Shown here: piece by piece, positions 1-64,000 of the stretch | Position numbering within the stretch: position 1 is the first letter of the stretch | Layout of the letters: each line of letters opens with the position of its first letter | NCBI GenBank assembly: GCA_964641575.1 | Contig: CAZXMP010000006.1 | Span: 1,627-65,626, forward strand | DNA length: 64,000 nt | DNA from: an uncultured Chitinophaga sp. | Lineage (GTDB): Bacteria; Bacteroidota; Bacteroidia; Chitinophagales; Chitinophagaceae | Reading direction: 5' to 3' | Program-made: the position numbers and the translations under genes | Notes under the pieces: generated by a model | Seen by the model: only the letters and a program-made list of their open reading frames with translations | Database searches by the model: none | What the model was told of the DNA's origin: nothing

Positions 1-1
1 T

Positions 2-1084
2 GAGCCGGTTGATAGTTTAACCGGTGCTACATTAGCGAACTATTCAATTGATGGCGGATTAACACTTAGCAGCGCAACAACGTTGGCTCCATTATTTAAT
101 TTAGTTCAATTGAAAACAACCGGGCCACTCATTGCCAATACGGTTTATAATATTACTGCAAACAACATTACAGATTGTAAAGGAAACATTATTGGTATTG
201 CCAATAAAGCAAAAGTAGGTTTGCCTTCCGATCCTGTGCCGGGCGAATGGATAATAAATGAAATATTATTCAATCCCAAATCAAATGCCTTTGACTTTGT
301 AGAGTTTTATAACAACAGCAACAAAATATTTGATGCGTCCCAATTATATATTGCCAATCGCAATAGCAGCGGTATAATCAGTTCCATCAAACCGTTAAGC
401 ACTGTACCTCATTATATTTTTCCTGGTGATTATATTGTTGAAACAGAAGATGCGGATAATTTATCGTTACAATATCTTGTTCAAAATCCGGATTATGTAT
501 TTATAGTTAGCTCTCCGCCTTCATTTCCCGACGATGAAGGGACCGTAGTGGCCTTAAATTTTCAGGGCAATGTGGTAGATGAAGTAAAATATAAAGACGA
601 CTGGCATTTTAAACTTATCGACAATGACGAAGGTGTTTCATTAGAAAGAATTGACCCGTCTGGTATTTCGCAGGATGAAAACAATTGGCATAGTGCGGCT
701 TCCACGGCCGGGTACGGAACACCTACCTATAAAAATTCGCAGTATAAACTATTAAATACAATTGATGCAACTATACAGGCAACACCAAAAGTATTCTCTC
801 CTGATAATGATGGCCGTGACGATTTTACTACTATTCAATATGAAGTAACAGAATCCGGCTATATAGCCAACATCACTATTTTTGATGCGGCAGGAAGACC
901 CATTCGCAATTTGGTACGCAATGGAACATTGGGTTTAAACGGCTATTGGAACTGGGATGGCCTCGATGATAAGGGAAGGAAAATACCCATCGGCACTTAC
1001 ATTATCTTTACTGAGCTTTTTAACTTACAGGGAAAAAAAGCTACATTTAAAAATGCCGTTGTACTTGCAAGAAAAATCAATTAA
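2..1084 (+). CDS. Lamin-tail-domain protein with gliding-motility/T9SS type-B (CHU_C/FlgD-like) C-terminus; 5'-truncated by the window edge
   Basis: Frame is open from base 2 (EPVDSLTGATLANYSIDGG...). LTD-like INEILFNP...DFVEFYN; C-terminal VFSPDNDGRDD...WNWDG...IGTYI. Confidence 0.75.
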   Translation, partial: EPVDSLTGATLANYSIDGGLTLSSATTLAPLFNLVQLKTTGPLIANTVYNITANNITDCKGNIIGIANKAKVGLPSDPVPGEWIINEILFNPKSNAFDFVEFYNNSNKIFDASQLYIANRNSSGIISSIKPLSTVPHYIFPGDYIVETEDADNLSLQYLVQNPDYVFIVSSPPSFPDDEGTVVALNFQGNVVDEVKYKDDWHFKLIDNDEGVSLERIDPSGISQDENNWHSAASTAGYGTPTYKNSQYKLLNTIDATIQATPKVFSPDNDGRDDFTTIQYEVTESGYIANITIFDAAGRPIRNLVRNGTLGLNGYWNWDGLDDKGRKIPIGTYIIFTELFNLQGKKATFKNAVVLARKIN

Positions 1085-1110
1085 CTTTTATTACTACTCT
1101 AAATAATTCT

Positions 1111-1824
1111 ATGAAAACAAAACTTATTTTACTGGCATGTCTTTTTTTGTTTGCAAAAAAAATAATAGCCCAAACATACGATACAACTAATAATTGGACG
1201 ACAACAGACCGAATCGATTTTATAAAAGAGTGTGTTAATAGTGCCAATGAAAATATGAGTATTGATTCAGCAAACAGTTATTGCAATTGTATGCTTCCAA
1301 AAGTAGAAGCCAAATATCCAAGAATAGAAGATGCCGGAAGTTTAACCGAAGAAGTACTGGCAACTCCGGAGTGGAAAAAAATGATTGAAGATTGCCTGCA
1401 AAGCTGGACCAATAAAGACAAAGCTGAATTTATACAGGAATGTGTAGCAACTGCCCAAGAATCCTTGGGCGAAGAAAAAGCTTCCTTTTATTGTAACTGT
1501 ATGCAGGTAAAGGTAGAAGCAAAGTACCCCACAGTAAGCGAAGCAGGTAAAATAACTGAAACTGAGCTTCAATCAGAAGAGTTTCAAAAAATGATACAAG
1601 ATTGCACAAAAGGGTGGACAGGTGCTGAAAAAGTTGTTTTTACAAATGACTGTATAAAAGAAGCAAAAAAAACAATGAGTGATTTAAAATCAAGAAATTA
1701 TTGTGATTGCGCCCTTTCAAAAATTGAATTGAGGCTACCTCTTTATTCGGAAGCACAACACTTAATTCCTGACAAAATAAATAGCCCATATTGGAAACAG
1801 GTATTATTGGATTGTTTTGAGTAA
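1111..1824 (+). CDS. Secreted hypothetical protein with three tandem ~70-aa Cys-rich repeats
   Basis: Signal peptide MKTKLILLACLFLF; three repeats of WT...F...[ED]C...YCxC...K[VI]E...DC. Confidence 0.7.
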   Translation: MKTKLILLACLFLFAKKIIAQTYDTTNNWTTTDRIDFIKECVNSANENMSIDSANSYCNCMLPKVEAKYPRIEDAGSLTEEVLATPEWKKMIEDCLQSWTNKDKAEFIQECVATAQESLGEEKASFYCNCMQVKVEAKYPTVSEAGKITETELQSEEFQKMIQDCTKGWTGAEKVVFTNDCIKEAKKTMSDLKSRNYCDCALSKIELRLPLYSEAQHLIPDKINSPYWKQVLLDCFE

Positions 1825-1855
1825 GACAAATAGTATTTTATCTTATACAACAACG

Positions 1856-1883
1856 AACCTCTTCAAAGTGAAGAGGTTTTTTT
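1856..1883 (+). terminator. Intrinsic terminator
   Basis: AACCTCTTC-aaagt-GAAGAGGTT followed by a T run. Confidence 0.75.
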
Positions 1884-2030
1884 ATTTAAGCCTATTGCCA
1901 TTCAGTGTTAACACTTATAAAATAACTATTAAACCCGTAATTACAAAAATGAAGTTTTGTTTCATTACCAGGTGGAAAAGATATTACCGACATTGGCGGA
2001 ATCTTTATATCCTTTTAAAAACCACCACTA

Positions 2031-3905
2031 ATGAAAAAATTTTTACCACTTCTGGTATGTTTATTTTTTTACAATACCACCTACGCACAACCTAATTACG
2101 CAATCGGCCTTAATGGTACCAATCAATGGGTTGATATCGGCTCATTAATTCTCAACAATAGTTCATACACCAAAGAGGCATGGGTGAACGTAACAACTGT
2201 TGGCGGCAATCAAAATATCATCTCTTCGAACAGTGCACCTTTTTGGATCACTGGTGGAATATTATCAGCAGGACATGGCGGAAATTATACATCTGTTACC
2301 GATGGCACTGCATTCACTGCTGGAAAATGGACTCATGTAGCTGTTACTTATGATGCCAGCACTACTACTATGAGATTATACAGAGATGGAATTCTTGTAA
2401 GTACCAATGCAAGTGTACCAGCTAACTACAGCAATGAAAATATTGTTCTGGCTTCCCATACAGGCGGCAATAGTTTAATAAATGGATGGATGGATGAAGT
2501 ACGCATCTGGACTATTGCTTTAACAACAGCACAAATCAAACAAAACATGTTTAAAGGTCCGGCTGTTGGAGCTACTGGTTTAGTGGCTTATTATAAATGT
2601 AATGACGGTTCGGGTACAACATTAACCAATGCTACGGGTGGAACAAATGGGATCTTGCAAAACACACCACCATGGATTGTTTCACCAATTGCTGGAACAG
2701 GCAATGCAATAACTTTTGATGGATCGGATGATCATATTGTAATTCCTCATGTTGTAAGCAGCAGCTTCACTATTGAATACTGGATGAAAACAAGTTCAAC
2801 AGGACCGGGAGGGGCAGGCAGTCAATGGTATGGGGGCAACGGTATTGTTGATGCCGAAGTCGGCGGTGGAACAACTGACTGGGGAACATCTCTTACTGGA
2901 AATAGAGTTGCCTTTGGTATAGGTCTTCCTGATATAACCATCCATTCAACCACTGTTGTAAATACTGATACCTGGATACATGTTGCTGCATCGTGGAATC
3001 AGTTAACCGGCGAAATGAAATTATATATTAATGGAATAGTGGAAGCCACTAATAGTGGCAGTACAAACTTAAGGGTAGCACCCAACCGTATTACTTTAGG
3101 GCAATTACAAGTAGATGCTCAGCGATTCAATGGCTCATTAGATGAGGTGAGAATTTGGAATGAGGTACGTAGTCTTGCGCAAATACAAACGAACATGAAC
3201 AAAGAGCTTGCTCCTTCATCAGAAGCAAACCTGTTAGCCTATTTCACATTCAACCAGGGAATTGCCAATGGAACTAACGCAGGACTTACTACTCTATCAG
3301 ATCTGAAAAGTAATAACAACGGTACGTTGAACAACTTTGCACTAACAGGAACCAGTTCCAACTTTACTACACAAAACAGCTCGATGTTTGTGTTGCCATT
3401 GCAATGGCTCAGTTTTGTTGCAAAAAAACAAAACAATACTGTGTTGCTAAAATGGAGTACTTCGCAAGAAGAAAACACAAAAGACTTCACCATTCAACAC
3501 AGCAACAATGGTATTACGTGGGGCAATATTGGTACTGTGGCAGCAACAGGCAATAATTCATCAATAACAAACTACAACTTTGTTCATACAGCCCCTGTAA
3601 AAAATAATTATTATCGTATTCTGCAAACTGATATAGATAACAAAAGTAGCTACAGCGATGTGCGAACCTTAGCTTTTACTAACTATGCTCCAATATTTAA
3701 AGTTCACAATAATCTTGTTACTGATAGAAGTATAATAATAACCACTAGCCAACCAACAATCCTTTCTTTATTTAATAGTGACGGAAAATTACTTTGGATA
3801 AAGAAAGTAAATACAGGAACCGAATCGATTGATGTGAGCAGATTTGCAAAAGGAGTGTATTTGCTAAAAGCAGGTAATGAATCAAAAAATATTGTATTAC
3901 AATAA
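2031..3905 (+). CDS. Tandem LamG-like jelly-roll protein with T9SS type-A sorting domain
   Basis: Signal peptide; two WTHVAVTYD/WIHVAASWN...MDEVRIW/LDEVRIW units; LPLQWLSF...YYRILQTD...GVYLLK C-terminus. Confidence 0.8.
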   Translation: MKKFLPLLVCLFFYNTTYAQPNYAIGLNGTNQWVDIGSLILNNSSYTKEAWVNVTTVGGNQNIISSNSAPFWITGGILSAGHGGNYTSVTDGTAFTAGKWTHVAVTYDASTTTMRLYRDGILVSTNASVPANYSNENIVLASHTGGNSLINGWMDEVRIWTIALTTAQIKQNMFKGPAVGATGLVAYYKCNDGSGTTLTNATGGTNGILQNTPPWIVSPIAGTGNAITFDGSDDHIVIPHVVSSSFTIEYWMKTSSTGPGGAGSQWYGGNGIVDAEVGGGTTDWGTSLTGNRVAFGIGLPDITIHSTTVVNTDTWIHVAASWNQLTGEMKLYINGIVEATNSGSTNLRVAPNRITLGQLQVDAQRFNGSLDEVRIWNEVRSLAQIQTNMNKELAPSSEANLLAYFTFNQGIANGTNAGLTTLSDLKSNNNGTLNNFALTGTSSNFTTQNSSMFVLPLQWLSFVAKKQNNTVLLKWSTSQEENTKDFTIQHSNNGITWGNIGTVAATGNNSSITNYNFVHTAPVKNNYYRILQTDIDNKSSYSDVRTLAFTNYAPIFKVHNNLVTDRSIIITTSQPTILSLFNSDGKLLWIKKVNTGTESIDVSRFAKGVYLLKAGNESKNIVLQ

Positions 3906-3924
3906 GAAGCTTTCGGGCAATATA

Positions 3925-3954
3925 AAAAGGCTTCTCCGAAACGAGAAGCCTTTT
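3925..3954. terminator. Bidirectional intrinsic terminator between convergent genes
   Basis: AAAAGGCTTCTC-cgaaac-GAGAAGCCTTTT. Confidence 0.85.
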
Positions 3955-3975
3955 CTTTTATAACCTATAAATTAA

Positions 3976-4899
3976 TTATCCTAGCTCAATTTCAAAGCTC
4001 ACCAAATCTTTAAATTCCTGCATACGTTCATTAATATCTTCTTTTGTTACTTCTTTCAGTCTTGTTGGGCCAAATTTTTCTACGCAAAAACTTGCCATGG
4101 CTGAACCAACAATTATGGCCCGCTTCATATTTTCAAAAGAGATATCACCTGTTTTTGCCAGATGACCCATGAAACCTCCTGCAAATGTATCGCCGGCACC
4201 TGTTGGGTCAAACACTTCTTCTAATGGCAATGCAGGTGCAAAGAACACACTATCATGATCAAATAACAGAGCTCCATGCTCCCCTTTTTTAATGATGAGA
4301 TACTGAGGACCCATTGTTAAGATCTTCTTAGCTGCCTTCACTATAGAATATTCACCCGTTAATTGCCTTGCTTCGGCATCATTCACCATCAACATATCTA
4401 CATGCTTCAACACTTCCTTCAAGCCATCCAATGCAATCTCCATCCAAAAGTTCATGGTGTCCATTACAATCAACTTCGGCCTTGTTTTCATTTGGTTGAT
4501 TACACTCAATTGAACATCTGGTGAAAGATTACCCAGCATCAGAAATTCTGCTCCCTGATAACTGTCTGGTACTTTTGGATTAAAATCCGCCAATACATTC
4601 AGGTCGGTAATTAATGTATCCCTGCTGTTCATGTCTTCGTGGTAGCGGCCGCTCCAGAAGAACGATTTTTTATCAGGTACAACTTCCACTCCTTCCAGCT
4701 GAACGCCTCTTTTTTTCAGGTCTTCCATTTCTTCCTTTGGATAATCGTACCCCACAATAGATATCTGCTGTACCGGTTTTACAAAATTGCTGGCTGCATA
4801 AGCCACATATGTAGCAGAGCCCCCTATAATTTTTTCTGTTTTTCCGAAAGGTGTTTCTATAGCATCAAAAGCCATGGTACCAACTGCAATAAGCGACAT
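3976..4899 (-). CDS. PfkB-family carbohydrate/nucleoside kinase
   Basis: GGSATY N-terminal motif and DPTGAGDTFAGG PfkB signature. Confidence 0.9.
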   Translation of the reverse strand: MSLIAVGTMAFDAIETPFGKTEKIIGGSATYVAYAASNFVKPVQQISIVGYDYPKEEMEDLKKRGVQLEGVEVVPDKKSFFWSGRYHEDMNSRDTLITDLNVLADFNPKVPDSYQGAEFLMLGNLSPDVQLSVINQMKTRPKLIVMDTMNFWMEIALDGLKEVLKHVDMLMVNDAEARQLTGEYSIVKAAKKILTMGPQYLIIKKGEHGALLFDHDSVFFAPALPLEEVFDPTGAGDTFAGGFMGHLAKTGDISFENMKRAIIVGSAMASFCVEKFGPTRLKEVTKEDINERMQEFKDLVSFEIELG

Positions 4900-5023
4900 A
4901 ATAAATATCAGATTAAGTTTTATAGAAAAGCCGGGAATGGGCTCCTGACTAATTAAAAGGCGTGCAAACCTACATGAAATTTACCTACCTGAAAAAACCA
5001 TTTACCAATAACATCGGCCGCTT

Positions 5024-5046
5024 TAGCTATTCGTTTATTATCTTTG
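5024..5046 (+). promoter_or_regulatory. -7 promoter box of the TetR gene with adjacent candidate operator
   Basis: TATCTTTG (5039-5046) matches TAnnTTTG. TAGCTATTCGTTTA (5024-5037) shares TAAACGAAT, on the reverse strand, with the site before paaA. Confidence 0.5.
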
Positions 5047-5049
5047 GCT

Positions 5050-5643
5050 ATGGCTAAATCAGTAAGAAAAAAAGCATCTAAAAAAGAGTTGATTCTTCGC
5101 CGGGCGGCAGCTATGTTCCGGGAAAAAGGATTTGCTGCTACTTCTATGCGAGACCTGGCAGAAATGGTAGGCATTGAGGCTGCCAGTTTGTATAATCATA
5201 TCAGGTCGAAAAATGAGATTCTCGAAGCCATTTGTTTTGATGTGGCCAACATTTTCAATACCAATATTGAAACGATTGAAGCAAGCAATCAAAAATCGAT
5301 TGGTAAAATTGACAACCTGCTTCGTTTTCATATTCGCCAGATGATCGAAAATTATGAAGAAGTTTATGTAAGTGACCGGGAATGGAAACATTTAGATGAA
5401 CCATACCTTTCTAATTTTCAAACACAGCGTCGTAATTATCGTAAAAAATTTGCTGCGATAATTGAAGATGGCATTGCCAAAAACGAAATACGGAAAATAG
5501 ATGCCCCTACTGCCGTTTTAATAATTCTACATGCTGTAAGCGGTATTGAAAGCTGGCACCGCAGCAAAGCAAAAATCAATGCGCAGGAACTGGAAGACAA
5601 TATGGTGATGATAATGATTGATGGCTTACGAAAACACTCCTGA
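5050..5643 (+). CDS. TetR/AcrR-family regulator, PaaR-like
   Basis: N-terminal HTH (GFAATSMRDLAEMVGIEAASLYNH); directly precedes paaE. Start taken at ATG 5050. Confidence 0.85.
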   Translation: MAKSVRKKASKKELILRRAAAMFREKGFAATSMRDLAEMVGIEAASLYNHIRSKNEILEAICFDVANIFNTNIETIEASNQKSIGKIDNLLRFHIRQMIENYEEVYVSDREWKHLDEPYLSNFQTQRRNYRKKFAAIIEDGIAKNEIRKIDAPTAVLIILHAVSGIESWHRSKAKINAQELEDNMVMIMIDGLRKHS

Positions 5644-5646
5644 TCT

Positions 5647-6726
5647 ATGTCCATTCATTTTCACCAGCTCACCGTAAAAGAAGTAAGAAAGGAAACAGAG
5701 GATTGTGTTTCCGTACTGTTTGAAATTCCCGAAAACTTAAAGGAAAGTTTTCTTTTTCAGCAAGGACAAAGTCTAACCATGCGAAAGACTTTGAACAATG
5801 AAGATGTTCGCCGTACTTATTCTATCTGCAGTTCCCCATTAGATAATGAATGGAGGGTTGCTATCAAAAAAGTGGATGGCGGTTTATTCTCCTCCTTTGC
5901 CAATAATGAATTAAAGAAAGGCGATGTATTGGAAGTAATGCAGCCGGTTGGCAAATTTTATGTTGCTTTAGATTCTGCCCACAAAAAAAATTACCTGGGC
6001 TTTGCTGCCGGCAGCGGCATTACTCCGCTACTATCTATTATTAAAACTACGTTGCGAACAGAGCCGCAAAGCAGTTTTACGTTAGTGTATGGAAATAAAA
6101 ATCGTAGCTCGATTATTTTTTTCGAAGAGTTAGAAGCACTAAAGAATAAGTATTTGCAACGATTTAATTTCATTAATATACTTAGCAGAGAACGAACTGA
6201 TGCAACAATTAATTTTGGAAGAATAAATGCAGAGAAGCTAAAAGAGTTAGAGAAACTGATTGATTATACTTCTTTTGACGAATCGTTTATATGCGGGCCA
6301 GAGGAAATGATTTTTGCAGTGAAAGATTTCTTATCAGCAAAAGGGATCGATAAAAAGAAAATACATTTTGAATTGTTCACTACTCCCGGGCAGAAAAAGC
6401 CAGGACTTGTTAGTCGGGAGTCGGGAGTTGAAACCGGACCGAAGAGCAAGATTTCAATAAAGTTGGATGGAAGGAGTTTTGACTTTGATTTATCCTTAAC
6501 AAGTGATATAACGATTCTCGATGCGGCATTGAAACAGGGAGCTGATTTGCCTTTTGCCTGCAAAGGAGGTGTATGCTGCACTTGCAAAGCTAAACTTCTG
6601 GAAGGCAAGGTTAGTATGGATGTACATTGGGGATTAGAAGATGAAGAAGTAGAACAAGGCTATATTCTTACTTGTCAGGCTCATCCCACAACAGAAAAAG
6701 TGGTCGTTGATTTTGATGTGAAATAA
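5647..6726 (+). CDS. paaE: Phenylacetyl-CoA epoxidase reductase subunit (FAD/NAD plus 2Fe-2S)
   Basis: RTYSICS, AAGSGITP, FICGP and ferredoxin CKGGVCCTC...C motifs; paa context. Confidence 0.9.
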   Translation: MSIHFHQLTVKEVRKETEDCVSVLFEIPENLKESFLFQQGQSLTMRKTLNNEDVRRTYSICSSPLDNEWRVAIKKVDGGLFSSFANNELKKGDVLEVMQPVGKFYVALDSAHKKNYLGFAAGSGITPLLSIIKTTLRTEPQSSFTLVYGNKNRSSIIFFEELEALKNKYLQRFNFINILSRERTDATINFGRINAEKLKELEKLIDYTSFDESFICGPEEMIFAVKDFLSAKGIDKKKIHFELFTTPGQKKPGLVSRESGVETGPKSKISIKLDGRSFDFDLSLTSDITILDAALKQGADLPFACKGGVCCTCKAKLLEGKVSMDVHWGLEDEEVEQGYILTCQAHPTTEKVVVDFDVK

Positions 6727-6743
6727 TTAAAGCTAAACAGAAC

Positions 6744-7325
6744 ATGGCAACCCGTAAACCAGTAAAAATGTTACGGCAAGAAAAATGGCAAACTCTCAAA
6801 GGGCATATTTCCGGTGGCCCTATTGCTTATAAATATGCTGTTTCCAATTATGGGCGAATCATCAAATTCCATAAACATTTGCCGGATGGTTTTTTATTAA
6901 ACTTAAGCCGCCAGCAGGGTTTTCCTATTTGGAGAAAAATAATGAACGGTGAATACTATGCGGTGCTGATACACCGGCTGGTAGCAAAATATTTTTTACC
7001 AGCCCCTGCCAAAAAACAAAAATTTGTTCTTCATCTTGATTACGATAAAGAAAACAATTACTACAAAAATTTACGTTGGGCCACACAGGAAGAAGTAACT
7101 AAACATGCCAAAAACAACCCGGCAGTTATTACGGCAAAGGAAGAGATGAGAAAAATTATCAGCCGGGGTGGTTATAATACAAAACTAACTGAGGCAAATG
7201 TAAAGCACATCAAAGCATCATTAGCAAAAGGAAAAACACTAAAAGAGCTAGCCACAAAGTTCAACGTAAGCGACATGCAGATATATCGCATTAAGACAGG
7301 TGAAAACTGGGGGCATGTTAAATAA
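6744..7325 (+). CDS. NUMOD4/HNH endonuclease-like protein with C-terminal helix-turn-helix
   Basis: YAVSNYGRI (NUMOD4-like), HRLVAKYF...VLHLDYDKENNYYKNLRW (HNH_3-like), KTLKELATKFNVSDMQIYRI (HTH). Confidence 0.75.
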   Translation: MATRKPVKMLRQEKWQTLKGHISGGPIAYKYAVSNYGRIIKFHKHLPDGFLLNLSRQQGFPIWRKIMNGEYYAVLIHRLVAKYFLPAPAKKQKFVLHLDYDKENNYYKNLRWATQEEVTKHAKNNPAVITAKEEMRKIISRGGYNTKLTEANVKHIKASLAKGKTLKELATKFNVSDMQIYRIKTGENWGHVK

Positions 7326-7476
7326 ACCAGTATTGCAGCAATTTAATATGTCAATAAAATTATCAAGAGCCCGGTATTAATACCTACCCTTTTTATTATA
7401 TCGTTTCGATATATTTTTCTTAACAGATTGTTCAGCAATCAAATAAACAAGAAATGGAACAGGCGTTAGTTTTAGC

Positions 7477-7503
7477 TAAATTTGCCTTCTAAACGAATGT
7501 TTA
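7477..7503 (+). promoter_or_regulatory. paaA promoter -7 box and palindromic candidate TetR operator
   Basis: TAAATTTG (7477-7484) followed by TAAAC-GAAT-GTTTA (7490-7503). Confidence 0.55.
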
Positions 7504-8444
7504 TGTCCATACAGCATTTTGAAAAACTATTTCAGGATAAAATAGATACAGAAACCAAGATTGAACCTAAAGACTGGATGCCGGATGCCTACCGCAAAAC
7601 GAATATCCGCCAGATCAGTCAGCATGCCCATAGCGAAATAGTTGGTATGCTGCCGGAGGGCAATTGGATTTCAAGAGCTCCCTCCTTAAAAAGAAAAGCC
7701 ATTCTCATTGCCAAAGTACAAGATGAGGCCGGGCATGGTTTGTATTTGTATTCTGCAGCTGAAACATTGGGCATGAGCCGGGAAGAAATGATCAATGATC
7801 TGCATAGCGGAAAAGCAAAATATTCTTCCATTTTTAATTACCCCACCTTAACATGGGCTGATATGGGTGCCGTTGGCTGGTTGGTGGACGGCGCAGCAAT
7901 ATTAAATCAGGTAATGCTTTGCAGAACATCATACGGGCCGTATGCAAGAGCCATGGTTCGGATTTGCAAAGAAGAAAGTTTTCATCAACGCCAGGGCTTT
8001 GAAACATTGTTAGTTTTATCAAGAGGAACGGATGAACAAAAAGCCATGTGCCAGGATGCCATTAACCGTTGGTGGTGGCCATCATTGATGATGTTTGGGC
8101 CAAAAGATTCAGAATCTACAAACAGTGATCAGAGTATGAAGTGGAAAATAAAAAGAAAAACCAATGATGAATTGCGACAGCAGTTTGTAGATATGGCCGC
8201 CGAACAGGTAAAAGTTTTGGGAATGACATTGCCTGATGAAAAACTAAAATGGAACCCAGCAAGAAAGCATTATGATTTTGGCGAAATAGATTGGAATGAA
8301 TTCTGGAATGTAGTAAAAGGAAACGGCCCTTGCAATAAGCAACGATTAGAAGCAAGACGCAAAGCACATGAAGAGGGTCAATGGGTAAGAGAGGCGGCAA
8401 TGGCATTTGCAGAAAAGAGAAAATCAAAACAGAAAGCAGCTTAA
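7503..8444 (+). CDS. paaA: Phenylacetyl-CoA epoxidase subunit A
   Basis: [36 protein letters not shown] di-iron motifs. Start probably ATG 7503 (or 7497). Confidence 0.95.
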
Positions 8445-8463
8445 TTGTACTAAAGCATTTATA

Positions 8464-8829
8464 ATGAAAAATTTTATTAGAAAATTTTATTACGGCGATA
8501 TCCCGGAAGAAAAAGCCGGTGGTGGATCTTACCAAACGGTAAACGATACAACCAATTGGCCATTGTGGGAAGTATTCATCCGCAGTAAACAAGGTTTAGA
8601 CCATAAACATGCCGGAAGCTTACATGCAGCAGATGCACAAATGGCCATTGAAAATGCAAGAGATGTTTATACCAGAAGAATGGAAGGTGTAAGCATTTGG
8701 GTGGTGGAAAGTAAATATATCACTGCCTCCAACCCTGAAGAAGCTGGCGAATTATATGAACCTGCAGTTGATAAAATTTACCGGCATCCTACTTTTTATC
8801 AACTACCTGATGAAGTAAACCACATGTAA
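8464..8829 (+). CDS. paaB: Phenylacetyl-CoA epoxidase subunit B
   Basis: WPLWEVFIRSKQGLDHKHAGSLHA...ARDVYTRR...IYRHPTFY. Start ATG 8464. Confidence 0.95.
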   Translation: MKNFIRKFYYGDIPEEKAGGGSYQTVNDTTNWPLWEVFIRSKQGLDHKHAGSLHAADAQMAIENARDVYTRRMEGVSIWVVESKYITASNPEEAGELYEPAVDKIYRHPTFYQLPDEVNHM

Positions 8830-8858
8830 CCGCTGATTGAAATGATTAAATGATCTGA

Positions 8859-9593
8859 ATGATGAACTCTCCTTTGATTGATTATACTTTGCACTTAGCT
8901 GATACTGCACTTATTCTTTCACAAAGAAATAGTGAGTGGTGCGGGCATGGCCCAATACTGGAACAGGATATTGCCATTACAAATATTTCACTTGATTTGT
9001 TAGGGCAATCAAGGAATTATTATCAGTATGCTGCTACATTAATTGGAGGTGAAGCCACCGAAGATTCGCTGGCCTACTTAAGAAAAGAAAGAGAGTTTAA
9101 AAATCTATTATTAGTAGAACAAGCCAATGGCGATTGGGGCCAAACCATCTTGCGTCAATATTTATACAGCCAGTTTCAATACTTACTGTTTGAGAAATTA
9201 CAGCAATGTAATGATGAGCAATTAGCTGCCATTGCTGCTAAATCCATTAAAGAAACGGCTTACCATGTTCGATGGAGTAGTGAATGGGTAATTCGATTAG
9301 GCGATGGCACAGAAGAAAGCCATACAAGAATGTTAAAAGCCATTGATGAATTGTGGAGATATACAGGTGAAATGTTTGTGCCTGCAGCTTACGAAACTAT
9401 TGTTGAAGTTTCATTACTAAAAAAAGAATGGCAACAAAAAGTAATGAACATTTTTTCTGAAGCAACTTTATCGATTCCTGAAAAAATATTTATGCAAAAC
9501 GGTGGTAAGGATGGAATTCATACCGAACAACTTGGCTATATACTTACTGACTTACAATATTTACAAAGAGCATATCCGGGTGCTGAATGGTAA
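8859..9593 (+). CDS. paaC: Phenylacetyl-CoA epoxidase subunit C
   Basis: LADTALILSQRNSEWCGHGPILEQDIA...KETAYH...RLGDGTEES. Confidence 0.95.
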   Translation: MMNSPLIDYTLHLADTALILSQRNSEWCGHGPILEQDIAITNISLDLLGQSRNYYQYAATLIGGEATEDSLAYLRKEREFKNLLLVEQANGDWGQTILRQYLYSQFQYLLFEKLQQCNDEQLAAIAAKSIKETAYHVRWSSEWVIRLGDGTEESHTRMLKAIDELWRYTGEMFVPAAYETIVEVSLLKKEWQQKVMNIFSEATLSIPEKIFMQNGGKDGIHTEQLGYILTDLQYLQRAYPGAEW

Positions 9594-9614
9594 ACTACAG
9601 TCCTGTTATTAAAA

Positions 9615-10151
9615 ATGGAAAAAGACAGTTCCATACAATCGGGTTCTAAAGTCCCTCCTTCGGAGGGATTTAGGGAGGCAATTTGGTCAATACTCACAAC
9701 AGTAACCGACCCGGAAGTTCCTGTGCTTACTATTACTGATTTAGGAATAGTAAGAGATGTAAAAATAAATGATGGTGGCATTGAAGTTATTATCACCCCA
9801 ACTTACACAGGTTGTCCAGCTATGGACATGATTACCATGAATATTAGATTGGCCTTAATTGAAAATGGTTTTCAAAATATAAAAGTTACGTCTGTTCTTT
9901 CTCCGGTATGGACAACTGATTGGATGAGTGAAGATGGAAAAAGAAAATTGAAAGAATACGGTATTGCCCCACCCAATCCACAGCAACAGGTTTGTAATAA
10001 TGATTTGTTTGCTGCAGCAGAGGCGGTTCAATGTCCGCATTGCAATTCCCATCATACTCACCGCATCAGTGAGTTTGGCAGTACGGCCTGCAAATCCTTA
10101 TATCAGTGTGATGATTGCAAAGAGCCATTTGATTATTTTAAATGCCACTGA
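9615..10151 (+). CDS. paaD: Phenylacetyl-CoA epoxidase subunit D (Fe-S cluster protein)
   Basis: DPEVPVLTITDLGIVR, TPTYTGCPA, CPHC...STACKSLYQCDDCKEPFDYFKCH. Confidence 0.95.
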   Translation: MEKDSSIQSGSKVPPSEGFREAIWSILTTVTDPEVPVLTITDLGIVRDVKINDGGIEVIITPTYTGCPAMDMITMNIRLALIENGFQNIKVTSVLSPVWTTDWMSEDGKRKLKEYGIAPPNPQQQVCNNDLFAAAEAVQCPHCNSHHTHRISEFGSTACKSLYQCDDCKEPFDYFKCH

Positions 10152-10216
10152 TAAATTTTTGATTGCCGGTTTTAGCATTTAGATTTGATGCTCCTCATAC
10201 ACAAAATCTACTCAAT

Positions 10217-10990
10217 ATGTCTTCTATCCTTTTCGAAATAAAAAACTCTATCGGTTTTATTACTTTAAACCGGCCTGATAAACTCAATTCTTTCAACCGT
10301 GAGATGGCATTACTGATGCAAGCTGCGTTAGAAGAATGTATTAAACCTAAAGTTCGCTGTGTTTATATAACCGGTGCAAGTAAAGCATTTAGTGCCGGGC
10401 AAGATTTAGCAGAAGTTGTAGATCCCAACGGGCCGGGGATGCAAAGGATATTGAGTGAGCATTATAATCCCATTGTAATAAAAATAAGAGAATTAAAAAA
10501 GCCAGTTGTAGCAGCTGTTAATGGTGTAGCCGCAGGTGCCGGTGCTAATATTGCTTTGTGTTGCGATATATGCGTGGCAAAAGAATCGGCCAGTTTTATC
10601 CAGGCTTTTTCTAAAATTGGTTTAATACCCGATAGCGGGGGTACTTTTTTTCTTCCTAAATTAATTGGCTGGCAAAAAGCATCTGCATCAATGATGCTAG
10701 GCGATAAAATAGATGCTGCTACTGCAGAAAGCTGGGGTATGATCTATAAATATTTTGCCGATAATGTTTTTGAAGTAGAAGCATTAAAGATTGCTGAAAC
10801 ATTGGCCGCTATGCCCACTACCGGCTTGGCACTAACAAAACAAGCATTGCAATGGGGTTTTACTCACACAATGTACGAGCAACTTCAAAATGAAGATAAG
10901 CTACAACAAAGAGCAGCACAAACTGCCGATTATAAAGAAGGAGTGCAGGCATTCCTGGAAAAGAGACAACCCAATTTCAAAGGCGAATAG
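10217..10990 (+). CDS. paaG: 2-(1,2-epoxy-1,2-dihydrophenyl)acetyl-CoA isomerase (crotonase family)
   Basis: LNRPDKLNSFN, FSAGQDL, VNGVAAGAGANIAL, GLIPDSGGT. Start ATG 10217. Confidence 0.88.
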   Translation: MSSILFEIKNSIGFITLNRPDKLNSFNREMALLMQAALEECIKPKVRCVYITGASKAFSAGQDLAEVVDPNGPGMQRILSEHYNPIVIKIRELKKPVVAAVNGVAAGAGANIALCCDICVAKESASFIQAFSKIGLIPDSGGTFFLPKLIGWQKASASMMLGDKIDAATAESWGMIYKYFADNVFEVEALKIAETLAAMPTTGLALTKQALQWGFTHTMYEQLQNEDKLQQRAAQTADYKEGVQAFLEKRQPNFKGE

Positions 10991-11019
10991 CCGGTTGATT
11001 TTTTGATTAATCAATTTAT

Positions 11020-11460
11020 ATGAAAAACGAAAAAGACAAACTTGCCAACGAAGTCGTTTCACACATGATGAAAAACGATTTATTCAGTCAATGGCTGGGA
11101 ATAGAAGTACTGGAGATAAAAGAGGGATACAGTAAAATAAAAATGACGGTCCGAAAAGAAATGATCAATGGTTTTGGCATTGTACATGGCGGCATAGCAT
11201 TCTCCCTAGCCGATAGTGCTTTTGCATTTGCCTGCAACAACAGAAATGTTTTATCTGTTGCATTAGACACTTCTATCAATTTTGTTAAGCCGGTTCATGT
11301 AGATGATATATTAATTGCAGAAGCTAAAGAATTACATAATGGAAAGTCAACCGGATTGTACCATATTAATATTACCAACCAGAAAGAGCATTTGATTGCA
11401 CAGTTTAAAGGCTTGTGCTATCGCACAGATAAAGAGTTAATAAGAAAAGAAGGTATATAA
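11020..11460 (+). CDS. paaI: Hotdog-fold phenylacetyl-CoA thioesterase
   Basis: NGFGIVHGGIAFSLADSAFAFACN. Confidence 0.9.
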   Translation: MKNEKDKLANEVVSHMMKNDLFSQWLGIEVLEIKEGYSKIKMTVRKEMINGFGIVHGGIAFSLADSAFAFACNNRNVLSVALDTSINFVKPVHVDDILIAEAKELHNGKSTGLYHINITNQKEHLIAQFKGLCYRTDKELIRKEGI

Positions 11461-11961
11461 AGTAAATACAGTTAACACCTAAACCCCTATACTATGGGAC
11501 AGGAAAACTTTGGATTTGAGGAGCTGGAACTTTGGAAAAGAGTAAGAGAGTTTAAAAACGAAGTAAGAAAAATTTCAAAAGTGTTTCCTGCCGATGAAAA
11601 ATTCAGACTTACAGATCAACTCATCCGCAGCTCTCGTTCTATTAATGCGCTGATTACAGAAGGGCACGGAAGATTTACTTACCCCGACCAGATACATTAT
11701 TGTGTACAAGCGAGGGGCTCACTAACTGAAACAATTAATCATCTGATTGATGCTTTTGATGAAGGATACATTACAGCAGAGCAATTAAATGAGATGAAAC
11801 AAAAAGGAAAAGAATTAGAACGAATTTTAAATGGCTATCTCATATTTCTACGGAAAAAAAGAGATGAACCAAAGGCAGGTAAATAGGGTATAGCAGGTAC
11901 AGCAACTATATACATCACTTTATATACCCTATTAACCTTATCCACTTTTTACTTTATATAC
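11452..11961. repeat. Inverted repeats enclosing the four-helix-bundle gene
   Basis: GTATATAAAGTAAA (11453-11466) is the reverse complement of TTTACTTTATATAC (11948-11961). A second partial arm ACTTTATATACC lies at 11917-11928, and a local hairpin pairs 11882-11892 with 11923-11933. Confidence 0.8.
11494..11886 (+). CDS. Four-helix-bundle protein (23S-rRNA-IVP/Avd-like family)
   Basis: FEELELWK...FPADEKFRLTDQLIRSSRSINALITEGHGR...ARGSLTET. Confidence 0.9.
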   Translation: MGQENFGFEELELWKRVREFKNEVRKISKVFPADEKFRLTDQLIRSSRSINALITEGHGRFTYPDQIHYCVQARGSLTETINHLIDAFDEGYITAEQLNEMKQKGKELERILNGYLIFLRKKRDEPKAGK

Positions 11962-11967
11962 TTATAT

Positions 11968-12561
11968 ATGTTCTACGAATTCAAAGGAATCAAACCCGTT
12001 GTTCATGAATCATCTTTCGTACATCCACAAGCTGCTGTAACAGGCAATGTAATAATTGGTAAGGATTGCTATATCGGCCCCGGCGCAGCATTGCGGGGAG
12101 ATTGGGGTCAAATTATTTTAGAAGACGGATGCAATGTGCAGGAAAATTGTACCATACATATGTTTCCAGGCATTACTGTATTATTAAAAGAAGGTGCACA
12201 TATTGGTCATGGTGCTATAATACATGGTGCCACAATTGGTAAAAATTGCCTGGTCGGTATGAATGCTGTAATAATGGATAATGTGCAGTTAGGTGATGAA
12301 AGTATCATAGGGGCATTAACCCTGGTTAAAGAAGGTGAAATAATTCCTGCCAGAAGTGTAGTAGCCGGTAATCCCGGAAAAATTATTAAAGAAGTCAGCA
12401 ATGAAATGCTGAATTGGAAAACAGAAGGAACAAAGCTATACCAGCAGTTACCCGCAGAATGCCGCAACTCATTAAAAATTTGCGAGCCGTTACCTACTGA
12501 TACCATTTTAAACAGAAAAGCCTCTGAATCAGCCTATAAAAGCTGGAAAAAAGGTCAATAA
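11968..12561 (+). CDS. paaY: Hexapeptide-repeat (gamma-carbonic-anhydrase-like) protein PaaY
   Basis: PVVHESSFVHPQAAVTGNVIIG...LRGDWG...IGHGAIIHG; paa context. Confidence 0.85.
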   Translation: MFYEFKGIKPVVHESSFVHPQAAVTGNVIIGKDCYIGPGAALRGDWGQIILEDGCNVQENCTIHMFPGITVLLKEGAHIGHGAIIHGATIGKNCLVGMNAVIMDNVQLGDESIIGALTLVKEGEIIPARSVVAGNPGKIIKEVSNEMLNWKTEGTKLYQQLPAECRNSLKICEPLPTDTILNRKASESAYKSWKKGQ

Positions 12562-12628
12562 TACGATCTGTCAATCAGCTTATTGTAGCGAGACAACTAC
12601 AAATTTTTTAAAAAAAATCTACAAAAGC

Positions 12629-12659
12629 TTGCAGAAGTAAAAACACGGAGTTACTTTCG
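12629..12659 (+). promoter_or_regulatory. Predicted sigma-70-type promoter of the first T9SS cargo gene
   Basis: TTG(CA) -33 element and TACTTTCG -7 element; a similar layout occurs at about 15395-15425. Confidence 0.5.
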
Positions 12660-12716
12660 TTCTCCCAATTACAAATTCCACTCCTCCAAAAAGACCATAG
12701 AATTAAGTTCCAAACT

Positions 12717-12814
12717 TATTCCTCGTTGAACCACTGAGTCTTACATCCTGTTGATACACCTTACTAAAAATCTATTCCTCTAGTTGAAACTCTGAGTCTC
12801 AAATCCTATTGATA
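12717..12814 (+). repeat. Two imperfect ~40-nt direct repeats in the predicted 5' leader
   Basis: 12717-12756 versus 12773-12814, 35 of 40 aligned positions identical by eye. Confidence 0.8.
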
Positions 12815-12882
12815 TGCCGTTCCAATTCTTCTAAAGCCCAACGGTTTAGGATTTACTATTTATAACATAAAAATCTCAGAGC

Positions 12883-15033
12883 ATGAAAAAATTTACTTAT
12901 TCTTTACTGATCGCTTTTGCAGCGATATTATTTTCGGGAACAGCCTTTGGCCAGATTACAACCGTTGGGACTGCAACAACTGCTTCCTCAACAACTGGTT
13001 CAATTACAATTAGCAAACCAACGGGCATACAAGTTGGTGATTTAATGATTGCATCCATTGTGGAAAGTGAAGCTTCTGGCGGAACTGACCTTGGTAGTTC
13101 AAATGGCTTAACTGGTTGGACTTTAATGAGCGAAGGAACATTAGCTGGAACCAATCCAGAATTTTATGGCTATGCGTTTTATAAAATTGCTGTTTTAGCA
13201 GATGTAACGACCAGTGATTATACTTTTGATCTGGATGGTTCTAATAATGCAGCGTCTGGAAGTATTATTGCTTTTAGGGGAGTTAATAACACTACTCCTT
13301 TTGACATAACACCAAGCGCCTCGCTTGCAGGCGTAAATACAGATAATAGTTTATCTCCTTCTGCAATTTCGCCGATATCGGCCAATACTGCTGTAGTAAT
13401 GCTTGGTTTTGTTGGTTTAAATACAGGATCCGCTAATATTTTTAGCGGTTGGAATACCACAAGTCCAGGTGCCTTAACTGAACTTGTTGACTTTGGTGCA
13501 ACCGCTACAAGAGGAAGAGGTGTAGGAGCTGCTTGGGCTACAAAAGCAAGTACCGGGACTACAGGTCCAACAGGTACAGCTACACTAGCTGGAAACTATG
13601 CTAATGGGTCTTTATTGATTGCTTTAAGACCCTTTATAGATCCTGTTCCAAATCCAAACTTATGGTCAGTATCAGGCACAGGTGATCTTAGAAAATATAC
13701 CATGGATCCAATAGCAGGTACTTTGTTAGCTGGTCCTGCAACGGTTGTTACTCCGTTAACTTCTACTGCCGCTGTAGCCAAAAATCAAATTACACCTAGT
13801 GATGTTAATGGTTGTATATACTATCTTGACAGAGACGATGATGACACAAAAAATGGTGTAGTTACTATTTATTCTTTACGTCCTGATGGTACCGGCCATG
13901 GTAGCAGAGGCACTATCGATATGAACGGTGCCGCAAATACTAGCGACTTTAGTTTTGTACGCCTTGGTTTTGATGCGTTGGGCAGAGGATGGATTTTAGC
14001 TGGTACTGGTGGCACTATCTACATTGCCTCATTCCAGGGTAATGGTGTAAATGCAATCAGCGGTGTAAATACTTTCGGAAATGCTACTTTAAATGTTGCA
14101 GCTCCCGGTCAGGCTACAGATTTCCAAAATGGTGATTTAGCTATTACTGCTAATGGTACCATGTACGCTGTTGCTAACGTAACAGATGGAGAAACTTATG
14201 TGTATGTATTGAACTCTCTTAACACCCCAACTACTCTTTCCCGCAAGTGGACAGTACAACAAGGTGGTAACACTTTCTCCGGTAGTGTAAATGGTTTAGC
14301 GTGGACACAATCAGGTTCATTGCATTTTTCTACCAGCACAGGTATATATTTTATCGACCAGTTTACTGCAAACACTGCTTCGGGTACAGTTCAGGCAACT
14401 TTAGTTGCTAACACAGGTGGCTTGTCATTAACTGACCTTGGCTCCGATAGATTCCCAACTCAAACAACTTTACCTGTTGACCTGATCAGCTTTGCCGGTG
14501 CATACAGCAACCAGAAAACAAACCTTAACTGGGTAACTGAAAACTTACAGGACTTTGATCGTTTTGAAGTTGAGCGCAGCACAGACGGAAATAATTATAT
14601 TACTGTAGGTACAAAAGCTCCGGTACAAACTGCAGCAAGAACTACTTACTTACATACAGATGATTTATCTGCTGTAAATGGTACTGTATTCTACTATCGT
14701 CTTAAAATGATAGACCTGAACGGACAGTTCAAATACAGCAATGTAATATTGGTACGTAAAGAAAGTAACGTAAAGGGTATCCGCATCAACCCGAACCCGG
14801 TTGTAACGGGTGGTGTTGCTACTTTACGTTTTGAAGCAAGTGCTAAAGGCGTTGTAGAATTCCGAATAGTTGATATGGCGGGTCGCATAGTGTTGAGGCA
14901 GCAGAATAATGTTGCAGAAGGTATCAACAGCGTTCCGGTTAACAGCCTTGATCGTTTGCAACCTGGTACATACATCTTGCAAATGAATGATGGTACGGCA
15001 ATACAATCAACCAAGTTCATCGTAGCACAATAA
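12883..15033 (+). CDS. T9SS type-A secreted protein (N-terminal beta-rich domain, propeller-like middle, sorting domain)
   Basis: Signal peptide; TLPVDLISF...FYYRLKMID...INPNPV...LQPGTYILQM C-terminus. Confidence 0.85.
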   Translation: MKKFTYSLLIAFAAILFSGTAFGQITTVGTATTASSTTGSITISKPTGIQVGDLMIASIVESEASGGTDLGSSNGLTGWTLMSEGTLAGTNPEFYGYAFYKIAVLADVTTSDYTFDLDGSNNAASGSIIAFRGVNNTTPFDITPSASLAGVNTDNSLSPSAISPISANTAVVMLGFVGLNTGSANIFSGWNTTSPGALTELVDFGATATRGRGVGAAWATKASTGTTGPTGTATLAGNYANGSLLIALRPFIDPVPNPNLWSVSGTGDLRKYTMDPIAGTLLAGPATVVTPLTSTAAVAKNQITPSDVNGCIYYLDRDDDDTKNGVVTIYSLRPDGTGHGSRGTIDMNGAANTSDFSFVRLGFDALGRGWILAGTGGTIYIASFQGNGVNAISGVNTFGNATLNVAAPGQATDFQNGDLAITANGTMYAVANVTDGETYVYVLNSLNTPTTLSRKWTVQQGGNTFSGSVNGLAWTQSGSLHFSTSTGIYFIDQFTANTASGTVQATLVANTGGLSLTDLGSDRFPTQTTLPVDLISFAGAYSNQKTNLNWVTENLQDFDRFEVERSTDGNNYITVGTKAPVQTAARTTYLHTDDLSAVNGTVFYYRLKMIDLNGQFKYSNVILVRKESNVKGIRINPNPVVTGGVATLRFEASAKGVVEFRIVDMAGRIVLRQQNNVAEGINSVPVNSLDRLQPGTYILQMNDGTAIQSTKFIVAQ

Positions 15034-15044
15034 TATTTCAATAT

Positions 15045-15076
15045 AAAAGGGATGGGTTTCTCCATCCCTTTTTTTC
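15045..15076 (+). terminator. Intrinsic terminator
   Basis: AAAAGGGATGG-gtttct-CCATCCCTTTT plus T run. Confidence 0.85.
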
Positions 15077-15166
15077 TTTTCATTTTTATTTATAGCACTG
15101 CCCTTAGGGGATAACCTTATCGAAGATTCAGTTATATATGGATAAATGAAAGACTGATAGATGATA

Positions 15167-15231
15167 CATGCTCAGGGTTTTTATACCTTGAACCCCTCTG
15201 GCCCATGCGGAGGGGTTTTTTTATTTACCCG
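15167..15231 (+). ncRNA. Candidate small RNA, copy 1 (seed plus intrinsic terminator); 5' end unknown
   Basis: 65-nt block nearly identical to 18001-18066. Ends in an AACCCCTC...GAGGGGTT hairpin plus T7. Lies between the upstream terminator and the downstream promoter. Confidence 0.5.
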
Positions 15232-15638
15232 TATAGCCATACCGGAGGCGTAGTTGCCTTAGCGAATTCGGATTTTCCGAAGCCTTAACAAAGTAGGTTT
15301 ACCCCATGAAACTTTAGCCAGAAGTTTTTTGTTCACCCTTTTATAGCGATTCAAAAAAAAGATTAAACTTTTTTTAAAAAATCGTAAATCTACCTTGCAG
15401 GTATTACGTTGGGTTTTTACTTTTACATCACTTCAGAATTCGTACCTATACAAGAGCCACATTTAATCAGCGTCCTTAGTACGCATCCACCCTTTCTACT
15501 GTAAAACCCCTTAAGAGTTTTTATTTTTTAATTACCCATATCGGGTCCAATCCTGCATAAAGCCAACGGTTTATTATCCATCCGCTAAAACCACCACGGT
15601 TACGGAGTTATTTATTTTTTAATTATAAACCATTGAGC

Positions 15639-17861
15639 ATGAAAAAAATTATTTATTTAAAAGGATTTCTTTCCTTACTATTTGCTATAATAGCAAATCT
15701 GTTGTTTTCGCAAACAATTACTTTTACTTCCCCTGTATCGGGTTCAACAACAAATGTTACTAACGGTAGCAATCTTTCTATAACAGCTGAAAGAACTACT
15801 GCGAGTTGGAACGGCGGAAACAGCAACTGGACTTTTAATTTTAATGTTGTTTCAGGACCAGTAGGTGGGGTAAGCCTTTCTCCTGATCCTATTTCAGGAA
15901 ATAATATTGAAGAAGCAACAACAACGGCTACTTTCTCAATTATTGGTACTTATGTTATAAGCTGTACGGTGAATGAAAATGGCGGTGGCGAGACCCATAC
16001 TACTAGCACAGGGAACAATATTACCATAAATGTGGTAGCACCTGTACCACTTACTCCTATCGGTTGTAACGGCCAGTTTTATGTTAGCTATGGGCCAACT
16101 TCTGGTGCAAACGGTAACACACTTCTGAATAAACTTACATTTGCTGGTAGCAATTTATCAGCATCTTCTTTCCCGGTTAATCCAGGAAGCATGGGCTTTA
16201 ATTCAATGGGCTTAAATCCAATTGACGGATATATTTACGCTGTACGCTATCCAGCTGGTGGAGGCAAATCCCGCTTAATAAGAATTGGCAATGGATTACC
16301 AAATCAGGTTGATTTGGGTGAAATAGCAGCACTCAACACAGGTGAGATTTCTTACTCAGGTTGTTTTGATGAAAACGGGGATTACTATTTTACTACAAAC
16401 TCAGGCACTGGTTCTGGAAGATTGATGAGAATAACAAATGCCAATCTTGCAGCAAGAACCGCTACACAGATTGCAGCCAGCGGTTTCACTAGTATATATG
16501 ATATCGCAATCAATCCTGTTAATGGACAGATGTATGCCACTAATTCAAGTACCGGTGCAAATTTCCTTGCTACTGTAAACAAAGCAACTGGCGCAATTAC
16601 GACCATAGCTGGTGGTAATGCAGGAGGTAATTTCTTTGCAGGCCTGTTCTTTGATGAAGTGGGCGAATTGTATGGTTACAGGGCGAACGGCTCCTTCTTC
16701 CAAATCAATAAAACCACAGCGGCTCTTTCTGCAGCAGGAAGTGGTGCCGCTTATTCCGGAGCCGATGGCTGTAGCTGTAGCTTTGGCCGTGTGTTTCATG
16801 ACCTGGATTTTACGCTGAATCCGAGCAACCAAATTTGTCCCAGCCAAATGAACCCTACATTCCCGTTCCCGCTAACTGTTTCTGTAACGAATGAATCAAG
16901 CAGTCAACAAACTGGTCTTACATATACCCTTGATATTTCCGACCCTGCTAAAAGACTTGTGTTTACAGAAAGCAGTGCTACCATAAAAGCAAATTTTATT
17001 ACAGCCGGACTTGCTACTGTTGCCTCAACAGTAACACTTTCATCGGCCACCCCTGGCGATCCAATCAATAAATTGGTTATTACAGGTTTTCAAACTGGTG
17101 GAGCTGATGCAACTTTAAGCGCCGTATTACAGGTAGCTGTAGCAACATTGGGAGGCACCTATCTTCCTGTTCCTATTCAATCTGAAATTACCGGGCTAGA
17201 TCCTGTGTTTGGTGGTAACGATTTATCGAACGACCCGACTTCCATTCCTCCGGATGATGCTACGGTAATTACTTTCTGCCCGAACATTACACTTCCGGTA
17301 ACCTTGTTAAGTTTTGGTGGCAACTTAAATAACAATACTGCACAACTTGATTGGAGCGCAGAAAATCAAATCAATTTCTCGTTCTATTCAATTGAGCGTA
17401 GCATAAACGGTGTTGACTTTAAAAATGTAGGTACACAAGCCGGTCTGGGTACCAATACAAGCAGAGAGCAATACCAATTTACTGAAGACCTTTCTGCGGA
17501 ACATTCTAATATATTCCTCTATCGCCTTAAAATGGTTGATGTAGATGGTACTTTCAAATACAGCAATGTAATTGTACTCAAGAGGGATGAAGGTGCTACA
17601 CCGGGTATCAGAATTAACCCGAACCCATTAGTAAGAGGTGGCCAGGTTTCAGTTGTATTTAATTCTCCAAAAAAGAATACGGTTGACTTTAAAGTAATTG
17701 ATATGTCTGGTCGCATAGTAGCAACGCAGCGCAGTAATGTAGCTGAAGGAGCTAACAGTGTTGCTATCACCAGTCTTGATAAACTACAACCGGGCACTTA
17801 CGTATTGCAAATGAACGATGGTATTGCAATACAAACAGCTAAGTTCGTAGTAGCTAAATAA
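15639..17861 (+). CDS. T9SS type-A secreted protein (Ig-like plus propeller-like domains), paralogous C-terminus to 12883-15033
   Basis: Start ATG 15639; signal peptide; TLPVTLLSF...FLYRLKMVD...INPNPL...LQPGTYVLQM. Confidence 0.85.
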   Translation: MKKIIYLKGFLSLLFAIIANLLFSQTITFTSPVSGSTTNVTNGSNLSITAERTTASWNGGNSNWTFNFNVVSGPVGGVSLSPDPISGNNIEEATTTATFSIIGTYVISCTVNENGGGETHTTSTGNNITINVVAPVPLTPIGCNGQFYVSYGPTSGANGNTLLNKLTFAGSNLSASSFPVNPGSMGFNSMGLNPIDGYIYAVRYPAGGGKSRLIRIGNGLPNQVDLGEIAALNTGEISYSGCFDENGDYYFTTNSGTGSGRLMRITNANLAARTATQIAASGFTSIYDIAINPVNGQMYATNSSTGANFLATVNKATGAITTIAGGNAGGNFFAGLFFDEVGELYGYRANGSFFQINKTTAALSAAGSGAAYSGADGCSCSFGRVFHDLDFTLNPSNQICPSQMNPTFPFPLTVSVTNESSSQQTGLTYTLDISDPAKRLVFTESSATIKANFITAGLATVASTVTLSSATPGDPINKLVITGFQTGGADATLSAVLQVAVATLGGTYLPVPIQSEITGLDPVFGGNDLSNDPTSIPPDDATVITFCPNITLPVTLLSFGGNLNNNTAQLDWSAENQINFSFYSIERSINGVDFKNVGTQAGLGTNTSREQYQFTEDLSAEHSNIFLYRLKMVDVDGTFKYSNVIVLKRDEGATPGIRINPNPLVRGGQVSVVFNSPKKNTVDFKVIDMSGRIVATQRSNVAEGANSVAITSLDKLQPGTYVLQMNDGIAIQTAKFVVAK

Positions 17862-17885
17862 TACTTTTTTAAAATACACTAATAT

Positions 17886-17914
17886 GGGGATGGCCTTGTG
17901 TCATCCCCTCTTTT
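17886..17914 (+). terminator. Intrinsic terminator
   Basis: GGGGATGG-ccttgtg-TCATCCCC followed by TCTTTT. Confidence 0.7.
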
Positions 17915-18000
17915 CCAGCCTCAACATAGTACCCTGTTCTTATAATAAAGTAGGGAGTTGCTAACAGACGAATAATATTATGATTAGTAAATCAGACGAT

Positions 18001-18066
18001 CATGCTCAGGGTTTTTAGACCTTGAACCCCTCTGGCCCATGCGGAGGGGTTTTTTTTATTTACCCG
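18001..18066 (+). ncRNA. Candidate small RNA, copy 2
   Basis: Differs from 15167-15231 by one substitution and one extra T. Confidence 0.5.
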
Positions 18067-18232
18067 CCCAAGCCTTACCGAAGCCAAATTACCCAAAACC
18101 CCTACGAGGGCAACTTATCCTCCGGGCTCCAACGGCTAGTTTCACCCACCAAAACCACCCATAAAAATTTCTTTTTGCAGCCGCCAAATAGTTGTAATTT
18201 AATTGTTGCTTAATAATCTAAAACCTTAGTAT

Positions 18233-19492
18233 ATGAGAAAAAGTTTACCTATTCTATCTCTCCTTTCTGCCACTTTATTAGCTTCTTCTTCTATCAACGC
18301 TCAGCAAACTGATCGTTTTGCTTATGCTGTTACGGATATGCAACAGCAGGGTGGCAACTGGAGTTTTTTACGAAAATTAAATCTGCAAACCGGCGAGTAT
18401 AGCCCTGTATTACTAAATGGTAACGATGCTTCACTGCTGGCCTATAATGCATCCACCAAAAAACAATTAACTGCCCCGGTTACGGATGCCATTTATGGTA
18501 GTGCCGCTAATGCTGCTTTTGGTACTGGTGTTGCCGCCATGGCATATGATAAGAAAAATAACCGTCTTTACTATACCCCCATGCTGGTAGACCAGTTACG
18601 TTACCTGGATCTAAAAACAATGAAGGTGTTTTATGTAACCGATCGTTCTTTTACCGGCAAGCCACAAAAATCTCCCGACCAGGGAAATATTGTCACCCGC
18701 ATGGTAATAGCATCTGATGGTAATGGTTATGCTATGACGAATGACGGAAGACAACTCATTCGTTTTACTACCGGAAAGAAAATGGAAATAACTGACCTTG
18801 GTTCGTTGGTGGATGATCCTGCTAACTCAGCTTCCATTCATAGTTCCTGCAGCAGCTTTGGTGGAGATATGATTGCTGATGATAATGGCAATCTCTTTGT
18901 TTTATCTGCCCGTAACCAGGTGTTCCAGGTAAATATTGAAACTAAAGTAGCAACTCATCTTGGTACTATAAAAGGATTACCTGCTAATTTTACTACCAAT
19001 GGTGCAGCAGTTAATGATGATAACAAAATCATTATTGGCTCTGCTACTCAATCGGCTTCTTACTTTGCGTTTGATTATAAAACATTAGAAGCTGTTCCTT
19101 ATCAAATAGCAGGTACTGTTTGGCAAAGTTCAGATTTAGCGAATAGTAATTTACTAATAACAAGCAGTAAAAAACCAGTTTCAGATCTAGCAATTACAGA
19201 TTTAAAAATGGCGGATGCAATTGTTGCGGATGGTAAAGTAAGCATCTTCCCTAACCCGGTTACCGATAACCAGTTTACTGTTCGTTTCAACAAATTGGAA
19301 GCAGGTAATTATATGTTACAAGTAACCGATGTAACAGGCCGCCAGGTATTACAACAAAGTATTAGCATTAATGGTGATAACCAGGCTCAGCGTATCAACC
19401 TTTCTGCTGCTACTTCAAAAGGAGTTTATTTAGTAAAGATTGCAGATGCACAAAGTAAAATAGTGTTTAACACAAAGATTGTTGTACAATAA
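18233..19492 (+). CDS. T9SS type-A secreted beta-propeller-like protein
   Basis: Signal peptide; repeated blade-like segments (GGDMIADDNGNLFV); IFPNPV...AGNYMLQV...GVYLVKI sorting domain. Confidence 0.85.
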   Translation: MRKSLPILSLLSATLLASSSINAQQTDRFAYAVTDMQQQGGNWSFLRKLNLQTGEYSPVLLNGNDASLLAYNASTKKQLTAPVTDAIYGSAANAAFGTGVAAMAYDKKNNRLYYTPMLVDQLRYLDLKTMKVFYVTDRSFTGKPQKSPDQGNIVTRMVIASDGNGYAMTNDGRQLIRFTTGKKMEITDLGSLVDDPANSASIHSSCSSFGGDMIADDNGNLFVLSARNQVFQVNIETKVATHLGTIKGLPANFTTNGAAVNDDNKIIIGSATQSASYFAFDYKTLEAVPYQIAGTVWQSSDLANSNLLITSSKKPVSDLAITDLKMADAIVADGKVSIFPNPVTDNQFTVRFNKLEAGNYMLQVTDVTGRQVLQQSISINGDNQAQRINLSAATSKGVYLVKIADAQSKIVFNTKIVVQ

Positions 19493-19513
19493 ACAATGTC
19501 CCGTCACAACAAC

Positions 19514-19546
19514 AACCCGTTTTGCGAAAGTAAAGCGGGTTTTTTT
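19514..19546 (+). terminator. Intrinsic terminator
   Basis: AACCCGTTTT-gcgaaagt-AAAGCGGGTT plus T run. Confidence 0.75.
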
Positions 19547-19642
19547 GCACCATTGCTTAAAAGGACAATCGGCCTCCGATTAGGTATATTTGCATTTTCC
19601 GCCCTGTTTTATGAGCGGATAACCATTTTATAAATTTCAGTT

Positions 19643-20644
19643 TTGGAGAAAAGTAACTTTGTTGACCAGATAAGAATTTTTTGCCGCAGTGGTCATGGTG
19701 GTGCAGGCAGCAAGCATTTTGTACGCAATAAATTTACCGCCATGGGTGGCCCTGATGGTGGTGATGGTGGAAGAGGTGCACATATTATTTTAAGAGGTAA
19801 CAGTAACCTTTGGACATTACTTCATCTCCGTTATTATAAAAATGTATTGGCCGAAAACGGTGAAGGCGGCAGCAGCAACAATAGCAGTGGCCGTGCCGGT
19901 AAAGATGTTATTATAGATGTACCGCTGGGTACAATTGCAAGAGATGAAGAAACCGGCAACCAGGAAGTAGAAATATTAGAAGACGGGCAAGAAGTAGTTT
20001 GGATTCCTGGTGGAAGAGGCGGTCTTGGCAATGCTAATTTTGCAACTTCCACTAATCAGGCTCCTGAACATGCACAACCCGGTGAACCGGGATTGGAAGG
20101 TTGGAAAGTATTGGAATTAAAAGTATTGGCGGATGTGGGATTAGTTGGATTTCCAAATGCGGGTAAATCAACATTGCTATCAGTTATTACTGCAGCTAAG
20201 CCAAAAATTGCTGACTATGCATTTACTACCATTACTCCTAATCTTGGTATTGTAGAATACAGAGAAGGTAAAAGTTTTTGTATTGCCGATTTACCGGGTA
20301 TTATAGAAGGTGCCGCAGAAGGCAAAGGTTTAGGCCATCGTTTTCTTCGTCATATAGAACGAAATTCAATATTGTTATTTCTTATTCCGGCTGACAGCGA
20401 CAATCATAAAAAAGAATTTGACATATTGTTGAATGAACTGGAGCAGTTCAATCCTGAATTATTGAATAAGCAATTTATTATTGCGATCAGTAAAAGCGAT
20501 ATGCTGGATGATGAGTTGAAAGCAGCTATTGAAGCTGAGTTGCCAGAAAACATTCCGCATCTTTTCATTTCGTCATTGACCAATAAAGGATTGACAGAAT
20601 TAAAAGACCTGTTATGGAAAGTGTTGAACCAACCTGTTGAGTAA
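19643..20644 (+). CDS. obgE: GTPase ObgE/CgtA
   Basis: [11 protein letters not shown] Obg fold, [20 protein letters not shown] start; TATATTTG box at 19585-19592. Confidence 0.97.
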
Positions 20645-20648
20645 ACTC

Positions 20649-20825
20649 ATGCAATCACAAACCTGTTTATTCTGCGGTCATACGGTTGAAATGGTACATG
20701 TACATGGCCATTACCAATGTCCTGTTTGTTATACGAATTGTTTACCCTGTTGTGATGGCGACAATTGCGAAACAAATAATTTGTTAGAAACAAATCATGT
20801 GTCTGACAAAGAACATAAACAGTAA
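20649..20825 (+). CDS. Small Cys/His-rich, probably zinc-binding protein
   Basis: CxxC...HxHGHxxCxxC...CxxCC...C pattern; start follows the obgE stop. Confidence 0.6.
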   Translation: MQSQTCLFCGHTVEMVHVHGHYQCPVCYTNCLPCCDGDNCETNNLLETNHVSDKEHKQ

Positions 20826-20828
20826 CTT

Positions 20829-22178
20829 TTAATAAGCTCTTCCTACTGTATCGCAAGCGGCTTTCAATAATGAGTTTACATCCGTAGCATCCTGCCATTT
20901 TTCCCAAAGCATAACCCCATTAGCAATATCTTTTGCCAATTTTGCTTTTCGCTTAATGGTATACTGTCCGTTATAATAAATAGTATAGCTGGTAAATGCT
21001 CCGGCTGTTACAACCGCCGAATCATATTGCGGATTGGCACCCTGTGCTAAAATAGATTTATAGGTTAGTACAGTGCCGCTTTGTGTAATACCCGATGGTC
21101 GTCCATAAGCAGGTAAGCCAAGTACTGCTTTGGAGGCAGGCATTCCTCTGGTGGTTAACCAATAGTTTAAACAGGTTGTAGCTAATGCATAATCACTATG
21201 GTGTTTGTAAGGAACTGTTGTATTAAAATCATCATAAGCCATGATATTAAAGAAATCTACATAAGGAAAAATTTCATTGCGTACTGCATCCCTTATACCT
21301 CCTGCATACTTACCGGCAGTAATTGCAGATGATAAATAATATTTTGCATCCCGGTGCAGTGAATCAGACAATTCTTTCATCAATAAGGTAAATGTCAGGT
21401 CTGTACCATCCGTAGTAGTTGGAAATTCCCAATCCATATCCACTCCATCAAAATTATATTGCCGCACTTTGGCCATCACATCTTTTATAAAAGTATTTCT
21501 TCCTGCTGCTGTGGCAGCCATAGCTTTAAAATTTGTTTTTCCATCACCACTGCCATCATTAATTCCTACAAATACTTTTGCATTATTGGCTCTTGCCTTT
21601 GTTATCACTGCATCCAAAGTAGCCGGGCTGTTTACCGTCAACGTACCAGCGGTATTAACGCCAAAGAAAGCATACACTATAACATTCGTCATTCTGAATT
21701 TTACATCCGGCACATCTGCAGGATTTCTGTACGAAGGAAAATAGCCAACAACATAATAGCCAAATGGTGCAGGCGCCTGTATAACTATATATGTAAATGA
21801 TGTAACTGTAGTAGCACATCCGGTAGCATTACCCGCTGCATTTTTGGGTTGTACATACCAGTAGTACGTAGCATTTGCTGTAGCAGGTATGGTATAGTTT
21901 AATGTAGTTCCACTATGATTAGCCGCAACAACAACTGTTGGAGTACTTGTAGTACCCAGATATACATCATAACCGGTAGCCCCGCTTACTGTGCTCCATG
22001 AAAGTGTTACGGAAGTATTCGTAGCAAAACTACCATTTGCAGGAGCAGTATTGCTTGCACAACCCGGCAAAGGCGGAGGCGGTGGTGGCGGAGGAGCAGT
22101 AGTACCACCATTTTTACTACAAGAGTTAATAACTAAAGCTATAACTAACAGGTACAGGATAATTTTGGTACGACTCAT
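20829..22178 (-). CDS. Lipoprotein GH18 chitinase-like hydrolase with Fn3/Ig-like module
   Basis: Lipobox (INSC), poly-Pro linker, intact FDGVDMDWE catalytic motif, IMAYD. Confidence 0.88.
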   Translation of the reverse strand: MSRTKIILYLLVIALVINSCSKNGGTTAPPPPPPPPLPGCASNTAPANGSFATNTSVTLSWSTVSGATGYDVYLGTTSTPTVVVAANHSGTTLNYTIPATANATYYWYVQPKNAAGNATGCATTVTSFTYIVIQAPAPFGYYVVGYFPSYRNPADVPDVKFRMTNVIVYAFFGVNTAGTLTVNSPATLDAVITKARANNAKVFVGINDGSGDGKTNFKAMAATAAGRNTFIKDVMAKVRQYNFDGVDMDWEFPTTTDGTDLTFTLLMKELSDSLHRDAKYYLSSAITAGKYAGGIRDAVRNEIFPYVDFFNIMAYDDFNTTVPYKHHSDYALATTCLNYWLTTRGMPASKAVLGLPAYGRPSGITQSGTVLTYKSILAQGANPQYDSAVVTAGAFTSYTIYYNGQYTIKRKAKLAKDIANGVMLWEKWQDATDVNSLLKAACDTVGRAY

Positions 22179-22275
22179 ACAGCTGATTGAAGCAACAATA
22201 TACTAAACCCAACCATTGTATTCATTTTGGCTACACTTATTTTTTACAGTAGGTTTGTCGCCTAAATTTTTTTGT

Positions 22276-24441
22276 ATGAAGAAGTTTTTGCTAATGATTG
22301 TTCTCTCGGTAGGATTATTCTTTAAATCTTTTGCCGATGAAGGTATGTGGCTTCCTTTGCTGCTCGGCCAGCAAGTGTATAATGACATGGTGAAAAAAGG
22401 ATTAAAGCTCACCAAAGACCAGTTGTATAATATTAACAAAGCATCGTTGAAAGATGCGATCATTATTTTTGGTGGCGGCTGCACCGGCGAAATTGTAAGT
22501 GCAGAAGGTTTGATATTTACCAATCACCACTGCGGCTATGATGCCATTGCCAATGCAAGCACGGTAGAACAAAACTATTTGCAAAATGGTTTTTATGCTA
22601 AAAACAAAGGAGAAGAAATTCCTACTACTCTTTCTGTTCAATTTCTGTTACGCATTGATGATGTAACCAAAGAAGTACTTGATTCTTTACAAGGATTGAG
22701 TGGAACTGAAAGATTACAAAAACAAGCCGCTGTTTTAGCGGCCATTAATAAAAGATTGAGTGATGCGAATCTGAATATTGAAACAAGAGTAAGTTCATTA
22801 TTTAAAGGCAACCAATTTCTGGCATTTGTTTATCAGCGTTATACTGATGTTCGTTTAGTTGGAACCCCTCCGGAAAGTGTAGGAAAATTTGGTGGTGATA
22901 CAGACAACTGGGAATGGCCACGTCACACTGGTGATTTTTCTGTGTTCCGTGTATATGCTGATGCCAATGGTAAACCAGCAAAATATGCAGCTGCCAATGT
23001 ACCAATGAAACCAAAATGGTATTTACCTGTCTCATTAAAGCCGTTAAAAGATGGTGACTTCGCTATGATATGGGGTTACCCAGGCGGTACAAACCGTTAT
23101 GAAAGTTCTTACGGCATTGCGTTAGCAACTGATATTAATAATCCCACATTGGTAAAATTGCGTGATGCCCGGTTGAAATATATGTTTGAAGAAATGAAGA
23201 AAGATCCGGCAGTGAAATTACAATTATCATCTTCCTATGCAGGCATTGCTAACTACTGGAAATTTTTTGACGGCGAAACCAAACAGTTATTAAAATATGA
23301 TGTGTTGGGTCAAAAGAAAAAAGCAGAAGAAAAATTCAATGCATGGGCCGCTAATAAACCAGAATACAAAAATCTTTTTGCAGACTGGGGCAAAGCATAT
23401 GATGCCTGGAAACCCTATGCAAAATTGCGCCAGTACATGAATGAAGGGGTAGCTGGTTCTCCGCTACTTTCATTTGCTGCTTCCTTATTACAAGTAGAAG
23501 CTGCTATGGTAAAAACAGGCAGCACCCAGGCTGATGTAAGAAAAGCAGTTGATGCGGCTGATAAACAACGGATGGCTTTTTTAGAAGGAGAAAATAAAGT
23601 GTCCGATCAAAATATTGTGGCGGCCGTTACAAAAATGTTTTATGATGATGTAAATAAGGACCAGCATCCCGTTGGTTTTTATGGTACTTTAAAAAATATA
23701 TACGGTCCGTTGGATGATGATGCTACTTATAAGAAATATGCAGCGGATATGTTCAGCAAAACAATGATTTTTGATGATGCCAAATGGAAGGCTTTTGTAG
23801 CTAACCCGGATGCATTAACCTTACAAGGCGACCCGGCCTTTGCACATGCCAGCACATTTTTTACCAGCTATAATAGTAAGTATGCCACTTATTTTCAGCA
23901 GTTCAATGCAAAGAATGCAGAGTTTGGAAGATTATATTTAAAAGGCATTATGGAAATGGATCCTGCCAAAGCAAAGATGATGTACCCGGATGCTACATTT
24001 ACGATGCGGGTAAGTTATGGTGCCGTAAAATCATATCGTCCCAGGGATGCGGTGTTTTATGATTACGTAACCACTTCTAAAGGATTGCTGGAAAAATACA
24101 AGGCCGGCGACTATGAATTTGATCTGCCAGCCAAACAAATTGAGTTGCTGAAGAAAAAAGATTTCGGCCAGTATATGGACCCAACAAGAAAAGACCTGGT
24201 GATTGGCTTTATTACCACCAATGATATTACGGGTGGCAATTCTGGTTCACCGGTTATAAATGGTAAAGGCGAGTTGATTGGATTAGCTTTCGATGGCAAC
24301 TACGAAGCCCTTAGCCATAAATTAGCTTTTGATAAAGACCTTAACCGTACTATCTGTGTTGACATTCGCTATGTATTATGGTGTATTGACAAATTAGGCG
24401 GCGGTTCTAATATTATTAAAGAATTGAAGTTGGTGAAATAA
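22276..24441 (+). CDS. S46-family dipeptidyl peptidase (DPP7/DPP11-like)
   Basis: ADEGMW, TNHHCG, NWEWPRHTGDFS, DITGGNSGSP. Start ATG 22276. Confidence 0.93.
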   Translation: MKKFLLMIVLSVGLFFKSFADEGMWLPLLLGQQVYNDMVKKGLKLTKDQLYNINKASLKDAIIIFGGGCTGEIVSAEGLIFTNHHCGYDAIANASTVEQNYLQNGFYAKNKGEEIPTTLSVQFLLRIDDVTKEVLDSLQGLSGTERLQKQAAVLAAINKRLSDANLNIETRVSSLFKGNQFLAFVYQRYTDVRLVGTPPESVGKFGGDTDNWEWPRHTGDFSVFRVYADANGKPAKYAAANVPMKPKWYLPVSLKPLKDGDFAMIWGYPGGTNRYESSYGIALATDINNPTLVKLRDARLKYMFEEMKKDPAVKLQLSSSYAGIANYWKFFDGETKQLLKYDVLGQKKKAEEKFNAWAANKPEYKNLFADWGKAYDAWKPYAKLRQYMNEGVAGSPLLSFAASLLQVEAAMVKTGSTQADVRKAVDAADKQRMAFLEGENKVSDQNIVAAVTKMFYDDVNKDQHPVGFYGTLKNIYGPLDDDATYKKYAADMFSKTMIFDDAKWKAFVANPDALTLQGDPAFAHASTFFTSYNSKYATYFQQFNAKNAEFGRLYLKGIMEMDPAKAKMMYPDATFTMRVSYGAVKSYRPRDAVFYDYVTTSKGLLEKYKAGDYEFDLPAKQIELLKKKDFGQYMDPTRKDLVIGFITTNDITGGNSGSPVINGKGELIGLAFDGNYEALSHKLAFDKDLNRTICVDIRYVLWCIDKLGGGSNIIKELKLVK

Positions 24442-24457
24442 ATAAGTCATCGTTACT

Positions 24458-24496
24458 GAAAGCCATCCTGTACAAATCAGGGTGGCTTTCTTATTT
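24458..24496 (+). terminator. Intrinsic terminator
   Basis: GAAAGCCATCCTG-tacaaat-CAGGGTGGCTTTC. Confidence 0.8.
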
Positions 24497-24539
24497 TACC
24501 CATAAATTATTTGCTTAACATTGCAGAACAGTTTCTTTT

Positions 24540-25208
24540 TTGAAAAAACAAATCACCATATCTGTTATACTTGTTCTGATCATTGGAAATGCTTTCGCCC
24601 AGTTTCCGCAAGTCAGCATTGCTACAGATGTAAGCCTGCAACGCAATTTTAAGAAAGAACAACAATACACTTCTATCGGGCAAACCATCAATGCCATTTT
24701 ACACCTTACCGGTAAAGATGCGGTGTATACCAACTTCAATTACTACTCTAATGGCAAGTTTAAAAATGATGTAACAGCTACTGCAAAATCACTCCTTACT
24801 ATTCCGCAGCAAATAAATTATGTGAACAGTGGAAAGATGCGGTTGAAGCATTTTTCTATTGGCTATAGAAAATATTTAAAAGGCAGTGCGGATGCAGAAA
24901 AAGACTGGAATGTGTATGCCAATGCAGGACTTGGAATAATATTGGGCCGAATTGAAAACACTCACTCTGTTACTATAGATACTTCTTTATACAATGTGCC
25001 TGTTTATAGCGGCAGAGCCAATTTTAAAAGACTAACACTTGACCTTGCAGTAGGCTGGGAAATACCTATGGGCGGCGATTTCTTTTTTTATACTGAAGGA
25101 AGAGTGTGGGTACCTACTACTGACTACCCAAGCAACTATATTTTTGTAAATGAAAATGCTCCCTTTGTTGGCATGTTAAACCTGGGGCTTCGCATATTTT
25201 TCAATTAA
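24540..25208 (+). CDS. Outer-membrane beta-barrel-like protein
   Basis: Signal peptide, alternating amphipathic strands, C-terminal NLGLRIFF(N). Confidence 0.65.
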   Translation: MKKQITISVILVLIIGNAFAQFPQVSIATDVSLQRNFKKEQQYTSIGQTINAILHLTGKDAVYTNFNYYSNGKFKNDVTATAKSLLTIPQQINYVNSGKMRLKHFSIGYRKYLKGSADAEKDWNVYANAGLGIILGRIENTHSVTIDTSLYNVPVYSGRANFKRLTLDLAVGWEIPMGGDFFFYTEGRVWVPTTDYPSNYIFVNENAPFVGMLNLGLRIFFN

Positions 25209-25213
25209 CCGGC

Positions 25214-25750
25214 TTAAGGAATTTTTAAATCAAAGCGACCTTCGCTTACCGTAATTTGGTTGGATGGGTTTGCAATATCAGCAGCCGTAAACTGAAAAGT
25301 TCCTGCTATTATTCTTGTTACTAAATCAACTTTAGTAATGGTAACAGAACCGGTATGAGTAGTTGAGGTGATCCATTGATTAAGTGGCGTCAATCTTCTT
25401 TTTATATAATAGCCATAGCTGGCTGTAGTAGAAGGATACGACACATTGGTATTTAAAAGATAAGTGCCTGGTGCCGTTACACCTTTCAGAAAAAATTCAA
25501 ATTCCGTTTCAGTTGGAGAAGTTGCAAAGTTGCGGGCATGTATATAATAATCTTGTCCGCCCAGTATTCTTACTTCCGTTATGCTATTGGCATTAATAGG
25601 ACCAAATGCTTTCGGCACCCAAAACGTTCCATCTACATTTGCTCCAAAGGTATTAGCACCCGTTTGTGTGGCGGCGGGCAATTCTTCTACTTCTTTATTA
25701 CAGGAGGCAAACAAAAAAATGGATAAGCAAGCGGTAAGAAAATTTTTCAT
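25214..25750 (-). CDS. Lipoprotein (DUF6252-like)
   Basis: Lipobox LFASC; LPAATQTGANTFGANVDG...ITKVD...IAGTF...SEGRFD. Start ATG 25750. Confidence 0.65.
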   Translation of the reverse strand: MKNFLTACLSIFLFASCNKEVEELPAATQTGANTFGANVDGTFWVPKAFGPINANSITEVRILGGQDYYIHARNFATSPTETEFEFFLKGVTAPGTYLLNTNVSYPSTTASYGYYIKRRLTPLNQWITSTTHTGSVTITKVDLVTRIIAGTFQFTAADIANPSNQITVSEGRFDLKIP

Positions 25751-25912
25751 AATAATGGATTCGATGGTATCAGAATATATAAACGATTTTTTTGAGCTTT
25801 TCGTATAACCAAGGCTAATTGTCAAAAACAAGGCCAGAATAGGGTAAAAGCTCATTCAACAGTCTGACAGTTATTAAGTTTGGTATTATCTTTAACGTCT
25901 TATTATCACCAC

Positions 25913-27028
25913 ATGAGCAAAACAGTTACCATTCAATCAGTAGAGTTATATAAATTATCTATTCCGCTTATTGAGCCTTTTATTACTTCATTAGGTACAG
26001 ATGAAGCCGCCGAGAATGTTGTAGTAAAAATATTTACCAACGAAGGCATTATAGGTTTTGGCGAATGCAGTCCGTATATGCCGATCAACGGGGAGAGCCA
26101 GGCCAGTTGTTTTATTACAGGCCAATATTTTGCCAAAGCATTAAAAGGAAAAAATGCATTGGATATTGAAGGCTGTATTGAATTGATGGACTCAATCATA
26201 TACGCCAATACCAGTATCAAAAGTGCATTTGATATGGCTTTGTATGATATTGCTTCGCAACATGCGGGAATGCCACTGTATAAATTTTTAGGTGGCGATA
26301 ATACTAAAACGATCATTACAGATTATACCGTTAGCATTGGCGAACCAGAAAAAATGGCGGCGGATGCAGTTAAAATAAAAAACCAGGGCTACCCTGCTAT
26401 AAAAATTAAGTTGGGTAAAAACGGAAAGAAGGATGTAGAAAGAATAAGAGCTATCCGCAAAGCAGTAGGCAATGAAATACCATTACGTATTGATGCTAAC
26501 CAGGGATGGAAAGTTAATGAAGCGATTGAAACATTAAAGGCTTTGCAGGAGTTTGACATACAACATTGCGAAGAACCGATTGCCCGCTGGAAATTTATGA
26601 AGTTGAAAAAAGTAAAGAAGAACAGTCCTATTCCTATTATGGCAGATGAATGTTGTGGTGATGAGCATGATGCCGAACGATTGATTGAATTAGGGGCTTG
26701 TGATTATTTTAATATAAAACTCGGAAAGTCCGGCGGTATTTTTAAAGGATTAAAAATGGTGCGGATGGCAGAAGCTGCTAATATTCATTTGCAGGTTGGT
26801 GCGATGATCGAATCCCGGTTAGCAATGACCGCTTTTGCACATTTCTCTTTATGCAGCCCCTTAATAGAACATTTTGATTTTGATACGGCACTTATGTTCA
26901 GAGAAGACCCCGTAACCGGTGGCATACAATATAAAGCTAATGGTGTGATAGAAGTACCGGAAGTAGCCGGGCTTGGTGCTACTATTGATGAAGGGTGGTT
27001 GAGTAAGATGGAGAAAGTGGTTGTTTAA
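25913..27028 (+). CDS. Dipeptide epimerase (L-Ala-D/L-Glu epimerase-like, enolase superfamily)
   Basis: GFGECSP, IKIK, IDANQGW, EEP, ADE, NIKLGKSGG. Start ATG 25913. Confidence 0.88.
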   Translation: MSKTVTIQSVELYKLSIPLIEPFITSLGTDEAAENVVVKIFTNEGIIGFGECSPYMPINGESQASCFITGQYFAKALKGKNALDIEGCIELMDSIIYANTSIKSAFDMALYDIASQHAGMPLYKFLGGDNTKTIITDYTVSIGEPEKMAADAVKIKNQGYPAIKIKLGKNGKKDVERIRAIRKAVGNEIPLRIDANQGWKVNEAIETLKALQEFDIQHCEEPIARWKFMKLKKVKKNSPIPIMADECCGDEHDAERLIELGACDYFNIKLGKSGGIFKGLKMVRMAEAANIHLQVGAMIESRLAMTAFAHFSLCSPLIEHFDFDTALMFREDPVTGGIQYKANGVIEVPEVAGLGATIDEGWLSKMEKVVV

Positions 27029-27170
27029 ACACCTGTTGACTGATTTGTATTGTCGCAACTTTTGGGTGTGGTTACAATCCTTGCATAAATACAGTTAACA
27101 AATTGTAAATCAAGTTGACAGTACTGCATTACTCAAAAATTAAAAGCTTCGTATATTCGAAAATACATAC

Positions 27171-28273
27171 GTTAGCAGCCATTAAACAGCATTACAATGA
27201 TACCAACCTACGAACAAATAATGTTACCTCTTTTGAAGTTCTTAAGTGACAAGCAAGAACATTCACTCCAGGAGGCGCATGATATTTTAGCCAATCAATT
27301 TAGTTTAACAGAGGATGAACAAAGGGAATTATTACCTAGTGGTCAACAGCCAATATTTAGAAATAGACTTGGTTGGGCGAGAACATATATGAGTAAAGCC
27401 TGTTTGCTTGAATCAACCAAAAGAGCTCATTTTAAAATTACCGACCGAGGCCTTTCTTTACTAAATGAAAACCCATTAGAAATAACAGCCGAATATCTTT
27501 ATAGATATCCGGAATTTGTAGAATTTAAATTATTTCGCAAGCCTAAGGATGACAATGCTTCTATAGATTTCAATCCACCTGCAGAATATAAAGAAATTGA
27601 AAGCAATATAACCCCTGAAGAAACTTTGGAGTATGCTTTTCAAAAATTACGATCCGAATTAGCCAAAGATGTTTTAGATGTAGTAAAAAGTTGTTCTCCG
27701 GCTTTTTTTGAAAAACTAGTTGTTGACCTATTAATTAAAATGGGATATGGCGGTTCTAGAAAAGATGCAGGACAGGCACTTGGTAAATCTGGGGATGGTG
27801 GAATTGATGGAATTATCAAAGAAGATAAACTCGGTCTTGATACTATTTACATTCAAGCAAAAAAATGGGAAAACAGTGTCCCAGTAAAAGAAATTAGAGA
27901 TTTTACAGGAGCATTAGCGTCAAAAAAGGCAAGGAAAGGAATATTCATCACAACATCATCATTCCCTCAAAGTGTTTATGAATTTGTAACTCAAGTTGAA
28001 TATAAAATTGTTCTAATTGACGGCGCCCAACTGGCTTATTTTATGATTGAAAACAATGTCGGATTATCAACAACAAATGAGTATCAAATAAAAAAAATTG
28101 ACACAGACTACTTTGAGGAAAATTAACGGCTGCTAACAAAAGGTTTTGTGCAATTGGGGCATGATGTTGCAGCAATCATCGGCAGTGTGTCTTTTCCTGA
28201 AATAGGTTGACAGTAAATCAACCAAAATGGACATCAGAAATATCCGGCCTGCTGCACAACCTGTACGTTTATG
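27171..28273 (+). mobile_element. Integron-like gene cassette carrying mrr (candidate)
   Basis: GTTAGCAGCCATTAA (27171-27185) and TTAACGGCTGCTAAC (28123-28137) are inverted repeats (14/15). An imperfect ~140-nt hairpin follows and ends at GTT (28267). Confidence 0.55.
27197..28126 (+). CDS. mrr: Mrr type IV restriction endonuclease
   Basis: Mrr_N (LLPSGQQPIFRNRLGWARTYM) and catalytic GKSGDGGIDGII...IQAKKW. Confidence 0.93.
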   Translation: MIPTYEQIMLPLLKFLSDKQEHSLQEAHDILANQFSLTEDEQRELLPSGQQPIFRNRLGWARTYMSKACLLESTKRAHFKITDRGLSLLNENPLEITAEYLYRYPEFVEFKLFRKPKDDNASIDFNPPAEYKEIESNITPEETLEYAFQKLRSELAKDVLDVVKSCSPAFFEKLVVDLLIKMGYGGSRKDAGQALGKSGDGGIDGIIKEDKLGLDTIYIQAKKWENSVPVKEIRDFTGALASKKARKGIFITTSSFPQSVYEFVTQVEYKIVLIDGAQLAYFMIENNVGLSTTNEYQIKKIDTDYFEEN

Positions 28274-28334
28274 GTAATTGCAGAGCTACATTCAAACCAA
28301 CAAATAGATAAAAACCTCAATGACAATTTGAACA

Positions 28335-29522
28335 ATGAAAAAATATTTCTCACCAACGCAGGCTTTTACTTTTCTGACAATAGTACTTTTTGCCACTGCC
28401 TGTAACGGACCCGTTAAAAAAGACTTGTCAAAAGAAAAGCTAAGTGAATCAAATAAAATAGCTGATACACATCCAAAACTTATAAAAACCATTGGCTCGC
28501 CTAAATATGGTAATGTTCAATGTGCTCTGCAGGACAAAGCCGGTAACCTTTGGTTCGGCACCACAGAAAATGGTTTGTATAAATATGACGGTAAATCGTT
28601 TACCCAATTTTTAGTGGCTGATGGTCTAAACAGTAATAATGTTTCTTGCATTTTGGAAGATAAAGAGGGTAAAATTTGGATAGGTACTGGTGCAGGACTT
28701 TGTCTTTACGACCCTTCAACTTCACCCAGTACTGGTGGTAAAACATTTGCTGAAATCGAGATCCCTTTACCCAAAAACCTCCCCCCCAACAAGAATGAGT
28801 TATATCGCAACTCGCATTGGGTATTCAGCATCATGCAGGCAAAAAGCGGAAAACTATGGTTCGCTACAATAGATGGTGTTTATATCTACGATGCCCGCCT
28901 GAATGACGAAGTCGGGCAGGGCAAATCCCTGCCTACCGGACAGGCAGGCTTTACTCCTTTTATAGTTAATGAAGGCGCAGGCGGCTTTCTTAATAGTAAC
29001 AATAACGTTGAACGTATTTTAGAAGATAAAGCAGGTAACATTTGGTTTGGATTACGAGCCAATGAAGGTGTGTATCGTTACGATGGTAAAACTATAACCA
29101 ACCTTAAACTAAAGGAATTATTTCAAGACGGGCCAAAGCCAAAACCTCATAATTGGGCATGGCCTCAATTACAAGATAAAAACGGGAATATTTGGTTCAG
29201 CAATTGGGGTGGGGCCTACCGGTATGATGGCAAATCATTTACAAGTTTTACAAAAAAAGATGGCTTACACGGTGGTGTTACACGGATTATAGAAGACAAA
29301 AAGGGAAACCTTTGGTTTGGCGGTGATGCTAATGCCGGACTTAGCCGTTACGATGGCAAGTCTTTCACTCGTTTTACATCAAAAGATGGCCTACTCAATT
29401 ACAGTATTTGGTCAATTTTGGAAGATAAAACTGGAAATATTTGGGTGGGTACCAGGGAAACAGGTCTGTACCTTTATGATGGAAATACATTTATTACTTA
29501 TTCGGAATATAAGCACCAGTAA
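28335..29522 (+). CDS. Lipoprotein with two-component-regulator propeller (Reg_prop) repeats
   Basis: Lipobox ATAC; repeated EDKxGNxWFG...G[LV]YRYDGKSF blades. Confidence 0.85.
   Translation: MKKYFSPTQAFTFLTIVLFATACNGPVKKDLSKEKLSESNKIADTHPKLIKTIGSPKYGNVQCALQDKAGNLWFGTTENGLYKYDGKSFTQFLVADGLNSNNVSCILEDKEGKIWIGTGAGLCLYDPSTSPSTGGKTFAEIEIPLPKNLPPNKNELYRNSHWVFSIMQAKSGKLWFATIDGVYIYDARLNDEVGQGKSLPTGQAGFTPFIVNEGAGGFLNSNNNVERILEDKAGNIWFGLRANEGVYRYDGKTITNLKLKELFQDGPKPKPHNWAWPQLQDKNGNIWFSNWGGAYRYDGKSFTSFTKKDGLHGGVTRIIEDKKGNLWFGGDANAGLSRYDGKSFTRFTSKDGLLNYSIWSILEDKTGNIWVGTRETGLYLYDGNTFITYSEYKHQ
28713..28949. repeat. Three short in-frame insertions (two palindromic) in propeller turns
   Basis: 28713-28736 (PSTSPSTG), 28893-28919 (ARLNDEVGQ) and 28929-28949 (LPTGQAG) interrupt the YDGKSF consensus. 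Confidence 0.75.
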
Positions 29523-29600
29523 GTCTATAAAGTGGAAGAGCTGAAATTCTCTGTATTCGGCAATACCCGAACCGCTATAACACCTACAACCAAAAATAGT

Positions 29601-30224
29601 ATGACAGATCCCTGGATAGAAAGATGGAATGAAAGATATAGTAAAGACGAATTTGCATATGGCGAGCAGCCTAATAACTATCTAAAAGAGCAATTGGAGA
29701 AGTTAGCTCCCGGTACCATACTTTTTCCCGCAGAAGGGGAAGGACGTAATGCAGTTTTTGCCGCCAAACTTGGCTGGAAGGTTGCTGCATTCGATATTAG
29801 CAACGAGGGAAAAAATAAGGCTATTAAACTTGCCGAAAAAAACAAAGTAGTAATTGATTACCAGGTTGGCGAATTGCAAACATTGAACTTTAAAGCTGAA
29901 CAGTTTGATGCGATCGCCTTAATCTATGCTCACTTCCCTGCATCCATTAAATCGCTTTACCACAAAACATTTGACTCCTATTTGAAAAAGGGGGGAGTAA
30001 TTATTTTTGAAGCATTCAGCAAAAAACATATTGATTATGTAACGGCAAATGAAAAAGTGGGTGGACCTAAAGACATAGAAAGTTTATTCTCAATAGAAGA
30101 AATACAGGCGGACTTTCCGAATTATGAAATTATAGAATTAGCAGAAAAAGAAATTGAGTTAAGCGAAGGGATTTTTCATAATGGGACTGGATCTGTAATA
30201 AGATTTGTAGGACGAAAAAAGTAA
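29601..30224 (+). CDS. Class I SAM-dependent methyltransferase
   Basis: [26 protein letters not shown] motif I. Start ATG 29601. Confidence 0.88.
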
Positions 30225-30376
30225 ATAGCTTATAAAAGAAAGTTTATACTTATTGTGAATTACGTAACCACAACTTGTTCTCCTCTCCCGGCTTTTCTCT
30301 TTAACAATTAGTGCCTTGTCTTTCTGAAGCCATAAATACACACAACAACCATACGTACTTTAAGGCCTAAGTTGAT

Positions 30377-30631
30377 TTATTTCCCCATTATATCTAAGAC
30401 AAACAATGCAAGGGTAATTGATAAATGCAACACTAACCAAACTTGCTGATACACCGGACGCTTATTAAAAGGCCTCTGTAAATCAAACGGATCAAACACC
30501 AGGGCCAATCCCCAAAAAATAACGGCCTGTGAAATATCTTTTTGAATTAAAAACCAACTGCCCACCAAAATAAAAACAACATAAGCTGGTTTATTAAAAT
30601 TTCGTACTGCCGGGTTTATTTTTGTTTCCAT
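30377..30631 (-). CDS. Small two-to-three-TM membrane protein
   Basis: Hydrophobic segments; FWGLALVFDPFD...PFNKRP.YQ. Confidence 0.65.
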   Translation of the reverse strand: METKINPAVRNFNKPAYVVFILVGSWFLIQKDISQAVIFWGLALVFDPFDLQRPFNKRPVYQQVWLVLHLSITLALFVLDIMGK

Positions 30632-30687
30632 CGCCTATTTTTATTTATTAGTTGCAGCTTCCTGCTCATTATTACAGAAGCCGTACA

Positions 30688-31302
30688 TTATTTTTCCTCT
30701 TCCAACGCCTCAATATTTTCTTTTAATGTTTTCATATGCTTGCCAAAGCTGTATTTGAACATCCATTTGGTTACATACCAACAGGCAGGTACCAGTACAG
30801 CAAGTGCTATTAGTAATGTGATCCACATCACCGGCTTGCTCATCAAAACAGCAACTGATTTTCCGGAGCCGGAAACACCACCCAGCATAAAACCACCGGT
30901 TGCACTTATCGGGTAAATGAACAAGGCCACCCGCTGCTGCGTATTCATCCAGTTGGTAATGGATTGATAATGCCTTTTCAGTTCATGCAGCACCGGGTTA
31001 GTAGGCGAAATAACAGCATTGATATTTTTGTATTGCAAAAAGGCCGTATATAAAGCCCATATTGAAAAGAGGAGTACCAAAAAAATACATAGCTGTACCT
31101 GCCATATCCGGAAATAAAAGATAGCTACCACATATAAAAGACAGATCAATACACCCCAGATCATATTGAGCAGTAAATTCTTTTTTATTTTTTCCAATGG
31201 GTTATGCGAAGAAATAGTTAAAAGCCTGGATGATTTCAATAGTGAGGACAGATCATCATCCTGCGGCTCATTTATTTCGTTCCATGTTTTATTGGTACTC
31301 AT
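30688..31302 (-). CDS. Four-TM membrane protein, candidate anti-sigma factor
   Basis: Four hydrophobic helices; coupled to the ECF sigma gene. Confidence 0.6.
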   Translation of the reverse strand: MSTNKTWNEINEPQDDDLSSLLKSSRLLTISSHNPLEKIKKNLLLNMIWGVLICLLYVVAIFYFRIWQVQLCIFLVLLFSIWALYTAFLQYKNINAVISPTNPVLHELKRHYQSITNWMNTQQRVALFIYPISATGGFMLGGVSGSGKSVAVLMSKPVMWITLLIALAVLVPACWYVTKWMFKYSFGKHMKTLKENIEALEEEK

Positions 31303-31304
31303 TT

Positions 31305-31781
31305 TTATGTTGTTAAAAGATTACCCAATTGTTGTTTGATCCGATGCAATTTCACTGCCACATGATTGTTAGAAATACCCAGCATTTCTGCCACTTCTGC
31401 ATTTTCATATCCATCAATATTCATAGAAATGATGGCCCGGTCTGTTTCAGGTAATTGCCGGATGGCCATTCTCAATCGTACAACATCCTCATTTTGCACC
31501 ACACTGTTTTGTACAGCAGGAGAAATACTTTCCAACGAATCTTTGTAGTCAACCCGTTGGGGTTTTCGTTTTTGTGTTAAGATGGTATTTAAACAGATAC
31601 GGTAGAGCCAGGTGCTAAACTTAGCTTCCTTGCGGAAACTGGGCCACCCTTTCCAGGCCTGTAGCAATATTTCCTGGTACAGATCTTTTTTTTCCTCTGT
31701 ATCATTCGCATACAAGCCTACCAGTTTATAAATAATGCCCTGGTTTTGCCGTACCTGTTCTAAAAATGCTGCTTCGCTCAA
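31305..31781 (-). CDS. ECF RNA polymerase sigma factor
   Basis: DLYQEILLQAWK...FSTWLYRICLN (region 2); ENAEVAEMLGISNNHVAVKLHRIK (region 4). Confidence 0.92.
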   Translation of the reverse strand: MSEAAFLEQVRQNQGIIYKLVGLYANDTEEKKDLYQEILLQAWKGWPSFRKEAKFSTWLYRICLNTILTQKRKPQRVDYKDSLESISPAVQNSVVQNEDVVRLRMAIRQLPETDRAIISMNIDGYENAEVAEMLGISNNHVAVKLHRIKQQLGNLLTT

Positions 31782-31784
31782 GTT

Positions 31785-32726
31785 CTAAAGTTTTATTGGA
31801 GTAAGGGTATATCCAAGCAACTGCAATTGTTTTATCAATCCAGATGAACCCGCCAGGTGCAATGCACCCACTGCAATAAACTGCGATTCTTTTTTCAGCA
31901 ACCCGGGCAGTGTTTTCATCCACTTGTTATTTCGATTCGTTAAAAAATCATTTTCATTGCCAAATACGGCTAGTCCCCTTTCAGAAACGGCATACATTTT
32001 TTCAAGGTCATGCTTAAACCAGTTATCTATCAGTTCATTTACCTGGTTGATCATATCATTCTTATTACGCAAAAAAAGTTTTAGCTGATCAACCTGTTCT
32101 TCATTAGTAGCACTGTTAAATAATAAATTCATCTGTTCTTCAATAGTTTCAAATTCCGTTACTGTTTTACCTGCCTGCTTACCTGCTTCGGCAAAATAAC
32201 CATCCAGCATAGCACCCGAATATTTTTGTAATGGCGAATTCAAATCTGATATCAGGTAAGCCATAGATAGAGTAAGTGCAACATTTATAGGTTTTAATTG
32301 GTTTATCTGTTCTATCCCAACGCCTAATGTAGTTCTCAGTTCTTTATCCAGGCTATCTTTAAAAGGCTTATCCAGCAAATCCGAAAGTGTTTTGTTTTGA
32401 AGCATTCCCATTGATCTGCCAGCAACTGTTTTTGCGGAGTCGAGCACTAATTCCACAGCTACTGCTTTTGCTTTATTAAAGGCACGCAGCACTTCAGGCA
32501 CTTCACTCAAATAACTACTTTTTACTAAATGATAAGTTCCAAACAACCAGGAAGTGTCTTTTAATCCATTTCCTGTAATAGCATAAAAATTACTTTGTTG
32601 GCTGGCCTTCTGGGCATTAGTTGTAAAGCCAGATCCGATTCCAAAAATAAATAGCAACAGTGTAGCTGCAATTCGTACCGTATAAATTCTTTCTTTTATA
32701 AATTTTGTTGAATGATAAGTAGTCAT
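31785..32726 (-). CDS. TraB/GumN-family protein
   Basis: SWLFGTYHL...FETIEEQ...RNNKW...FIAVGALHLAG. Confidence 0.88.
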   Translation of the reverse strand: MTTYHSTKFIKERIYTVRIAATLLLFIFGIGSGFTTNAQKASQQSNFYAITGNGLKDTSWLFGTYHLVKSSYLSEVPEVLRAFNKAKAVAVELVLDSAKTVAGRSMGMLQNKTLSDLLDKPFKDSLDKELRTTLGVGIEQINQLKPINVALTLSMAYLISDLNSPLQKYSGAMLDGYFAEAGKQAGKTVTEFETIEEQMNLLFNSATNEEQVDQLKLFLRNKNDMINQVNELIDNWFKHDLEKMYAVSERGLAVFGNENDFLTNRNNKWMKTLPGLLKKESQFIAVGALHLAGSSGLIKQLQLLGYTLTPIKL

Positions 32727-32938
32727 TTTAATAATGTTTATTAAACGTTTTTAATTGTCCGGACTGTTAACGGATAATTAGTAGCAACACCTCATTAAAA
32801 ATTACAAGGAGAAGAAAAAAAATATCAGCTCTGCCATTTTTATAGTAAACCCTTTTGCAACAAAGCTTATATACAAAAATTTTGTGGGAGGAATAATCAG
32901 CTTCAATGTATAATACGTAATGATAAAAGTCGCAGGGA

Positions 32939-33577
32939 CTATCTGATCTTTTCCTTCGGCCTTTTTTCTTTCACAATCGGCGCATTATCTTTCCAACGCC
33001 ATAAATGCACACAGGCATAAGTGCGGTAAGGACTCCATTTTTTGGAGAGGCGGAGCATATCTTCTTTTAGTTTCTTTTTATCGGTATTGTCGAGCTTGTA
33101 TAATTTGATCATGGCGTTTTGAATACCGAGATCATCTACGGCGAATACATCTTCTCTTCCGAGAGCAAACATCAGCAGCATTTCTATTGTCCATCTTCCC
33201 ACTCCTTTTATTACGATGAGGTATTCTATCACTTCATCATTGGTCATTTTAGCCAGCTTCTTGGCATCCATACCAAACGCTTTTTCAAACTGGGCTACAT
33301 TTTTTACATAACTCACCTTGTTGTTAGATAAACCAATGGCTCGTAATTTTTCAAAAGGGGTGTCGAGTATTTGTTGTGCAGTTGGTTCTTTGTCGCCATA
33401 TAAAGTAAGGAACCGTTTATAAATTACATCAGCAACTTTGGTGGATAACTGCTGACTCATGATGGAAGCGCAGAGATAGATGCAGATATTTTTTCTTTTT
33501 ATTAGTTTGTGTGTTTGACCATTCTCAACAAGTTTTTTAAGCTTCTTGTCCTTTGCTAAGTGAGAGATGTATTGCAT
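32939..33577 (-). CDS. DNA-3-methyladenine glycosylase II (AlkA/HhH-GPD family)
   Basis: IMSQQLS, LRAIGLS, IKGVGRWTIEM, DDLG, WSPYRT. Start ATG 33577. Confidence 0.9.
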   Translation of the reverse strand: MQYISHLAKDKKLKKLVENGQTHKLIKRKNICIYLCASIMSQQLSTKVADVIYKRFLTLYGDKEPTAQQILDTPFEKLRAIGLSNNKVSYVKNVAQFEKAFGMDAKKLAKMTNDEVIEYLIVIKGVGRWTIEMLLMFALGREDVFAVDDLGIQNAMIKLYKLDNTDKKKLKEDMLRLSKKWSPYRTYACVHLWRWKDNAPIVKEKRPKEKIR

Positions 33578-33609
33578 TGTTATTAAATAATCAATTTGAA
33601 TATAAACTG

Positions 33610-33687
33610 AACCACGGAGACACAAAGCTCACGGAGATTCACGGAGAAAAAATCAACGTACCGCTGTGTCACTTACCCTCCTTGGTT
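33610..33687. repeat. CACGGAGA tandem units with an inverted counterpart
   Basis: CACGGAGA at 33613, 33630 and 33640. AACCACGGAG (33610-33619) versus CTCCTTGGTT (33678-33687) is 9/10 inverted. Confidence 0.65.
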
Positions 33688-33774
33688 TAACTTTTTTTCA
33701 CAAAGCTAAGTCGCAATACAGTCGTAAAATAAAAATACCAAAGAAGCATGGCAACACAGAAAAAAATACACGCC

Positions 33775-33826
33775 GACTCACGACTCATGACTCACGACTC
33801 AACTCTCCCGACTCACTTCACTCCCG
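33775..33826. repeat. GACTCAC heptamer array at the amidohydrolase 3' end
   Basis: gactcac-gactcat-gactcac-gactcaa-ctctccc-gactcac. Confidence 0.8.
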
Positions 33827-35393
33827 GCTGCAACAACTTCCATCCAGTTTTTGCTTTTTCCGTATCCACCATTTTCTTTACATCATCCAGTAATTTTTTA
33901 GCGTCATAAATAATTCCGTCTTTGATCGTATACTTTACTCCGCCTTTTCGTACTACTTCGTTTTTATCGTTCATGTAAATAGCACCTGTGCCATAGAGAT
34001 ATTGAAAATTTTCCAATGGATTGGCATCCACAATTACAATATCGGCCAGCTTGCCTGCTTCCACCGTTCCAATTTCTTTATCCATTCCCAATGCCTGCGC
34101 ACCACTGAGTGTGGCACTGCGAATTACTTCCAACGGATGAAAGCCGCCTTCCCGCAACAATTCCAATTCCCGCACATACCCAAAGCCATAGGTTTGATAA
34201 ATAAATCCATTGTCAGAACCAGTAGTTACTCTACCACCACGATTTTTATATTCATTTACAAACGTCATCCACAACCGATAATTTTCCTTCCAGGCAATTT
34301 CCTGCTCCGTTCCCCAATTGAACCAATAGGATCCATGCGACTCCCGGCTGGGTTCAAAAAATTTCCAGAGTGATGGTAATGTATAATGCTCATGCCACTC
34401 GGCCCTTCTTGCACGGTGCAGGTCACGGTTGGCATCGTAAATATTAAAGGTGGGATCGAGTGTAAAATCAAGTGCCAATAATTCATTCATCACTTTATTC
34501 CAATGTTCGCTGTAAGGTGCTGCCGCTTGCTTCCATAATTTACCAGCTTCTTCAAAACGGTGTGATTCATTCGCATAATTATAATCAGCCGGATAGTTTT
34601 GAACAGTTCTGTCTGTAAACAATGCTTCGGGCAAACCATACCAATGCTCCATTGAGGTAAGGCCTGCTTTGGCACTGTTCACTACATTCCATCTTGCTAC
34701 CGACATTTGTGCATGATGACAGCAGGAACGAAGACCCAGTTTTTTATTTTCCCGTAATGCCGCATCCATGATCTCCGGTGCTGCACCAAAAAATTTTATT
34801 CCATCAGCCCCTTTCTTTGCATTTTCTCTAACCCATTCAATAGCCAGTTCAGGAGTATTGATCGGTTGTTTGGCACCAGCACCAAAAGCAGTATAGGCCA
34901 ATAGTCTGGGAGCAGTAATTTTATTTTCGGCACTTAATCTTTTTTCATCCAGTGTCCAATCTAATCCATTGCCTGCTGATGGATCTCTTACAGTAGTAAT
35001 GCCATGTGCCATCCATAATTTAAAAACATATTCTGCTGGTGTACCTTGTCCGCTACCTCCAATATGTCCATGCATATCTACAAAGCCCGGCAATGCATAC
35101 ATACCTTCGCAATTCAATTCTTTGCCGCCTTCTTTTAATTTAGGTCGGCTTTTACTGGGTGGCATACCCGGACTACCAGCACTGGCTACTTGTACAATAC
35201 GATTTTTTTCAATTACAATATCTACCGGACCAATAGGTGGTGCTCCATTACCATTTATTAATGTTACCCCTCGAATGATGAGTTGTGCAAATTGACCTTC
35301 GCCTTCTTTTTTTTCAGGGGCCTTGGGTATTTGTGCTACAAGGGAGATGGGAAAAAATAATGCAGTAATAAAATGAAAGATTTTGCCTGGCAT
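33813..35393 (-). CDS. Secreted amidohydrolase-family protein
   Basis: PGFVDMHGH, DGIKFF, HHAQ, EHWY, GSDNG, GKLADIVIV. Confidence 0.88.
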   Translation of the reverse strand: MPGKIFHFITALFFPISLVAQIPKAPEKKEGEGQFAQLIIRGVTLINGNGAPPIGPVDIVIEKNRIVQVASAGSPGMPPSKSRPKLKEGGKELNCEGMYALPGFVDMHGHIGGSGQGTPAEYVFKLWMAHGITTVRDPSAGNGLDWTLDEKRLSAENKITAPRLLAYTAFGAGAKQPINTPELAIEWVRENAKKGADGIKFFGAAPEIMDAALRENKKLGLRSCCHHAQMSVARWNVVNSAKAGLTSMEHWYGLPEALFTDRTVQNYPADYNYANESHRFEEAGKLWKQAAAPYSEHWNKVMNELLALDFTLDPTFNIYDANRDLHRARRAEWHEHYTLPSLWKFFEPSRESHGSYWFNWGTEQEIAWKENYRLWMTFVNEYKNRGGRVTTGSDNGFIYQTYGFGYVRELELLREGGFHPLEVIRSATLSGAQALGMDKEIGTVEAGKLADIVIVDANPLENFQYLYGTGAIYMNDKNEVVRKGGVKYTIKDGIIYDAKKLLDDVKKMVDTEKAKTGWKLLQPGVK

Positions 35394-35482
35394 GTGCTAC
35401 TGTTTTGTGAGGAACAAATTACAGTATTTTAAATTGGCAGCAGGCCTCAATCAATGTTTTTGTTTTGGCTGGGAGTTTACTT

Positions 35483-36235
35483 TCATGCCTCTGCCCAGGC
35501 CCGAAAATGTGCTACCCGTTCCCGGCTTATGATCATTTCATCTTGCTGCGTACTTCCTTTTACAGAAAGTTTTAGCCGGCTATTGTAATACGGTTTTACT
35601 TGTTGTATAGCATCTATATGTACAATAAAGCTGCGGTTAAGCCGGAAGAAATGTTGCGGGTTCAATACATCTTCTAATTGCTCCATGGTATAATCCACCA
35701 CATATCGGTTGCCTTCCTTATCTACTACATGAACAATTTTATTATCCGCCTGGAAAAAAGCGATGTTGCTGGATTCTAAGAAAAAAAGTCGTTGCCCTAC
35801 TTTTCCTAAAAAACGTTTTTTGTATTTTTCTGCGGCAAGTGCTGGTGCCAGTTGCCTGAAATCAACAGCAGTGAAAGTACCCTCTAATAATTTTAATTTA
35901 TTGATAGCTGCAGCCAATGCCTCCAGTGTAACGGGTTTTAAAATATAATCGATACTGAAAAGTTTAAAAGCTTCCAATGCATACTGATCGTAAGCCGTTG
36001 TAAATATTATTGGCTTGTTATAGTTAACTTGTTTAAAAATTTCAAAACTTGGGCCGTCGGATAAATGAATATCCAGCAATAATAAATCCGGATGCGGATG
36101 CAGTTTAAAATATTGAACCGTTTCTTCAATGCTTTCCAAACAGGCAACTACTTCTGCGTCCTTATCATATTCTTTTAATATGGTTTGGAGCCTTTCAGCA
36201 GCCAATTTCTCATCTTCTACTATTACTATTTTCAT
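35483..36235 (-). CDS. LytTR-family response regulator
   Basis: REC domain (VEDE, LLDIHLSDG, FTTAY, KP) plus LytTR domain (FFRLNRSFIV, ISRER). Confidence 0.95.
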   Translation of the reverse strand: MKIVIVEDEKLAAERLQTILKEYDKDAEVVACLESIEETVQYFKLHPHPDLLLLDIHLSDGPSFEIFKQVNYNKPIIFTTAYDQYALEAFKLFSIDYILKPVTLEALAAAINKLKLLEGTFTAVDFRQLAPALAAEKYKKRFLGKVGQRLFFLESSNIAFFQADNKIVHVVDKEGNRYVVDYTMEQLEDVLNPQHFFRLNRSFIVHIDAIQQVKPYYNSRLKLSVKGSTQQDEMIISRERVAHFRAWAEA

Positions 36236-36240
36236 ACCTA

Positions 36241-37281
36241 TCAGTTTAAGTTAAGCAACGGCAGGCTTACTTCAAATTCGGTTGCTGTTTTTTTAATATC
36301 AATATCTCTACCGCTTATAAGCTCATATCTTTTTTTAATATTCTGTAATCCAATTTTGGTAGAGGGCTCCACCATTTGGCGGGGCTGCAGGTTATTCTTT
36401 ACTACCAATGTTTGGCTGCCATTGGCATGTATATCAATATGCAAGGGCTTATTCCTGCTTACTATGTTATGCTTGATGGCATTTTCAATCAACATTTGTA
36501 AGGCAGCGGGTACCACATGCCAGGTTTTATAATGCTCCGGTATGTTTATACTAATTACAAGGCCTTCATCAAATCTTTTTTGTAAAAGAAAAAGATACGG
36601 TGTGATAAATTCCAACTCTGATTTTAATTCTACCAATTCTTTATCCTGGTTACTTAATATGTACCGGTACACTTTTGAAAACTCTTCAATAAAATGATTG
36701 GCCTCCGGGTTATTTTTTATAACCATCCCCGATAGTACATTAAGATTATTGAATAAAAAATGTGGGTTAATTTGACTTTTAACTAATTGCACCTGTGCTT
36801 GTGTAGTTTTTTTTCGCAGGTCTTCCACTTCCATCCAATGCCTTTTATACTCCCGGAAGAAAAATAAAATGGCATTTAGTAAATGAAAGAAAAGATTAAT
36901 GAGGCTGGCATAGATAATATTTAATTTAAGTGGATTGCTGTTTTGCTCCCAGGTATAGCCGTGAAAAATATTACCCACCAAAAAAACTACCAGTAAAGCA
37001 GATAGCGGTGCTACTACATTTCCTGCCAGGAAAAAGAAACCTAAAAAATGAATTTTTCCTTTTTGTGCTAAAAATTTTCTTTTAAAATAGGGTTTAATAA
37101 GACGATTACCTTCCCATGTGAGAAAGGTTATACCGGAAATAGTCAACAGTGCATAATACCATTCAATTTCAATATTGAAATAATAATAGACATCGCACAA
37201 CACTGTATTTAAAAAAGTGTATGCAGATAGAATGGCAATAAAGAGGTAGCGGTATTTATGGTTAAATAACATAGTGCCCAT
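36241..37281 (-). CDS. LytS-type membrane histidine kinase
   Basis: N-terminal TM helices; KSQINPHFLFNNLN, LQMLIENAIKHN, KIGLQNIKKRY. Confidence 0.93.
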   Translation of the reverse strand: MGTMLFNHKYRYLFIAILSAYTFLNTVLCDVYYYFNIEIEWYYALLTISGITFLTWEGNRLIKPYFKRKFLAQKGKIHFLGFFFLAGNVVAPLSALLVVFLVGNIFHGYTWEQNSNPLKLNIIYASLINLFFHLLNAILFFFREYKRHWMEVEDLRKKTTQAQVQLVKSQINPHFLFNNLNVLSGMVIKNNPEANHFIEEFSKVYRYILSNQDKELVELKSELEFITPYLFLLQKRFDEGLVISINIPEHYKTWHVVPAALQMLIENAIKHNIVSRNKPLHIDIHANGSQTLVVKNNLQPRQMVEPSTKIGLQNIKKRYELISGRDIDIKKTATEFEVSLPLLNLN

Positions 37282-37352
37282 ATTTAATCAGTCCTGCCCG
37301 CTATAAATAACGAACAGGACTGATAATGGTTTTCCATGATAGGGGTAATTTT

Positions 37353-38369
37353 TTATGGGAGTATCACCCGGTCAATAACATGTACAACACCATTGGTTTG
37401 CATCAGGTTAACACCGGTAATCTTTGGCCAGGTTGCTGAAGCGGCTCCGTTTCCGGCACCATACACCGCAGGACCTGTTAAATTAATGGTCAATGTTTTA
37501 GTAGCATCTGTTGCAGTAAGAAGACTGTTCACCGTACCAGCAGCGAGGTCTGAAGAGAATACTCTTGCTCCTACTGCATGATGTAGTAAGATGCTTTGTA
37601 AAGTTGCAACCGGAACCGCATCCAATGAGGCATCAGTAGCAAAACCACTAGCCGTAAAGGCCGCATTGGTTGGTGCAAAAACAGTGAACGGACCAGCACC
37701 GCTTAAAGCCGCTGCAATATCAGCACCGCCATTATTTTTTACCCGGTTAATAGCATATAGCAATCTTGAGAAATTAGGATTAGCCGCTACAGTTCCTGTA
37801 ATGGTAGTAGCTGGTGGCACCAATACTCTATTAATTACATGAATGATACCATTGCTTGCAGAAACATCCGCCTGCACTACCTCAACTCCATTTATATACG
37901 CTTTGCCCCCATTTATTTTTGCATATAGTGTAGGCCCTGCTCCGGCAGTTGCATATGTAGGAGATGAAATTCCGGCAGTAGTAATTGCACTGGCAGGTAC
38001 TCTTGATGTAAGCACATGATAGTTAAGAACAGCTCTCAATAGATCTAAGCCAGCACCTGTTAATGCATTAATTTTTGCTTCTGTATCCAAATCCGGTACT
38101 CCATCACCAGTAATATCTAACTGGCGAAAAGCATCATCATTCGGAGCAAAAACGGTAAGATTAGCTGTTGTTCCGAGTAAACCTGCATACCCTGCCTTTA
38201 CCACCGCTGCTTCCAGCAAGGTGAAATTGGCACCCTCTACTACTGTTTCCGTAATTGTTTTTGGTGGAACAGTTGTATCATCATCATCTTTATCGCAACT
38301 GGTAAATACTAGTGGTAAGCCTAAGGCCAACATAAGACCTGCTTTTTTAAAAAACTGATTTGGTTTCAT
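37353..38369 (-). CDS. Fasciclin (FAS1) domain lipoprotein, two domains
   Basis: Lipobox FTSC; two TVFAP[NT]N...NG[IV][IV]HVI[ND]RV units. Confidence 0.92.
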   Translation of the reverse strand: MKPNQFFKKAGLMLALGLPLVFTSCDKDDDDTTVPPKTITETVVEGANFTLLEAAVVKAGYAGLLGTTANLTVFAPNDDAFRQLDITGDGVPDLDTEAKINALTGAGLDLLRAVLNYHVLTSRVPASAITTAGISSPTYATAGAGPTLYAKINGGKAYINGVEVVQADVSASNGIIHVINRVLVPPATTITGTVAANPNFSRLLYAINRVKNNGGADIAAALSGAGPFTVFAPTNAAFTASGFATDASLDAVPVATLQSILLHHAVGARVFSSDLAAGTVNSLLTATDATKTLTINLTGPAVYGAGNGAASATWPKITGVNLMQTNGVVHVIDRVILP

Positions 38370-38428
38370 AATTGATTAATTTTTGTTTAATAGATTAACA
38401 AAACCAAATGGCCGGGGATGTGCAGGGA

Positions 38429-38482
38429 GGAATGAATAAACAGTTGGATGGAGTGAATTGTAGTTTAAACGGAGTGAATTGT
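38429..38482 (-). promoter_or_regulatory. Three direct repeats at 21-bp period, candidate LytTR binding site
   Basis: GGAATGAATAAA (38429), GGAGTGAATTGT (38450), GGAGTGAATTGT (38471). Confidence 0.7.
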
Positions 38483-38496
38483 GTTTAACGGCTGGT

Positions 38497-38530
38497 AAAA
38501 AAATACCCGTTCTACGAAAAGAACGGGCAT
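38497..38530 (-). terminator. cysS terminator
   Basis: Minus strand ATGCCCGTTCT-tttcgt-AGAACGGGTAT plus T run. Confidence 0.8.
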
Positions 38531-38551
38531 CATATTAAAATAAAGTAGTAG

Positions 38552-40045
38552 TTACTCAGCAGACCAGCTCATATCCCCACCTTTTTCATCCTTCAACGTA
38601 ATTCCTAATTCTGCAAGCTGGTTTCTTATTTTATCAGAGGTAGCAAAATCCTTTTTTGTCTTGGCTTCTTTGCGAATGTCGATCAGCAATTGCATTACGC
38701 CTTGCAGTTTGGCATTGTCTGCTTCATTAGAAGGCTTTAATCCAAATACATCTTCCAGGTAGCTTTTGAATTTTGTTTGCAGCAGCGTCAGAGTTTCTTT
38801 TGACAATGCCGACAACGGTATCGTTTTATCTTTTATTGAATTGATGACCGGCACCAACTCAAACATACTTGCCAATACTCTCGCTGTATTAAAATCATCA
38901 TTCATGTGTTCATCAAACTCTGCAACAAGACCTCTAACCTTTGCATCAAGCTCCGCATCTAGAGACTCTGCTCCCGACACATGGCTCATAACTCCCAACT
39001 TTTCATAAGCATCCCACAATCTTTTCAATCCCTTCTCTGCCGCTTGCAATGCTTCATTGCTAAAATCCAATGTACTGCGGTAATGTGTCTGCAACATAAA
39101 AAATCGGACATTCATTGGCGAATATGCTTTTTCTAATAATGGATGTGACCCACTGAATAATTCTTCCGGCAAAAAACCATTGCCTGCACTCTTACTCATC
39201 CGCACACCATTTACTGTAAGCATGTTGGTATGCATCCAGTATTTTACCGGCGATACTTTATAGCAAGCCTGCGATTGTGCAATTTCATTGGTGTGATGTG
39301 TGGCCGCCAGATCCATTCCGCCTCCGTGTATATCAAATTGTTTTCCCAAATACTTTTCACTCATGGCCGAACATTCAATATGCCAGCCGGGAAAACCCAT
39401 GCCCCAGGGAGAAGGCCATTGCATTAAATGCTCCGGACCTGCTTTTATCCAAAGTGCAAAATCCAGTCGTCCTTTTTTCTCATCTTGCCCGCCAAGTTCT
39501 CTTGTGCCTTCTAACAGATCTTCGAGTTTTCTATTGGTCAAAATACCGTAAGGCTTTTCCGTATTATATTTTTCTACATCAAAATAAACGGTACCATCCA
39601 CCACATAGGCATAACCATTGTCAATGATCTGCTGCGCCATTTTGATTTGTTCGGTAATGTGGCCGGTAGCTGTTGGTTCAATCGTTGGCGGTAATGTATT
39701 GAACAACTCCATCACTTTATGAAAGCCTACCGTGTAGCGTTGTACGATTTCCATTGGCTCCAGTTGTTCCAGTCTTGCTTTCTTAGAAAATTTATCATCA
39801 CCTTCATCTCTGTCGCCTTCAAGGTGACCCGCATCTGTAATGTTGCGAACATACCTCACTTTGTACCCAACATATTTCAGGTAGCGATAAATAATATCGA
39901 ATGAAATAAAAGTGCGGCAATTTCCTAAATGTACATCGCTGTAAACAGTAGGGCCGCAAACATATAAACCAACATGGTTGGGTGTTAGTGGTTCAAAAGG
40001 CTCTTTTGTTCTTGATAAAGTGTTATAAATCTTCAGTTCACTCAT
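38552..40045 (-). CDS. cysS: Cysteine--tRNA ligase
   Basis: CGPTVY..VHLGN, PGWHIECSAM, HGGG, RMSKS. Confidence 0.98.
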   Translation of the reverse strand: MSELKIYNTLSRTKEPFEPLTPNHVGLYVCGPTVYSDVHLGNCRTFISFDIIYRYLKYVGYKVRYVRNITDAGHLEGDRDEGDDKFSKKARLEQLEPMEIVQRYTVGFHKVMELFNTLPPTIEPTATGHITEQIKMAQQIIDNGYAYVVDGTVYFDVEKYNTEKPYGILTNRKLEDLLEGTRELGGQDEKKGRLDFALWIKAGPEHLMQWPSPWGMGFPGWHIECSAMSEKYLGKQFDIHGGGMDLAATHHTNEIAQSQACYKVSPVKYWMHTNMLTVNGVRMSKSAGNGFLPEELFSGSHPLLEKAYSPMNVRFFMLQTHYRSTLDFSNEALQAAEKGLKRLWDAYEKLGVMSHVSGAESLDAELDAKVRGLVAEFDEHMNDDFNTARVLASMFELVPVINSIKDKTIPLSALSKETLTLLQTKFKSYLEDVFGLKPSNEADNAKLQGVMQLLIDIRKEAKTKKDFATSDKIRNQLAELGITLKDEKGGDMSWSAE

Positions 40046-40244
40046 AATACTGATTGGCTAAAATTGAAAAATTGAAATAGGTATTGTGCCGGCACGGCAA
40101 AAGTAGCAATTATGCTGTCAACAGGGACAACAGCAATAAGAGGTATGAAATACAATGTGTTTCATTGTTTCAAAGATAGTGTTTTCAGTGACAAATTTTA
40201 ACCCGGCAGAACTTCCGCACTTTAAGCATTGACTTAAAAAACAC

Positions 40245-40281
40245 CACGCCAAACTCCGAACTTATAACTCCGAACTCCAAA
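40245..40281. repeat. AACTCCG heptamer array at the EEP gene 3' end
   Basis: Minus strand tggagtt-cggagtt-ataagtt-cggagtt-tggcgtg. Confidence 0.7.
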
Positions 40282-40287
40282 CTTTTC

Positions 40288-41406
40288 TCACTTCTTCAAC
40301 TCAACATCTGCCACTATCATATAATGATCGGAATATCTTCGAACAATGCGGTTAAACTGGTTGATCTTAAAATTTTTATCGGCAAAAATATAATCAATAC
40401 GAAGTGTGGGTGATAATGCAGAAAAAGTGCGGCCAATGCCAAATCCTTTTTTCAAAAAAGCATCCTGCAGGCTACCCCGCACCGTTGCATAGGTATACGA
40501 ATTAGGCACATCATTCAAATCAGCAGCAAACAAAACAGGATGTGGGCTATCGCCAATTACCTCACTCACCACATCTGCCTGCAGGCTGCGGTTAGTAAAG
40601 CCCCGTTTAATTTTTGATAAAATATTTCTCGAATTGGCCACCAGGCTGTCTTCCCCACTTTTTATTTTTCCAATTCTATCATAATCATTTTTGCCAAGCT
40701 GTAATGATTGCAGGTGGGTTGTATAAATACGGATAGTATCAGCACCTATTTTAATGTCTGCATGGATCAGTGCATCCGGTAAACTAGGCCGGGGATAACG
40801 AATTTTACCATTGTCAATAATCGGGTAGCGGGAAAAAATAATAGAGCTGTAAAAGTGATTGTCGCCATCCGCATCAAACGAAAAATAAAAATGCGGATAG
40901 CCTAGATCCTGAACAGCTTTTATATTGTTGTAATAAGAAGAGTCTAGAGATGTATGAAATTCCTGCAAACAAAGCACATCTGCATTTTGCTCACGGAGCA
41001 AGTCCAGCATTTTTAATCTTGTCTGGCTTCCTTTATTGGTGTTACGTTTTAATTCAATAAACCGGGCCACATTCCAGCTTACTACCCGTAGGTTCCCTTG
41101 TTCCTTTTTAGATTTAAATGAAGTCGGAGCATGAAAAGCAAAAAAAACTATGATGCTTTTAATACCCAATACTAATGCCACCCCTGAAATTATAGCTAAC
41201 CGGGGCTTTAATACCATTAACCAGGTTATAGCAAATACAATAACGGCCACCAGTAAAAAAGGAAAAGCCAAACTTAAAAATGAAATGAACCACCACTTAC
41301 CGGGATTAAGAGATGATGCCAAACAAGACAGTAAAAAGAAAATTACAACCGCTATGTTAGTGTAAATAAAAAACCGCCTGGTAAAGATTGCAAACTTATT
41401 GGCCAT
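40288..41406 (-). CDS. Membrane-anchored endonuclease/exonuclease/phosphatase family protein
   Basis: Three N-terminal TM helices; SWNV, LCLQE, ADLND, RIDYIF, SDH. Confidence 0.9.
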   Translation of the reverse strand: MANKFAIFTRRFFIYTNIAVVIFFLLSCLASSLNPGKWWFISFLSLAFPFLLVAVIVFAITWLMVLKPRLAIISGVALVLGIKSIIVFFAFHAPTSFKSKKEQGNLRVVSWNVARFIELKRNTNKGSQTRLKMLDLLREQNADVLCLQEFHTSLDSSYYNNIKAVQDLGYPHFYFSFDADGDNHFYSSIIFSRYPIIDNGKIRYPRPSLPDALIHADIKIGADTIRIYTTHLQSLQLGKNDYDRIGKIKSGEDSLVANSRNILSKIKRGFTNRSLQADVVSEVIGDSPHPVLFAADLNDVPNSYTYATVRGSLQDAFLKKGFGIGRTFSALSPTLRIDYIFADKNFKINQFNRIVRRYSDHYMIVADVELKK

Positions 41407-41532
41407 TGATGCAATTTAAGAAAAAGAGAAGAATAGCCATCCGCTAAACCAGAGTTCTTGACAAGAGGCATATTTCAAATGTTGAAACGCAATTAAGTAC
41501 AAAGGAATATCAGCTCAAAAAACTTGAGCCTA

Positions 41533-42462
41533 TCAATTTATTTCATCTTCACTAGCTCTCCGCAATAGATCTTTCTCTTCTTCTGAAAGATGATCGTAGC
41601 CCATTTGATGCACTTTCTCCAATACTTCATCAACCCGTTGGGCTGTTACATTGGGAGTTTTTATGTACGGAGCCGATGTGGATTTATAAAAGAGTTCTTC
41701 TTTCAGGTTCCTGTTCTTACTTTGTTTTTCAGGATTAAAAAGATTGCCAAACCAATCAAAGAAATTACTCATCCAGTTGCTCCAATCATACCCACGACGC
41801 AGAAAGAATATAAATAAGAAACCCGTTAAGGCACCTGCTACATTTATTATAATGTTGATCGTATCGCTAAAAGAAATGGTCAGTAAGCTGGTAACAACGT
41901 AAAAAGCTGTTAATACCCATAACGGCATACCACCGCTTAGTAAAGGGAAAATTTTATAGCCCGGTGCAATCATTGTGGTAGTGATAGCTACTGCCATCAC
42001 ACCTGCGGAAGCTCCCATGGTGGTAACAAAAGGAAGCTGTTCTTTTAGCGATGGCATCAGGTTAGCAGCCACCAGAAAAGCTATAGCACCGCCTAAAGCT
42101 CCATAAATAAAGACAGGAATGATTTTTTTATTGCCGGTTATATCCTGCATAATGTAGCCAAAAGCCCAGAGCCAGATCATATTGGTGAACACTTTCCAAA
42201 CATTATCATGCACAAACATATGAGTGATGATGGTCCAGGGCTTGCTTAATAATTTATCTGTATCTGCCGGCAACACAAATAAGCCCAATACATTCTTATT
42301 AAAAAATGGTAGTGCCAGATCTTTCTGGTAAGTGAAGTACGATACGGCCTTCATAAAGGCCAGCCCCACATATGCAATAAGACAAATTGCAATCAGCAGC
42401 ATCAGTGCATTATCGCTTTGTCCCAGTGTTATTTTCTGTTTGTATTTTTTCTCGGAGTACAT
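41533..42462 (-). CDS. Rhomboid-family intramembrane protease (C-terminal DUF6576-like tail); second catalytic His not evident
   Basis: WTIITHMFVH, GASAG; NVAGALTG in place of HxGG. Confidence 0.8.
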   Translation of the reverse strand: MYSEKKYKQKITLGQSDNALMLLIAICLIAYVGLAFMKAVSYFTYQKDLALPFFNKNVLGLFVLPADTDKLLSKPWTIITHMFVHDNVWKVFTNMIWLWAFGYIMQDITGNKKIIPVFIYGALGGAIAFLVAANLMPSLKEQLPFVTTMGASAGVMAVAITTTMIAPGYKIFPLLSGGMPLWVLTAFYVVTSLLTISFSDTINIIINVAGALTGFLFIFFLRRGYDWSNWMSNFFDWFGNLFNPEKQSKNRNLKEELFYKSTSAPYIKTPNVTAQRVDEVLEKVHQMGYDHLSEEEKDLLRRASEDEIN

Positions 42463-42527
42463 TGGTCAATTGGCAATGGTGAAAAGTCAATTACAAAGGT
42501 CGCTATATTTTGACTTTTTATTCTTAT

Positions 42528-43265
42528 TTAATACAACGTCTTTCTGTTGGTTTTGTTCCAGATCATTACAATAATAAAACCTGTTAAGGCACCACCAAGG
42601 TGAGCAAAGTGGGCAATATTGTCACCTGTTACTTGTGCAACGCCTCCAAATAAATCAAGGGCTACAAATCCCAGAATAGCCCATTTGGCTTTTACAGGCA
42701 CTGGAATAAACATTATATATAATTCTGTGTTCGGAAAAGTGAGTGCAAAAGCTGCCATCACCCCCATTACGGCTCCGGAAGCACCTAATGCTGGAGCTGC
42801 AGCTCCAATTTTGGCCTGCACTCCTACCATGTCGTTAGCTTCAGCTAGTTGTAACAATTGCTCACAACGAAAGTATTGAATAGCAAGGTGAAGTGCAGCA
42901 GCACCAACACCACAAGCAAGATAAAAGAATAAAAATCGTTTGGGACCCCATACATTTTCTAACACTCTTCCAAACATAAACAAAGCAAACATGTTAAAAA
43001 ATATGTGAAAAATTATGGAAGGAGAATGCGCAAACATGTGCGTGGCAACCTGATAAGGCTGAAATTTTTGAGAGCTTTCCAGTCCCCCATGCTCAACTAA
43101 AAAAGCATGTAACTTCTCTGGCATTAGAGGCCACATCATCACCTTTTCTGTCAATTCATAATCTTGTAGTAGCAGCTGTGCTACAAAAACCAATACATTA
43201 ATAATGATAAGATTTTTTACTATCGGCGGAAATCTATCTACACGGGTTGGTCGAAAATTACTCAT
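42528..43265 (-). CDS. Rhomboid-family intramembrane serine protease
   Basis: HIFFNM, GASG, AHFAHLGGA. Confidence 0.92.
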   Translation of the reverse strand: MSNFRPTRVDRFPPIVKNLIIINVLVFVAQLLLQDYELTEKVMMWPLMPEKLHAFLVEHGGLESSQKFQPYQVATHMFAHSPSIIFHIFFNMFALFMFGRVLENVWGPKRFLFFYLACGVGAAALHLAIQYFRCEQLLQLAEANDMVGVQAKIGAAAPALGASGAVMGVMAAFALTFPNTELYIMFIPVPVKAKWAILGFVALDLFGGVAQVTGDNIAHFAHLGGALTGFIIVMIWNKTNRKTLY

Positions 43266-43321
43266 AGGGCAAAAGTAGTTTTAATTAATTGGCGGTTTTG
43301 TATAAAAATTTATTTTAACTG

Positions 43322-44845
43322 TTATTTCAACTTCAACTGCACTACATTTTCTATATGGTGTGTATGCGGAAACATATCAACGGGTTGCACTTTTGTTACG
43401 GCGTATTTTGCATCCAGCAATTGCAGATCTCTTGCCTGGGTAGCCGGGTTGCAACTTACATATACAACGGTTGGTGCGGCGATATCCAAAATTTTCTGCA
43501 CCAGTTTATCATGCATACCGGCTCTTGGCGGGTCGGTGATGATTACATCTGGCCGTCCATGTGTCGCAAAAAATTCATCATTGCAAATATCAATTACATC
43601 GCCGGCAAAAAAAGCCGCCGCCGTTAAATTATTCAACGCTGCGTTTTCTTTGGCATCGTTTATTGCGGCAGCGATCATTTCTACCCCAATAATTTTTTTG
43701 GCTTTATCACTTACAAAAATGCCGATGCTTCCCGTGCCGCAATACAGATCGTACACAATTTCATTACCAGTCAACTCTGCAAAATCTCTTGTTACCTGGT
43801 ACAATCTTTCGCCTTGCTTTGTATTGGTTTGAAAAAAAGATTTCGGTCCGATCTTAAATTGAAAATCTTCTAATTTTTCAATCACATATCCTTTGCCTGA
43901 ATAAGTTACCGGCTCAAGATCAAACAAACTATCATTCCATTTTAAGTTAACCGTATAAAGCAATGTGGTAATGGATGGGAACTTATTGGCGACATATTCC
44001 ATCAGCAATTTTATTTTAGCTGGATCATCTTCACTTACCATGATATTTACCATTAGTTCACCGGTAGTACAAAGTCGCACCTGCATGGTTCTTAAAAAAC
44101 CTACATGATTACGAATATCATAAAAAGGCCAGCCTTGCTGAATGGCAAATTCCTTGACTGCCAATCTTATTTCATTGGTCGGTTCGGCTTGTAAATAACA
44201 GGTTTGAATATCTACCACTTTATCAAAAAAACCTTTGGCATGAAAACCGGCAACAGTCCCGGCCTCCCTGCCCTCCGAAGGAGGGTTCTTAGAGTTTATA
44301 AACTCAATTGTCGTTTCCAAATTGTTAGAGTCTAAAGCCCCTCCTTCGGAGGGGTTTGGGGAGGTCTTGCTTTCTGCATTGCGAATTCTTTCTTCTCTAC
44401 TAGGTGGTTTTTGTTTTGTAAACTCTTTATTCCCAAAAGTGTATTCCAGTTTATTCCGGTAATACCTTGTCTCAGCTCCACCAATAATAGGTTCTATTGC
44501 AGGTAATGCTACTTTGCCTATCCGTGTCAATACATCTGTAACCTGCTTCGTTTTATATTGCAATTGCTTTTCATACGGAAGCATTTGCCATTGGCAGCCG
44601 CCACATACACCAAAATGGGAGCAAAACGGAGTAACTCTATCAGCAGAAAATGAGTGAATCTGTACTGCCCTTCCTTCCGCCCAGTCCTTTTTGCTTTTGG
44701 AAAGCTGTACATCTACCAGATCTCCCGGCACCGCCCCTTCTATAAAAACAACTTTTCCATCTAACCGGGCCAGGCTTTTGCCTTCAGCAGCATAATCTTC
44801 TACCAGCACTTTCTCCAGCAGTATGTTTTTCTTTTTTCTTTTCAC
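43322..44845 (-). CDS. rlmD: 23S rRNA (uracil-5)-methyltransferase with TRAM domain
   Basis: CSHFGVCGGC, SFFQTN, DLYCGTGSIG, DPPRAG, YVSCNP, DMFPHT. GTG start. Confidence 0.92.
   Translation of the reverse strand: MKRKKKNILLEKVLVEDYAAEGKSLARLDGKVVFIEGAVPGDLVDVQLSKSKKDWAEGRAVQIHSFSADRVTPFCSHFGVCGGCQWQMLPYEKQLQYKTKQVTDVLTRIGKVALPAIEPIIGGAETRYYRNKLEYTFGNKEFTKQKPPSREERIRNAESKTSPNPSEGGALDSNNLETTIEFINSKNPPSEGREAGTVAGFHAKGFFDKVVDIQTCYLQAEPTNEIRLAVKEFAIQQGWPFYDIRNHVGFLRTMQVRLCTTGELMVNIMVSEDDPAKIKLLMEYVANKFPSITTLLYTVNLKWNDSLFDLEPVTYSGKGYVIEKLEDFQFKIGPKSFFQTNTKQGERLYQVTRDFAELTGNEIVYDLYCGTGSIGIFVSDKAKKIIGVEMIAAAINDAKENAALNNLTAAAFFAGDVIDICNDEFFATHGRPDVIITDPPRAGMHDKLVQKILDIAAPTVVYVSCNPATQARDLQLLDAKYAVTKVQPVDMFPHTHHIENVVQLKLK
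44262..44364. repeat. Inverted pair of REP-like palindromes inside rlmD (third copy at 9645-9678 in paaD)
   Basis: TCTAAAGCCCCTCCTTCGGAGGGGTTTGGGGAGG matches the paaD copy 31/34; an inverted copy lies at 44262-44293. Confidence 0.85.
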
Positions 44846-45004
44846 GGCGCAAATATACCCCTAACCGTTAAAGGGAATAAACATCGTCTTTCCCCTTTTT
44901 AAAAGCAACGAAATCGCCCCCTACCGCCTCTTTAGAGAACTTTTCACTTTTACGCTTCAGCGGCTTGGAGTTTTTAGATAACTTTACCCGATTTATTCAT
45001 ACGT

Positions 45005-46435
45005 ATGAAAAAAGGATTATTTCTACTGACCCTACTTTGCTCTACTGCTGTTTTTGCTCAAAATGCTTACGAAATTAAAGTAACGTTTAAGCCATTTAAG
45101 AAGCAATACATTTACCTGGGTCACTATTTTGGTAAAACATATCCCATAATTGATTCTGCTTTGCTCAATGAGAATAGCGAAGCTGTTTTTAAAGGCTCCA
45201 AAAAATTACCCGGTGGAATTTATTTAGTAGGCTATCCCAACAAAACCGGCTTTTTTGAAATATTAATTGATAAGCAACAAAAATTCTCCATCGTTGCAGA
45301 CACTACCACTATAAAAAATGGAGTGCAGTTTCAAAACTCACCCGATAATGTAATGTTTGCAGCTTACCAGCAATACATGTCTGCAAAAGGACAAAAAATC
45401 GCAAGCTTACAACAGCAGATAAAGACAGCTTCTAAAGCAGATTCTGTTATCCTTACTGCCCAACTTATTAAAGAAGATAGTGCCGTAGCAGCTTATCGTG
45501 AAAATATTATCACTAAAAATCAGGGTACTATTCTCAGCACACTCTTAGCATCTATGCAGGAGCCAGTGCTTACAGGTAAGTTAAAGGACCCTGCTACCAA
45601 AGAAGATTCACTGGCGGCCTATGCATATTATAAAGGTCATTTTTGGGATGGTGTAAATTTTTGGGATGGCCGTTTATCCTACACTCCTTTTTTTGAGGAT
45701 AAGGTCGATAAATATTTTGAGCAATTAGTAGTTCCCCAACCAGATTCCGTTATTAAAGAATTAGACTTTATGCTCGGTCCCGCATCCATAAACGAAGAGA
45801 TGAGCCGCTTTTTGCTGATAAAATTTGTGAACCGTTACCTGAATCAAAAATACATGTGGGAAGACCAGGTGTTTGTTCACCTGTTTGAAAAATATTTTGC
45901 GAATAAAAACTATTCATGGCTTAATGAGCAAGGCAAGAAAACAATTACCGACAGAGCTTATAGCCTGATGGCAAATATTATGGGCACTCCTGCTGCAGAA
46001 ATTGCTTTACCCGATTCAAGCGGCAAAACAATTTCTATGTATGACATGGAGGCTGCTTATACAGTGGTAGCTTTTTGGGATCCGGCCTGTGGTCATTGTA
46101 AAGAAGTACTTCCAAAACTAGATTCTTTTTATCATGCAAAATGGAAAGCTGCGGGACTTAAAATATTTGCAGTAGCCAAAGAAACCGATGCGCCTAAAAA
46201 AGATTGGATGGCTTTTGTAAACGAATATCATTTGCAGGAGTGGGCACATGTTTATTACTCGAAGGCAGATGACAAGGCAAGAATTACTGCAGGCATTCCC
46301 GGCTACTCACAGTTATACGATATACAGTCGTTCCCTACATTATATTTGCTGGACAAAGACAAGCGGATTATTGCCAAGAAACTGAGTTACCAGCAAATTG
46401 ACGAGGTGCTGCAATTAAAGATGAAGGGACAATAA
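45005..46435 (+). CDS. Redoxin/TlpA-domain protein with DUF4369/DUF5106-like N-terminus
   Basis: Signal peptide; FWDPACGHC; SFPTLYLLD. Confidence 0.8.
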   Translation: MKKGLFLLTLLCSTAVFAQNAYEIKVTFKPFKKQYIYLGHYFGKTYPIIDSALLNENSEAVFKGSKKLPGGIYLVGYPNKTGFFEILIDKQQKFSIVADTTTIKNGVQFQNSPDNVMFAAYQQYMSAKGQKIASLQQQIKTASKADSVILTAQLIKEDSAVAAYRENIITKNQGTILSTLLASMQEPVLTGKLKDPATKEDSLAAYAYYKGHFWDGVNFWDGRLSYTPFFEDKVDKYFEQLVVPQPDSVIKELDFMLGPASINEEMSRFLLIKFVNRYLNQKYMWEDQVFVHLFEKYFANKNYSWLNEQGKKTITDRAYSLMANIMGTPAAEIALPDSSGKTISMYDMEAAYTVVAFWDPACGHCKEVLPKLDSFYHAKWKAAGLKIFAVAKETDAPKKDWMAFVNEYHLQEWAHVYYSKADDKARITAGIPGYSQLYDIQSFPTLYLLDKDKRIIAKKLSYQQIDEVLQLKMKGQ

Positions 46436-46463
46436 GCAATCGACTTTCTGAATATTATATACT

Positions 46464-48407
46464 ATGAAAAAAATCATCTTTGCCGCCGTTACCTGTTGCG
46501 TAATGTCGGCCGCTTCTTCCCAAACACTTTTTACCTATGGCAACCAAACTGTTGATGCCAAAGAGTTTTTAAAAGCTTACAAAAAAAATAATACCGCTAC
46601 CACGGCCAATAAAGCTAAATCAATCAGTGACTATCTTGACCTGTACATCAGCTCAAGATTAAAAGTTCGGGAAGCTTATGAAAGAAGATATGATACATTA
46701 CCCCAGGTATCAAACGAAATAAAAAATCTCCGGGCACAGATTGCAGATAATTACATGACGGACCCAACTATCATGGATCGTTTGTCAAAAGAAGCTTTTC
46801 AGCGAAGCCTGAAAGATATTCATGTGGCGCATATTTTTATTTCCTTTAAAAACACCTATGGTGCGGTTGATACCGCCACTGCGTGGCAAAAGAAAGAAGC
46901 AGCATTAAAACAATTAAATGAAGGAGCAGATTTTTTAACTGTGGCGCAGCAATATTCAGACGACCCGGCAGCAAAAACAAACAAAGGCGATCTGGGATAT
47001 ATAACTGCCTTTACCCTTCCCTATGAATTTGAAAATCTAGTTTACAATACAGCGGCTGGAAAACATTCTGTGTTGTATCGTTCCAAAGCTGGCTTTCATC
47101 TATTTAAAAATTTAGGCGAAAGAAAAGCGGCAGGTAAAATTAAAGTGCAGCAAATATTGTTAGCCATTCCTCCGGGTTCTGATGAGCCGTCAAAAAAACA
47201 AATTGCTTTACTGGCTGATTCTATATACAAACGTCTGCTTGCAGGAAGTGATTTTTCTACGCTGGCCACACAATTCAGTAATGATTATGTAAGTGCAGCT
47301 ACGGGCGGAAACATTCCGGACATAAGTGTTGGCCAATATGATCCTGCTTTTGAAAATATGTTGTGGTCGTTGCCAAAAGATGGAGCAATTGGAAAGCCTT
47401 TCCTAACATCACATGGCTGGCATATTGTAAAAAGAGTTTCAAGAAAACCTATTGTTACTGACGCCCAAAATAAAGCCAACCTAAAAGATATTGAGCAGAA
47501 AGTAATGGCCGATAAAAGATGGAAAACTTCTACCGATTTTATTTATGAGCGGATAAACAGCCGGGGGCTTTACAAAAAGCATTCATTCAATAATGATGCT
47601 TTGTGGGCTGTGGCAGATAGTATGTTTAATTTTCAGCCGATGAGAGAGGCTGGTAAATTAATAAGCGAAACAACTCCCTTGTTTTCTATTGGTGATTCTG
47701 CTTATACCGTTGGCAACTGGATTGGCTATGGCCGCACTAACCGCTTTAATGAAGATGGCAGCGGTGCCAAAGCACATACCCAGGTGCTGGATGAATACCA
47801 AAAATCAGCAATGAAAGATTATTATCGTAATCACCTGGAAGATTTTAATGCTGATTTTAAAGAGCAAATGACAGAGTTCGCAGATGGCAACCTGTTTTTT
47901 GAAATAATGCAGCGGGAAGTTTGGGATAAAGCACAAAGTGATTCAACTGCGCTGCTTGAAATGTATAGGAAAAACAAAAAGAATTATACCTGGAAACAAA
48001 GTGCTGACGCAGTTGTATTTTTCTGCTCCGATCAGATTGTAGCTACCAATATTTACAACGAATTAAAAAAGACACCAGCCGATTGGAGAAAAATTATTAT
48101 TGGGTTAAGTGAGAAAGTAGTAACTGATTCTTCAAAATATACCTGGGATCAGATTCCTAATCTTGGAACAACCATACCTAAAGCAGGGATGGTTACTGCA
48201 CCACTGATAAATACAAATGACAATACTGCTTCCTTTGCTTACATCGTAAATGTGTACCCCCAACCCATACAACGAACATTTGCCGAAGCAAGGGGATTGA
48301 TTGTAAATGACTATCAAACTATCATAGAAGAGCAATGGGATGAAGCGTTGAAAAAGAAATACCCAGTGATGATAGATAAAAATATATTAGCAAGTATATC
48401 GAAATAA
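46464..48407 (+). CDS. Parvulin-type peptidyl-prolyl isomerase (SurA-like)
   Basis: Two rotamase domains (HVAHIF...GDLGY...AGFH; QQILL...GGNIP...HGWHIVK). Confidence 0.88.
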   Translation: MKKIIFAAVTCCVMSAASSQTLFTYGNQTVDAKEFLKAYKKNNTATTANKAKSISDYLDLYISSRLKVREAYERRYDTLPQVSNEIKNLRAQIADNYMTDPTIMDRLSKEAFQRSLKDIHVAHIFISFKNTYGAVDTATAWQKKEAALKQLNEGADFLTVAQQYSDDPAAKTNKGDLGYITAFTLPYEFENLVYNTAAGKHSVLYRSKAGFHLFKNLGERKAAGKIKVQQILLAIPPGSDEPSKKQIALLADSIYKRLLAGSDFSTLATQFSNDYVSAATGGNIPDISVGQYDPAFENMLWSLPKDGAIGKPFLTSHGWHIVKRVSRKPIVTDAQNKANLKDIEQKVMADKRWKTSTDFIYERINSRGLYKKHSFNNDALWAVADSMFNFQPMREAGKLISETTPLFSIGDSAYTVGNWIGYGRTNRFNEDGSGAKAHTQVLDEYQKSAMKDYYRNHLEDFNADFKEQMTEFADGNLFFEIMQREVWDKAQSDSTALLEMYRKNKKNYTWKQSADAVVFFCSDQIVATNIYNELKKTPADWRKIIIGLSEKVVTDSSKYTWDQIPNLGTTIPKAGMVTAPLINTNDNTASFAYIVNVYPQPIQRTFAEARGLIVNDYQTIIEEQWDEALKKKYPVMIDKNILASISK

Positions 48408-48408
48408 A

Positions 48409-48439
48409 AAAACGCTGACCCTAACCTGGTCAGCGTTTT
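48409..48439. terminator. Bidirectional intrinsic terminator
   Basis: AAAACGCTGACC-ctaacct-GGTCAGCGTTTT. Confidence 0.88.
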
Positions 48440-48459
48440 ACTCTCACCAATAATCAACC

Positions 48460-49527
48460 CTAATCAAATATTTTGTTCTGTCCGGCTGATACCATTTGTA
48501 CATTTAGTATTCCTTTTCTGCCAATAGTATTATCGCCATACAATACAAAAGCGATGATTTTACAATTGCTTTGCACAAAATTGGCAGCATTAAAACTGTA
48601 ATTTTTTTCCCATACATTTCCTTTCATTTGTTGAGCTACAGGAATTGCATCTCCAAAAATATCCGTTGCAGCAGACCGTAATACATTTCGATGATTAAAA
48701 TTGACAATAGGATTAGGCAAACCGAAATGGCCATAGTTTGCCTGATTATATTTTAAATTATCTTCTGCCAGCATTACTACAATTTTTAATGGCAAAGAAG
48801 TAGTAACATCAAACTTTACTTTTGCTTTTACATTTATAGTGTTTCCAACAAAACTTGTTTCGAAAGCAATTCCGAGAGGAGCTCTCTTTTGCATCAAATT
48901 ATCTAAGGTAGTGGTGTTGTTACCTGCCCATTTACCATCTCTGTTCAAAACAACTGTAGGCACACCATTAACTCCTAGTGCCGTTCTTAATTGTGGGTCG
49001 AAAATATACTGAAAGGGATCACTGCTGCCGCTTGGGCCATGCACTCCTACCGAAATAACATTTGGATTTGTGTTTGTATAATTTTCTAATGGAATAATAG
49101 TACCCGGACAAATGCCACACCAGGTTCCACTAAAACTTTCGGCCAATACTTTTTGTGAAAAAGGAGATGGCCCGGGACTTGTTGCTGTTAGCGTAACTGC
49201 AGGAGACATCTCTGCTCCCCTTATTGCTTTTACCTGATAGCTACCAGCTACAGCTGTATAAAACTTATTACCAGCGATAACTGAATTATTTACCATAATC
49301 ATTGATGAACTTGTTATATCCATGTTATTGGCATCTTTCACAGTTATAGTTGTTTCATCAAATCCATCAGCCGATATCTGGCTCTGACTAAGATTTACAA
49401 CCAATGTTGGATTAGTACCCCCTGGTGGATTAACAATATCAGGTGGAGTGTTGGCACCACCCTTTGAGCAGGATTCAATAATTACAGATAAACTAAATAC
49501 TGTTAAAAGTAGAAATGTATTCTTCAT
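48460..49527 (-). CDS. Omp28-related lipoprotein (Ig-like, CxxC thioredoxin-like and C-terminal Ig domains)
   Basis: Lipobox IESC; ESFSGTWCGICP; GVNGVPTVVLNR; FNHRNVLR. Start ATG 49527. Confidence 0.85.
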   Translation of the reverse strand: MKNTFLLLTVFSLSVIIESCSKGGANTPPDIVNPPGGTNPTLVVNLSQSQISADGFDETTITVKDANNMDITSSSMIMVNNSVIAGNKFYTAVAGSYQVKAIRGAEMSPAVTLTATSPGPSPFSQKVLAESFSGTWCGICPGTIIPLENYTNTNPNVISVGVHGPSGSSDPFQYIFDPQLRTALGVNGVPTVVLNRDGKWAGNNTTTLDNLMQKRAPLGIAFETSFVGNTINVKAKVKFDVTTSLPLKIVVMLAEDNLKYNQANYGHFGLPNPIVNFNHRNVLRSAATDIFGDAIPVAQQMKGNVWEKNYSFNAANFVQSNCKIIAFVLYGDNTIGRKGILNVQMVSAGQNKIFD

Positions 49528-49647
49528 GACAAATAGTTTTAGAAAAATGAATTGTATTTGTATAGGTTTTTGAATAATCAAATGTTTAAAATGTTATTTC
49601 CTTTTTTCGTCACTCAGCAGACATCTCTAAAAAATTAACAAATACCC

Positions 49648-50130
49648 ATGTATAAACTAATCGTTACTCTCGTGGTACTAACAGCCAATATAGCAGCCTA
49701 TTGCCAGAATGAACTACCTGCTATAACCATAAAAACACTGGCCGGAGAAGCAAAAAATTTTAATGAAATAGCAGGTAGCAAGGACACTATAGTAGTAGTA
49801 AGCTTTTGGGCCACCTGGTGCATTCCCTGTCTACAGGAATTAGAAACTATAAATGACCAATACACCGAGCGACAAAAAGAAAGCCTCTTTAAACTTATTG
49901 CTATATCAATAGATGACACAAGAACTGCTGCAAGGGTTCGTTCATTTGCAGCTGGCAAAGGCTGGGATTTTGAAATTTACCTGGATATAAACAGTGATTT
50001 AAAAAGAGCACTGAATGTAAATGATGTGCCTCACTTACTTATTATCAAAAATGGAAAAATCGTTTATCAGCAAAATGGATATGTACCGGGCAATGAAGTG
50101 GAGTTGTTTGAAAAAATAAAAACGCTATGA
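49648..50130 (+). CDS. TlpA-family thiol-disulfide oxidoreductase
   Basis: SFWATWCIPCLQEL. Confidence 0.92.
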   Translation: MYKLIVTLVVLTANIAAYCQNELPAITIKTLAGEAKNFNEIAGSKDTIVVVSFWATWCIPCLQELETINDQYTERQKESLFKLIAISIDDTRTAARVRSFAAGKGWDFEIYLDINSDLKRALNVNDVPHLLIIKNGKIVYQQNGYVPGNEVELFEKIKTL

Positions 50131-51698
50131 AAAAAATTATCGCTGTTATTGTATCCGCTTGCTTATTGCAGATCACTGCTGCTCAGTTGCCTGCTATCGG
50201 CGGCCATTTGAGCGGCAGTTTTGAATCCTACACACAGTTCTATCAGCCCGATATGAAGATCAATGCTATACTGCCGCAGGATAGAGTTGGTGCTAACAAT
50301 TTTTTAAAATTAGATTATAGTAATAAAAACTTTTCTGCCGGCGTACAATTTGAAAGTTATTTACCTAGCATTGCAGGTTTCCCTTTCAATATTAATGAAA
50401 GCAAACTGATAAACCGGTATTTTAAATACACGGCCAAAAAATTTTCTGTGCAGGTGGGTGATTTTTATGAGCAGTTTGGCAGCGGACTTGTTTTTCGTTC
50501 CTGGGAAAATCGGCAAATTGGAATTAACAATGCCATTGAAGGAGTTAATATACAAGCTTCGCCTCTTCACTTTATAAAAATAAAAGCAATAGCAGGGCGG
50601 CAACGAAAAATTTTTTCACATGCCAATTCAACTGTAAGAGGTGCTGATATTGAATTTGATTTATCAGGTATTAAAAAAGATGCTTCACCAAAAACAAGAA
50701 TAGCAGCAGGTTTTAGCTATGTTACCCGCTATCAACAATACACAGGCCCCGAGCCTGATTTTCCATCTACCGTAAAAGCTGCTGCTGCAAGAATTGATAT
50801 TAATGGACAAGCAGCATCGTTGGCAATTGAATATGTACATAAAGGCAAAGATCCCTCGGCACTAAATTTTATGAACATGGCAACAGGAAGGGCCTTGTTA
50901 ATTAACGGCTCATATGCCAAAAAAAATGTGGGAATAACGCTAAGCGTACGAAGTATTAATAATATGGATTTTCGGGGCGAAAGAGATGCTATAGGAACAG
51001 AAGTACCCGTAAACTTTATTCCGGCGCTGACAAAACAACACGACTATCTAACCACTAATATTTATGTGTACAACGCACAAGCATTAGGCGAAATCGGCGG
51101 GCAGGTAGATCTATTTTACAACCTGAAAGGAAATAATAACAAACCGTCCCGTTTCTCTCTTAATTTGTCGCAATACCGAAGCCCCAGTAACCCCGATGCA
51201 ATAATCAGCGTTAGCAATAATAAATATTTTCAGGACTTTAGTGTGGATTGGAAGAAAAAATGGAGTAGTAAATGGCATACCACTTTAGCTTATCACAACA
51301 TATTTTATAACAAATCGGTAGTAGAAGGTGGTATTTATGAAAATATAAAAGCAAATACTATTGTACTGAACGCACTGTATAAATATAGCCCCCTGAAATC
51401 GCTTCGTTTCGAATTACAAAGTTTATTCACCAAACAGGATAATGGTAATTGGTTTGCCGCTGTTACCGAGTTTGGCTTTGCACCAAACTGGTCATTTTAT
51501 GCAAGTGATTTGTATAATTATGGAATCACCAAAACACATTACCCTACACTTGGTGGCAGCTACACCAATAAAGGAAGCCGGTTCTCATTGAGCTATGGGC
51601 GGCAGCGAGCCGGATTGTTTTGTGTAGGGGGTATTTGCCGCTTTGTACCAGCAGCAACTGCAGTAACAGCAACATTAACTACCAGTTTCAATAACTAG
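50127..51698 (+). CDS. DUF6029-like outer-membrane beta-barrel protein
   Basis: QVGDFYEQFGSGLVFRSWE; C-terminal YGRQRAGLFCVGGICR. Confidence 0.75.
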   Translation: MKKIIAVIVSACLLQITAAQLPAIGGHLSGSFESYTQFYQPDMKINAILPQDRVGANNFLKLDYSNKNFSAGVQFESYLPSIAGFPFNINESKLINRYFKYTAKKFSVQVGDFYEQFGSGLVFRSWENRQIGINNAIEGVNIQASPLHFIKIKAIAGRQRKIFSHANSTVRGADIEFDLSGIKKDASPKTRIAAGFSYVTRYQQYTGPEPDFPSTVKAAAARIDINGQAASLAIEYVHKGKDPSALNFMNMATGRALLINGSYAKKNVGITLSVRSINNMDFRGERDAIGTEVPVNFIPALTKQHDYLTTNIYVYNAQALGEIGGQVDLFYNLKGNNNKPSRFSLNLSQYRSPSNPDAIISVSNNKYFQDFSVDWKKKWSSKWHTTLAYHNIFYNKSVVEGGIYENIKANTIVLNALYKYSPLKSLRFELQSLFTKQDNGNWFAAVTEFGFAPNWSFYASDLYNYGITKTHYPTLGGSYTNKGSRFSLSYGRQRAGLFCVGGICRFVPAATAVTATLTTSFNN

Positions 51699-51699
51699 T

Positions 51700-52653
51700 T
51701 TACAGTAACCCTTTTACAACCTCTGCCACCATTAACGGTCGGCCCAATGTATAATAATGAAGGACAGGTACACCGGCTTTCTTTAATTCTCTTGATTGAT
51801 TTAACAACCACTCAGTCCCTACTTTCTCCACATCCTCATCTGATTTGCATTGCATAACTGCTGTGCTAAGATCAGATGGTAGTTCAATAGAAAATGTTTT
51901 GGGCAACACCGTTAATTGTTTTCTTGTATAAATTGGTTTTAAACCCGGAATAATAGGAACCGTGATACCAATATCCCGGCAAGCTTTTTCAAAAGCAAAG
52001 AATTTTGCATTGTCAAAAAACATCTGTGTAATTATATAATCTGCACCTGCATCTACTTTAGCTTTTAAATATTGCAGGTCGGTATCCATGTTAGGTGCTT
52101 CAAAATGTTTTTCCGGGTAGCCGGCTACACCAATACAGAATTCTGTTTTATGTGTTCCTTTTAATTCATCTTCTAAATAAATACCTGCATTAAGATTAGC
52201 CACCTGTTTCAGCAAATCACTTGCATATTTATGACCGCCCGGTTCTGGTTCAAATGTTGTTTCATTTTTTGCTGCATCGCCCCGCAGCACCAGCACATTG
52301 TCAATGCCGAGATAACGCAAATTGATCAACGCATCTTCTGTATCATTAATACTAAAGCCGCCGCAGATAAGATGCGGCACAGTATCAACATTGTATTTAT
52401 TCATGATAGCAGCACAAATACTTTCCGTACCCGGTCGTTTGCGAATGACTACTTTTTGGAAATTACCATCCGCTGTTTTCTTAAATACATGCTCGCTACG
52501 GTGGTAGGTAACATTAATAAAAGAGGGCTTGAACTCCATTAAGGGGTCAAGATGCTTGTAAAGTGCTTCAATGCCTTTACCTTTTAAGGGGGGTAAAACT
52601 TCAAAAGAAATCAGAGTATCTTTCGCTTGTGCTATATGGTCTGTTACTTTCAT
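51700..52653 (-). CDS. metF: 5,10-methylenetetrahydrofolate reductase
   Basis: SFEVLPP, VPHLIC, VLRGD, VAGYPEKH, ITQMFFD, HYYTL. Confidence 0.95.
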   Translation of the reverse strand: MKVTDHIAQAKDTLISFEVLPPLKGKGIEALYKHLDPLMEFKPSFINVTYHRSEHVFKKTADGNFQKVVIRKRPGTESICAAIMNKYNVDTVPHLICGGFSINDTEDALINLRYLGIDNVLVLRGDAAKNETTFEPEPGGHKYASDLLKQVANLNAGIYLEDELKGTHKTEFCIGVAGYPEKHFEAPNMDTDLQYLKAKVDAGADYIITQMFFDNAKFFAFEKACRDIGITVPIIPGLKPIYTRKQLTVLPKTFSIELPSDLSTAVMQCKSDEDVEKVGTEWLLNQSRELKKAGVPVLHYYTLGRPLMVAEVVKGLL

Positions 52654-52744
52654 TGCTCGTCAAAATTCGTGCAAACATACGCTGGAAGCTAAACATATCA
52701 AAAGCAATATGCAAAAGACGCAAGACCAGATTATATAAGCTTTA

Positions 52745-53482
52745 TTAGAATCTTATTCCAATCGAAAGACCAAAACGAATACCCGGCAAAAAACCATTGT
52801 AGCTGGTCTTTACATTTCGGTTGGCAGCATTCACTGTAACATCAAGATTATTTTTTAGTAACGGAATATCATTGACAAAATCATTTATTTCATTCTCAGC
52901 ATCCTGTGCTTCGGCATTGCTCCAGGGTAAACCAGCCCCTGTTTCCTGTGCCATGAAATCATGTTTAGCACTATTTGCTTCGGGACCTAAAAAATAGAAG
53001 TCAATCGCTACTCTTTTTGCAATCAAAAATTGAACACCAAACTGGGCTCCTACACCAAAACCATTGTAATCACTTGTTACCAGAAAAGGTCGTTCCGTTC
53101 CGTCAATTTCAAAATCAGTATTAGTAGTGGCTTCATTCTTCAAATATTTCAAGTACGGCTCTAAATACAAACCTCTCATTGGTTTTTTGCCAAAATACAT
53201 ACGATAGCCCGCCATTACAGACATGGTTTTCATAGTAAGGCTACGATCCTCACCATCCACTTCAGCTCTGAGTGTTTTTTCAAAAGGAATGCCCACATTG
53301 AATGTGATAGATTTTTTTTGCTTGAAGTTAAACTCTGAGCCTAACCCTATTTTACCAAAGGCAAGACTGGCGGGAGACCATTTAATGATAAATGATTTAT
53401 CGAATGCAGGCTTATCTTCACTTTGTGCTTTAACCCCGGTAAAAAGGGGTAAAAAACTTAAAAACAGGATTACTTTTTTCAT
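52745..53482 (-). CDS. Outer-membrane beta-barrel protein (DUF3575-like)
   Basis: Signal peptide, amphipathic strands, terminal GLSIGIRF. Confidence 0.7.
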   Translation of the reverse strand: MKKVILFLSFLPLFTGVKAQSEDKPAFDKSFIIKWSPASLAFGKIGLGSEFNFKQKKSITFNVGIPFEKTLRAEVDGEDRSLTMKTMSVMAGYRMYFGKKPMRGLYLEPYLKYLKNEATTNTDFEIDGTERPFLVTSDYNGFGVGAQFGVQFLIAKRVAIDFYFLGPEANSAKHDFMAQETGAGLPWSNAEAQDAENEINDFVNDIPLLKNNLDVTVNAANRNVKTSYNGFLPGIRFGLSIGIRF

Positions 53483-53655
53483 GCTAATAGTTTAACTTTT
53501 AGTAATCTAATATACTCTTTTATTATCGTTGGGTATCAAATTGGTTTATTGTGTCATGAATATAATATCACAGCAAGAAGTTGTTTAAAAAATGAGTTTG
53601 TTAAATCAATTGTTGATACTAGGCTTCTGTGTATGATCCCTTATTTTTGCTACTT

Positions 53656-54423
53656 ATGGCAGTTACCATCAGCACCAAAAACCTGGTAAAAAAATACGGC
53701 AGCCGTACGGTTGTTAATGATGTATCCCTAGAAGTGAAACAGGGAGAGATCGTTGGGCTGCTAGGGCCAAACGGTGCCGGTAAAACGACTTCTTTTTACC
53801 AGGTGGTGGGGTTAATAAAGCCCGACCAGGGAGATGTTTTTTTGAATGATCAAAATATTACCAAATTACCCATGTATAAAAGGGCGCAAATGGGGATTGG
53901 TTACCTGCCGCAGGAAGCATCCATTTTTCGCAAATTGAGTGTGGAAGATAATATTAGTGCCATACTGGAAATGACAAAGCTTACGAAGCAGCAGCAAAGG
54001 GACAAATTGGAATCGTTGCTCAATGAATTCCGTCTGCAGCATGTACGCAAAAGCAATGGTGATGTATTAAGTGGCGGTGAAAGAAGACGAACTGAAATTG
54101 CAAGGGCCTTATCCGTTGATCCAAAATTTATTTTACTGGACGAACCTTTTGCGGGTATTGATCCGATTGCGGTAGAAGATATTCAGGCCATCGTAGCGAA
54201 ACTAAAGTATAAGAACATTGGAATTTTGATAACCGACCATAATGTAACCGAAACCTTATCTATTTGCGACAGAGCTTATCTGTTGATTGAAGGAAAAATT
54301 TTCAAACATGGTACTGCCGAGGAGTTGGCAGAAGATGAGCAAGTACGAAAACTATATCTCGGTAGAAATTTCGAGTTGAAACGCAAGGATTATTTGCATG
54401 AAGAAGCAAGAGGTGAGGAATAA
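53656..54423 (+). CDS. lptB: LPS export ABC transporter ATPase
   Basis: [42 protein letters not shown]. Start ATG 53656. Confidence 0.96.
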
Positions 54424-54597
54424 TCAACTTTCTGTTTTTTAATAGCTATGTTGCTTCTTCAAAAAACACAAATACCCAATAGACCGGATGCTGGATGTAT
54501 TATTCTTTAGCTATACTTGCGGTAGCATAAATATTCCGTGCCATCGGATTAAGACTCTAAACAGTTTACTTTCAGATATAGTTAAACACAGAAATAA

Positions 54598-57500
54598 ATG
54601 AAATACTTTTTTGTGTTCGCCACCATCTTTATTTCCCTTTTTTCTGAAGGACAAATTTCGCCATCCCTTACGGTTCCCCGGGGACACAAGAATATTGTCC
54701 GGAACTGCTTCTTTACCCCCAACGATAAGTATTTAGTATCGATAGATGACGATCATGTCCTGTGCATATGGGATGGAGATGACGGAAGGCAACTTTTCAC
54801 TTTGCGGGACAGCGCTGCTTCCTTTAATAAAATCGAAATGAACAATGCAGGATCCGTCATTGCTGCCCTAACCGATTCTGGCCAGTTGTATATTATTGAT
54901 TTCATACAATTAAAAGTGAAGGCCCGTTTTAATAACATTAATGTCTTTAGTATGAATAAAACAGATGGCTCTGTTTTATTTGTTACTAAGGGTGGGCAAC
55001 TGAATAGATGTTCTGCCCCAACTTTTTCAGCTGAAAAGACCGGGTATAAGAAATCATTAGATCCAACAAAGATCTTCGCTTTGTCGTCTTCAGAAATTGC
55101 GATTGATGACAAAAAAAATGGGATACTTGTCATTAATATCAATACAGGTACTTTCTGGAAAGTAACATCTCCTGGACTTCAATTACTAAACTTATTAGAC
55201 TACCACCCATCCGGGCATCTGCTATGTGTCAATAAAACTACTACCGCTGCATCGATTATTAGTATCGGCATAAAAAACCGTAGCACAAACGGAACAATCC
55301 AGATAAAAAGTAAGATCGGGAGTCTCGACTGTGCATTTACTACAAACCCACAACAAGTTATTCTAACGAAGCTGCCAGACGAAGAGGCTATAGAAGGTAC
55401 AGTATTTTTTGAAGCCCCATCGCTTTATTCGCTAAAGACTGGAAAGGAGCTTATGAAACTGGGAAGCGAATATGTTTCTACTATCGGGGAAATGGACTTG
55501 AATATCTCCAGTAGAAGCATGGTAGCCGAATACAAACCCGACTACTCGTACCAGGTTTTCTTTCAATATGATTTTTTACGGAACACTCGTTTGCAAGTAT
55601 CTGGAAAACCTGCCACTCATGCAGTAAAATCAAAATTTGCCTGTGCGAATAACTCCAATAAGATTGCCGCCTTCAATAAAGACATGCTGCTTCCGGTTAT
55701 TTACCGGGATGGTATAATCAGCACTGATGAGCCCGGGGGAATAAAAAAATACAATGACCTTTCAATTAATATTTCTAAAAGTCCATACAAAACAAATAGT
55801 ACCCAATTCAGCTTTTTATTTTCGAATGAAGTGGCTATTAATGATTCCATGAAGCTGGTGACAACAGATACCGCCGATATCAACAGCAACTTGTACACGG
55901 GTATTATTTACAGGCGAACTGATAATGCTGTTACTGATAGTTTCCGCTTTATGTATCATCAACTCATAAGGCCCTATTTTAATGCAGAGAGTCTTTTCTG
56001 GTCTGCTGATTCTACATTTTATGTGCTAGATCTTTCCCGCCTGACAATAAGTGACAGCAACACCTTTAAAGGTATGAAGATCGAAAATCTTATGAAGGCT
56101 GGTTATGACATCCTCATTGAAAATTATAAATACAATATCCGGCAGAAAAAAATCACCGATACGGCCCTTATTTTTCCGGGTTCGCTACTCCAACCTTACA
56201 AGGAAAATAATTATTCCCGGCGTTTGGAGGGATATAATTTCAGTAGTGCTGAAATAAATGATTATGATTATACCAATGGAATTGTCTGGAAATACCCGTT
56301 TTTCACAGACAGAGTTGATACAGTAGCCGTATACGGTACTGACGGAGAAATTATTTCTTACCAGGCAATGATTAGAGAATCGTATTTACGATATGAATCC
56401 CTTGATATGACCAATGACAGATATAATTCTTTATCAGATGAAATTGAAAAACTCTCTGTGCTGCAAGTAAGGTACTGGGATGACAGTTGCTACATTATTA
56501 TGACGAGACAAAACAAATTGTTGATTTATTCTTTAAAGAAAGATAGTGTTATCAAAAAAATTGATTGCCCCACCAGTTCTGTATACTGGAATTTAAAATC
56601 TTCCATGTTTATACAAGACCATAATAAATATTTAATTGTTTCGCTTAAAGAACAAAATACCTGCTATATAGTGGATGTAGTAGGTGGAAAAATTATCGCT
56701 CACTTAAATGGATATTATAACCCGCTGATCAGGCAACCCGCCGACTTGCTGGTGTTAGAAGATGCAGCTTTTGGCAATTACTACGTATATAGTAATAAAA
56801 ACTACCAGTACGTTTCAACTATAACTCCCTTTTCTAAAACAGATTATGTTGTAACTACTAGTAATGGGCTGTTTGATGGAACTGAAAAAGCTATTGAAAA
56901 CCTTTATCTCCTAATCAATGATGCAGAAGACAAAAGCAAGCCTTGGAAAACAATTGACCTCACACAATTAAAAGCTAAGTATTATATACCTGGCCTATGG
57001 GATAAACTAATGGCAGGTGACTCCAGCGATTTGCCTGATGTGGAAAGTATTAAAAGCATATCCCTTGCACCCGAAATAATTGCCGACACCGCTTATTCAT
57101 TTACAAAACCATATAAAATCACTTTGCTTGATAAAGGAGGTGGAATAGGCGCTGTAAGAATTGTGGTAAATGGAAAAGAAATAATTGCTGATGCAAGGAA
57201 TGGAAAAGCTATTTCCACTAAAAAGATGTTGCTTGCTGTTGATCTGCAGCCATACAAAAAATATTTTGGCAGTAATAATAATACCATACAGGTCTTTTCT
57301 TCTAACACTGATAGTAGCTTAACATCCCGTGGGCTTATAGTTTCTTCCAGCAAAACCGGCAAGCAGGCTAATCCCAAATTGTTTGTCATCAGTATTGGAA
57401 CCAGTAATTACAAAGGTGAAGAGATGGATCTTCAATATTCTTCTAAAGATGCAATTGACATTAGTATTGCTTTAAAAACAGGTGCGCAAAAATTATTCAG

Positions 57501-58530
57501 TGCGGATAGCACTTTCATTTATTCGCTTACTAGCGATGCCACGGATTCTACTTACCTTCCTTCCAAGTATAATATAGAAAGAATTTTTCTGGAAATAAGT
57601 AAAAAGGCTACTGCAAAAGATATTGTTATTCTTTACCTGAGTGGCCACGGAATAAATGCAAGTGGCGATTTTTTCTACCTTACAAAAGATGCTTACACTA
57701 CCAATTCATCCGCATACACTTTTAAAGAAATATTAAAAGCTGTTGCTATTAGCAGCAATGAGTTTACCGAATATTTAAAAAAAATTACGGCGCAAAAGCA
57801 GGTTTTAATTATAGACGCCTGTGCTTCAGGAAAAATAGTGGAGAATCTTGTTACACATCGTGATGTTCCATACAGTACATTGAAGGCTTTAGACAGACTA
57901 AAAGATAGAACAGGCACACATATAATTACAGGTTGTACAGCAGATGCTGTTAGTTACGAAGCTTCAAGGTTTAGACAAGGGTTGCTTACCTACAGCTTAT
58001 TGGAAGGAATAAAGGGTGCTTCTCTCCGTGACAATAAATTTCTTGACATTGCACAATGGTTTCAATATGCCAGAGAAAGGGTGCCACAATTGGCTACTGG
58101 TTTAGGTGGTATTCAAACGCCACAAGTATATAGTCCTGCAGGAAATGAAAGTTTTGATGTGGCAGAATTAAATGAAGAAGAAAAAAAGCTGATCCCTCTG
58201 ACCCAAGGTAAATCCGTTTTTATTAAAAGTAGTTTTCAGGAAGAAGAAAAATATGTCGATATTCTTTCAATTGGCCGGCTTATTGATAACCACCTCTATG
58301 AAACTTCATCCGCCAACACGAAGGCTGATTTTGTTTTTTTCCCGGTTAATGAATTTCCTGACTCTTACCAGGTTTTAGGAAGATATAAAGCTATCAATGG
58401 TCAAATAATTGGTACTATAAAAATTATTCATACTTCAAAGCAGGAGATTGCAAGTTCTTTTTCGGTCACCGTTAGTGATGCAAAAGCACTTTCACTGATA
58501 GTTTTAGAAAAAATAAAGGAATTAAAATAA
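54598..58530 (+). CDS. Large secreted caspase-family (C14) peptidase with WD40-like N-terminal repeats
   Basis: Signal peptide; GHKNIVRNCFFTPNDKYLVS...IWD; catalytic LSGHG and IIDACASG. Confidence 0.85.
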   Translation: MKYFFVFATIFISLFSEGQISPSLTVPRGHKNIVRNCFFTPNDKYLVSIDDDHVLCIWDGDDGRQLFTLRDSAASFNKIEMNNAGSVIAALTDSGQLYIIDFIQLKVKARFNNINVFSMNKTDGSVLFVTKGGQLNRCSAPTFSAEKTGYKKSLDPTKIFALSSSEIAIDDKKNGILVININTGTFWKVTSPGLQLLNLLDYHPSGHLLCVNKTTTAASIISIGIKNRSTNGTIQIKSKIGSLDCAFTTNPQQVILTKLPDEEAIEGTVFFEAPSLYSLKTGKELMKLGSEYVSTIGEMDLNISSRSMVAEYKPDYSYQVFFQYDFLRNTRLQVSGKPATHAVKSKFACANNSNKIAAFNKDMLLPVIYRDGIISTDEPGGIKKYNDLSINISKSPYKTNSTQFSFLFSNEVAINDSMKLVTTDTADINSNLYTGIIYRRTDNAVTDSFRFMYHQLIRPYFNAESLFWSADSTFYVLDLSRLTISDSNTFKGMKIENLMKAGYDILIENYKYNIRQKKITDTALIFPGSLLQPYKENNYSRRLEGYNFSSAEINDYDYTNGIVWKYPFFTDRVDTVAVYGTDGEIISYQAMIRESYLRYESLDMTNDRYNSLSDEIEKLSVLQVRYWDDSCYIIMTRQNKLLIYSLKKDSVIKKIDCPTSSVYWNLKSSMFIQDHNKYLIVSLKEQNTCYIVDVVGGKIIAHLNGYYNPLIRQPADLLVLEDAAFGNYYVYSNKNYQYVSTITPFSKTDYVVTTSNGLFDGTEKAIENLYLLINDAEDKSKPWKTIDLTQLKAKYYIPGLWDKLMAGDSSDLPDVESIKSISLAPEIIADTAYSFTKPYKITLLDKGGGIGAVRIVVNGKEIIADARNGKAISTKKMLLAVDLQPYKKYFGSNNNTIQVFSSNTDSSLTSRGLIVSSSKTGKQANPKLFVISIGTSNYKGEEMDLQYSSKDAIDISIALKTGAQKLFSADSTFIYSLTSDATDSTYLPSKYNIERIFLEISKKATAKDIVILYLSGHGINASGDFFYLTKDAYTTNSSAYTFKEILKAVAISSNEFTEYLKKITAQKQVLIIDACASGKIVENLVTHRDVPYSTLKALDRLKDRTGTHIITGCTADAVSYEASRFRQGLLTYSLLEGIKGASLRDNKFLDIAQWFQYARERVPQLATGLGGIQTPQVYSPAGNESFDVAELNEEEKKLIPLTQGKSVFIKSSFQEEEKYVDILSIGRLIDNHLYETSSANTKADFVFFPVNEFPDSYQVLGRYKAINGQIIGTIKIIHTSKQEIASSFSVTVSDAKALSLIVLEKIKELK

Positions 58531-58558
58531 TTCCAATTACTTTGTAGGGTATCATAAA

Positions 58559-60079
58559 ATGAAACTTCTTAGCCCTGCCATATCATCCCTTGCCCGCATG
58601 CGTCTCTGGCGTATAGAAGCCTGGAAAAATAATCCGTTGGATGCACAACGGGAAGTTTTGCAGGATCTTGTTACATCAGCCCAATACACTGAGTTTGGCC
58701 GAAAATATAATTTCTCCAATCTGTTTACTATCCGGGATTTTAAAAATGCTGTTCCTATTCATGAATACAATGATCTGAAGCCATACATAGAACGCATCAT
58801 GAATGGCGAACAGAATATTTTATGGAACACTCCTATCTATTGGTTTGCCAAAAGCAGCGGCACCACCAGCGATAAAAGCAAATTCATTCCGGTAAGCGAT
58901 GAGAGTTTGGAGGATGGGCATTTCAAAGCATCCAAAGATGTATTGTCAATGTATTATCAATTCAAACCCGATTCTGAATTATTGACCGGCAAAGGTTTGG
59001 TGTTAGGCGGCAGTCATAATATCAATCCAATGAATAATGAAGCACAGTACGGCGATCTAAGTGCGGTATTGTTGCAGAACACTCCTTTCTGGGGACATTG
59101 GCTAAGAACACCTGACTTAAGTATTGCGTTGATGGATGAATGGGAAAGTAAGATTGAAAAACTGGCAGAAAGTACCATTAAAGAAAATGTAACTTCTATA
59201 TCCGGAGTACCTACCTGGACACTGGTTCTTTTCCGTCGCATATTAGAACTCACCGGTAAAAAAACCATGAGCGAAGTATGGCCATCGCTTGAATTATATA
59301 TGCACGGCGGAGTTTCATTTGCACCCTACAAAGAACAGTTTCAAAAATTGATTGGAAAAGAAATCAATTACCTGGAGATGTACAATGCCAGCGAAGGTTT
59401 CTTTGCAGCCCAAGATGTGCCGGGCGAAGAAGGCATGTTGCTGTTTACCGACCATGGTAGCTTTATGGAATTTATGCCGGTCAATGAATACGGAAAAAAA
59501 GATCCGCAAACTATTGGATTGCAGGAAGTAGAAATTGGTAGAAATTATGCGCTGATCATAAGTACCAATGGCGGGTTATGGAGATATATGCTCGGCGATA
59601 CTGTACAGTTCACTTCTTTAAAACCGTTCCGTATTAAAGTATCCGGCAGACTAAAACATTATATAAATGCATTTGGCGAAGAGGTGATCGTTGACAATTC
59701 AGACAAAGCTATTGCCATCGCATCAGAAAAAACCGGTGCCGTAGTTAATGATTATACAGCAGCACCAGTTTATTTTTCGGAAAGTTCAAACGGTGCTCAT
59801 GAATGGCTGGTTGAATTTGAGAAAGCTCCTGCCAGCCTTGAAGACTTTACCAAAGAGTTGGATACTGCTTTAAAAAACATCAACAGCGATTACGAAGCTA
59901 AAAGACATAAGAGTATTGCTCTTCGTATGCCCATTATTCATGCAATAAAAAAGGGAACTTTTGCAGAGTGGCTTCGCAGCAAAGGGAAATTGGGCGGACA
60001 GCATAAAGTACCACGTCTTAGTAATGAAAGAACATTAGTAGAAGAAATTCTATTGATCGATAAAAATTACATTTGCTAA
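58559..60079 (+). CDS. GH3 auxin-responsive-promoter-family acyl-adenylate enzyme
   Basis: FAKSSGTT, YNASEGF, GLWRYMLGD, GGQHKVPR. Confidence 0.9.
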   Translation: MKLLSPAISSLARMRLWRIEAWKNNPLDAQREVLQDLVTSAQYTEFGRKYNFSNLFTIRDFKNAVPIHEYNDLKPYIERIMNGEQNILWNTPIYWFAKSSGTTSDKSKFIPVSDESLEDGHFKASKDVLSMYYQFKPDSELLTGKGLVLGGSHNINPMNNEAQYGDLSAVLLQNTPFWGHWLRTPDLSIALMDEWESKIEKLAESTIKENVTSISGVPTWTLVLFRRILELTGKKTMSEVWPSLELYMHGGVSFAPYKEQFQKLIGKEINYLEMYNASEGFFAAQDVPGEEGMLLFTDHGSFMEFMPVNEYGKKDPQTIGLQEVEIGRNYALIISTNGGLWRYMLGDTVQFTSLKPFRIKVSGRLKHYINAFGEEVIVDNSDKAIAIASEKTGAVVNDYTAAPVYFSESSNGAHEWLVEFEKAPASLEDFTKELDTALKNINSDYEAKRHKSIALRMPIIHAIKKGTFAEWLRSKGKLGGQHKVPRLSNERTLVEEILLIDKNYIC

Positions 60080-60095
60080 TACAAATACCAAAACA

Positions 60096-60851
60096 ATGAA
60101 ATTATTAGAAGGAAAAGTTGCCATCGTAACCGGCGCAGCCCGTGGAATTGGCGAAGGCATCGCTATAAAATTTGCGGAGCATGGAGCCAACCTTGCATTT
60201 ACATATGTAAGCGATAGCAGTGCAGAAAAAGCGGCCGCCCTGGAAAGCAAACTAACTGGAATGGGTGTAAAAGCAAAAGCCTATAAAAGTAATGCAGGTG
60301 ATTTTGCCCAATGTGAAGCATTTGTAAATGATGTATTGAAAGAATTTGGAAGTGTGGATGTATGCGTTAACAATGCAGGTATTTCTAAAGATAATTTATT
60401 ACTCCGCATGACACCGGAGCAATGGAATGATGTGATACAGGTAAACCTGAACAGTGTGTTCTATATGACGAAACAAGTCATCCGCCCGATGATGAAAGCA
60501 AAATCTGGCTCTATCATTAATATGAGCTCTATCATTGGCGAAATTGGCAATGCTGGCCAAAGCAGTTATGCAGCCAGTAAAGCCGGCATTATTGGTTTTA
60601 CAAAATCAGTAGCTAAAGAATTGGGAAGCCGAAACATTCGTTGCAATGCCATTGCGCCAGGTTTTGTAGAAACAGATATGACCAGTTACTTAAAAGAAGG
60701 GGAAGCAGCAGATAAATACAAAGCAGGAATACCGTTAGGAAAATTTGCCAGTGCTGAGGATATTGCTAATGCCACACTATTCCTTGCTTCTGATATGTCG
60801 TCGTACATTACAGGACAAACCCTGAGTGTTTGCGGAGGATTAAATATGTAA
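60096..60851 (+). CDS. fabG: 3-oxoacyl-ACP reductase
   Basis: TGAARGIG, NNAGISKD, SYAASKAG, PGFVETDM. Confidence 0.93.
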   Translation: MKLLEGKVAIVTGAARGIGEGIAIKFAEHGANLAFTYVSDSSAEKAAALESKLTGMGVKAKAYKSNAGDFAQCEAFVNDVLKEFGSVDVCVNNAGISKDNLLLRMTPEQWNDVIQVNLNSVFYMTKQVIRPMMKAKSGSIINMSSIIGEIGNAGQSSYAASKAGIIGFTKSVAKELGSRNIRCNAIAPGFVETDMTSYLKEGEAADKYKAGIPLGKFASAEDIANATLFLASDMSSYITGQTLSVCGGLNM

Positions 60852-60896
60852 AGAAAAGACTACAAAACTATAAAGGCGGTTATATCAATTGCCTTT

Positions 60897-61544
60897 TTAT
60901 CCTTTTAACTTTATACCACGTTTTTTAATATACGAATGCCATAATATCATTGAAGCAACAGTTCGGTATGGTCGCCAGGGTTCAGCTATTGTTAGCATCT
61001 CCTCTTTACTTATATCTTTTGGCAATTGTTTTATTTCCTTCAAACTATTTACTAAGGCAATATCTCCCAATGGAAACAGATCAGTTCGTTGTAGTGCATG
61101 CATCAGGTACACATCAATAGTCCAATGGCCGATACCTTTTAATTGAATAAGAATATTTCTCACTTCTTCATCTTTTGCAGCAGCCAACTTTCTCAACACA
61201 ATTTTTTTAGAATGAATTGCTTCAGCTAATCCTCTTGCATAACCCATCTTTTGCCGGGTAAAATAGCAGGCCCGCATTTCTTCGTCGGTGAGCTTTAAAA
61301 TTTTTGGCGGCGTTACATATCCAATCTTGTCTTTCAGTTTTTTAAATGCCGCATATGCAGCTGCTAAAGAAACCTGTTGCTCCAAAATCGTAAGAATCAA
61401 TGTTTGAAACGTATTGGGCCTTGTCCACATGGGTGGAAGTCCATGCTGCTTAATAATGCCGGCTAGGTCAGCATCTTTTTTTGCCAGCTTTCGGCAAATT
61501 CCTGCAAAATTGGTTTCATTAAAAACAAGATATGATGATGTCAT
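60897..61544 (-). CDS. Second AlkA/HhH-GPD DNA glycosylase
   Basis: ILEQQVSL, LKGIGHWTIDVYLM, GDIAL, WRPYRT. Confidence 0.88.
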   Translation of the reverse strand: MTSSYLVFNETNFAGICRKLAKKDADLAGIIKQHGLPPMWTRPNTFQTLILTILEQQVSLAAAYAAFKKLKDKIGYVTPPKILKLTDEEMRACYFTRQKMGYARGLAEAIHSKKIVLRKLAAAKDEEVRNILIQLKGIGHWTIDVYLMHALQRTDLFPLGDIALVNSLKEIKQLPKDISKEEMLTIAEPWRPYRTVASMILWHSYIKKRGIKLKG

Positions 61545-61589
61545 TAAAATTATTGTTTAACTTACGTATAGACCTTAAACCTTTCTGCT

Positions 61590-62129
61590 ATGAAGAAGAT
61601 ACTCCCCTTTCTTTTCATCATGCTTGCAACATCAGTTGTTGCCCAAAATAAGGATTATCTACTCAGTTTGGATGGCATTGGTTCACTAAAAATAGGAATG
61701 CCCTTAGCTGAGTTGCAAAAACAACTACAAACGAAAATTACATTAAAAGTAATTGATACTGACTCCGTGAGACTTACTGAAACAGTCAACGCTAAATACA
61801 AGGGCATCGATGTTGAAATAGACCTGTTCAAAAGACAGGATAATATTATTGTTCTTGATGGGATAAGCTCCAGCAGCTCTTTATGTAAAACAAAATCAGG
61901 CATTGGGATCGGCTCTACTAAGTTGCAAATCATTGCAGCCTATGATGGCTACCATATTGATGCAAAGCCTTATTATGATTATGACAGCGATGACCAACCC
62001 CGAAAAAACAAAACAAAAAGTACTGTAACTATAAAAGAAGATAGAGAAGGTTATGCTATTGTGTTTACCCTGGTAAATAAAAAAGTAGTATCGTTTGTAG
62101 TACTTCCTATCTACGATGATGAAGAGTAG
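61590..62129 (+). CDS. Secreted hypothetical protein
   Basis: Signal peptide; paralog of the next gene. Confidence 0.65.
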   Translation: MKKILPFLFIMLATSVVAQNKDYLLSLDGIGSLKIGMPLAELQKQLQTKITLKVIDTDSVRLTETVNAKYKGIDVEIDLFKRQDNIIVLDGISSSSSLCKTKSGIGIGSTKLQIIAAYDGYHIDAKPYYDYDSDDQPRKNKTKSTVTIKEDREGYAIVFTLVNKKVVSFVVLPIYDDEE

Positions 62130-62148
62130 CTTGCTAATATATTTTATT

Positions 62149-62724
62149 ATGAAAAGAATATTCTTACTCTTTTTTATTGCTGTAGCCTCTTGTGCGGCTG
62201 CACAAAAAAATGATTATACTTTTAGTATGAAAGGGCTTGGTTCATTACAGCTTGGCATGTCGCAGGCCAATGTAGAAAAATTGCTGAAAACAAAAATTCT
62301 CCTTCCAAATTCCCTGGATACAATCAATCATAACTACCAGGATACAGCGAAACTAAAATACAAAAACATTAATGTACAACTTGAGTTTGACCGAAGCTAT
62401 TTTGCTCCTTATAAATTTCGAATGCGGCTAATTGGAATCAGGGCCAGCAGCCCGCTATGTAAAACAGCATCAGGCATTGGTATTGGCACAGATATGCTAA
62501 AAATTATTGCGGCCTACGACAGTTTTCATGTGAGGATTGAACCCGGCTATGTAACTTATTATGAAACCGAAAAAGGGAAAGGAAAAAGTACGCTAAGTAT
62601 TTTAGATGATGTTGCAAGTGTCGGGCAATATGGGGAAGATGCTTACACCATGGTATTTTACCTGCTTAATAAAAAGGTAGTGTCGTTTGAGCTAAAAGCT
62701 AAATTAAAAGACGAAAGAGAATAA
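62149..62724 (+). CDS. Secreted hypothetical protein, tandem paralog of 61590-62129
   Basis: Shared DY..S..G.GSL..GM and LCKT.SGIGIG blocks. Start ATG 62149. Confidence 0.65.
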   Translation: MKRIFLLFFIAVASCAAAQKNDYTFSMKGLGSLQLGMSQANVEKLLKTKILLPNSLDTINHNYQDTAKLKYKNINVQLEFDRSYFAPYKFRMRLIGIRASSPLCKTASGIGIGTDMLKIIAAYDSFHVRIEPGYVTYYETEKGKGKSTLSILDDVASVGQYGEDAYTMVFYLLNKKVVSFELKAKLKDERE

Positions 62725-62733
62725 ATAATAGCT

Positions 62734-63489
62734 CTACTTTGTTTTAAACTTTGCAATTGCCTTTTTTGTAAAATCACTCAGCACTAAACGACCGCTTATT
62801 TTTGCTCTCTCCATCAAAAAATCATTCCAATGCTCCGTTCCCTGCCAGAATATTTTTTTCATATCTGCCATTGCTGCCGGACTTGAATGCGATAATGCAT
62901 TAGCAAGTTTCATTATTGATTCATCCATACCTTGTATATCAGGATGCAGCTCTGCAAACAATCCTTTTCTTCTTGCCCAATCCGCATTGCGCCACATTGT
63001 AGCATCAATAGCTAATTGAGAAAATTCAGATAATCCTATTTTTCTTTCCACCGCCGGGCCAACAACAAACGGACCGATACCTACAGCCAATTCGCTCAAT
63101 TTTACATCGGCACCTTCCGCTGCAATTGCATAATCAACTGCCGCTGCAACACCCACACCGCCCCCTACACATTTACCATGTATACGACCAATAATAAATT
63201 TTGGACAAGTCCTCATGGCATTAATAACATTCGCAAAGCCACTAAAGAACTTTAAGCCTTCTTCTTCATTTTGTATGGCCACTAATTCATCAAAGGATGC
63301 ACCGGCACAAAATGCTTTTTCACCTGCAGAACGAAGTATAATAACAACAGTATTGGGGTCTTCTCCTGCACGGCGAATTGTTGTTGCTAAATCAGCTAAT
63401 ACATGAGCCGGCAACGAATTACTCTGTGAATGAAAAAACTCAATACTTGTTATTCCGTTGTGTGTGGTTGACTTTACATATGCTTCCAT
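62734..63489 (-). CDS. Enoyl-CoA hydratase/isomerase (crotonase family)
   Basis: AFCAGASFDE, GKCVGGGVG, LSELAVGIGP. Confidence 0.9.
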   Translation of the reverse strand: MEAYVKSTTHNGITSIEFFHSQSNSLPAHVLADLATTIRRAGEDPNTVVIILRSAGEKAFCAGASFDELVAIQNEEEGLKFFSGFANVINAMRTCPKFIIGRIHGKCVGGGVGVAAAVDYAIAAEGADVKLSELAVGIGPFVVGPAVERKIGLSEFSQLAIDATMWRNADWARRKGLFAELHPDIQGMDESIMKLANALSHSSPAAMADMKKIFWQGTEHWNDFLMERAKISGRLVLSDFTKKAIAKFKTK

Positions 63490-63499
63490 AAAAAATATT

Positions 63500-64000
63500 T
63501 TAGTCGTTATGAACTTTAATTTCCTGACCTACTTTTATTATTCCATTGCCCTTGTGTAACAGGTTCATACCGAATTTTATTTTTTTGTCAATTGTACGAT
63601 AAGTGGCTAATGTCTTTAATGGCTCCTTTCCGGCAACAGTGGTTTCCTGGTCAATAGTTGTTACTACACAGCGGCCACAAGTTTTTACTCCAAAGAAATC
63701 AATTGTATTAATAGTAAAATGCCTCCAGCTGTCTTCAATAAAAGGAGCGGCTTCTGTAAAAACAATATTCGGTCTAAAACGATTAACAGGAATTGGTTCT
63801 TCCAGTTTATTATTTAACTCATCTAACGATGATTGCCCGATGATTAGAAAAGGATAGCCATCTGAGAAAGAGGTTACCTCATTATTTTTTGCATATGGAA
63901 GCTCTACCATTCTTTTGGTAGTGTCCGGCATATAAACCAGTTCGCAATCAATCCCCAGCATTTCATTGAACCAGGCATCCATTTCCCGATCATCATAACA
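63500..64000 (-). CDS. MOSC-domain protein, 5'-truncated by the window edge
   Basis: FSDGYPFLI, RFRPNIVF, CGRCVVTTID, FGMNL; frame stays open to 64000. Confidence 0.9.
   Translation of the reverse strand, partial: CYDDREMDAWFNEMLGIDCELVYMPDTTKRMVELPYAKNNEVTSFSDGYPFLIIGQSSLDELNNKLEEPIPVNRFRPNIVFTEAAPFIEDSWRHFTINTIDFFGVKTCGRCVVTTIDQETTVAGKEPLKTLATYRTIDKKIKFGMNLLHKGNGIIKVGQEIKVHND

Follow-up and report, generated by a model that had tools for sequence, protein, structure and literature searches.

Tandem repeats in the predicted 5′ leader of a Chitinophagaceae T9SS cargo gene, and a candidate leader RNA family that may pair with its own start region

In the E. coli rpoS mRNA, an upstream segment of the long 5′ leader folds on the translation-initiation region (TIR) and limits translation, and DsrA, RprA, and ArcZ activate by an anti-antisense mechanism. 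The leader described here resembles that of rpoS in that it is long, has an upstream segment predicted to fold back on the TIR, and could be opened by a complementary trans RNA; here the upstream strand is supplied by the cores of a tandem repeat, which are also complementary to the seed of a 3′ element. It differs from rpoS in that no Shine-Dalgarno sequence is present, the masked site being the A-rich -8 to -2 segment of an SD-less Bacteroidota gene; in that the candidate opener is encoded 3′ of the same gene family; and in that pairing with the upstream strand is not conserved. We know of no Hfq or small RNA in the lineage of the window, by which we mean the whole 64,000-nt stretch of DNA analysed, taken from a Chitinophagaceae MAG.

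Long 5′ UTRs stabilize the mRNAs of ompA, envelope, and S-layer genes via 5′-terminal hairpins. Our locus shares with these a strong consensus promoter, a leader of ~200 nt, a strong terminator, and a product that is secreted or exposed at the surface, but its leader is G-poor and largely unstructured apart from the start-region helices. The leader is also reminiscent of the cis-regulatory families in Rfam in its conservation, its covarying helices, and its place ahead of a single gene family. In the Staphylococcus aureus icaR mRNA, finally, the 3′ UTR pairs with the Shine-Dalgarno region in a 5′-3′ UTR interaction (PMC3868564). The likeness to icaR lies in a conserved 3′-UTR motif with complementarity to where translation of its own mRNA begins; the differences are that the repeats belong to the 5′ partner, and that our locus has an extra anti-TIR strand inside the 5′ leader, so that the TIR has two potential masking partners.

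The locus and its leader family

Both repeats lie in the gap upstream of gene 1 (Table 1), a T9SS cargo gene whose passenger domain is without annotation; gene 2 is also a T9SS cargo gene, and a third lies downstream of it. Genes 1 and 2 have unrelated passenger domains; they are alike at the 5′ end, where each has a promoter, a leader, and a signal peptide of one type, and their 3′ ends are alike as well, with ~190 amino acid residues at 52% identity plus a 3′ element at 97%; these tandem arrays have constant flanks (12620-12900 and 15390-15650; 14450-15230 and 17270-18066) around variable passengers. A gene for a 23S rRNA intervening-sequence protein (PF05635, 11494-11886) sits among phenylacetate-pathway genes.

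Table 1. Coordinates of the features discussed, numbered from the first letter of the window; helices, promoter, and leader are predictions.
Feature	Position	Strand	Description
Gap	between 11968-12561 and 12883-15033		321 nt separating gene 1 (12883-15033) from the gene for a hexapeptide-repeat transferase (11968-12561); holds both repeats
Predicted Bacteroidota-type promoter	12629..12659	+	-33 TTGC (12629-12632), 19-nt spacer, -7 TACTTTCG (12652-12659)
Type-B 5′ leader of gene 1	12665..12882	+	~218 nt
Box 1	12678..12696	+	CU-rich word then AAAAAGACC; kept in most family leaders
GTTCCAA, upstream member of 7-nt direct repeat	12707..12713	+	partner at 12819-12825; degenerate hybrid at the repeat junction, ~12760-12769
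Repeat 1, degenerate copy	12712..12767	+	core CACTGAG (12732-12738), box 3 ACATCCTG (12743-12750)
Repeat 2, intact copy	12768..12825	+	counterpart of the single copy in other type-B leaders
P1, 5′ strand (anti-TIR)	12790..12796	+	CTCTGAG, repeat-2 core; 7-bp Watson-Crick helix with 12875-12881
P2, 5′ strand	12801..12807	+	AAATCCT, start of box 3; helix variant AAAUCCU(A), 12801-12808
P3, small local hairpin	12834..12847	+	AAGCC / GGTTT, stacked under P2
P2, 3′ strand	12848..12854	+	AGGATTT; helix variant (U)AGGAUUU, 12847-12854; ~30 nt upstream of AUG
P1, 3′ strand	12875..12881	+	CTCAGAG, -8 to -2 of the start codon; also complementary to the 3′ element (-18.5 kcal/mol)
Gene 1 start codon	12883-12885	+	ATG
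Gene 1	12883..15033	+	716-aa secreted protein; signal peptide, T9SS type-A C-terminal sorting domain (PF18962, TIGR04183)
3′ element, copy 1	15167..15222	+	seed GCTCAGGGTTT at 15170-15180, small hairpin, terminator
Gene 2	15639-17861		T9SS cargo; DUF6923 passenger
3′ element, copy 2	18001-18066		

The predicted promoter is preceded by an A/T-rich tract and gives a predicted transcription start site (TSS) near 12665; its arrangement, TTGC-N19-TACTTTCG, fits the Bacteroidota -33/-7 consensus of Bacteroides and Flavobacterium promoters. Of 28 homologous leaders, 19 have a TTG-N18-21-TAnnTTT arrangement 195-250 nt before the ATG, and between the window genome (G000) and a close relative that also has the repeats (G399) the promoter boxes are kept and the spacer has diverged; no sigma-70-like promoter was found between the repeats and the ATG. 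Because the promoter fits, most homologous leaders share its arrangement, and no sigma-70-like site intervenes before the ATG, the repeats are probably transcribed within a long leader, which makes plausible the leader of ~220 nt that a sequence-only reading of this DNA had placed downstream of a predicted promoter. The leader is poor in G (10.6%, compared with a mean of 12.6% for family leaders and 19% for the window).

A DNA similarity search with the whole intergenic region returned only chance-level matches in 40 relatives, and protein homology or sequence patterns were needed to find homologous leaders. Homologues of the N-terminal domain of gene 1 were collected from 24 of 147 genus genomes and the regions upstream of them read; multi-box homologous leaders were found at 26 genus loci, and the covariance model R1 matches 29 of the 147 genomes. 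A pattern scan of metagenomes, which was loose, gave at least 120 matches, with 6 real leaders among the matches listed. The leaders have a common order of promoter, box 1, box 2, box 3, hairpin region, and a conserved initiation region, AAAACCTnnGAGC-ATG-AAAAAG; box 2 consists of a CU-rich word, GAAAC, and a variable core, box 3 reads ATCCTnnTGAT, and the repeat unit of the window comprises box 2 plus box 3. Three subtypes, A, B, and C, can be distinguished, the gene 1 leader being type B. These specific boxes persist although the homologous proteins are only ~40% identical, and the ATCCT word of box 3 is kept in all leader types. The sequence-only reading had looked to a CTGAG core in orthologous leaders: the core is kept in most type-B leaders, but is absent from types A and C. 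None of 4227 Rfam models matched the window at gathering thresholds, and at E <= 5 only chance-level matches were found within 12400-18400. The comparison of these leaders points to an RNA family, previously undescribed and absent from Rfam, that is found ahead of a small T9SS cargo gene family in a single Chitinophagaceae genus.

Several observations on individual leaders may be recorded here. A third member of the leader family in the window genome lies outside the window, on contig C40, at a 316-aa T9SS cargo gene (ATG at 10257); its leader is type C, with a AAUGCCUCAAGGUC box for which pairing with the start region of that gene is predicted at -15.1 kcal/mol, and a diverged 3′ element (ATGCTCAGGGG...) starts immediately after its stop codon. 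Type-C leaders L028, L040, L046-L048, L052, L055, and L056 have a conserved hairpin, ATCACC-stem-loop-stem-GGATGA, at about -75 to -40 of the ATG, the distal stem of which varies from sequence to sequence with complementarity kept (CCACA/TGTGG, CCGT/ACGG, CCTGT/ACAGG, CCAAAAA/TTTTTGG). Candidate upstream open reading frames were considered and rejected: the six codons at 12814-12834 (MPFQFF, in the loop between P2 and P3) are found in G399 and not in other type-B leaders, and the in-frame ATG seen in some type-A leaders is interrupted in others.

The tandem repeat and its probable origin

The unit cores, 12717-12756 (40 nt) and 12773-12814 (42 nt), share 35 of 40 positions, with a single indel of 2 nt, and lie exactly where these repeats were first described; a repeat search extends the units to 12712-12767 and 12768-12825, ~57 nt each, with a period of 56-58. 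A degenerate pattern of the unit had no chance match in 100 shuffles of the window, no further copy of the unit was found in the 4.2-Mb genome, and ATCCTnnTGAT was found nowhere else in the genome in a comparable context. Tandem Repeats Finder does not call the units, since two diverged copies score below its limit.

At least 15 related leaders, some from this Chitinophagaceae genus and others from metagenomes, carry a single copy of the unit: in the genus, L060 and L049, then L096, L098, L100, and L101 from four further species genomes, together with L223, L224, L228, L230, and L232, which were reached through the covariance model; and, on metagenome contigs among the matches listed, L120, L128, L144, L153, L180, and L211. 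Among the leaders found, two copies occur only in G000 and G399 (L031/L039), the gene 1 proteins of which are ~96% identical. The nearest one-copy relative, L101/L228, has GTTCCAA on both sides of its unit, and the repeat junction of G399 reads CCGTAACCAA, a hybrid of both flanks that is clearer there than in the window. The distribution of the copies indicates a tandem duplication, specific to this lineage, of a single ~57-nt module belonging to a conserved leader, and the flanking direct repeats suggest the route: slippage or unequal exchange between the GTTCCAA 7-mers probably made the duplication.

The two copies have since fared differently. Relative to G399, repeat 2 has diverged at 1 of 58 positions and repeat 1 at 9 of 57, compared with 27% at four-fold sites; the changes in repeat 1 are mostly in its 3′ half, where the rate is neutral-like. 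We considered and set aside this divergence as proof of selection on repeat 2. The first 300 nt of gene 1 (12883-13182, compared with 2501-2800 of L031) are equally conserved, at 98.3% identity to G399 as against 83-94% for the remainder, and the low divergence of repeat 2 may therefore be partly regional; the 98.3% tract at the start of gene 1 could reflect either a recombination tract or an mRNA-level constraint reaching into the coding sequence.

Predicted pairing between leader and start region

Both the MFE and the centroid folds of the window leader contain P1, P2, and P3. In these predictions repeat 2 forms P1 and P2 perfectly, its core pairing with the TIR at -10.9 kcal/mol, an energy reached by 1.9% of random sites; repeat 1, which carries CACUGAG and ACAUCCUG, reaches at best -7.2 kcal/mol with the TIR (as do 22% of random sites), and its G399 counterpart only -3.6 kcal/mol. 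Deletion of repeat 1 in silico leaves predicted TIR accessibility unchanged (0.40 to 0.41), and deletion of repeat 2 or mutation of its core takes it from 0.40 to 0.55-0.58, with 0.58 for the mutated core. Repeat 2 would be the working copy and repeat 1 a redundant spare in which both pairings have largely been lost; as judged from these folds, repeat 1 appears to add almost nothing to masking of the start site.

Comparison of the leaders bears on these helices in several ways. Specifically, i) P1 is present in 8 of 8 type-B leaders folded independently, and RNAalifold recovered P1, P2, and P3 de novo from 10 leaders; ii) in a MAFFT alignment of 8 leaders, pairing is 100% in P1, where a single compensatory change (G-C to A-U in L049) and a single G-U occur, and 90.6% in P2, where the one compensatory change is A-U to G-C in L100, and registers slid by 1-3 columns are only 16-49% paired; iii) in an alignment of 21 distinct leaders, which was fitted to the model and favours structure, 85.8% of cells are paired and 6 pairs have changed on both sides, P1 being 87% paired (3 pairs changed on both sides) and P3 89% (one such pair), and the covariation score of this model-fitted alignment was reached by 0 of 500 shuffles; across both alignments P2 is 82-91% paired; iv) the core of L232 reads CUCAGAG and its TIR CUCUcGAG, a flip of the central pair, and both its MFE and its centroid fold retain a helix of 10 bp; and v) type-C leaders have, in the corresponding position, AAUGCC-N-CAAGGU, CUGAGU, GCCUCA, or CUCAAAG, and each word fits the TIR of its own leader. 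For 22 leaders of all types, cognate leader:TIR duplexes average -9.1 kcal/mol, compared with -7.3 kcal/mol for non-cognate duplexes (permutation p < 5e-5).

There are exceptions: good cognate pairing is missing in 7 of these 22 leaders, and P1 is missing or interrupted in the type-B paralogues L237 and L238 and in the second copy of L120. By our estimate, about one leader in eight would contain a perfect 7-mer complement to some TIR word by chance; moreover, few compensatory events were seen, and they come from related sequences. We consider the support moderate that covariation keeps leader:TIR pairing. Predicted TIR accessibility is 0.36 in the family compared with 0.49 in 350 other genes (Mann-Whitney p = 1.4e-5, with family members that are not independent); the predicted masking of the window TIR (0.40, 30th percentile among other genes) is modest.

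Our preferred reading, to which we would assign a probability of roughly one half, is that the core of the module is an anti-TIR strand that partly occludes its own start region, rather than a strand that pairs with a small RNA. The module would supply the upstream strands of two helices, CUCUGAG:CUCAGAG (P1) and AAAUCCU:AGGAUUU (P2), and fold-back through P1 would lower cargo translation until something opens the leader. Translation initiation in Bacteroidota involves no Shine-Dalgarno contact, and fold-back should lower cargo translation because Bacteroidota ribosomes are sensitive to weak structure at the start site. In Prevotella, a structure of -5.2 kcal/mol at the start region cut expression five-fold (PMC3155529), and a helix of the size of P1 could therefore matter.

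The modest masking could also be taken to mean that the module has no specific function: P1 and P2 would be incidental, the leader a G-poor landing pad for the ribosome (S1) or an mRNA stabilizer for highly expressed surface proteins, and the duplication a product of neutral GTTCCAA slippage. We regard this as rather unlikely in view of the compensatory and wobble-compatible changes in P1, P2, and P3, the excess of cognate over non-cognate leader:TIR pairing, and the conservation of specific boxes at ~40% protein identity. It would nevertheless agree with the behavior of the whole leader, which folds no better than shuffles (z = +0.25; z = -0.45 to -1.95 for 130-nt segments), with the scarcity of G throughout the family, with the visible decay of repeat 1, and with the flanking direct repeats, which account for the origin of the duplication without selection; the long stabilizing 5′ leaders of ompA and S-layer genes would be a precedent.

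A different constraint is suggested by box 3. ATCCT(N)TGAT is the most conserved word across the three leader types, including type A, in which RNAalifold predicts no partner for the conserved ATCCT; pairing is thus not the sole constraint on ATCCT, and a trans factor may read it. The unit could accordingly be the site of a trans-acting protein, RNA-binding or DNA-binding below the TSS, that reads ATCCTnnTGAT and/or the CU-rich box, the duplication then having given two sites. In repeat 1, 15 of 17 positions of box 3 agree with the type-A consensus, and the 5′ half, with its CU-rich box and GTTGAACC, is kept in G399 (1 change in ~33 nt) and pairs with nothing; box 3 of repeat 1 is, however, decaying in G399 by insertion and substitutions. 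No candidate protein was found, and ATCCTnnTGAT lacks the clear form of a palindromic or direct-repeat operator. Two changes in L239 are both compatible with G-U pairing on this strand only, which argues for a constraint on RNA rather than DNA, and together with the strand asymmetry (10.6% G) such changes speak against a DNA operator; overall we hold a protein site to be improbable. As a candidate DNA palindrome operator, ATCCTnnnTGAT was rejected, its symmetry being confined to the outer 3 nt. Nor do the repeats look like operator or iteron-like tandem sites, the unit being strand-asymmetric, without a clear dyad, and present in one copy in all relatives except G399.

The 3′ element

The 3′ element is 65 nt long, comprises a small covarying hairpin and a terminator, and is conserved in 57 of 147 genus genomes, where it mostly abuts the stop codon of the cargo gene (TAA-ATGCTCAGGG). 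Genes 1 and 2 have their own intrinsic terminators right after the stop codon (15048-15076 and 17886-17915), and the element follows ~90 nt later; since a terminator intervenes between stop codon and element, the 3′ element of the window lineage may be transcriptionally uncoupled from the gene, or reached by read-through only.

The sequence-only reading had proposed that the repeat cores pair with a candidate small RNA seed, GCUCAGGGUUU, and had cautioned that similar words occur by chance. RNAduplex reproduces the pairings, at -16.0 kcal/mol for repeat 2 and -14.3 kcal/mol for repeat 1, and the caution was justified: the pairings are weakly above chance, with 1.2% and 3.4% of random 34-nt genomic sites equaling them, and 16% and 37% of random 250-nt windows hold an equally good seed site. 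Such pairing would be expected if the repeat cores and the TIR were docking sites for the 3′ element, acting as a small RNA or through a 5′-3′ mRNA contact, with the leader serving as target or sponge or being opened by the element. In keeping with docking, seed pairing (-16.0 over 12 bp; -14.3) is stronger than core:TIR pairing (-10.9; -7.2), and of the three seed sites in the window, at -18.5 (TIR), -16.0, and -14.3 kcal/mol, the best upstream one nominally surpasses shuffles of its own leader (p = 0.047). Element:TIR complementarity is also unusual, placing genes 1 and 2 in the top 6 of 1490 TIRs, and the best predicted seed site lies at the TIR in 17 of 20 leaders tested; the seed resembles the 3′ strands of P1 and P2, which makes strand invasion conceivable.

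The family as a whole nevertheless argues against docking at the cores. Specifically, i) when 23 leaders are compared with dinucleotide-shuffled versions, their best seed sites outside the TIR are no stronger (mean z -0.3); ii) box-2:seed energies scatter from -9.2 to -16.0 kcal/mol, whereas box-2:TIR energies are steady at -9.7 to -12.2; iii) the repeat-1 core of G399 is CCGAG, and its seed pairing drops to -9.6 kcal/mol; iv) in L049 (G398) and L232 (G386) core and TIR have changed together with mutual pairing kept (-11.9 kcal/mol in L049), but the seed has not changed in step, and the core no longer pairs with the seed of its own genome; v) the seed is nearly invariant, and where it varies (G386) it does not track the TIR; and vi) half of the seed is inside the covarying hairpin of the element. 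Complementarity between core and seed follows from that between core and TIR, since the seed word CUCAGGG resembles CUCAGAG, which is nearly palindromic. We consider docking an unlikely explanation, and three seed sites or a sponge find no support as a conserved function in view of the mean z of -0.3 and of the seed pairing lost in G399 repeat 1, L049, and L232; what survives of the original interpretation is a long, transcribed-looking leader with conserved, regulatory-looking cores that are complementary to the seed.

A further observation concerns the type-A leaders L045 and L064, in which box 1, at about -141 of the ATG, reads AAAAAGACCCAGAGCAUAU, a near-perfect copy of the initiation region without the AUG; it gives the strongest predicted seed pairing of those leaders (-19.4 kcal/mol).

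We wish to raise, as a very doubtful proposal, an arrangement in which leader module, start region, and 3′ element form a three-part RNA switch that sets cargo translation by 5′-3′ UTR cross-talk. The 5′ half of the element, CAUGCUCAGGGUUUUUA, resembles the 3′ strand of P1 as well as that of P2, and could for that reason invade the leader or bind the AUG region: by invading the module it would unmask the AUG, or else it would bind the AUG region itself, and a duplicated module would be a second docking site that retunes the switch. If true, 5′-3′ UTR cross-talk would control the translation of secretion cargo without Shine-Dalgarno initiation.

Post-transcriptional control in Chitinophagaceae is, to our knowledge, almost unexplored, as is the regulation of T9SS cargo synthesis. 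The tandem repeat matters little in its own right, as a duplication confined to one lineage and with one of its copies in decay; it is useful in marking a putatively functional module and in providing a natural "extra copy" variant. The leader family appears to coexist with a conserved 3′-end element aimed at the same start region. Since Bacteroidota initiate without Shine-Dalgarno contact, accessibility of the start site should be the main translational control point, and a candidate leader family that folds on its own start region would give a concrete handle on translational control in Bacteroidota.

Follow-up and report, generated by a model that had tools for sequence, protein, structure and literature searches.

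Enterobacterial sRNAs derived from 3' UTRs, of the CpxQ and SroC type, target other genes and need Hfq and RNase E, and the invertons and shufflons of Bacteroidales rely on short inverted repeats flanking a DNA segment that affects surface-protein expression. In Staphylococcus aureus, a motif in the 3' UTR of icaR is complementary to the translation initiation region of the same mRNA, and the duplex is proposed to prevent initiation and to serve as a substrate for a double-strand RNase (PMC3868564). In hbs of B. subtilis, pairing between the 5' and 3' UTRs stabilises the mRNA and leaves the start codon uncovered (PMC5737220), while GibS of Bacteroides (PMC7366714) and Rfp18 of Flavobacterium, which affects secreted proteases and an adhesin (PMC9723704), are sRNAs that pair at initiation regions.

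The window analysed here, 64,000 nt of DNA from an uncultured Chitinophaga sp., carries a 3'-end module complementary to the starts of T9SS cargo genes, which most likely represents an undescribed form of RNA–RNA translation control in bacteria without Shine–Dalgarno (SD) sequences. By analogy, it is best read as resembling icaR, a 3'-UTR-derived sRNA, or both. As in icaR, a 3' motif of the Chitinophagaceae element is complementary to the initiation region of what would be the same mRNA; however, in icaR the pairing motif is an anti-SD UCCCCUG within a long 3' UTR, whereas here the start codon and an A-rich upstream tract are matched in an SD-less phylum, the seed stands directly before the terminator, some leaders carry three sites, and the arrangement is family-wide and found on several paralogs. 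With the CpxQ and SroC type it shares a seed just upstream of its own terminator that is more conserved than its targets, as well as unlinked candidate targets of the same functional class, but its best predicted target is the putative parent mRNA itself; unlike icaR and these sRNAs, it is known from sequence alone. Long-range pairing of both ends of one mRNA recalls hbs, although here it is predicted over the start codon. GibS and Rfp18 are stand-alone sRNA genes, whereas the present module is a probable 3'-UTR part tied to its target gene and has no sequence or structural relation to them: no Rfam family matched the 64-kb window at its gathering threshold, and the best sub-threshold match, anti-hemB, scored 19.8 bits (E = 0.35), well short of its 49.5-bit cut-off.

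All features described here lie on the plus strand. Gene 1 (12883..15033) encodes a T9SS cargo protein of 716 aa with a Por_Secre_tail domain (Pfam PF18962, E = 5.8e-8) and gene 2 (15639..17861) one of 740 aa with DUF6923 and Por_Secre_tail domains (Pfam), their homology being confined to the C-terminal 195 aa (52% identity). Read from the sequence, gene 1 starts with AAAATCTCAGAGCATG at 12870-12885 (ATG at 12883), gene 2 with AAACCATTGAGCATG at 15627-15641 (ATG at 15639) and gene 3 with AAAACCTTAGTATATG at 18220-18235 (ATG at 18233); ORF calling placed the start of gene 2 at a TTG at 15633, and the conserved MKK start is the ATG at 15639. The seed, CATGCTCAGGGTTTT, occurs at 15167-15181 and 18001-18015, with no other exact copy in the window or the genome, and genes 1 and 2 are bracketed by GAGCATG...CATGCTC just as the earlier note on this DNA had stated. 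The pairing it had proposed between the seed and the starts of these two genes was reproduced by RNAduplex, at -18.5 kcal/mol for the gene 1 site (CAUAAAAAUCUCAGAGCAUGA, 12866..12886), whose motif is kept in all units, and at -18.8 kcal/mol for the gene 2 site (UUAUAAACCAUUGAGCAUGA, 15623..15642), where the duplex has 7+1 Watson–Crick pairs, a G-U pair, a 1-nt bulge and 5 further pairs. Neither value was reached when seed or start region was shuffled with dinucleotides preserved (z = -4.9 to -7.2, 0/1000). For gene 3 (18220..18235) weak complementarity was indeed present (-11 to -13 kcal/mol; z = -2.2 to -3.2, 7-30/1000 shuffles) but its conservation was not, with site energies of -2.9 to -15.7 kcal/mol over 16 loci, and this start is probably not a genuine site.

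The seed opens an element of a repeat family, present as copy 1 at 15167..15231 (CM R1 92.6 bits) and copy 2, 98% identical, at 18001..18066 (CM R1 90.3 bits). Copy 1 begins with a single-stranded toehold, CAUGC (15167-15171), followed by hairpin H1 (15172-15191), whose 5' arm belongs to the seed, and by a terminator hairpin (15192-15216) with its U-run, exactly where conservation in close relatives ends. Every copy folds as H1 plus terminator with the 5' toehold single-stranded, and UGCUCAG(G/A)GUUU within the seed is invariant in 16 copies. Both helices covary: in the CM alignment of 44 copies, pairing holds for 96.3% of cells and double-sided changes occur in 12 of 16 pairs, a result that none of 500 shuffles matched, with at most 65% pairing in slid controls. 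These comparisons show the RNA structure of the element.

Applying the Bacteroidota promoter consensus (PMC9723704), we predict a promoter for gene 1 at 12629..12659 (TTGCAG, 20 nt, TACTTTCG), from which a 5' leader of ~218 nt follows; related loci have the same TTGCA-N-TAnnTTTG arrangement, ~220-250 nt before the ATG of the cargo gene. The predicted promoter of gene 2 (15395..15425; TTGCAG, 20 nt, TACTTTTA) lies downstream of element copy 1 in a block conserved in two related loci (L030 and L031). The leaders contain 10.6% and 12.6% G, compared to 21% in the coding sequence, and being G-poor they should be open for pairing. That of gene 1 holds accessory seed-complementary sites (12727..12798), namely UGAACCACUGAGUC at 12727-12740 and UGAAACUCUGAGUC at 12785-12798, with RNAduplex energies of -14.3 and -16.0 kcal/mol. 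Extra leader sites occur in only 12 of the 36 units surveyed; in some lineages their pairing with the seed is stronger than that of the start site, and the main target there could differ. In a terminator scan, gene 1 showed a first intrinsic terminator, T1, ahead of the element (15045..15072), and there was a first terminator-like hairpin, also T1, after gene 2 (17886..17908). The former is lineage-specific, being conserved in L030 and L031 and missing from most other genera, in which the element directly follows the stop. With T1 between stop and element in the window lineage, the element would need read-through or a promoter of its own.

The deciding argument comes from comparison. All 36 non-redundant units, drawn from at least 8 genera of Chitinophagaceae, combine a T9SS cargo start of the form AUAAAAC(C/U)-bulge-GAGCAUGAAA with a 3' end in which a near-invariant AUGCUCAGGGUUUU is followed by a small hairpin and then by an intrinsic terminator, and their start-site duplexes are predicted at -10.8 to -22.8 kcal/mol; the units are homologous and hence do not give phylogenetically independent statistics. 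Every bona fide element seen follows a T9SS-CTD gene starting AUAAAAC..GAGCAUGAA, which holds for 16 element copies in 14 genomes of the genus, 19 loci anchored on gene 3 and 12 elements in other genera, and no orphan elements lacking a cargo gene turned up. In logos and alignments, the start motif and the seed stand out as near-invariant islands within diverged flanks. Because in most genomes the seed lies 0-27 nt past the stop, at times overlapping it, and the element supplies the only terminator of the cargo gene, the element would primarily be the 3' UTR of its target mRNA. The start motif is retained after loss of the 3' seed at L046, L090, C13:2344 and C113, and in genomes with two units own pairing (-16.9 kcal/mol) equals cross pairing (-17.2 kcal/mol), so that these energies do not single out action in cis. 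Complementarity, its position and its family-wide conservation are established by these comparisons.

Genome-wide, genes 1 and 2 rank third and fourth for seed pairing among 3935 crude ORF starts, and the five best matches, including the unlinked C13:2344 and C113:9929, are all T9SS-CTD cargo genes; likewise, 4 of the 7 starts with GAGCATG belong to T9SS genes (Fisher p = 5e-7). The count suggested in the earlier note thus bears out an enrichment of T9SS cargo among seed-matching starts. Orthologs of C13:2344 conserve no more than AACCCU, the full match being limited to the gene itself, in G000, and its G024 and G025 orthologs. In the genome of the window, a third, unlinked cargo gene (C40:10257) combines a matching start with a diverged 3' seed of its own. 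Energies of -18 kcal/mol or better were found in 745 of ~1.7 million genome windows, or ~1 duplex per 20 kb, and an accessibility-aware cofold of the whole element places genes 1 and 2 only within the top ~1% of start regions, with a net gain of -10 to -12.6 kcal/mol (-11.2 to -12.6 for gene 2) after paying for the opening of H1. Since such energies are common in the genome and the cofold is no more selective than this, thermodynamics alone is insufficient for the claim, and the deciding evidence is the position at the start codon together with conservation, not energy.

Ribosomes of Bacteroidota do not use Shine–Dalgarno pairing and require an unstructured, A-rich initiation region. Judging from the sequence patterns, we consider it rather probable that the 65-nt 3'-terminal module pairs with the initiation region of its own and of paralogous cargo mRNAs and blocks initiation. 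As part of the cargo mRNA, the module would consist of a 5-7 nt toehold, (N)AUGCUC, a weak H1 whose 5' arm, CAGGGUU, extends the seed, and the intrinsic terminator. The toehold would pair with GAGCAU(G) at the start codon, upon which H1 would open and GGGUUUUU would pair with AAAAC(C/U)(C/U) at -9 to -17. The resulting duplex would cover positions -17 to +3, and it should block initiation because the SD-less ribosome depends on an unstructured A-rich region; it may also form a substrate for a double-strand RNase. We infer that seed and start region are parts of one transcript, that they would form the duplex in vivo with a repressive effect, and that they may act in cis or in trans: as the seed is identical in all copies, it could act on its own transcript, through intramolecular closure of the 5' and 3' UTRs, and on paralogs, where after 3' processing or read-through it would reach other cargo mRNAs sharing the start motif.

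One alternative, already raised in the earlier note, is that the repeats are DNA sites at which a site-specific recombinase would invert or excise each gene. The bracketing of the genes would suit such sites, as would the variable presence of a cargo unit between a paaY-like gene and gene 3, but all units are co-oriented, and the note's own observation that the window holds no recombinase extends to the whole 66.5-kb contig in searches with the tyrosine (PF00589; 13 matches in the genome, 0 on this contig, C6) and serine (PF00239; one match, on C291) profiles. Moreover, the junction GAGCATGCTCAGGG of an empty site or circle is absent from the genome and from 1.1 Mb of related loci, and cargo-less loci carry no scar. 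In contrast to invertons and shufflons, the repeats have no nearby recombinase, alternative orientation or fixed geometry, and they include a start codon and the arm of an RNA hairpin. With as many as three direct copies per leader and one inverted copy after the gene, the motif might instead be a double-stranded operator recognised by a transcription factor or the target of an RNA-guided DNA-binding protein, and RNA-guided transcription factors exist in Bacteroidota (PMC13472631). The guide RNAs of dCas12f-sigmaE and TldR, which we considered on account of that work, have a long scaffold plus guide and are effector-linked, whereas an element of ~55-65 nt with a 5' seed and two small hairpins does not come near the length of a Cas12f/TnpB-type scaffold. 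Both DNA-level readings also conflict with the pairing itself: the half-sites are split by a bulge of variable length (1-7 nt), the mismatches between seed and start lean to G-U on the mRNA strand, and the seed lies within a covarying RNA hairpin beside a terminator. Sense duplexes average -16.7 kcal/mol compared to -14.8 for antisense; sense is favoured in 21 units and antisense in 3, with 3 ties (Wilcoxon p = 1.4e-4, inflated by the G/U-rich seed), so that a bias towards RNA-type pairing is shown. In L093 a change in the seed (UUGCUCAAGG) is compensated in the start (CUUUGAGCAAUG), and in copy 1 of G031 a G to A change in the seed turns G-U into A-U in H1 and against the target alike. On such comparative grounds, hairpin covariation, G-U bias, variable bulge and the L093 compensation point to RNA, not DNA; we regard an operator as very improbable and recombination sites as the least credible explanation of all.

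If the pairing is between RNAs, the element might still be an sRNA gene in its own right, transcribed from its own promoter and acting purely in trans on a regulon of T9SS cargo. This would accord with T1 separating each gene from its element in the window lineage, with the 30 nt upstream of the seed being invariant in close relatives, with a seed that is invariant across genera while its targets vary, as is typical of a multi-target seed, and with the unlinked cargo genes that have matching starts. However, no TAnnTTTG-type promoter is conserved before the element, either between the two window copies or in L030, the short distance from the stop leaves no room for one in most genera, and no element was found apart from a cargo gene. 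Of the sRNA model in the earlier note, seed-to-start pairing on a T9SS cargo family is strongly supported (36/36 units, enrichment, G-U bias, L093), whereas its trans-acting part is not, the element probably being the target's own 3' UTR in most genomes; a strictly trans-acting gene appears unlikely. The same pairing could also be protective or activating, with bridging of the ends shielding the long leader or the 3' end from RNases, or with strong leader sites serving as decoys so that the start codon stays free. There is precedent in hbs (PMC5737220), and in G019, G024, G011 and L061 seed pairing amounts to -19 to -25 kcal/mol at leader sites near -80 and -150, compared to -10.8 to -16.7 for the start site; yet it is the start-codon site that is universal, extra leader sites being confined to a third of the units (12/36), and SD-less initiation should be inhibited once -17 to +3 is covered. 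We consider a protective role improbable too, if slightly less so than the strictly trans-acting gene.

Repression by the 3' module accordingly remains our preferred reading. More tentatively, and with considerable doubt, T9SS cargo genes of this family may sit within a portable expression cassette that is complete in itself. Each finished transcript would close on itself and limit its own translation, and its 3' end would cross-talk with paralogous cargo mRNAs; we know of no description of such autoregulation for any secretion-system substrate. This cassette would comprise a long G-poor leader with 1-3 anti-seed sites, of which the last covers the start codon, a signal peptide, the C-terminal sorting domain and, finally, the 3' seed and terminator. 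If true, cargo synthesis would be matched to secretion capacity in a phylum that initiates translation without Shine–Dalgarno pairing.

Genes 1 (12883-15033), 2 (15639-17861) and 3 (18233-19492) of the window are co-directional, each carries a T9SS C-terminal sorting domain, and the group is flanked by a hexapeptide-repeat (paaY-like) gene on one side and by obg on the other. The 65-nt element, consisting of a seed, a hairpin (H1) and an intrinsic terminator (T2), lies 3' of gene 1 (15167-15231) and 3' of gene 2 (18001-18066). Its copies match at 98% identity, the intergenic DNA around them being poorly alignable; the proteins of genes 1 and 2 resemble each other in the last 195 residues only (52% identity). 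A terminator-like hairpin (T1) directly follows the stop codon of both gene 1 (15045-15072) and gene 2 (17886-17908), and T2 is therefore the second of tandem terminators. In most genera the seed starts 0-27 nt past the stop, sometimes overlapping it, and T2 is the sole terminator; in the lineage of the window approximately 130 nt including T1 are inserted between stop and element, an insertion otherwise limited to a few loci (L018, L030-L033, L038 copy 1, L081 and L108). T1 could determine the share of transcripts that carry the seed.

The earlier note had the seed pairing with the start regions of all three genes, and both seeds and the three start regions are indeed in place. RNAduplex reproduced the pairings for gene 1 (-18.5 kcal/mol) and gene 2 (-18.8 kcal/mol), which cover positions -17 to +3 and exceed dinucleotide shuffles of either partner (z -4.9 to -7.2, 0/1000). 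The pairing with gene 3 is marginal by the same comparison (z -2.2 to -3.2) and not conserved; the observation thus stands confirmed for the first two genes, and gene 3 is rejected as a target. Once the cost of opening the element's small hairpin is deducted, the gain that remains is -10 to -12.6 kcal/mol with genes 1 and 2, compared with -4 to -6 kcal/mol with gene 3. Energy alone is unremarkable, as 745 of the genome's roughly 1.7 million windows reach -18 kcal/mol or better, and cofolding of the whole element with 3850 start regions places genes 1 and 2 only within the top ~1%. Since neither measure is sufficiently specific, the case rests on comparison. What is remarkable about the pairing is its location at cargo starts: when 3935 crude ORF starts are ranked by their match to the seed, the top five all belong to Pfam-confirmed T9SS cargo genes, and GAGCATG starts are found in just seven ORFs, four of them among the 45 T9SS ORFs of the genome (Fisher p = 5e-7).

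Within its own 4.2-Mb assembly the element is present only twice, as the copies of genes 1 and 2, and no Rfam family matches it. A dispersed repeat or MITE was ruled out, the genome holding these two strong copies and one diverged copy. Of 37 genomes from the genus, 14 gave a BLAST match to the element, every time at the same syntenic position. Of 68 family loci obtained by anchoring on gene 3, 19 have the exact seed upstream of it; in most of the rest the paaY-like gene and gene 3 have no cargo gene between them. The exact 14-mer gave 64 matches over 401 family genomes (57 genomes positive) compared to 3 for the reversed control, a count that overstates the prevalence of the element because 29 of the 41 matches inspected fall inside conserved coding genes, the remaining 12 being real elements. 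The real elements represent at least eight genera, and every one sits 3' of a T9SS-CTD gene starting (A/C)AUAAAAC(C/U)-[1-7 nt]-GAGCAUGAAA. A start-site duplex (-10.8 to -22.8 kcal/mol) forms in 36/36 non-redundant units of cargo gene and element, although all units are homologous and such counts are non-independent events. Information profiles reveal two sharply conserved islands amid variable flanks, namely positions -13 to -8 plus -4 to +3 at the start and AUGCUCAGGGUUUU in the element. In the two closest relatives, conservation extends from the stop of gene 1 across the element, ends exactly at the U-run, as expected of a transcript end, and restarts at the predicted promoter of gene 2.

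The loci also differ in content. Across Chitinophagaceae (loci L039-L097), the interval from the paaY-like gene to gene 3 contains the unit zero times, once or twice, with unrelated passenger domains (483-860 aa). The passenger varies, and the leader/signal-peptide and CTD/3'-element ends behave like a constant frame on either side of it. A seed-only copy, ATGCTCAGGGTTTA, lies just past the terminator of gene 3 in one genome (L021:6488), without H1 or a terminator of its own, and may be a remnant. Close relatives differ by GC-rich repeated-block insertions (TTTACCCGCCGTAGCC...GGAGGAGGG) right after the U-run (L030:3108-3170 versus window 15224-15260), an indel hotspot coinciding with the presumed transcript end.

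Several features distinguish an RNA-level from a DNA-level function. All copies fold into a single-stranded tail N-AUGCU(C) followed by H1 and the terminator. A covariance model built from element copies was used for searching and re-aligning genuine sequences only, a single inserted A having been removed from one row (L032) of its seed alignment to keep this gap-free. In 44 copies aligned with it, 96.3% of cells pair and both-sided changes occur in 12 of 16 pairs, far above shuffles and slid registers, bearing in mind that the alignment was made to fit the model. H1 has an unchanging 5' arm, CAGGGUU, and a 3' arm that alternates between CCUUG, AACUCU and AAUCCU, which points to the target as an additional constraint on the 5' arm. 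In one locus (L093) the seed has become UUGCUCAAGG and the start CUUUGAGCAAUG, which restores 13 contiguous pairs, and in copy 1 of G031 a G-to-A change strengthens both H1 and the target pairing. The earlier note had alternatively read the complementary sequences as DNA recombination sites that would make each gene excisable or invertible. Departures from a perfect inverted repeat are preferentially G-U on the mRNA strand, and the sense duplex is better than the antisense in 21 of 27 units, worse in 3 and tied in 3 (mean 1.8 kcal/mol, p = 1.4e-4), a test that is qualified by the units being related and the seed being rich in G and U. The target consists of two helices with a variable-length bulge between them, a geometry not easily explained by a recombinase or operator site. 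Orientation is identical in all units, the 66.5-kb contig encodes no tyrosine or serine recombinase, the GAGCATGCTCAGGG junction is absent from the own genome and from 1.1 Mb of related loci, and no scar was found in cargo-less loci; the recombination reading is thus not supported. An integron attC-like site was likewise ruled out on sequence, as the element lacks internal R/L box symmetry and, in a circular form, would be kept apart from the start motif by the 220-nt leader. On another contig of the genome, an Xer-like tyrosine recombinase (300 aa) adjoins two small T9SS-CTD genes (C166:1774-3801); no relation to the element was seen.

The RNA-level reading leaves a choice between action in cis and in trans. 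In one of the two models of the earlier note the element was a trans-acting sRNA masking cargo starts; the pairing at the core of this model is well supported by conservation, whereas the 3'-UTR position makes a free sRNA the less likely form. No conserved TAnnTTTG box marks a promoter of the element's own. The element is usually inseparable from the 3' end of the cargo gene, and none was found without a cargo gene bearing the start motif, both of which argue for self-targeting. Trans capacity is suggested by a seed that is essentially invariant across genera while targets vary, and by two-unit genomes, in which own (-16.9 kcal/mol) and cross (-17.2 kcal/mol) pairing are equal and cis-specific covariation is thus not seen. 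Further, the unlinked cargo genes C13:2344 and C113:9929 have matching starts without a 3' seed, and orthologs of the former in G024 and G025 have independently acquired AACCCUGAGCAAUG (-20 kcal/mol).

Unlinked T9SS cargo genes also carry related or distinct motifs. A third one in the own genome (C40:10257-11290, 316 aa), which likewise speaks for trans capacity, has the matching start motif CUAAAACCUUGAAGCAUG and, directly past its stop, a diverged seed/element, UAUGCUCAGGGGUUUU, followed by a different hairpin and a different terminator. The family of C13:2344-3651 and its orthologs L147-L165 shows conservation of a 5' motif, GAACCCUAAAG, of the 3' UTR sequence AUAGGGGUUCC that precedes the terminator, and then of a TTTGGTTTATAATATAAACTACTTTATGTTTG block. 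A second complementary pair in this family (5' GAACCCUA, 3' UAGGGGUUC) was dropped, not being above shuffles (z +1 to -2).

Using the published Bacteroidota promoter consensus (PMC9723704), a promoter TTGCAG-N20-TAnnTTnG is predicted ~220-250 nt upstream of each cargo ATG, and the leader would thus be about ten times the flavobacterial median length reported. The leaders are G-poor (10.6% and 12.6% G, compared to 21% in CDS). One or two extra seed-complementary sites near -80 and -150 are present in the leaders of 12 of 36 units (12727-12740 and 12785-12798 for gene 1); in some lineages these sites (-19 to -25 kcal/mol) exceed the start site in strength. Each accessory site of gene 1 is followed by a second motif, AUCCUGUUGAUA / AUCCUAUUGAUA (12745-12756 and 12803-12814), without complementarity to the element; related AACAUCCUGCUGAUA blocks are found in leaders of same-genus genomes (L021, L023 and L027).

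We propose that the element acts as a 3' module of the cargo mRNA, whose single-stranded toehold would pair with GAGCAU(G) at the start; strand invasion would then open H1 and extend pairing into the A-rich tract, hiding positions -17 to +3. Such a duplex should repress initiation in a Shine-Dalgarno-less system reliant on an open, A-rich initiation region (PMC7797042, PMC9723704); double-strand cleavage may follow as well, as icaR (PMC3868564) would suggest by analogy. In B. subtilis, ribosome binding sites have recently been shown to be occluded effectively by long-range intramolecular pairing at distances of hundreds of nucleotides (PMC12697547). That the effect is repression as against stabilisation is our inference.

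The putative regulator is most aptly viewed as a module in the 3' UTR of its target genes, and the element is, as judged by comparative sequence analysis, a new family-wide candidate RNA motif that can be likened to known 5'-3' UTR or 3'-UTR-sRNA regulators, from which it differs in that the target is a start codon in a phylum without Shine-Dalgarno sequences, and in its multi-site leaders and association with T9SS cargo. To our knowledge, post-transcriptional control in Bacteroidota beyond Bacteroides is almost unexplored, it is not known how T9SS cargo output is set, and only isolated single-gene cases of 5'-3' UTR communication (icaR, hbs) have been documented in bacteria. As the motif is precisely defined and its obvious target is conserved alongside, a few compensatory-mutation reporters could test its function, opening to experiment both the masking of a start codon by the 3' end of the same gene in Shine-Dalgarno-less translation and the tuning of secretion substrates. 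With the element, bacterial 5'-3' UTR communication would gain an example that is conserved and spans several genes.

Follow-up and report, generated by a model that had tools for sequence, protein, structure and literature searches.

A conserved hairpin-terminator RNA element follows T9SS cargo genes in one Chitinophagaceae genus and is complementary to their translation start regions

The window, which is the whole 64,000-nucleotide stretch of DNA analysed, contains two T9SS cargo genes in tandem, each followed by one copy of a short, nearly identical block (Table 1). The ATG at 15639 is the likely start of cargo gene 2; the list of open reading frames begins this gene at 15633, with a TTG in the same frame. 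The neighbours include paa genes, obg, and genes for a GH18 protein and an S46 peptidase. The syntenic order is a hexapeptide transferase, the variable cargo gene or genes, the element, a conserved T9SS gene of about 418 residues, and obg. The content and order of the cargo genes vary among genomes, and genome G031 has both cargo types in the reverse order relative to the window.

Table 1 Features of the cargo locus, in window coordinates
Feature	Position	Strand	Details
Seed-complementary sites in the long 5′ leader of gene 1	12717..12798	+	Two sites: GAACCACUGAGUC within 12717-12740 (-14.3); GAAACUCUGAGUC within 12775-12798 (-16.0)
Translation start region of gene 1	12867..12885	+	CAUAAAAAUCUCAGAGCAUGA
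T9SS cargo gene 1	12883..15033	+	716 aa; Por_Secre_tail
Intrinsic terminator of gene 1	15045..15072	+	Between the stop codon and element copy 1
Element copy 1	15167..15231	+	Anti-start-region segment 15167-15184 (CAUGCUCAGGGUUUUUAU); hairpin P1 15173-15178 / 15185-15190; P2 terminator hairpin about 15192-15216; U tract 15216-15222
Translation start region of gene 2	15624..15641	+	UAUAAACCAUUGAGCAUG
T9SS cargo gene 2	15639..17861	+	DUF6923 and Por_Secre_tail
Terminator-like hairpin of gene 2	17886..17908	+	Weaker; T run interrupted
Element copy 2	18001..18066	+	Anatomy of copy 1 shifted by +2834; anti-start-region segment 18001-18018; P1 18007-18012 / 18019-18024; P2 about 18026-18050; U tract 18050-18057
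Conserved 419-aa T9SS protein	18233..19492	+	Downstream of the cargo array; 57-69% identity in relatives

The duplicated 65-nt block that the sequence-only reading had reported is real, with an identity of 97–98% between its copies. The repeat finder delimits it to 15167–15222 and 18001–18056 (98% identity, repeat family D4), and on direct reading the copies end at 15231 and 18066 and differ by a single substitution (T/G at 15184/18018) and an additional T. When the two duplicated units are aligned globally, the block has 48 matches in 50 positions, the spacers on either side of it have 22–35 (about 50% identity), and the paralogous C-terminal coding tails have 32–39 (68–78% identity), which agrees with the earlier description of diverged flanks and less conserved coding tails. 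The description of the block as multi-copy holds for two close tandem copies and one diverged copy on another contig, but not for a dispersed family in the same genome. A REP or MITE-like dispersed repeat was rejected, because each of these three copies lies directly after a T9SS cargo gene; a chance repeat and a mobile element were also ruled out as the identity of the block. The terminator scan recovered the terminators previously assigned to both upstream genes, as well as the GC hairpin with a U tract in each copy of the block, at 15190–15218 and 18024–18052. The P2 stem has 9–11 base pairs, including six G-C pairs, and is followed by 7–8 uridines, as in intrinsic (Rho-independent) terminators. 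Copy 1 has a minimum free energy of −25.2 kcal/mol (z −3.9) and a covariance-model score of 86.9 bits, and copy 2 scores 80.5 bits. The earlier remark that the block belongs to no recognized family is upheld by a search of the whole window against Rfam 15, which gave zero matches at the gathering threshold; the best permissive matches (E 0.2–9, 14–25 bits against thresholds of 34–60) were driven by the terminator.

The block is an RNA element conserved across one genus, in which a small hairpin and a terminator follow T9SS cargo genes. The covariance model was applied to 147 genomes of a single uncultured Chitinophagaceae genus, of which we know no cultured member; with a cut-off of 40 bits or more, it identifies 75 copies, spread over 58 of these genomes. 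The element-bearing genomes are species-level, and many of them come from wastewater and soil. They contain one to five copies each, mostly in tandem and 2–3 kb apart. A pattern search returned 72 matches, every one in Chitinophagaceae-type MAGs, and the rest of the order has essentially no copies, with stray 15-mer matches only. In all 66 testable copies, an open reading frame on the same strand that encodes a T9SS C-terminal sorting tail ends 0–141 nucleotides upstream. The element is primarily a 3′-end module, that is, part of a 3′UTR and terminator, because in many relatives it adjoins the stop codon of the cargo gene (0–28 nucleotides). This distance, which applies to most relatives, leaves no room for a promoter and does not support the earlier proposal of a stand-alone small transcript. 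Any small RNA from this module would most likely arise by processing of the 3′ end of the mRNA. The element lies on the same strand as a protein-coding gene and in its 3′UTR; in the window, where an extra terminator intervenes, co-transcription is uncertain. Such a terminator, 70–90 nucleotides before the element, is found for both window copies and 14 others. No Bacteroidota-type TAnnTTTG box was seen by eye in several spacers of this type, and a sigma-70 scan, which does not cover Bacteroidota promoters, detected no promoter near the element.

In the model-based alignment of the copies, 98.7% of cells in the P1 and terminator hairpins are paired, and eight pairs are changed on both sides. 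None of 500 shuffles reaches the observed pairing values, and slid controls are 42–59% paired. Covariation among the copies from the genus is seen in both helices, the P2 stem is kept by compensatory changes, and the frequent G-U pairs fit the sense strand only. The element is 78–90% conserved across species whose cargo proteins are only 30–50% identical, as expected from the purifying selection on a structured RNA that had been suggested for the block. The 5′ seed proposed to precede the intrinsic terminator is also present: it is unpaired, invariant, and conserved in relatives. The conserved segment has the invariant form (C/A)AUGCUCAGGG(U)n AU, the first 6–7 nucleotides of which are single-stranded. 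Conservation begins sharply at the A or C preceding UGCUC, and UGCUCAG is near-invariant (one variant cell), which extends to copies that come from the model search and not from the pattern search. By contrast, the upper part of the terminator stem and its loop vary freely. The 5′ arm and loop of P1 belong to the invariant segment, and the 3′ arm mimics the cargo start region.

Three other explanations were tried and rejected. A micro-ORF (ATG CTC AGG GTT TTT ATA CCT TGA, MLRVFIP*) is shifted out of frame by a T run that varies from three to seven between copies, and its ATG is replaced by GTG, TTG, or CTG in some of them. An attenuator of the downstream gene would use an alternative GGGUU/AACCC pairing that is lost in the large GACCCCUCC group, and a promoter-like block follows the element in relatives. 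The idea that the spacer of window-type copies is a relic of a cargo tail ending in ...KIIKR* found no support, since the tail profile matches it no better than shuffles (best E 1.1).

The invariant 5′ half of the element, (C/A)AUGCUCAGGGUUUUUAU, is antisense to the cargo translation start region, AUAAAACCUnaGAGCAUG. The sequence-only reading gave no regulatory target for the block; the predicted target is the start-codon region of the cargo genes themselves. The start of gene 1 is predicted to form 17 base pairs with the element (−18.5 kcal/mol), from −16 to +2 relative to the A of the AUG, with a z-score of −6.0 against shuffles, and that of gene 2 is predicted to form 16 base pairs (−18.8 kcal/mol, z −6.9). 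Across the family, the predicted duplexes of 12–17 base pairs cover the start codon at about −16 to +2, and the z-scores of start-region pairing against composition-matched shuffles are −4.5 to −7. The median for cargo start regions is −16.0 kcal/mol, and 86% of them reach −14 or lower, compared with 6% of 225 other ORF starts from the same loci. This position-specific complementarity recurs in more than 40 diverged genes. The transition mismatches comprise 34 that are compatible with wobble pairing (U-G or G-U) and two C-A. The arm in the element is invariant, whereas the arm in the start region is free to vary in its middle part.

The start region and the element are both simply conserved: an element pairs with the start region of its own genome no better than the elements of other genomes do (permutation p 0.42), and the lengths of the A run and the U run are not significantly correlated (Spearman 0.15). 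The conservation of the start region could partly reflect the common ancestry of cargo 5′ ends. When the 5534 candidate starts of the window's own genome were ranked by their pairing energy with the seed, those of the two cargo genes came 10th and 13th. When the start of each gene was paired with its own 3′ flank, the cargo genes ranked 51st and 127th of 2213 (top 2–8%), a result that is not informative when taken alone. Start regions of the same type precede two T9SS genes of this genome that have no element (C13:2344 and C113:9929), and that of the 419-residue T9SS gene is only partially complementary to the seed (AAAACCUUAGUAUAUG). The leader sites of gene 1 have related blocks in relatives, some of which contain an exact CCCUGAGCAU. 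The diverged third copy, on contig C40, follows a 316-residue T9SS gene and has relatives in eight other genomes of the genus. Copies of this type keep AUGCUCAGGGG next to the stop codon, together with the matching start region, and differ from the main family in the 3′ arm of P1 and in the terminator. Because they keep only the anti-start segment, this segment is the conserved core of the element.

The reading that we prefer, with a probability of about 0.5 judged from sequence, is that translation is limited by base pairing of the cargo start regions with the 3′UTR element or with a released fragment of it. A duplex would nucleate between the free AUGCUC and the GAGCAU(G) at the start codon of the cargo gene and would then spread into P1, reaching the extent described above. 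Bacteroidota initiate translation on unstructured A-rich leaders and do not rely on Shine-Dalgarno pairing, and because of this the duplex should block ribosome loading; it may also alter the decay of the mRNA. The finished mRNA may fold back onto its own start region in cis. Alternatively, a stable 3′ fragment may act in trans, its targets being the other cargo genes of the tandem array and a few further T9SS genes that share this start region. The sequences show the conservation, the structure, the location behind cargo genes, and the complementarity; we infer that the RNAs do pair, as well as the direction of the effect and its action in cis or in trans. Pairing in cis in the window would need read-through, because the stop codon of each cargo gene is followed by a separate terminator before the element is reached. 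The P1 hairpin sequesters part of the seed, which counts against the pairing reading.

It is unlikely that the element is a stand-alone small RNA with its own promoter in the spacer and purely trans action on cargo mRNAs. Such an RNA would account for the 98% identity of the window pair despite the separate upstream terminators and for the sharp onset of conservation, and the two T9SS genes that have the start region without the element could be its targets. However, most copies leave no space for a non-coding promoter after the stop codon, the promoter box was not seen in several of the spacers, and the spacers are not conserved between the window copies. Alternatively, the block might be a duplicated terminator or insulator that ends cargo transcription and shields the next gene, is kept uniform by gene conversion, and has a complementarity without function. 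P2 and its U tract do form a textbook intrinsic terminator, the window copies are 98% alike while those of other species reach at most 90%, which fits concerted evolution, and gene-specific co-variation with the start region is lacking. Nevertheless, this explanation is improbable: an invariant unpaired 7-mer with an upstream hairpin in 58 species-level genomes is not normal for terminators, the stem top and loop are free to vary while AUGCUCAGGG is fixed, copies of the C40 type exchange the terminator and retain AUGCUCAGGGG, a second terminator is redundant in the window, where the genes already have their own, and the complementarity recurs at the same position in diverged genes.

A DNA-level signal, in which the start region and the 5′ half of the element are inverted repeats at which segments invert or cassettes are exchanged, or operators of a DNA-binding regulator, is very unlikely. 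Imperfect inverted repeats of about 17 base pairs do bound each cargo gene, the cargo content and order differ between genomes, and the motif recurs in the leader. However, none of the 66 copies is inverted, all being on the same strand; the two matches of an inverted-junction scan are both in the normal orientation, and no recombinase is encoded nearby. On the sense strand, the great majority of mismatches between the two arms would allow G-U pairing (34 versus 2), and only the start-region arm is variable in its middle. An integron-type cassette site was rejected, as the arms, read by eye, do not fit the attC-type R''/R' boxes RYYYAAC/GTTRRRY and the neighbours include no recombinase. Guide RNAs of the dCas12f/TnpB type have a large 5′ scaffold and a 14–16-nt guide at the 3′ end, and are encoded beside the effector gene (PMC13472631). 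The present element has its complementary segment at the 5′ end, a remainder of about 45 nucleotides, and no effector among its neighbours, and this candidate was also rejected. It is quite unlikely, although conceivable, that the element is a boundary module of cargo cassettes, with the RNA of the transcribed cassette silencing its siblings and a few unlinked T9SS genes in an RNA-based hierarchy or mutual exclusion.

Little is known about post-transcriptional control in Bacteroidota, and a literature search turned up nothing on T9SS cargo being regulated at the RNA level. According to the preferred reading, in which the element pairs with cargo start regions, an RNA masking the A-rich leader and start codon would show a mode of translational repression, because the phylum is not reliant on Shine-Dalgarno pairing. 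The element brings a testable target with it, namely the gene directly before it. The locus that it marks combines hypervariable cargo with conserved ends and may help in studying the turnover of secreted-protein repertoires. If the element were a cassette boundary, every variable T9SS cargo gene would have the same 5′ start region and a matching 3′ anti-start RNA, and the variable secreted or surface proteins would thereby form a hierarchy or exclude one another; the shared ends could also provide homology for cassette swaps between species.

The small RNAs mapped in the transcriptomes of Bacteroides thetaiotaomicron (PMC7366714, PMC10994844) come from the same phylum and resemble the element in being short, structured, and ended by an intrinsic terminator. 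They have no sequence or Rfam relationship to it, and the element is limited to one Chitinophagaceae genus and tied to T9SS cargo. The 3′UTR-derived small RNAs of Proteobacteria, such as CpxQ, SroC, and DapZ, are released 3′ fragments that share the terminator of the mRNA and act by base pairing (reviewed in PMC5502269 and PMC7821165). The element shares with them a conserved seed just upstream of the parental intrinsic terminator. Unlike the element, the best predicted target of which is the parental gene family, RNAs of this type usually act on other genes and usually depend on Hfq or ProQ. To our knowledge, Bacteroidota have neither Hfq nor ProQ. A 3′UTR motif of Staphylococcus aureus icaR is reported to pair with the ribosome-loading region of its own mRNA and to control translation (PMC3868564), and an interaction of the 5′ and 3′ UTRs of Bacillus subtilis hbs is reported to control ribonuclease action and mRNA stability (PMC5737220). 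As in these systems, the element is a 3′UTR motif with complementarity to the region of its own mRNA on which ribosomes load. By contrast, the element has an A-rich leader and the start codon itself as its predicted partner instead of a Shine-Dalgarno sequence, is fused to the terminator 0–28 nucleotides past the stop codon in most copies, and is present on every gene of a tandem array.

Two near-identical copies of the 65-nucleotide RNA element lie on the forward strand, one behind each of two T9SS cargo genes, gene 1 (12883-15033) and gene 2 (15639-17861, DUF6923 and Por_Secre_tail). The sequence-only reading had placed the two blocks there, and a repeat finder and direct reading agree on both; the copies differ by one substitution and one extra T. 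The genome of 4.2 Mb in 328 contigs contains just these two close copies. In an alignment of the two duplicated units, each consisting of gene, spacer, and element, the block has 48 of 50 matches, compared with 32–39 of 50 for the C-terminal coding tails of the two genes and 22–35 of 50, near noise, for the spacers on either side of the block. Therefore, the sequence-only reading was right that the block is more strongly conserved than the paralogous coding sequence. According to a terminator scan, each copy ends in a strong terminator of its own, and a separate terminator-like hairpin is positioned 90–95 nucleotides upstream of it. The window also contains a 34-nucleotide hairpin-like repeat, TCTAAAGYCCCTCCTTCGGAGGGRTTTRGGGAGG, at 9645-9678 and 44331-44364 (91% identity, 34.7 kb apart). 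A 30-nucleotide stretch at 1872-1901, AGAGGTTTTTTTATTTAAGCCTATTGCCAT, is 83% identical to the 3' tail of the element together with its following flank (15211-15240) and may be a related terminator tail.

Coordinates of the element copies, preceding hairpins, leader sites, and the diverged family member
Feature	Position	Value, source, or context
Element copy 1	15167-15222 by repeat finder, to 15231 read directly	98% identity to copy 2
Element copy 2	18001-18056 by repeat finder, to 18066 read directly	98% identity to copy 1
Terminator-like hairpin before copy 1	15045-15072	terminator scan
Terminator-like hairpin before copy 2	17886-17908	terminator scan
Gene 1 leader seed-complementary site	12717-12740	-14.3
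Gene 1 leader seed-complementary site	12775-12798	-16.0
Third, diverged family member	own-genome contig C40, about 10257-11280; loci L116-L125	after 316-aa T9SS gene

Folding of both window copies produces a 6-base-pair hairpin, P1 (CAGGGU / ACCUUG), with the terminator hairpin P2 immediately behind it. The minimum free energies are -25.2 and -25.7 kcal/mol, at z of about -3.5 to -3.9; no significant fold results for the reverse strand of these copies. In a model-based alignment of 82 copies, 72 of them distinct, pairing is kept in 98.7% of cells, and both sides have changed in eight pairs. The observed pairing and covariation values were reached by 0 of 500 shuffles, and slid controls gave 42–59% pairing. 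A register shift of one base in a single subgroup accounts for some of what looks like covariation in the lower P2 stem; genuine covariation is present in the upper P2 pairs and in the P1 variants AGGGUU/AACUCU, AGGGUU/AAUCCU, and AGAGUU/AACUCU. G-U pairs are common at fixed positions, and therefore the structure is on the sense strand only. The motif UGCUCAG is nearly invariant, with one variant cell, and is kept likewise in model-found copies missed by the exact pattern.

No Rfam family was matched at gathering thresholds, and permissive searches returned terminator-driven noise only, which bears out the first impression that the element belongs to no known Rfam family. With the 65-mer as query, BLAST identified copies with 78–90% identity in about 14 other members of the genus, and an exact-pattern scan of a collection of species-representative genomes found 72 instances, all in MAGs whose label is Chitinophagaceae, Chitinophagales, or unclassified Bacteroidota. 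At a cut-off of 40 bits, a covariance model trained on 12 copies detected 75 copies; of the 147 genomes of this uncultured Chitinophagaceae genus, 58 contain them, with one to five per genome, usually in tandem at 2–3 kb spacing. Outside the genus, scanning 400 genomes from across the order with a 15-mer turned up only six stray matches. The element defines a new RNA family, of a kind already known, confined to one uncultured genus.

The order of the locus is syntenic in the genus: a paa-type cluster ending with a hexapeptide transferase gene, T9SS cargo genes (one to several, highly variable), the element, a conserved T9SS protein of about 418 residues, and obg. In the window, a gene for a 23S rRNA intervening-sequence protein (PF05635, 11494-11886) lies between the paa thioesterase and hexapeptide transferase genes. 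A long same-strand open reading frame with a T9SS sorting-domain tail stops 0–141 nucleotides upstream of the element in 66/66 copies with enough upstream sequence. The spacing falls into three classes: 0–8 nucleotides behind cargo tails of the ...KIIKR-stop type, 12–28 nucleotides behind those of the ...KFSVVR-stop type, and 92–141 nucleotides with an extra terminator between stop codon and element, which includes the window copies and 14 others. Therefore, the element is first and foremost a module at the 3' end of cargo genes. The proposal of a stand-alone transcript holds in that the RNA is structured, is under selection, and includes both seed and terminator; it does not hold as regards a free-standing gene. 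Cargo proteins are 30–50% identical between species, mostly in the last ~195 residues only, whereas the element retains 78–90% nucleotide identity, which indicates purifying selection on it. In genome G031 (L039), the cargo types occur in the opposite order to that at window 12883-17861, with the DUF6923 type first, and the element nevertheless follows each cargo gene; in this the cargo genes resemble cassettes that are shuffled while their ends stay constant.

The main new result is that the predicted target of the element is the start region of the same cargo genes. The start context of both window genes is GAGCAUGAAAAAA, nearly every cargo gene in these loci begins ...AUAAAACCUnaGAGCAUGAAAAAGUUUAC, and the reverse complement of the first 17 nucleotides of the element is AUAAAAACCCUGAGCAU; that of GAGCAUG is CAUGCUC. 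RNAduplex predicts 12–17 base pairs (median 14) spanning about -16 to +2, with energies of -14 to -21.6 kcal/mol (-18.5 and -18.8 for the window genes) and z of -4.5 to -7 against composition-matched shuffles. With the best candidate start taken for every open reading frame, -14 kcal/mol or better is reached at 86% of the 49 cargo starts, compared with 6% of 225 other starts in the same loci; several of the starts in that 6% belong to cargo genes in wrongly oriented loci. The two cargo genes rank 10th and 13th of 5534 in a genome-wide scan of candidate starts against the seed, which also surfaced further T9SS genes that share this start region. When each start in this genome was scored by energy only against its own 3' flank, the cargo genes were only in the top 2–8%. 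Gene-specific co-variation is absent, as a gene's own element pairs no better than permuted ones (p 0.42). The downstream gene of the ~418-residue protein (window 18210-18235 and relatives) has a related start region, AAAAAACCUUGUGUAUGAG, which matches the GGGUUUUU part of the seed, not GAGCAU (duplex median -10.5 kcal/mol, a few -15 to -20).

The ~320-nucleotide region upstream of gene 1 includes two further seed-complementary sites in a tandem 40-nucleotide repeat; the leader of gene 2 has no extra seed-complementary site. Leader blocks akin to those of gene 1 occur in relatives, and exact CCCUGAGCAU is found about 65 nucleotides upstream of the start codon in five loci. Long conserved 5' leaders are common to cargo genes (window 12562-12883 and 15232-15639; loci L049-L113). 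They contain conserved blocks that follow the pattern ..aAATCCTg..GATgaCC..tCCAt.CC.. and, 25–45 nucleotides before the start codon, a hairpin whose sequence covaries. Both window genes have a promoter-like block ~250 nucleotides upstream, AAAAAATC..TA.ATCTAC..CTTGCAG.

The genome-wide seed scan identified a start region of the same type in a gene for a 316-residue T9SS protein on contig C40. One base past its stop codon is AUGCUCAGGGGUUUUAUUUUAAAACACCU, followed by a quite different terminator; this copy, undetected by the covariance model, carries the same AUGCUCAGGGG as the main element. Conserved versions of the variant occur in eight further genomes of the genus, one of which has two tandem copies. 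All C40-type copies combine AUGCUCAGGG(G) beside the stop codon with a matching start region, and in them the P1 3' arm (AAAACC for ACCUUG) and the terminator have been replaced. The independent C40-type copy points to the anti-start segment, the 5' half of the element, as its core. In both subfamilies the P1 3' arm equals a piece of the start region, and P1 therefore resembles a built-in mimic that would keep the anti-start segment occupied until the real target is met. In genome G004 (L044/L066), a partial copy of the 5' half, TATGCTCAGGGTTTACGGATTTTT, follows the ~418-residue T9SS gene at about position 6611; it was not called by the covariance model.

The most economical reading is that of an RNA module with two roles, which would end cargo transcription and carry a sequence directed against the start region. 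A plain terminator maintained by gene conversion accounts for the 98% identity within the genome; however, it leaves unexplained the invariant unpaired 7-mer, the diverged C40-type copies, and the position-specific complementarity. A DNA-level inverted repeat, serving inversion, cassette exchange, or as an operator, would fit the variation of cargo content and order between genomes, but is disfavoured: 66/66 copies are in one orientation, a scan for inverted junctions found no true cases, and a recombinase is not among the neighbours. Moreover, single-base departures from Watson-Crick pairing are skewed to sense-strand wobbles (34, of which 30 U-G and 4 G-U) over C-A (2), which is expected of RNA-RNA pairing and unexpected of a DNA inverted repeat. 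A stand-alone small RNA is possible for the window-type arrangement, but is at odds with the copies that abut stop codons.

The two-role module would pair with cargo mRNAs and limit the initiation of translation. The finished mRNA could fold back on its own start region in cis, or a stable 3' fragment could act in trans on the sibling genes of the array. In the window, the additional terminator between each cargo gene and its element means that cis action there would need read-through; no promoter for independent transcription of the element was seen in a by-eye reading of several window-type spacers or in a sigma-70 scan, which does not cover Bacteroidota promoters. The nearest precedents described are the interaction between the 3'UTR and 5'UTR of icaR and small RNAs derived from 3'UTRs.

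Follow-up and report, generated by a model that had tools for sequence, protein, structure and literature searches.

A gene for an Mrr-type restriction endonuclease as a probable integron-type cassette in a Chitinophagaceae genome

The window, that is, the whole stretch of 64,000 nucleotides analysed here from an uncultured Chitinophaga sp. (contig CAZXMP010000006.1 of assembly GCA_964641575.1), carries an mrr gene at 27197-28126 on the plus strand, with an intact frame coding for 309 aa. To its left, on the same strand, lies a gene for an enolase-superfamily (MR_MLE) epimerase (25880-27028; Pfam MR_MLE_N/C), which is followed directly by a 130-nt element (27042-27170, plus strand; nhmmer E=1.4e-31 in the window) that we call UP and interpret as a one-sided, attI-like docking site, with the mrr gene docked at its terminal GTT. 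To the right of mrr, again on the plus strand, lies an attC-like site (28128-28273), and the next landmark is a gene for an HhH-GPD glycosylase on the minus strand (32939-33625; Pfam HhH-GPD).

Judged from its sequence, Mrr is a two-domain type IV, methyl-directed restriction endonuclease, consisting of an Mrr_N winged-helix domain (residues 5-90, 4e-32) and an Mrr_cat PD-(D/E)xK nuclease domain (residues 164-283, 1.3e-34) as defined by Pfam, and PADLOC assigns residues 2-307 to mREase_IV (1.4e-88). The motif GDGGIDG...IYIQAKKW is present in the uninterrupted frame; activity of the enzyme is predicted only.

The gene is bracketed by an inverted repeat that had been described in an earlier note on this DNA and that we confirm. 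The left arm, GTTAGCAGCCATTAA (27171-27185, plus strand), begins 26 nt 5' of the mrr ATG (27197) and is complementary at 14/15 positions to the right arm, TTAACGGCTGCTAAC (28123-28137, plus strand), which overlaps the TAA stop codon (28124-28126) and contains a box, GCTGCTAAC (28129-28137), that we designate R''. Taken alone, this repeat is unremarkable: inverted repeats of 14/15 with a spacing of 300-1200 nt occur as 8 distinct pairs in the window, against a mean of 3.3 in shuffled sequence, and the local fold is not significant, all of which would fit a chance match beside unrelated intergenic repeats. We nevertheless consider that account extremely improbable, since the family context takes the repeat beyond chance: both of its flanks belong to repeat families, the same arms stand in the same arrangement around a second gene on another contig of the genome (C5), complementarity between the 5' and 3' ends of cassettes recurs across the family, and the stem that follows the right arm covaries. 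Placement of that arm is itself well supported, with E=2.9e-14 and 6.6e-6 under models built from the 5' half of the attC-like sites.

The attC-like site of mrr consists of R'' (28129-28137), a spacer AAAA, L'' (28142-28159), a loop, L' (approximately 28247-28266) and R' (GTTTATG, 28267-28273), and the duplex formed by its own stem has an energy of -23.9 kcal/mol. It had been proposed earlier that TTGTGCA, TGCACAA and a GTT at 28267 form an imperfect hairpin here. The three motifs are indeed present (28146-28152, 28253-28259 and 28267-28269), the first of them one base away from the position given in that proposal (28145-28151), and the pairing of TTGTGCA with TGCACAA corresponds to the covarying stem of the attC family. 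The hairpin of about 150 nt, by contrast, folds no better than shuffled sequence on either strand (z=0.19 on the plus strand, -0.47 on the minus strand), and Rfam models gave no match here or anywhere else in the window. The right end had also been called degenerate, and rightly so: with R' reading GTTTATG, the 3' half of the site lies under the family threshold and is missed by the HMM for 3' halves.

The loop of this site contains a fragment of 53 nt that derives from the left end of an IS3-family element (28188-28240, plus strand) and is 98% identical to the ends of three contigs of the same genome (C17, C161 and C250). A complete copy on C250 codes for an HTH OrfA of 123 aa and an rve OrfB of 285 aa (with ...HSDRGMQYCS...); the family assignment rests on open reading frames read by eye, without a profile search. 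The terminal repeat of the element begins with TG, and only its first 53 nt are kept in the window. The nearest intact attC sites (C43:23717-23523 and C10:41282-41474) have no such remnant and a loop about 105 nt longer. We therefore suggest, from this comparison, that an IS3 element inserted into the loop of the mrr site at a later time, and that a subsequent deletion may have left 53 nt of the element while taking away some 105 nt of loop. Since the site is damaged in both respects, this copy of the cassette may now be fixed, or hard to excise. Mobile elements that target attC sites are known, namely the IS1111-attC insertion sequences and the group IIC-attC introns. Similar to these, one insertion sequence here occupies the same loop position in several attC sites, but with its HTH OrfA and rve OrfB it is an IS3-family element, and neither an IS110/IS1111 element nor an intron.

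The mrr site is one member of a family of about 45 sites in its own genome, as found by combining nhmmer searches for the 5' half with an HMM for the 3' half (44 matches at E<1); the latter model was rebuilt with longer flanks, its first version having been too short for iteration. Many of these sites stand in arrays of small open reading frames in the same orientation. On contig C10, for instance, around 20 same-strand frames occupy 31.7-47.2 kb, many of them followed by a site of 95-245 nt that starts 5-15 nt after the stop codon. Contig C43 likewise carries a co-oriented array of frames and sites. Among related genomes (numbered G001 upwards here, the genome under study being G000), contig C2 of G019 has at least eight attC sites 3' of a recombinase gene, and there are further large arrays on G022:C19 and G004:C31. 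Most sites are 180-200 nt long with stems of 15-24 bp; AAC closes R'' in 23/24 sites, and 45 of 50 cassette starts read GTT. The absence of similar GTT/AAC-bounded sites from the genome and its relatives would have refuted the idea of a cassette, but such sites are abundant in both. The departure of GTTAGCA at the start of the mrr cassette from the consensus GTTRRRY, put forward earlier as a caveat, is real and yet normal for this family, the boxes of which read GTTRK: 40/50 cassette starts conform to GTTR and only 6/50 to GTTRRRY, and RYYYAAC is found in 1/24 sites.

Passage of cassettes through a circular intermediate, with recombination at G|TT, would make the 5' end of each cassette match its own distal AAC flank. 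This was the case across 21 cassettes, in which the own flank gave 6.38/12 matches and cross pairings 4.02 (p=2.6e-4), with mrr, at 14/15, providing the highest value of the test. The cassettes were paired automatically and some were merged in the process. Complementarity between the adjacent R'' and R' boxes of one site, again for 21 cassettes, amounted to 4.43 and was not significant. This agrees with derivation of both ends of a cassette from one attC, which the earlier note had given as established for integron cassettes.

The stems give a corresponding picture. Cross pairings of L'' with L' have a mean energy of -15.8 kcal/mol, whereas own pairings average -21.9 (p=1e-4), and compensatory changes were found in 11 of the 13 predicted pairs. 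In classical integrons, strand choice depends on extrahelical bases and on an unpaired spacer at the centre of attC. Here the R and L boxes are separated by an unpaired spacer of 3-5 nt, and mismatches in the stems are chiefly of the 1x1 type, without a bulge at a fixed position. Fold energies of the top and bottom strands of the attC sites do not differ, and single-sequence folding yielded no significant z-scores for the mrr attC, the UP copies or the array sites, so that comparative tests of this kind were needed. The attC-like sites are imperfect palindromes (R''-L''...L'-R') that are conserved in structure rather than in sequence.

A conserved structure of this sort could of course act in RNA, as a 3' terminator or stabiliser hairpin or through pairing between 5' and 3' untranslated regions, in which case the complementarity around mrr would be regulatory and not the scar of a recombination event. 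Covariation in the stem fits RNA as well as it fits single-stranded DNA, a T.G position conserved in 19/24 sites would be tolerable in RNA, and stop codons lie just 5' of the sites; on the other hand, an RNA function does not explain why the conservation of UP ends exactly at GTT, why different genes stand between the same types of site across loci and species, or why the sites go together with a tyrosine recombinase. We give a main role at the RNA level only a slim chance, although both functions could coexist.

The cassette interpretation is further supported by the left flank. UP is present in six copies in the genome, without indels, and conservation stops at ...AATACAYAM|GTT (27171 in the window). 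It has terminal inverted arms, TGTATTGTCG (27046-27055) and CGAAAATACA (27158-27167), and an invariant box, TTCGTATATTCG (27148-27159). We also considered UP as a preceding attC, and rejected this because the element is one-sided, only its terminal arms pair consistently among the copies, and there is no AAC box upstream. Another Chitinophagaceae genome of our set, G013, likewise gives six matches, and in both genomes one copy lies directly 3' of a recombinase gene (on contig C41 in G000) while most are distant from it. Cassettes come next after UP in five relatives. The cassettes that follow UP match their own R'' flank at 14/15 (mrr), 12/15 (C47), 11/15 (C233) and 9/15 (C41) positions, to which may be added, by reading, C26 (11/12), G015 (14/15) and G016 (10/10).

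One whole gene flanked by a 14/15 inverted repeat, in a genome where insertion sequences are active in the same sequences, might also suggest an element of another kind, such as a segment that an invertase turns round, or a MITE or mobile insertion cassette that lacks a transposase and has terminal inverted repeats. However, the conserved sequence around the left arm is that of UP and the conserved sequence around the right arm that of attC, and array genes are all in one orientation. Boxes R'' and R' of one site are, moreover, no more complementary than random pairs, whereas the boxes across a gene are, which is not what a MITE would predict. Nor is there a target-site duplication around the mrr cassette: a 10-nt direct repeat, GTTGACAGTA (27114 and 28206), was considered and dismissed, being at chance level and having its second copy inside the IS3 end fragment. 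Such an element therefore appears very unlikely to us.

In classical integrons a promoter, Pc, precedes the first cassette, and UP may have a part in expression as well. A scan for sigma-70-type promoters found no more sites than in shuffled sequence, Bacteroidota promoters being outside the coverage of the scan. The -7 motif of Bacteroidota promoters is TAnnTTTG, and TATATTCG, inside the invariant box of UP, is one base off this motif, which we take as a lead only. By inference, transcription of mrr probably starts within UP or reads through it.

The surroundings of mrr are those of a variable hot spot, of which the epimerase gene is the conserved left anchor. The epimerase has 76-83% protein identity in nine congeners, where it is syntenic together with its upstream genes, and in all nine it is followed by genes other than mrr. 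In G015 the recombinase gene stands directly after the same epimerase, that is, in the position of mrr, and synteny resumes at window position 32939 with the HhH-GPD glycosylase, 86% identical to the gene after a two-cassette integron in G015. This is the only two-sided anchor available. The glycosylase lies outside the cassette, and no attC-like site was found in 28274-32938, including the genes at 28335-32726. A clean empty allele is not seen among the congeners, as their identity is no more than about 77% and the genes that follow the epimerase differ from one to the next. The sole mrr homologue found among the relatives, 76% identical, is located in a different array, in G022. Stable synteny of mrr in the clade, which would have told against a mobile cassette, is thus not observed. 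Other public contigs with the exact Mrr protein show the same arrangement only, and a look-up of the exact epimerase protein returned no record. Elsewhere in the window, 65-nt elements after T9SS cargo genes (15167-18066) were inspected as possible attC-like sites and set aside as terminator-type hairpins without AAC/GTT boxes.

What enzyme could have moved such cassettes? A tyrosine recombinase with the insertion specific to IntI, the I2 helix around patch III, had been proposed earlier as a search target but was not found: neither the genome itself nor 40 relatives, among them 100%-complete assemblies of few contigs, contain a match to TIGR02249 above its cut-off of 265 bits, and the best matches all lack model positions ~180-240. 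There is, however, a candidate on contig C41, an IntI/Xer-like tyrosine recombinase of 417 aa with an intact catalytic set (R-K-HxxR-H-Y), the gene for which precedes another UP copy and a cassette. Among proteins of solved structure, the integron integrase VchIntIA is closest to it (2a3v; 1.5e-31 by sequence, 4.5e-14 by fold), with XerA second structurally, and NCBIfam models score it at 200 bits for XerA, 167 for XerC, 157 for XerD and 165 for IntI. Where VchIntIA has 59 residues, the C41 protein has 17, and no extra helix is seen in its AF2 model, which has a loop at 314-332, so the enzyme associated with the cassettes lacks the insertion. Enzymes of this type carry an N-terminal extension of 90-140 aa, which in the C41 protein is an additional beta/alpha domain without a Pfam match; weak fold matches are to the XPB damage-recognition, SMARCAL1 HARP and MutS mismatch-binding modules.

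The recombinase is linked to the sites in two ways. First, its gene is co-oriented with arrays, or directly 5' of a UP copy, in six genomes of the order (G000, on C41, G013, G015, G019, G006 and G028), and a co-oriented gene, or one directly before the docking site, is also found in genomes of Flavobacteriaceae, Cyclobacteriaceae and Cryomorphaceae. Second, attC sites were detected in 17/21 genomes with the recombinase and in 5/19 without it (Fisher p=6.6e-4). That the C41-type enzyme acts on the cassettes is inferred from this adjacency and co-occurrence alone, which leaves room for another mover: with cassettes and attC sites accepted as real, the C41-type gene could be merely a frequent neighbour, and the work be done by a canonical IntI missing from the drafts, by XerC/D-like proteins or by an enzyme of a mobile element. 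The genome under study is a fragmented MAG (328 contigs, 4.5% contamination), and a canonical intI could therefore sit in unassembled sequence. Many of the other assemblies are also fragmented and break within arrays, five genomes have attC matches without a match to the recombinase (four show the reverse), and the C41-type protein lacks the IntI insertion. Yet the lack of TIGR02249 matches above the cut-off extends to all 41 genomes, complete ones included, the association with arrays or UP recurs in the genomes and families listed above, the closest solved relative is an integron integrase, and a patchy distribution in the genus (13/24 genomes) does not suit a housekeeping Xer. We consider a different mover unlikely, without dismissing it.

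Taken together, these observations make it probable, to a good degree of confidence, that this Chitinophagaceae genome has an integron-type site-specific recombination system of its own and that mrr is one of its gene cassettes, which is largely in line with the earlier note; an excised cassette, an emptied site or a circular junction has not been seen. The cassette is bounded by G|TT at 27171 and by the GTT of R' at 28267, and spans T27172-G28267, made up of a 25-nt leader, the mrr frame and its own long attC-like site, with the crossover point inferred to be G27171|T27172. The C41 recombinase would act in trans on the six dispersed UP sites, and the attC sites would probably react as folded strands. 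A cassette circle would carry the junction ...CTGCACAACCTGTACG|TTAGCAGCCATTAA, and loss of the cassette would join the UP site directly to TTTATGGTAATTG. Mrr itself, if active as predicted, probably confers methyl-directed restriction of phage DNA.

The system has much in common with sedentary chromosomal integrons, such as the Vibrio cholerae superintegron with its VCR sites, and with their fragments devoid of an integrase, which IntegronFinder classes as CALIN and single attC. In these, too, small and mostly promoterless frames form co-oriented arrays, an imperfect palindrome with AAC and GTT at its ends comes after each frame, crossover takes place at G|TT, the 5' end of a cassette matches its own attC, and the sites within one host are related; cargo consists of genes of unknown function, toxin-antitoxin pairs and defence genes, and lone cassettes occur away from the integrase. 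In contrast to them, the recombinase here lacks the IntI-specific domain, the sites are long and, as far as their stems show, without extrahelical bases at a fixed position, the boxes are GTTRK instead of GTTRRRY, complementarity of the cassette ends reaches 10-15 nt, and six copies of the attI-like site are dispersed through the genome. Classical integrons have a single attI next to intI, at which cassettes enter; we know of no precedent among them for six attI-like sites per genome, and their dispersal suggests an integron arrangement not yet described.

Two other comparisons concern the enzyme. As in the integron of Treponema denticola (PMC3607928), the recombinase gene has the same direction as the cassettes and the docking site lies just 3' of its stop codon; the Treponema enzymes, however, are by definition in that literature IntI proteins with the additional domain, which the present enzymes lack while having an N-terminal extension. 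With XerA and XerC/D they share a core-binding SAM-like domain and a catalytic domain without the insertion. Xer enzymes are housekeeping proteins that act on short double-stranded dif-like sites, whereas the recombinase here is patchy in the genus, stands at the head of cassette arrays and carries an additional domain at its N terminus. As regards cargo, a compact single-gene defence system in one cassette resembles the anti-phage cassettes of known integrons (bioRxiv 10.1101/2024.07.02.601686), although host phylum and recombination machinery differ and defence by Mrr is only predicted.

We found no published description of this cassette system. A bolder proposal is that it represents a widespread integron class of the Bacteroidota's own, in which folded attC sites are recombined by an IntI/Xer-like enzyme that lost I2 or never possessed it, an N-terminal domain reads DNA shape in place of I2, and, in this genus, a single recombinase is shared by several attI-like sites spread along the chromosome. 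The integron would then be distributed instead of being tied to one locus, with mrr as a defence cassette at one outpost; this we would put at slightly less than an even chance. To our knowledge, surveys have reported almost no integrons in Bacteroidota. It is plausible, by inference from the absence in the likely recombinase of the domain by which integron integrases are defined, that searches with standard integron models miss the system. Tools that depend on the I2 domain and expect short attC sites would in that case underestimate a large pool of mobile genes, defence genes like mrr among them. The I2 helix of IntI is held to have enabled the recombination of folded single-stranded attC sites. 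If a recombinase without I2 is confirmed, cassette capture evolved, or persists, without this hallmark domain. The helix insertion has indeed been deemed necessary for attC recombination (PMC7790495; bioRxiv 10.1101/2022.02.06.479319).

As to spread beyond the genus, the genus-specific attC HMMs do not reach into other classes of Bacteroidota, and loci there were therefore read directly. The same layout, with own complementarity of 10-14/15, was recognised in Winogradskyella ursingii, Flavobacteriaceae S0862, Aquiflexum sp., a Cryomorphaceae MAG and a Bacteroidetes MAG, and for the loci in Flavobacteriaceae, Cyclobacteriaceae and Cryomorphaceae the comparison of own with cross pairings gave 5.5 against 3.1 (p=0.013). 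Bench experiments are feasible, as cultured strains carry the system, among them Winogradskyella ursingii HL4150, Aquiflexum sp. TKW24L and Adhaeribacter terrigena BT258.

The gene mrr lies between two arms, of which the left, GTTAGCAGCCATTAA (27171-27185), begins 26 nt upstream of its ATG (27197), while the right, TTAACGGCTGCTAAC (28123-28137), spans the TAA stop codon and is complementary to the left at 14 of 15 positions. An earlier note had read these arms, with a hairpin beyond the stop codon, as marks of an integron-like cassette; TGCACAA (28253-28259) and GTT (28267) are in the sequence as it described, and TTGTGCA is present at 28146-28152, one base from where it had been placed. Considered in isolation, the arms and hairpin features are weak evidence. 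The window contains eight distinct 14/15 inverted repeats spaced 300-1200 nt, as against a mean of 3.3 in shuffled sequences, and, set against shuffles, 28123-28280 shows no folding advantage (z = 0.19 and -0.47). The frame of mrr is open, with GDGGIDG...IQAKKW present, and its product matches Mrr_N (4e-32), Mrr_cat (1.3e-34) and, in PADLOC, a type IV methyl-directed restriction enzyme (1.4e-88); by sequence, it is an intact Mrr. When 40 related genomes were searched at the DNA level and the own genome (4.21 Mb, 328 contigs) by BLAST, recurrence elsewhere proved to be limited to the intergenic sequence flanking mrr. A gene on contig C5 is bordered by the same arms, likewise placed: GTTAGCAGCCATTAT precedes its ATG and TTAACGGCAGTTAAC spans its stop codon. 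This stretch (C5:10200-11600, minus strand) is a second mini-array, in which the cassette between these arms codes for a 157-aa membrane protein and has an attC on both sides, with a further small ORF upstream.

The right flank of mrr is an attC-like site (28128-28273) that starts with GCTGCTAAC directly 3' of the stop codon. In the own genome, profile searches recovered 5' halves of such sites in about 20-40 places and 3' halves in 44 (E<1), many of them clustered: C10:31.7-47.2 kb holds about 20 small ORFs on the same strand, many followed by a 95-245-nt site that starts 5-15 nt past the stop codon. The 5' side comprises R'' (..CTAAC), a 3-5-nt spacer and L'' (GGGTTTnnTGCAA..), then a long loop; the 3' side comprises L' (..TTGCnnAAGCCC), a spacer and R' (GTTAGGC, GTTAGCA, GTTGT..). 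The 29 sites with both halves assigned span 93-314 nt, most often about 193-202 nt. Of 24 sites, 23 have AAC, and 45 of 50 cassette starts have GTT; classical boxes are scarce (RYYYAAC 1/24, GTTRRRY 6/50). Since 40 of the 50 starts read GTTR and only six GTTRRRY, GTTAGCA, which the earlier note had called deviant, is normal for this family. One subfamily, starting AAC ATGAACTGTGTAAAAAAGCAAATAAATTTTTT..., is found at contig ends (C10:52874, C21:50, C26:29886, C235:50) and at C43:21119, C229:2698 and C250:1126; the last site of the integron in the related genome G015 starts in the same way. Its presence at several contig ends indicates that the assembly breaks inside arrays, and the true arrays exceed the length shown by any contig.

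Pairing within the sites is supported by covariation: RNAalifold on 24 trimmed sites gave 13 pairs, and compensatory changes occur in 11 of these (for example AU:8/CG:8 and AU:10/UA:8), and L''/L' duplexes are more stable within a site than across sites (-21.9 vs -15.8 kcal/mol, p=1e-4). The stems, of 15-24 pairs, show mostly 1x1 mismatches and lack any bulge of constant position. We infer that the sites react as folded strands. A T.G pair near the stem base, equivalent to a C.A mismatch on the opposite strand, is conserved in 19/24 sites (alignment A1, columns 22/72); its counterpart at mrr is T28145 with a G in the L' arm. This pair may mark the strand used, replacing extrahelical bases.

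The left flank of mrr is of another kind. UP (27042-27170) is present in six copies in the own genome (C6, C233, C26, C47, C235 and C41), all indel-free (nhmmer E from 1e-29 to 5e-38), whose conservation stops precisely at ...AATACAYAM|GTT, with a different gene beyond in each. An alignment of 17 copies, from this genome and six relatives, has five conserved blocks in common, and the sole consistent pairing is between terminal arms TGTATTnnCG / CGnnAATACA, about 105 nt apart, where one of nine pairs shows a compensatory change. Because UP contains no AAC box upstream, it has a single crossover point, its 3' GTT; in functional terms UP would, as far as its sequence can tell, be an attI. Cassettes also follow UP copies in relatives; that UP supplies expression is inferred. 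One of these cassettes (L065, genome G044, contig C18), between UP and attC, is a HigB/HigA-like toxin-antitoxin pair (97 aa + 84 aa), in line with the toxin-antitoxin cassettes that large chromosomal integrons typically carry. Copy number is an unusual trait for an attI-like site: the own genome has six copies and G013 six matches, of which some are truncated or lie at collapsed contig ends; in both genomes the majority are placed after ordinary chromosomal genes. In two C10 array sites (C10:36307-36542 and C10:42069-42282) the usual 3' stem arm is replaced by a diverged UP-like block (...GAAAGTTTCGTATATTTTTGA|GTTAGCGG). Both blocks contain TATTTTTG, an exact match to TAnnTTTG, which we take to be the Bacteroidota -7 promoter motif, and may act as internal promoters for downstream cassettes.

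Recombination at G|TT makes a specific prediction, namely that the bases after a cassette's GTT should complement the flank of its own AAC box and not the box of the adjacent site. Over 21 cassettes (positions 4-15), the own flank gave 6.38 of 12 matches and cross pairings gave 4.02 (Mann-Whitney p=2.6e-4), while R'' with the adjacent R' gave 4.43 matches (p=0.18). The highest value belongs to mrr (14/15); other UP-docked cassettes reach 12/15 (C47), 11/15 (C233), 9/15 (C41) and, by reading, 11/12 (C26). A MITE-type element is disfavoured by this own-flank complementarity across cassettes, because it predicts complementarity between the two ends of one repeat.

If mrr is a cassette, what enzyme might move it? 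No protein encoded by the own genome or by any of 40 genomes from the same order reached the cut-off of the integron-integrase model, the best matches covering positions 2-180 and 240-315 only. The best match in the own genome (C41:24108-25361) is a 417-aa protein with Pfam Phage_int_SAM_4 and Phage_integrase domains, for which all NCBIfam scores are below cut-offs (XerA/'integron integrase' 200 bits, XerC 167, IntI 165, XerD 157). Among solved structures, the Vibrio integron integrase 2a3v is closest to it (sequence 1.5e-31, fold 4.5e-14), with XerA next, and the catalytic R, K, HxxR, H and Y are invariant among 26 homologues. An additional domain has been considered the defining trait of IntI (bioRxiv 10.1101/2022.02.06.479319), and the I2 helix has been presented as the innovation permitting single-strand recombination (PMC7790495). 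The C41 recombinase has 17 residues where VchIntIA has a 59-residue insertion, and its AF2 model (pLDDT 74.8) has a loop at this position. Residues 1-85 form a confident beta/alpha domain in the model, with no Pfam match; in distant homologues this domain, folded alone (pLDDT 85), gave only weak fold matches (E 0.06-0.3), namely with the damage-recognition domain of XPB, the HARP domain of SMARCAL1 and MutS, which are a lead and not a result. Homologues of the family number in the thousands and carry no annotation beyond 'tyrosine-type recombinase' or XerD; the family is present in 13/24 congeners.

On C41, the recombinase, a UP copy, a cassette starting GTTATGCG, a 198-nt attC and the next GTT follow one another on one strand. 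In G013, recombinase and UP (E=2e-24) have the same order, which is also kept in G019 (at least eight sites downstream), G006 (one cassette), G028 (another family, with a short form of the enzyme) and G015. Across 40 relatives, attC 5' halves (sequence-only model R1) were detected in 17/21 genomes with the recombinase vs 5/19 without (Fisher p=6.6e-4). Boundaries, repeat-family flanks, arrays, the circular-permutation signature, stem covariation, and recombinase adjacency and co-occurrence are all observed; that the C41-type recombinase moves the cassettes is inferred. We conclude that mrr is a cassette of an integron-like system with definable sites, a docking element and a probable recombinase. 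The earlier note's finding is real and, with corrections, the evidence supports its cassette interpretation.

In G015, the same epimerase gene that precedes UP and mrr in the window is directly followed by the recombinase and two cassettes, and the genes past this small integron match window 32939-33625 (an HhH-GPD glycosylase), 35483-36235 and 36241-37281 (86, 74 and 80% identity). Given these shared flanks, the epimerase-to-HhH-GPD interval is a shared hot spot, housing the platform in G015 and a docking site with the mrr cassette in the window species. At this locus mrr is absent in nine congeners. The sole homologue found (G022) has 76% nucleotide identity, limited to the ORF; another cassette's attC lies directly upstream and its own attC is lost. 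An identical Mrr is encoded on two public metagenome contigs, the longer with the same arrangement and a gene upstream in the epimerase position. The rest of the hot spot (28335-32726) contains no attC-like site. Its genes code for a propeller protein of the two-component-regulator type, a methyltransferase whose PADLOC mad2 match is weak (3.6e-10), an ECF sigma factor, after which comes a 204-aa ORF without Pfam match, and a TraB/GumN protein. Two 65-nt elements after T9SS cargo genes (15167-15230 and 17990-18060) were considered as attC members and rejected as terminator-type hairpins without AAC/GTT boxes.

Relative to its closest relatives (C43:23717-23523 and C10:41282-41474), the mrr attC retains R'', L'' and L' (own-stem duplex -23.9 kcal/mol), is short by about 105 nt of loop and has GTTTATG as R'. 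Its loop carries the first 53 nt of an IS3-family left end (28188-28240), 98% identical to the contig ends of C17, C161 and C250; the full copy encodes an HTH OrfA and an rve OrfB. The simplest history would be insertion of the IS followed by deletion, in which case this copy may now be hard to excise; that the cassette is still mobile is inferred, without excision data. The same IS or a diverged relative (C43b, C29) occupies the same place in the loop of at least four more attC sites. Across 28188-28240, C17:1-55, C161:1-55, the C250 contig end, C43:~1480 and C29:~1218, the element or a close variant lies about 58 nt past the AAC box in at least five attC-like sites, which suggests that it prefers them as targets. 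IS1111-attC elements likewise target attC sites of classical integrons, a preference that the shared loop position parallels.

Bacteroidetes were earlier known for integrase-alone elements only, and now have one complete integron, in Salinibacter ruber (IntegronFinder 2.0; bioRxiv 10.1101/2022.02.28.482270); reviews name Bacteroidota as an integron-bearing phylum without detail (PMC8618304). In the literature searched by full text, with limited coverage, we found no description of this I2-less Bacteroidota cassette system. A scan of species-representative genomes identified further Bacteroidota with homologues that share the N-terminal domain, and direct reading of the DNA there revealed co-oriented cassettes of the same logic downstream of the recombinase. 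In Winogradskyella ursingii HL4150 a short attI-like stretch with CGTATAT comes after the recombinase, then GTTGTAGCC..., closing ...GGCTACAAC, with own-end matches of 12-13 of 13-15. Own ends match at 13/14 in Flavobacteriaceae S0862, 13/14 and 14/15 in a Bacteroidetes MAG and 13/14 in Aquiflexum sp. TKW24L; the same logic is seen in a Cryomorphaceae MAG, and a crude automated test at these loci gave own 5.5 vs cross 3.1 (p=0.013). A short motif, CGTATAT/ACGT, just upstream of the GTT crossover is common to attI-like stretches of distant hosts - ...TAATACGTATATCCAATT|GTT in Winogradskyella (L085:9114-9160), ...AAATTTACGT|GTT in G015 (L021:2861-2973) and TTCGTATATTCG in UP (window 27148-27159) - and may be a recombinase-binding or promoter core.
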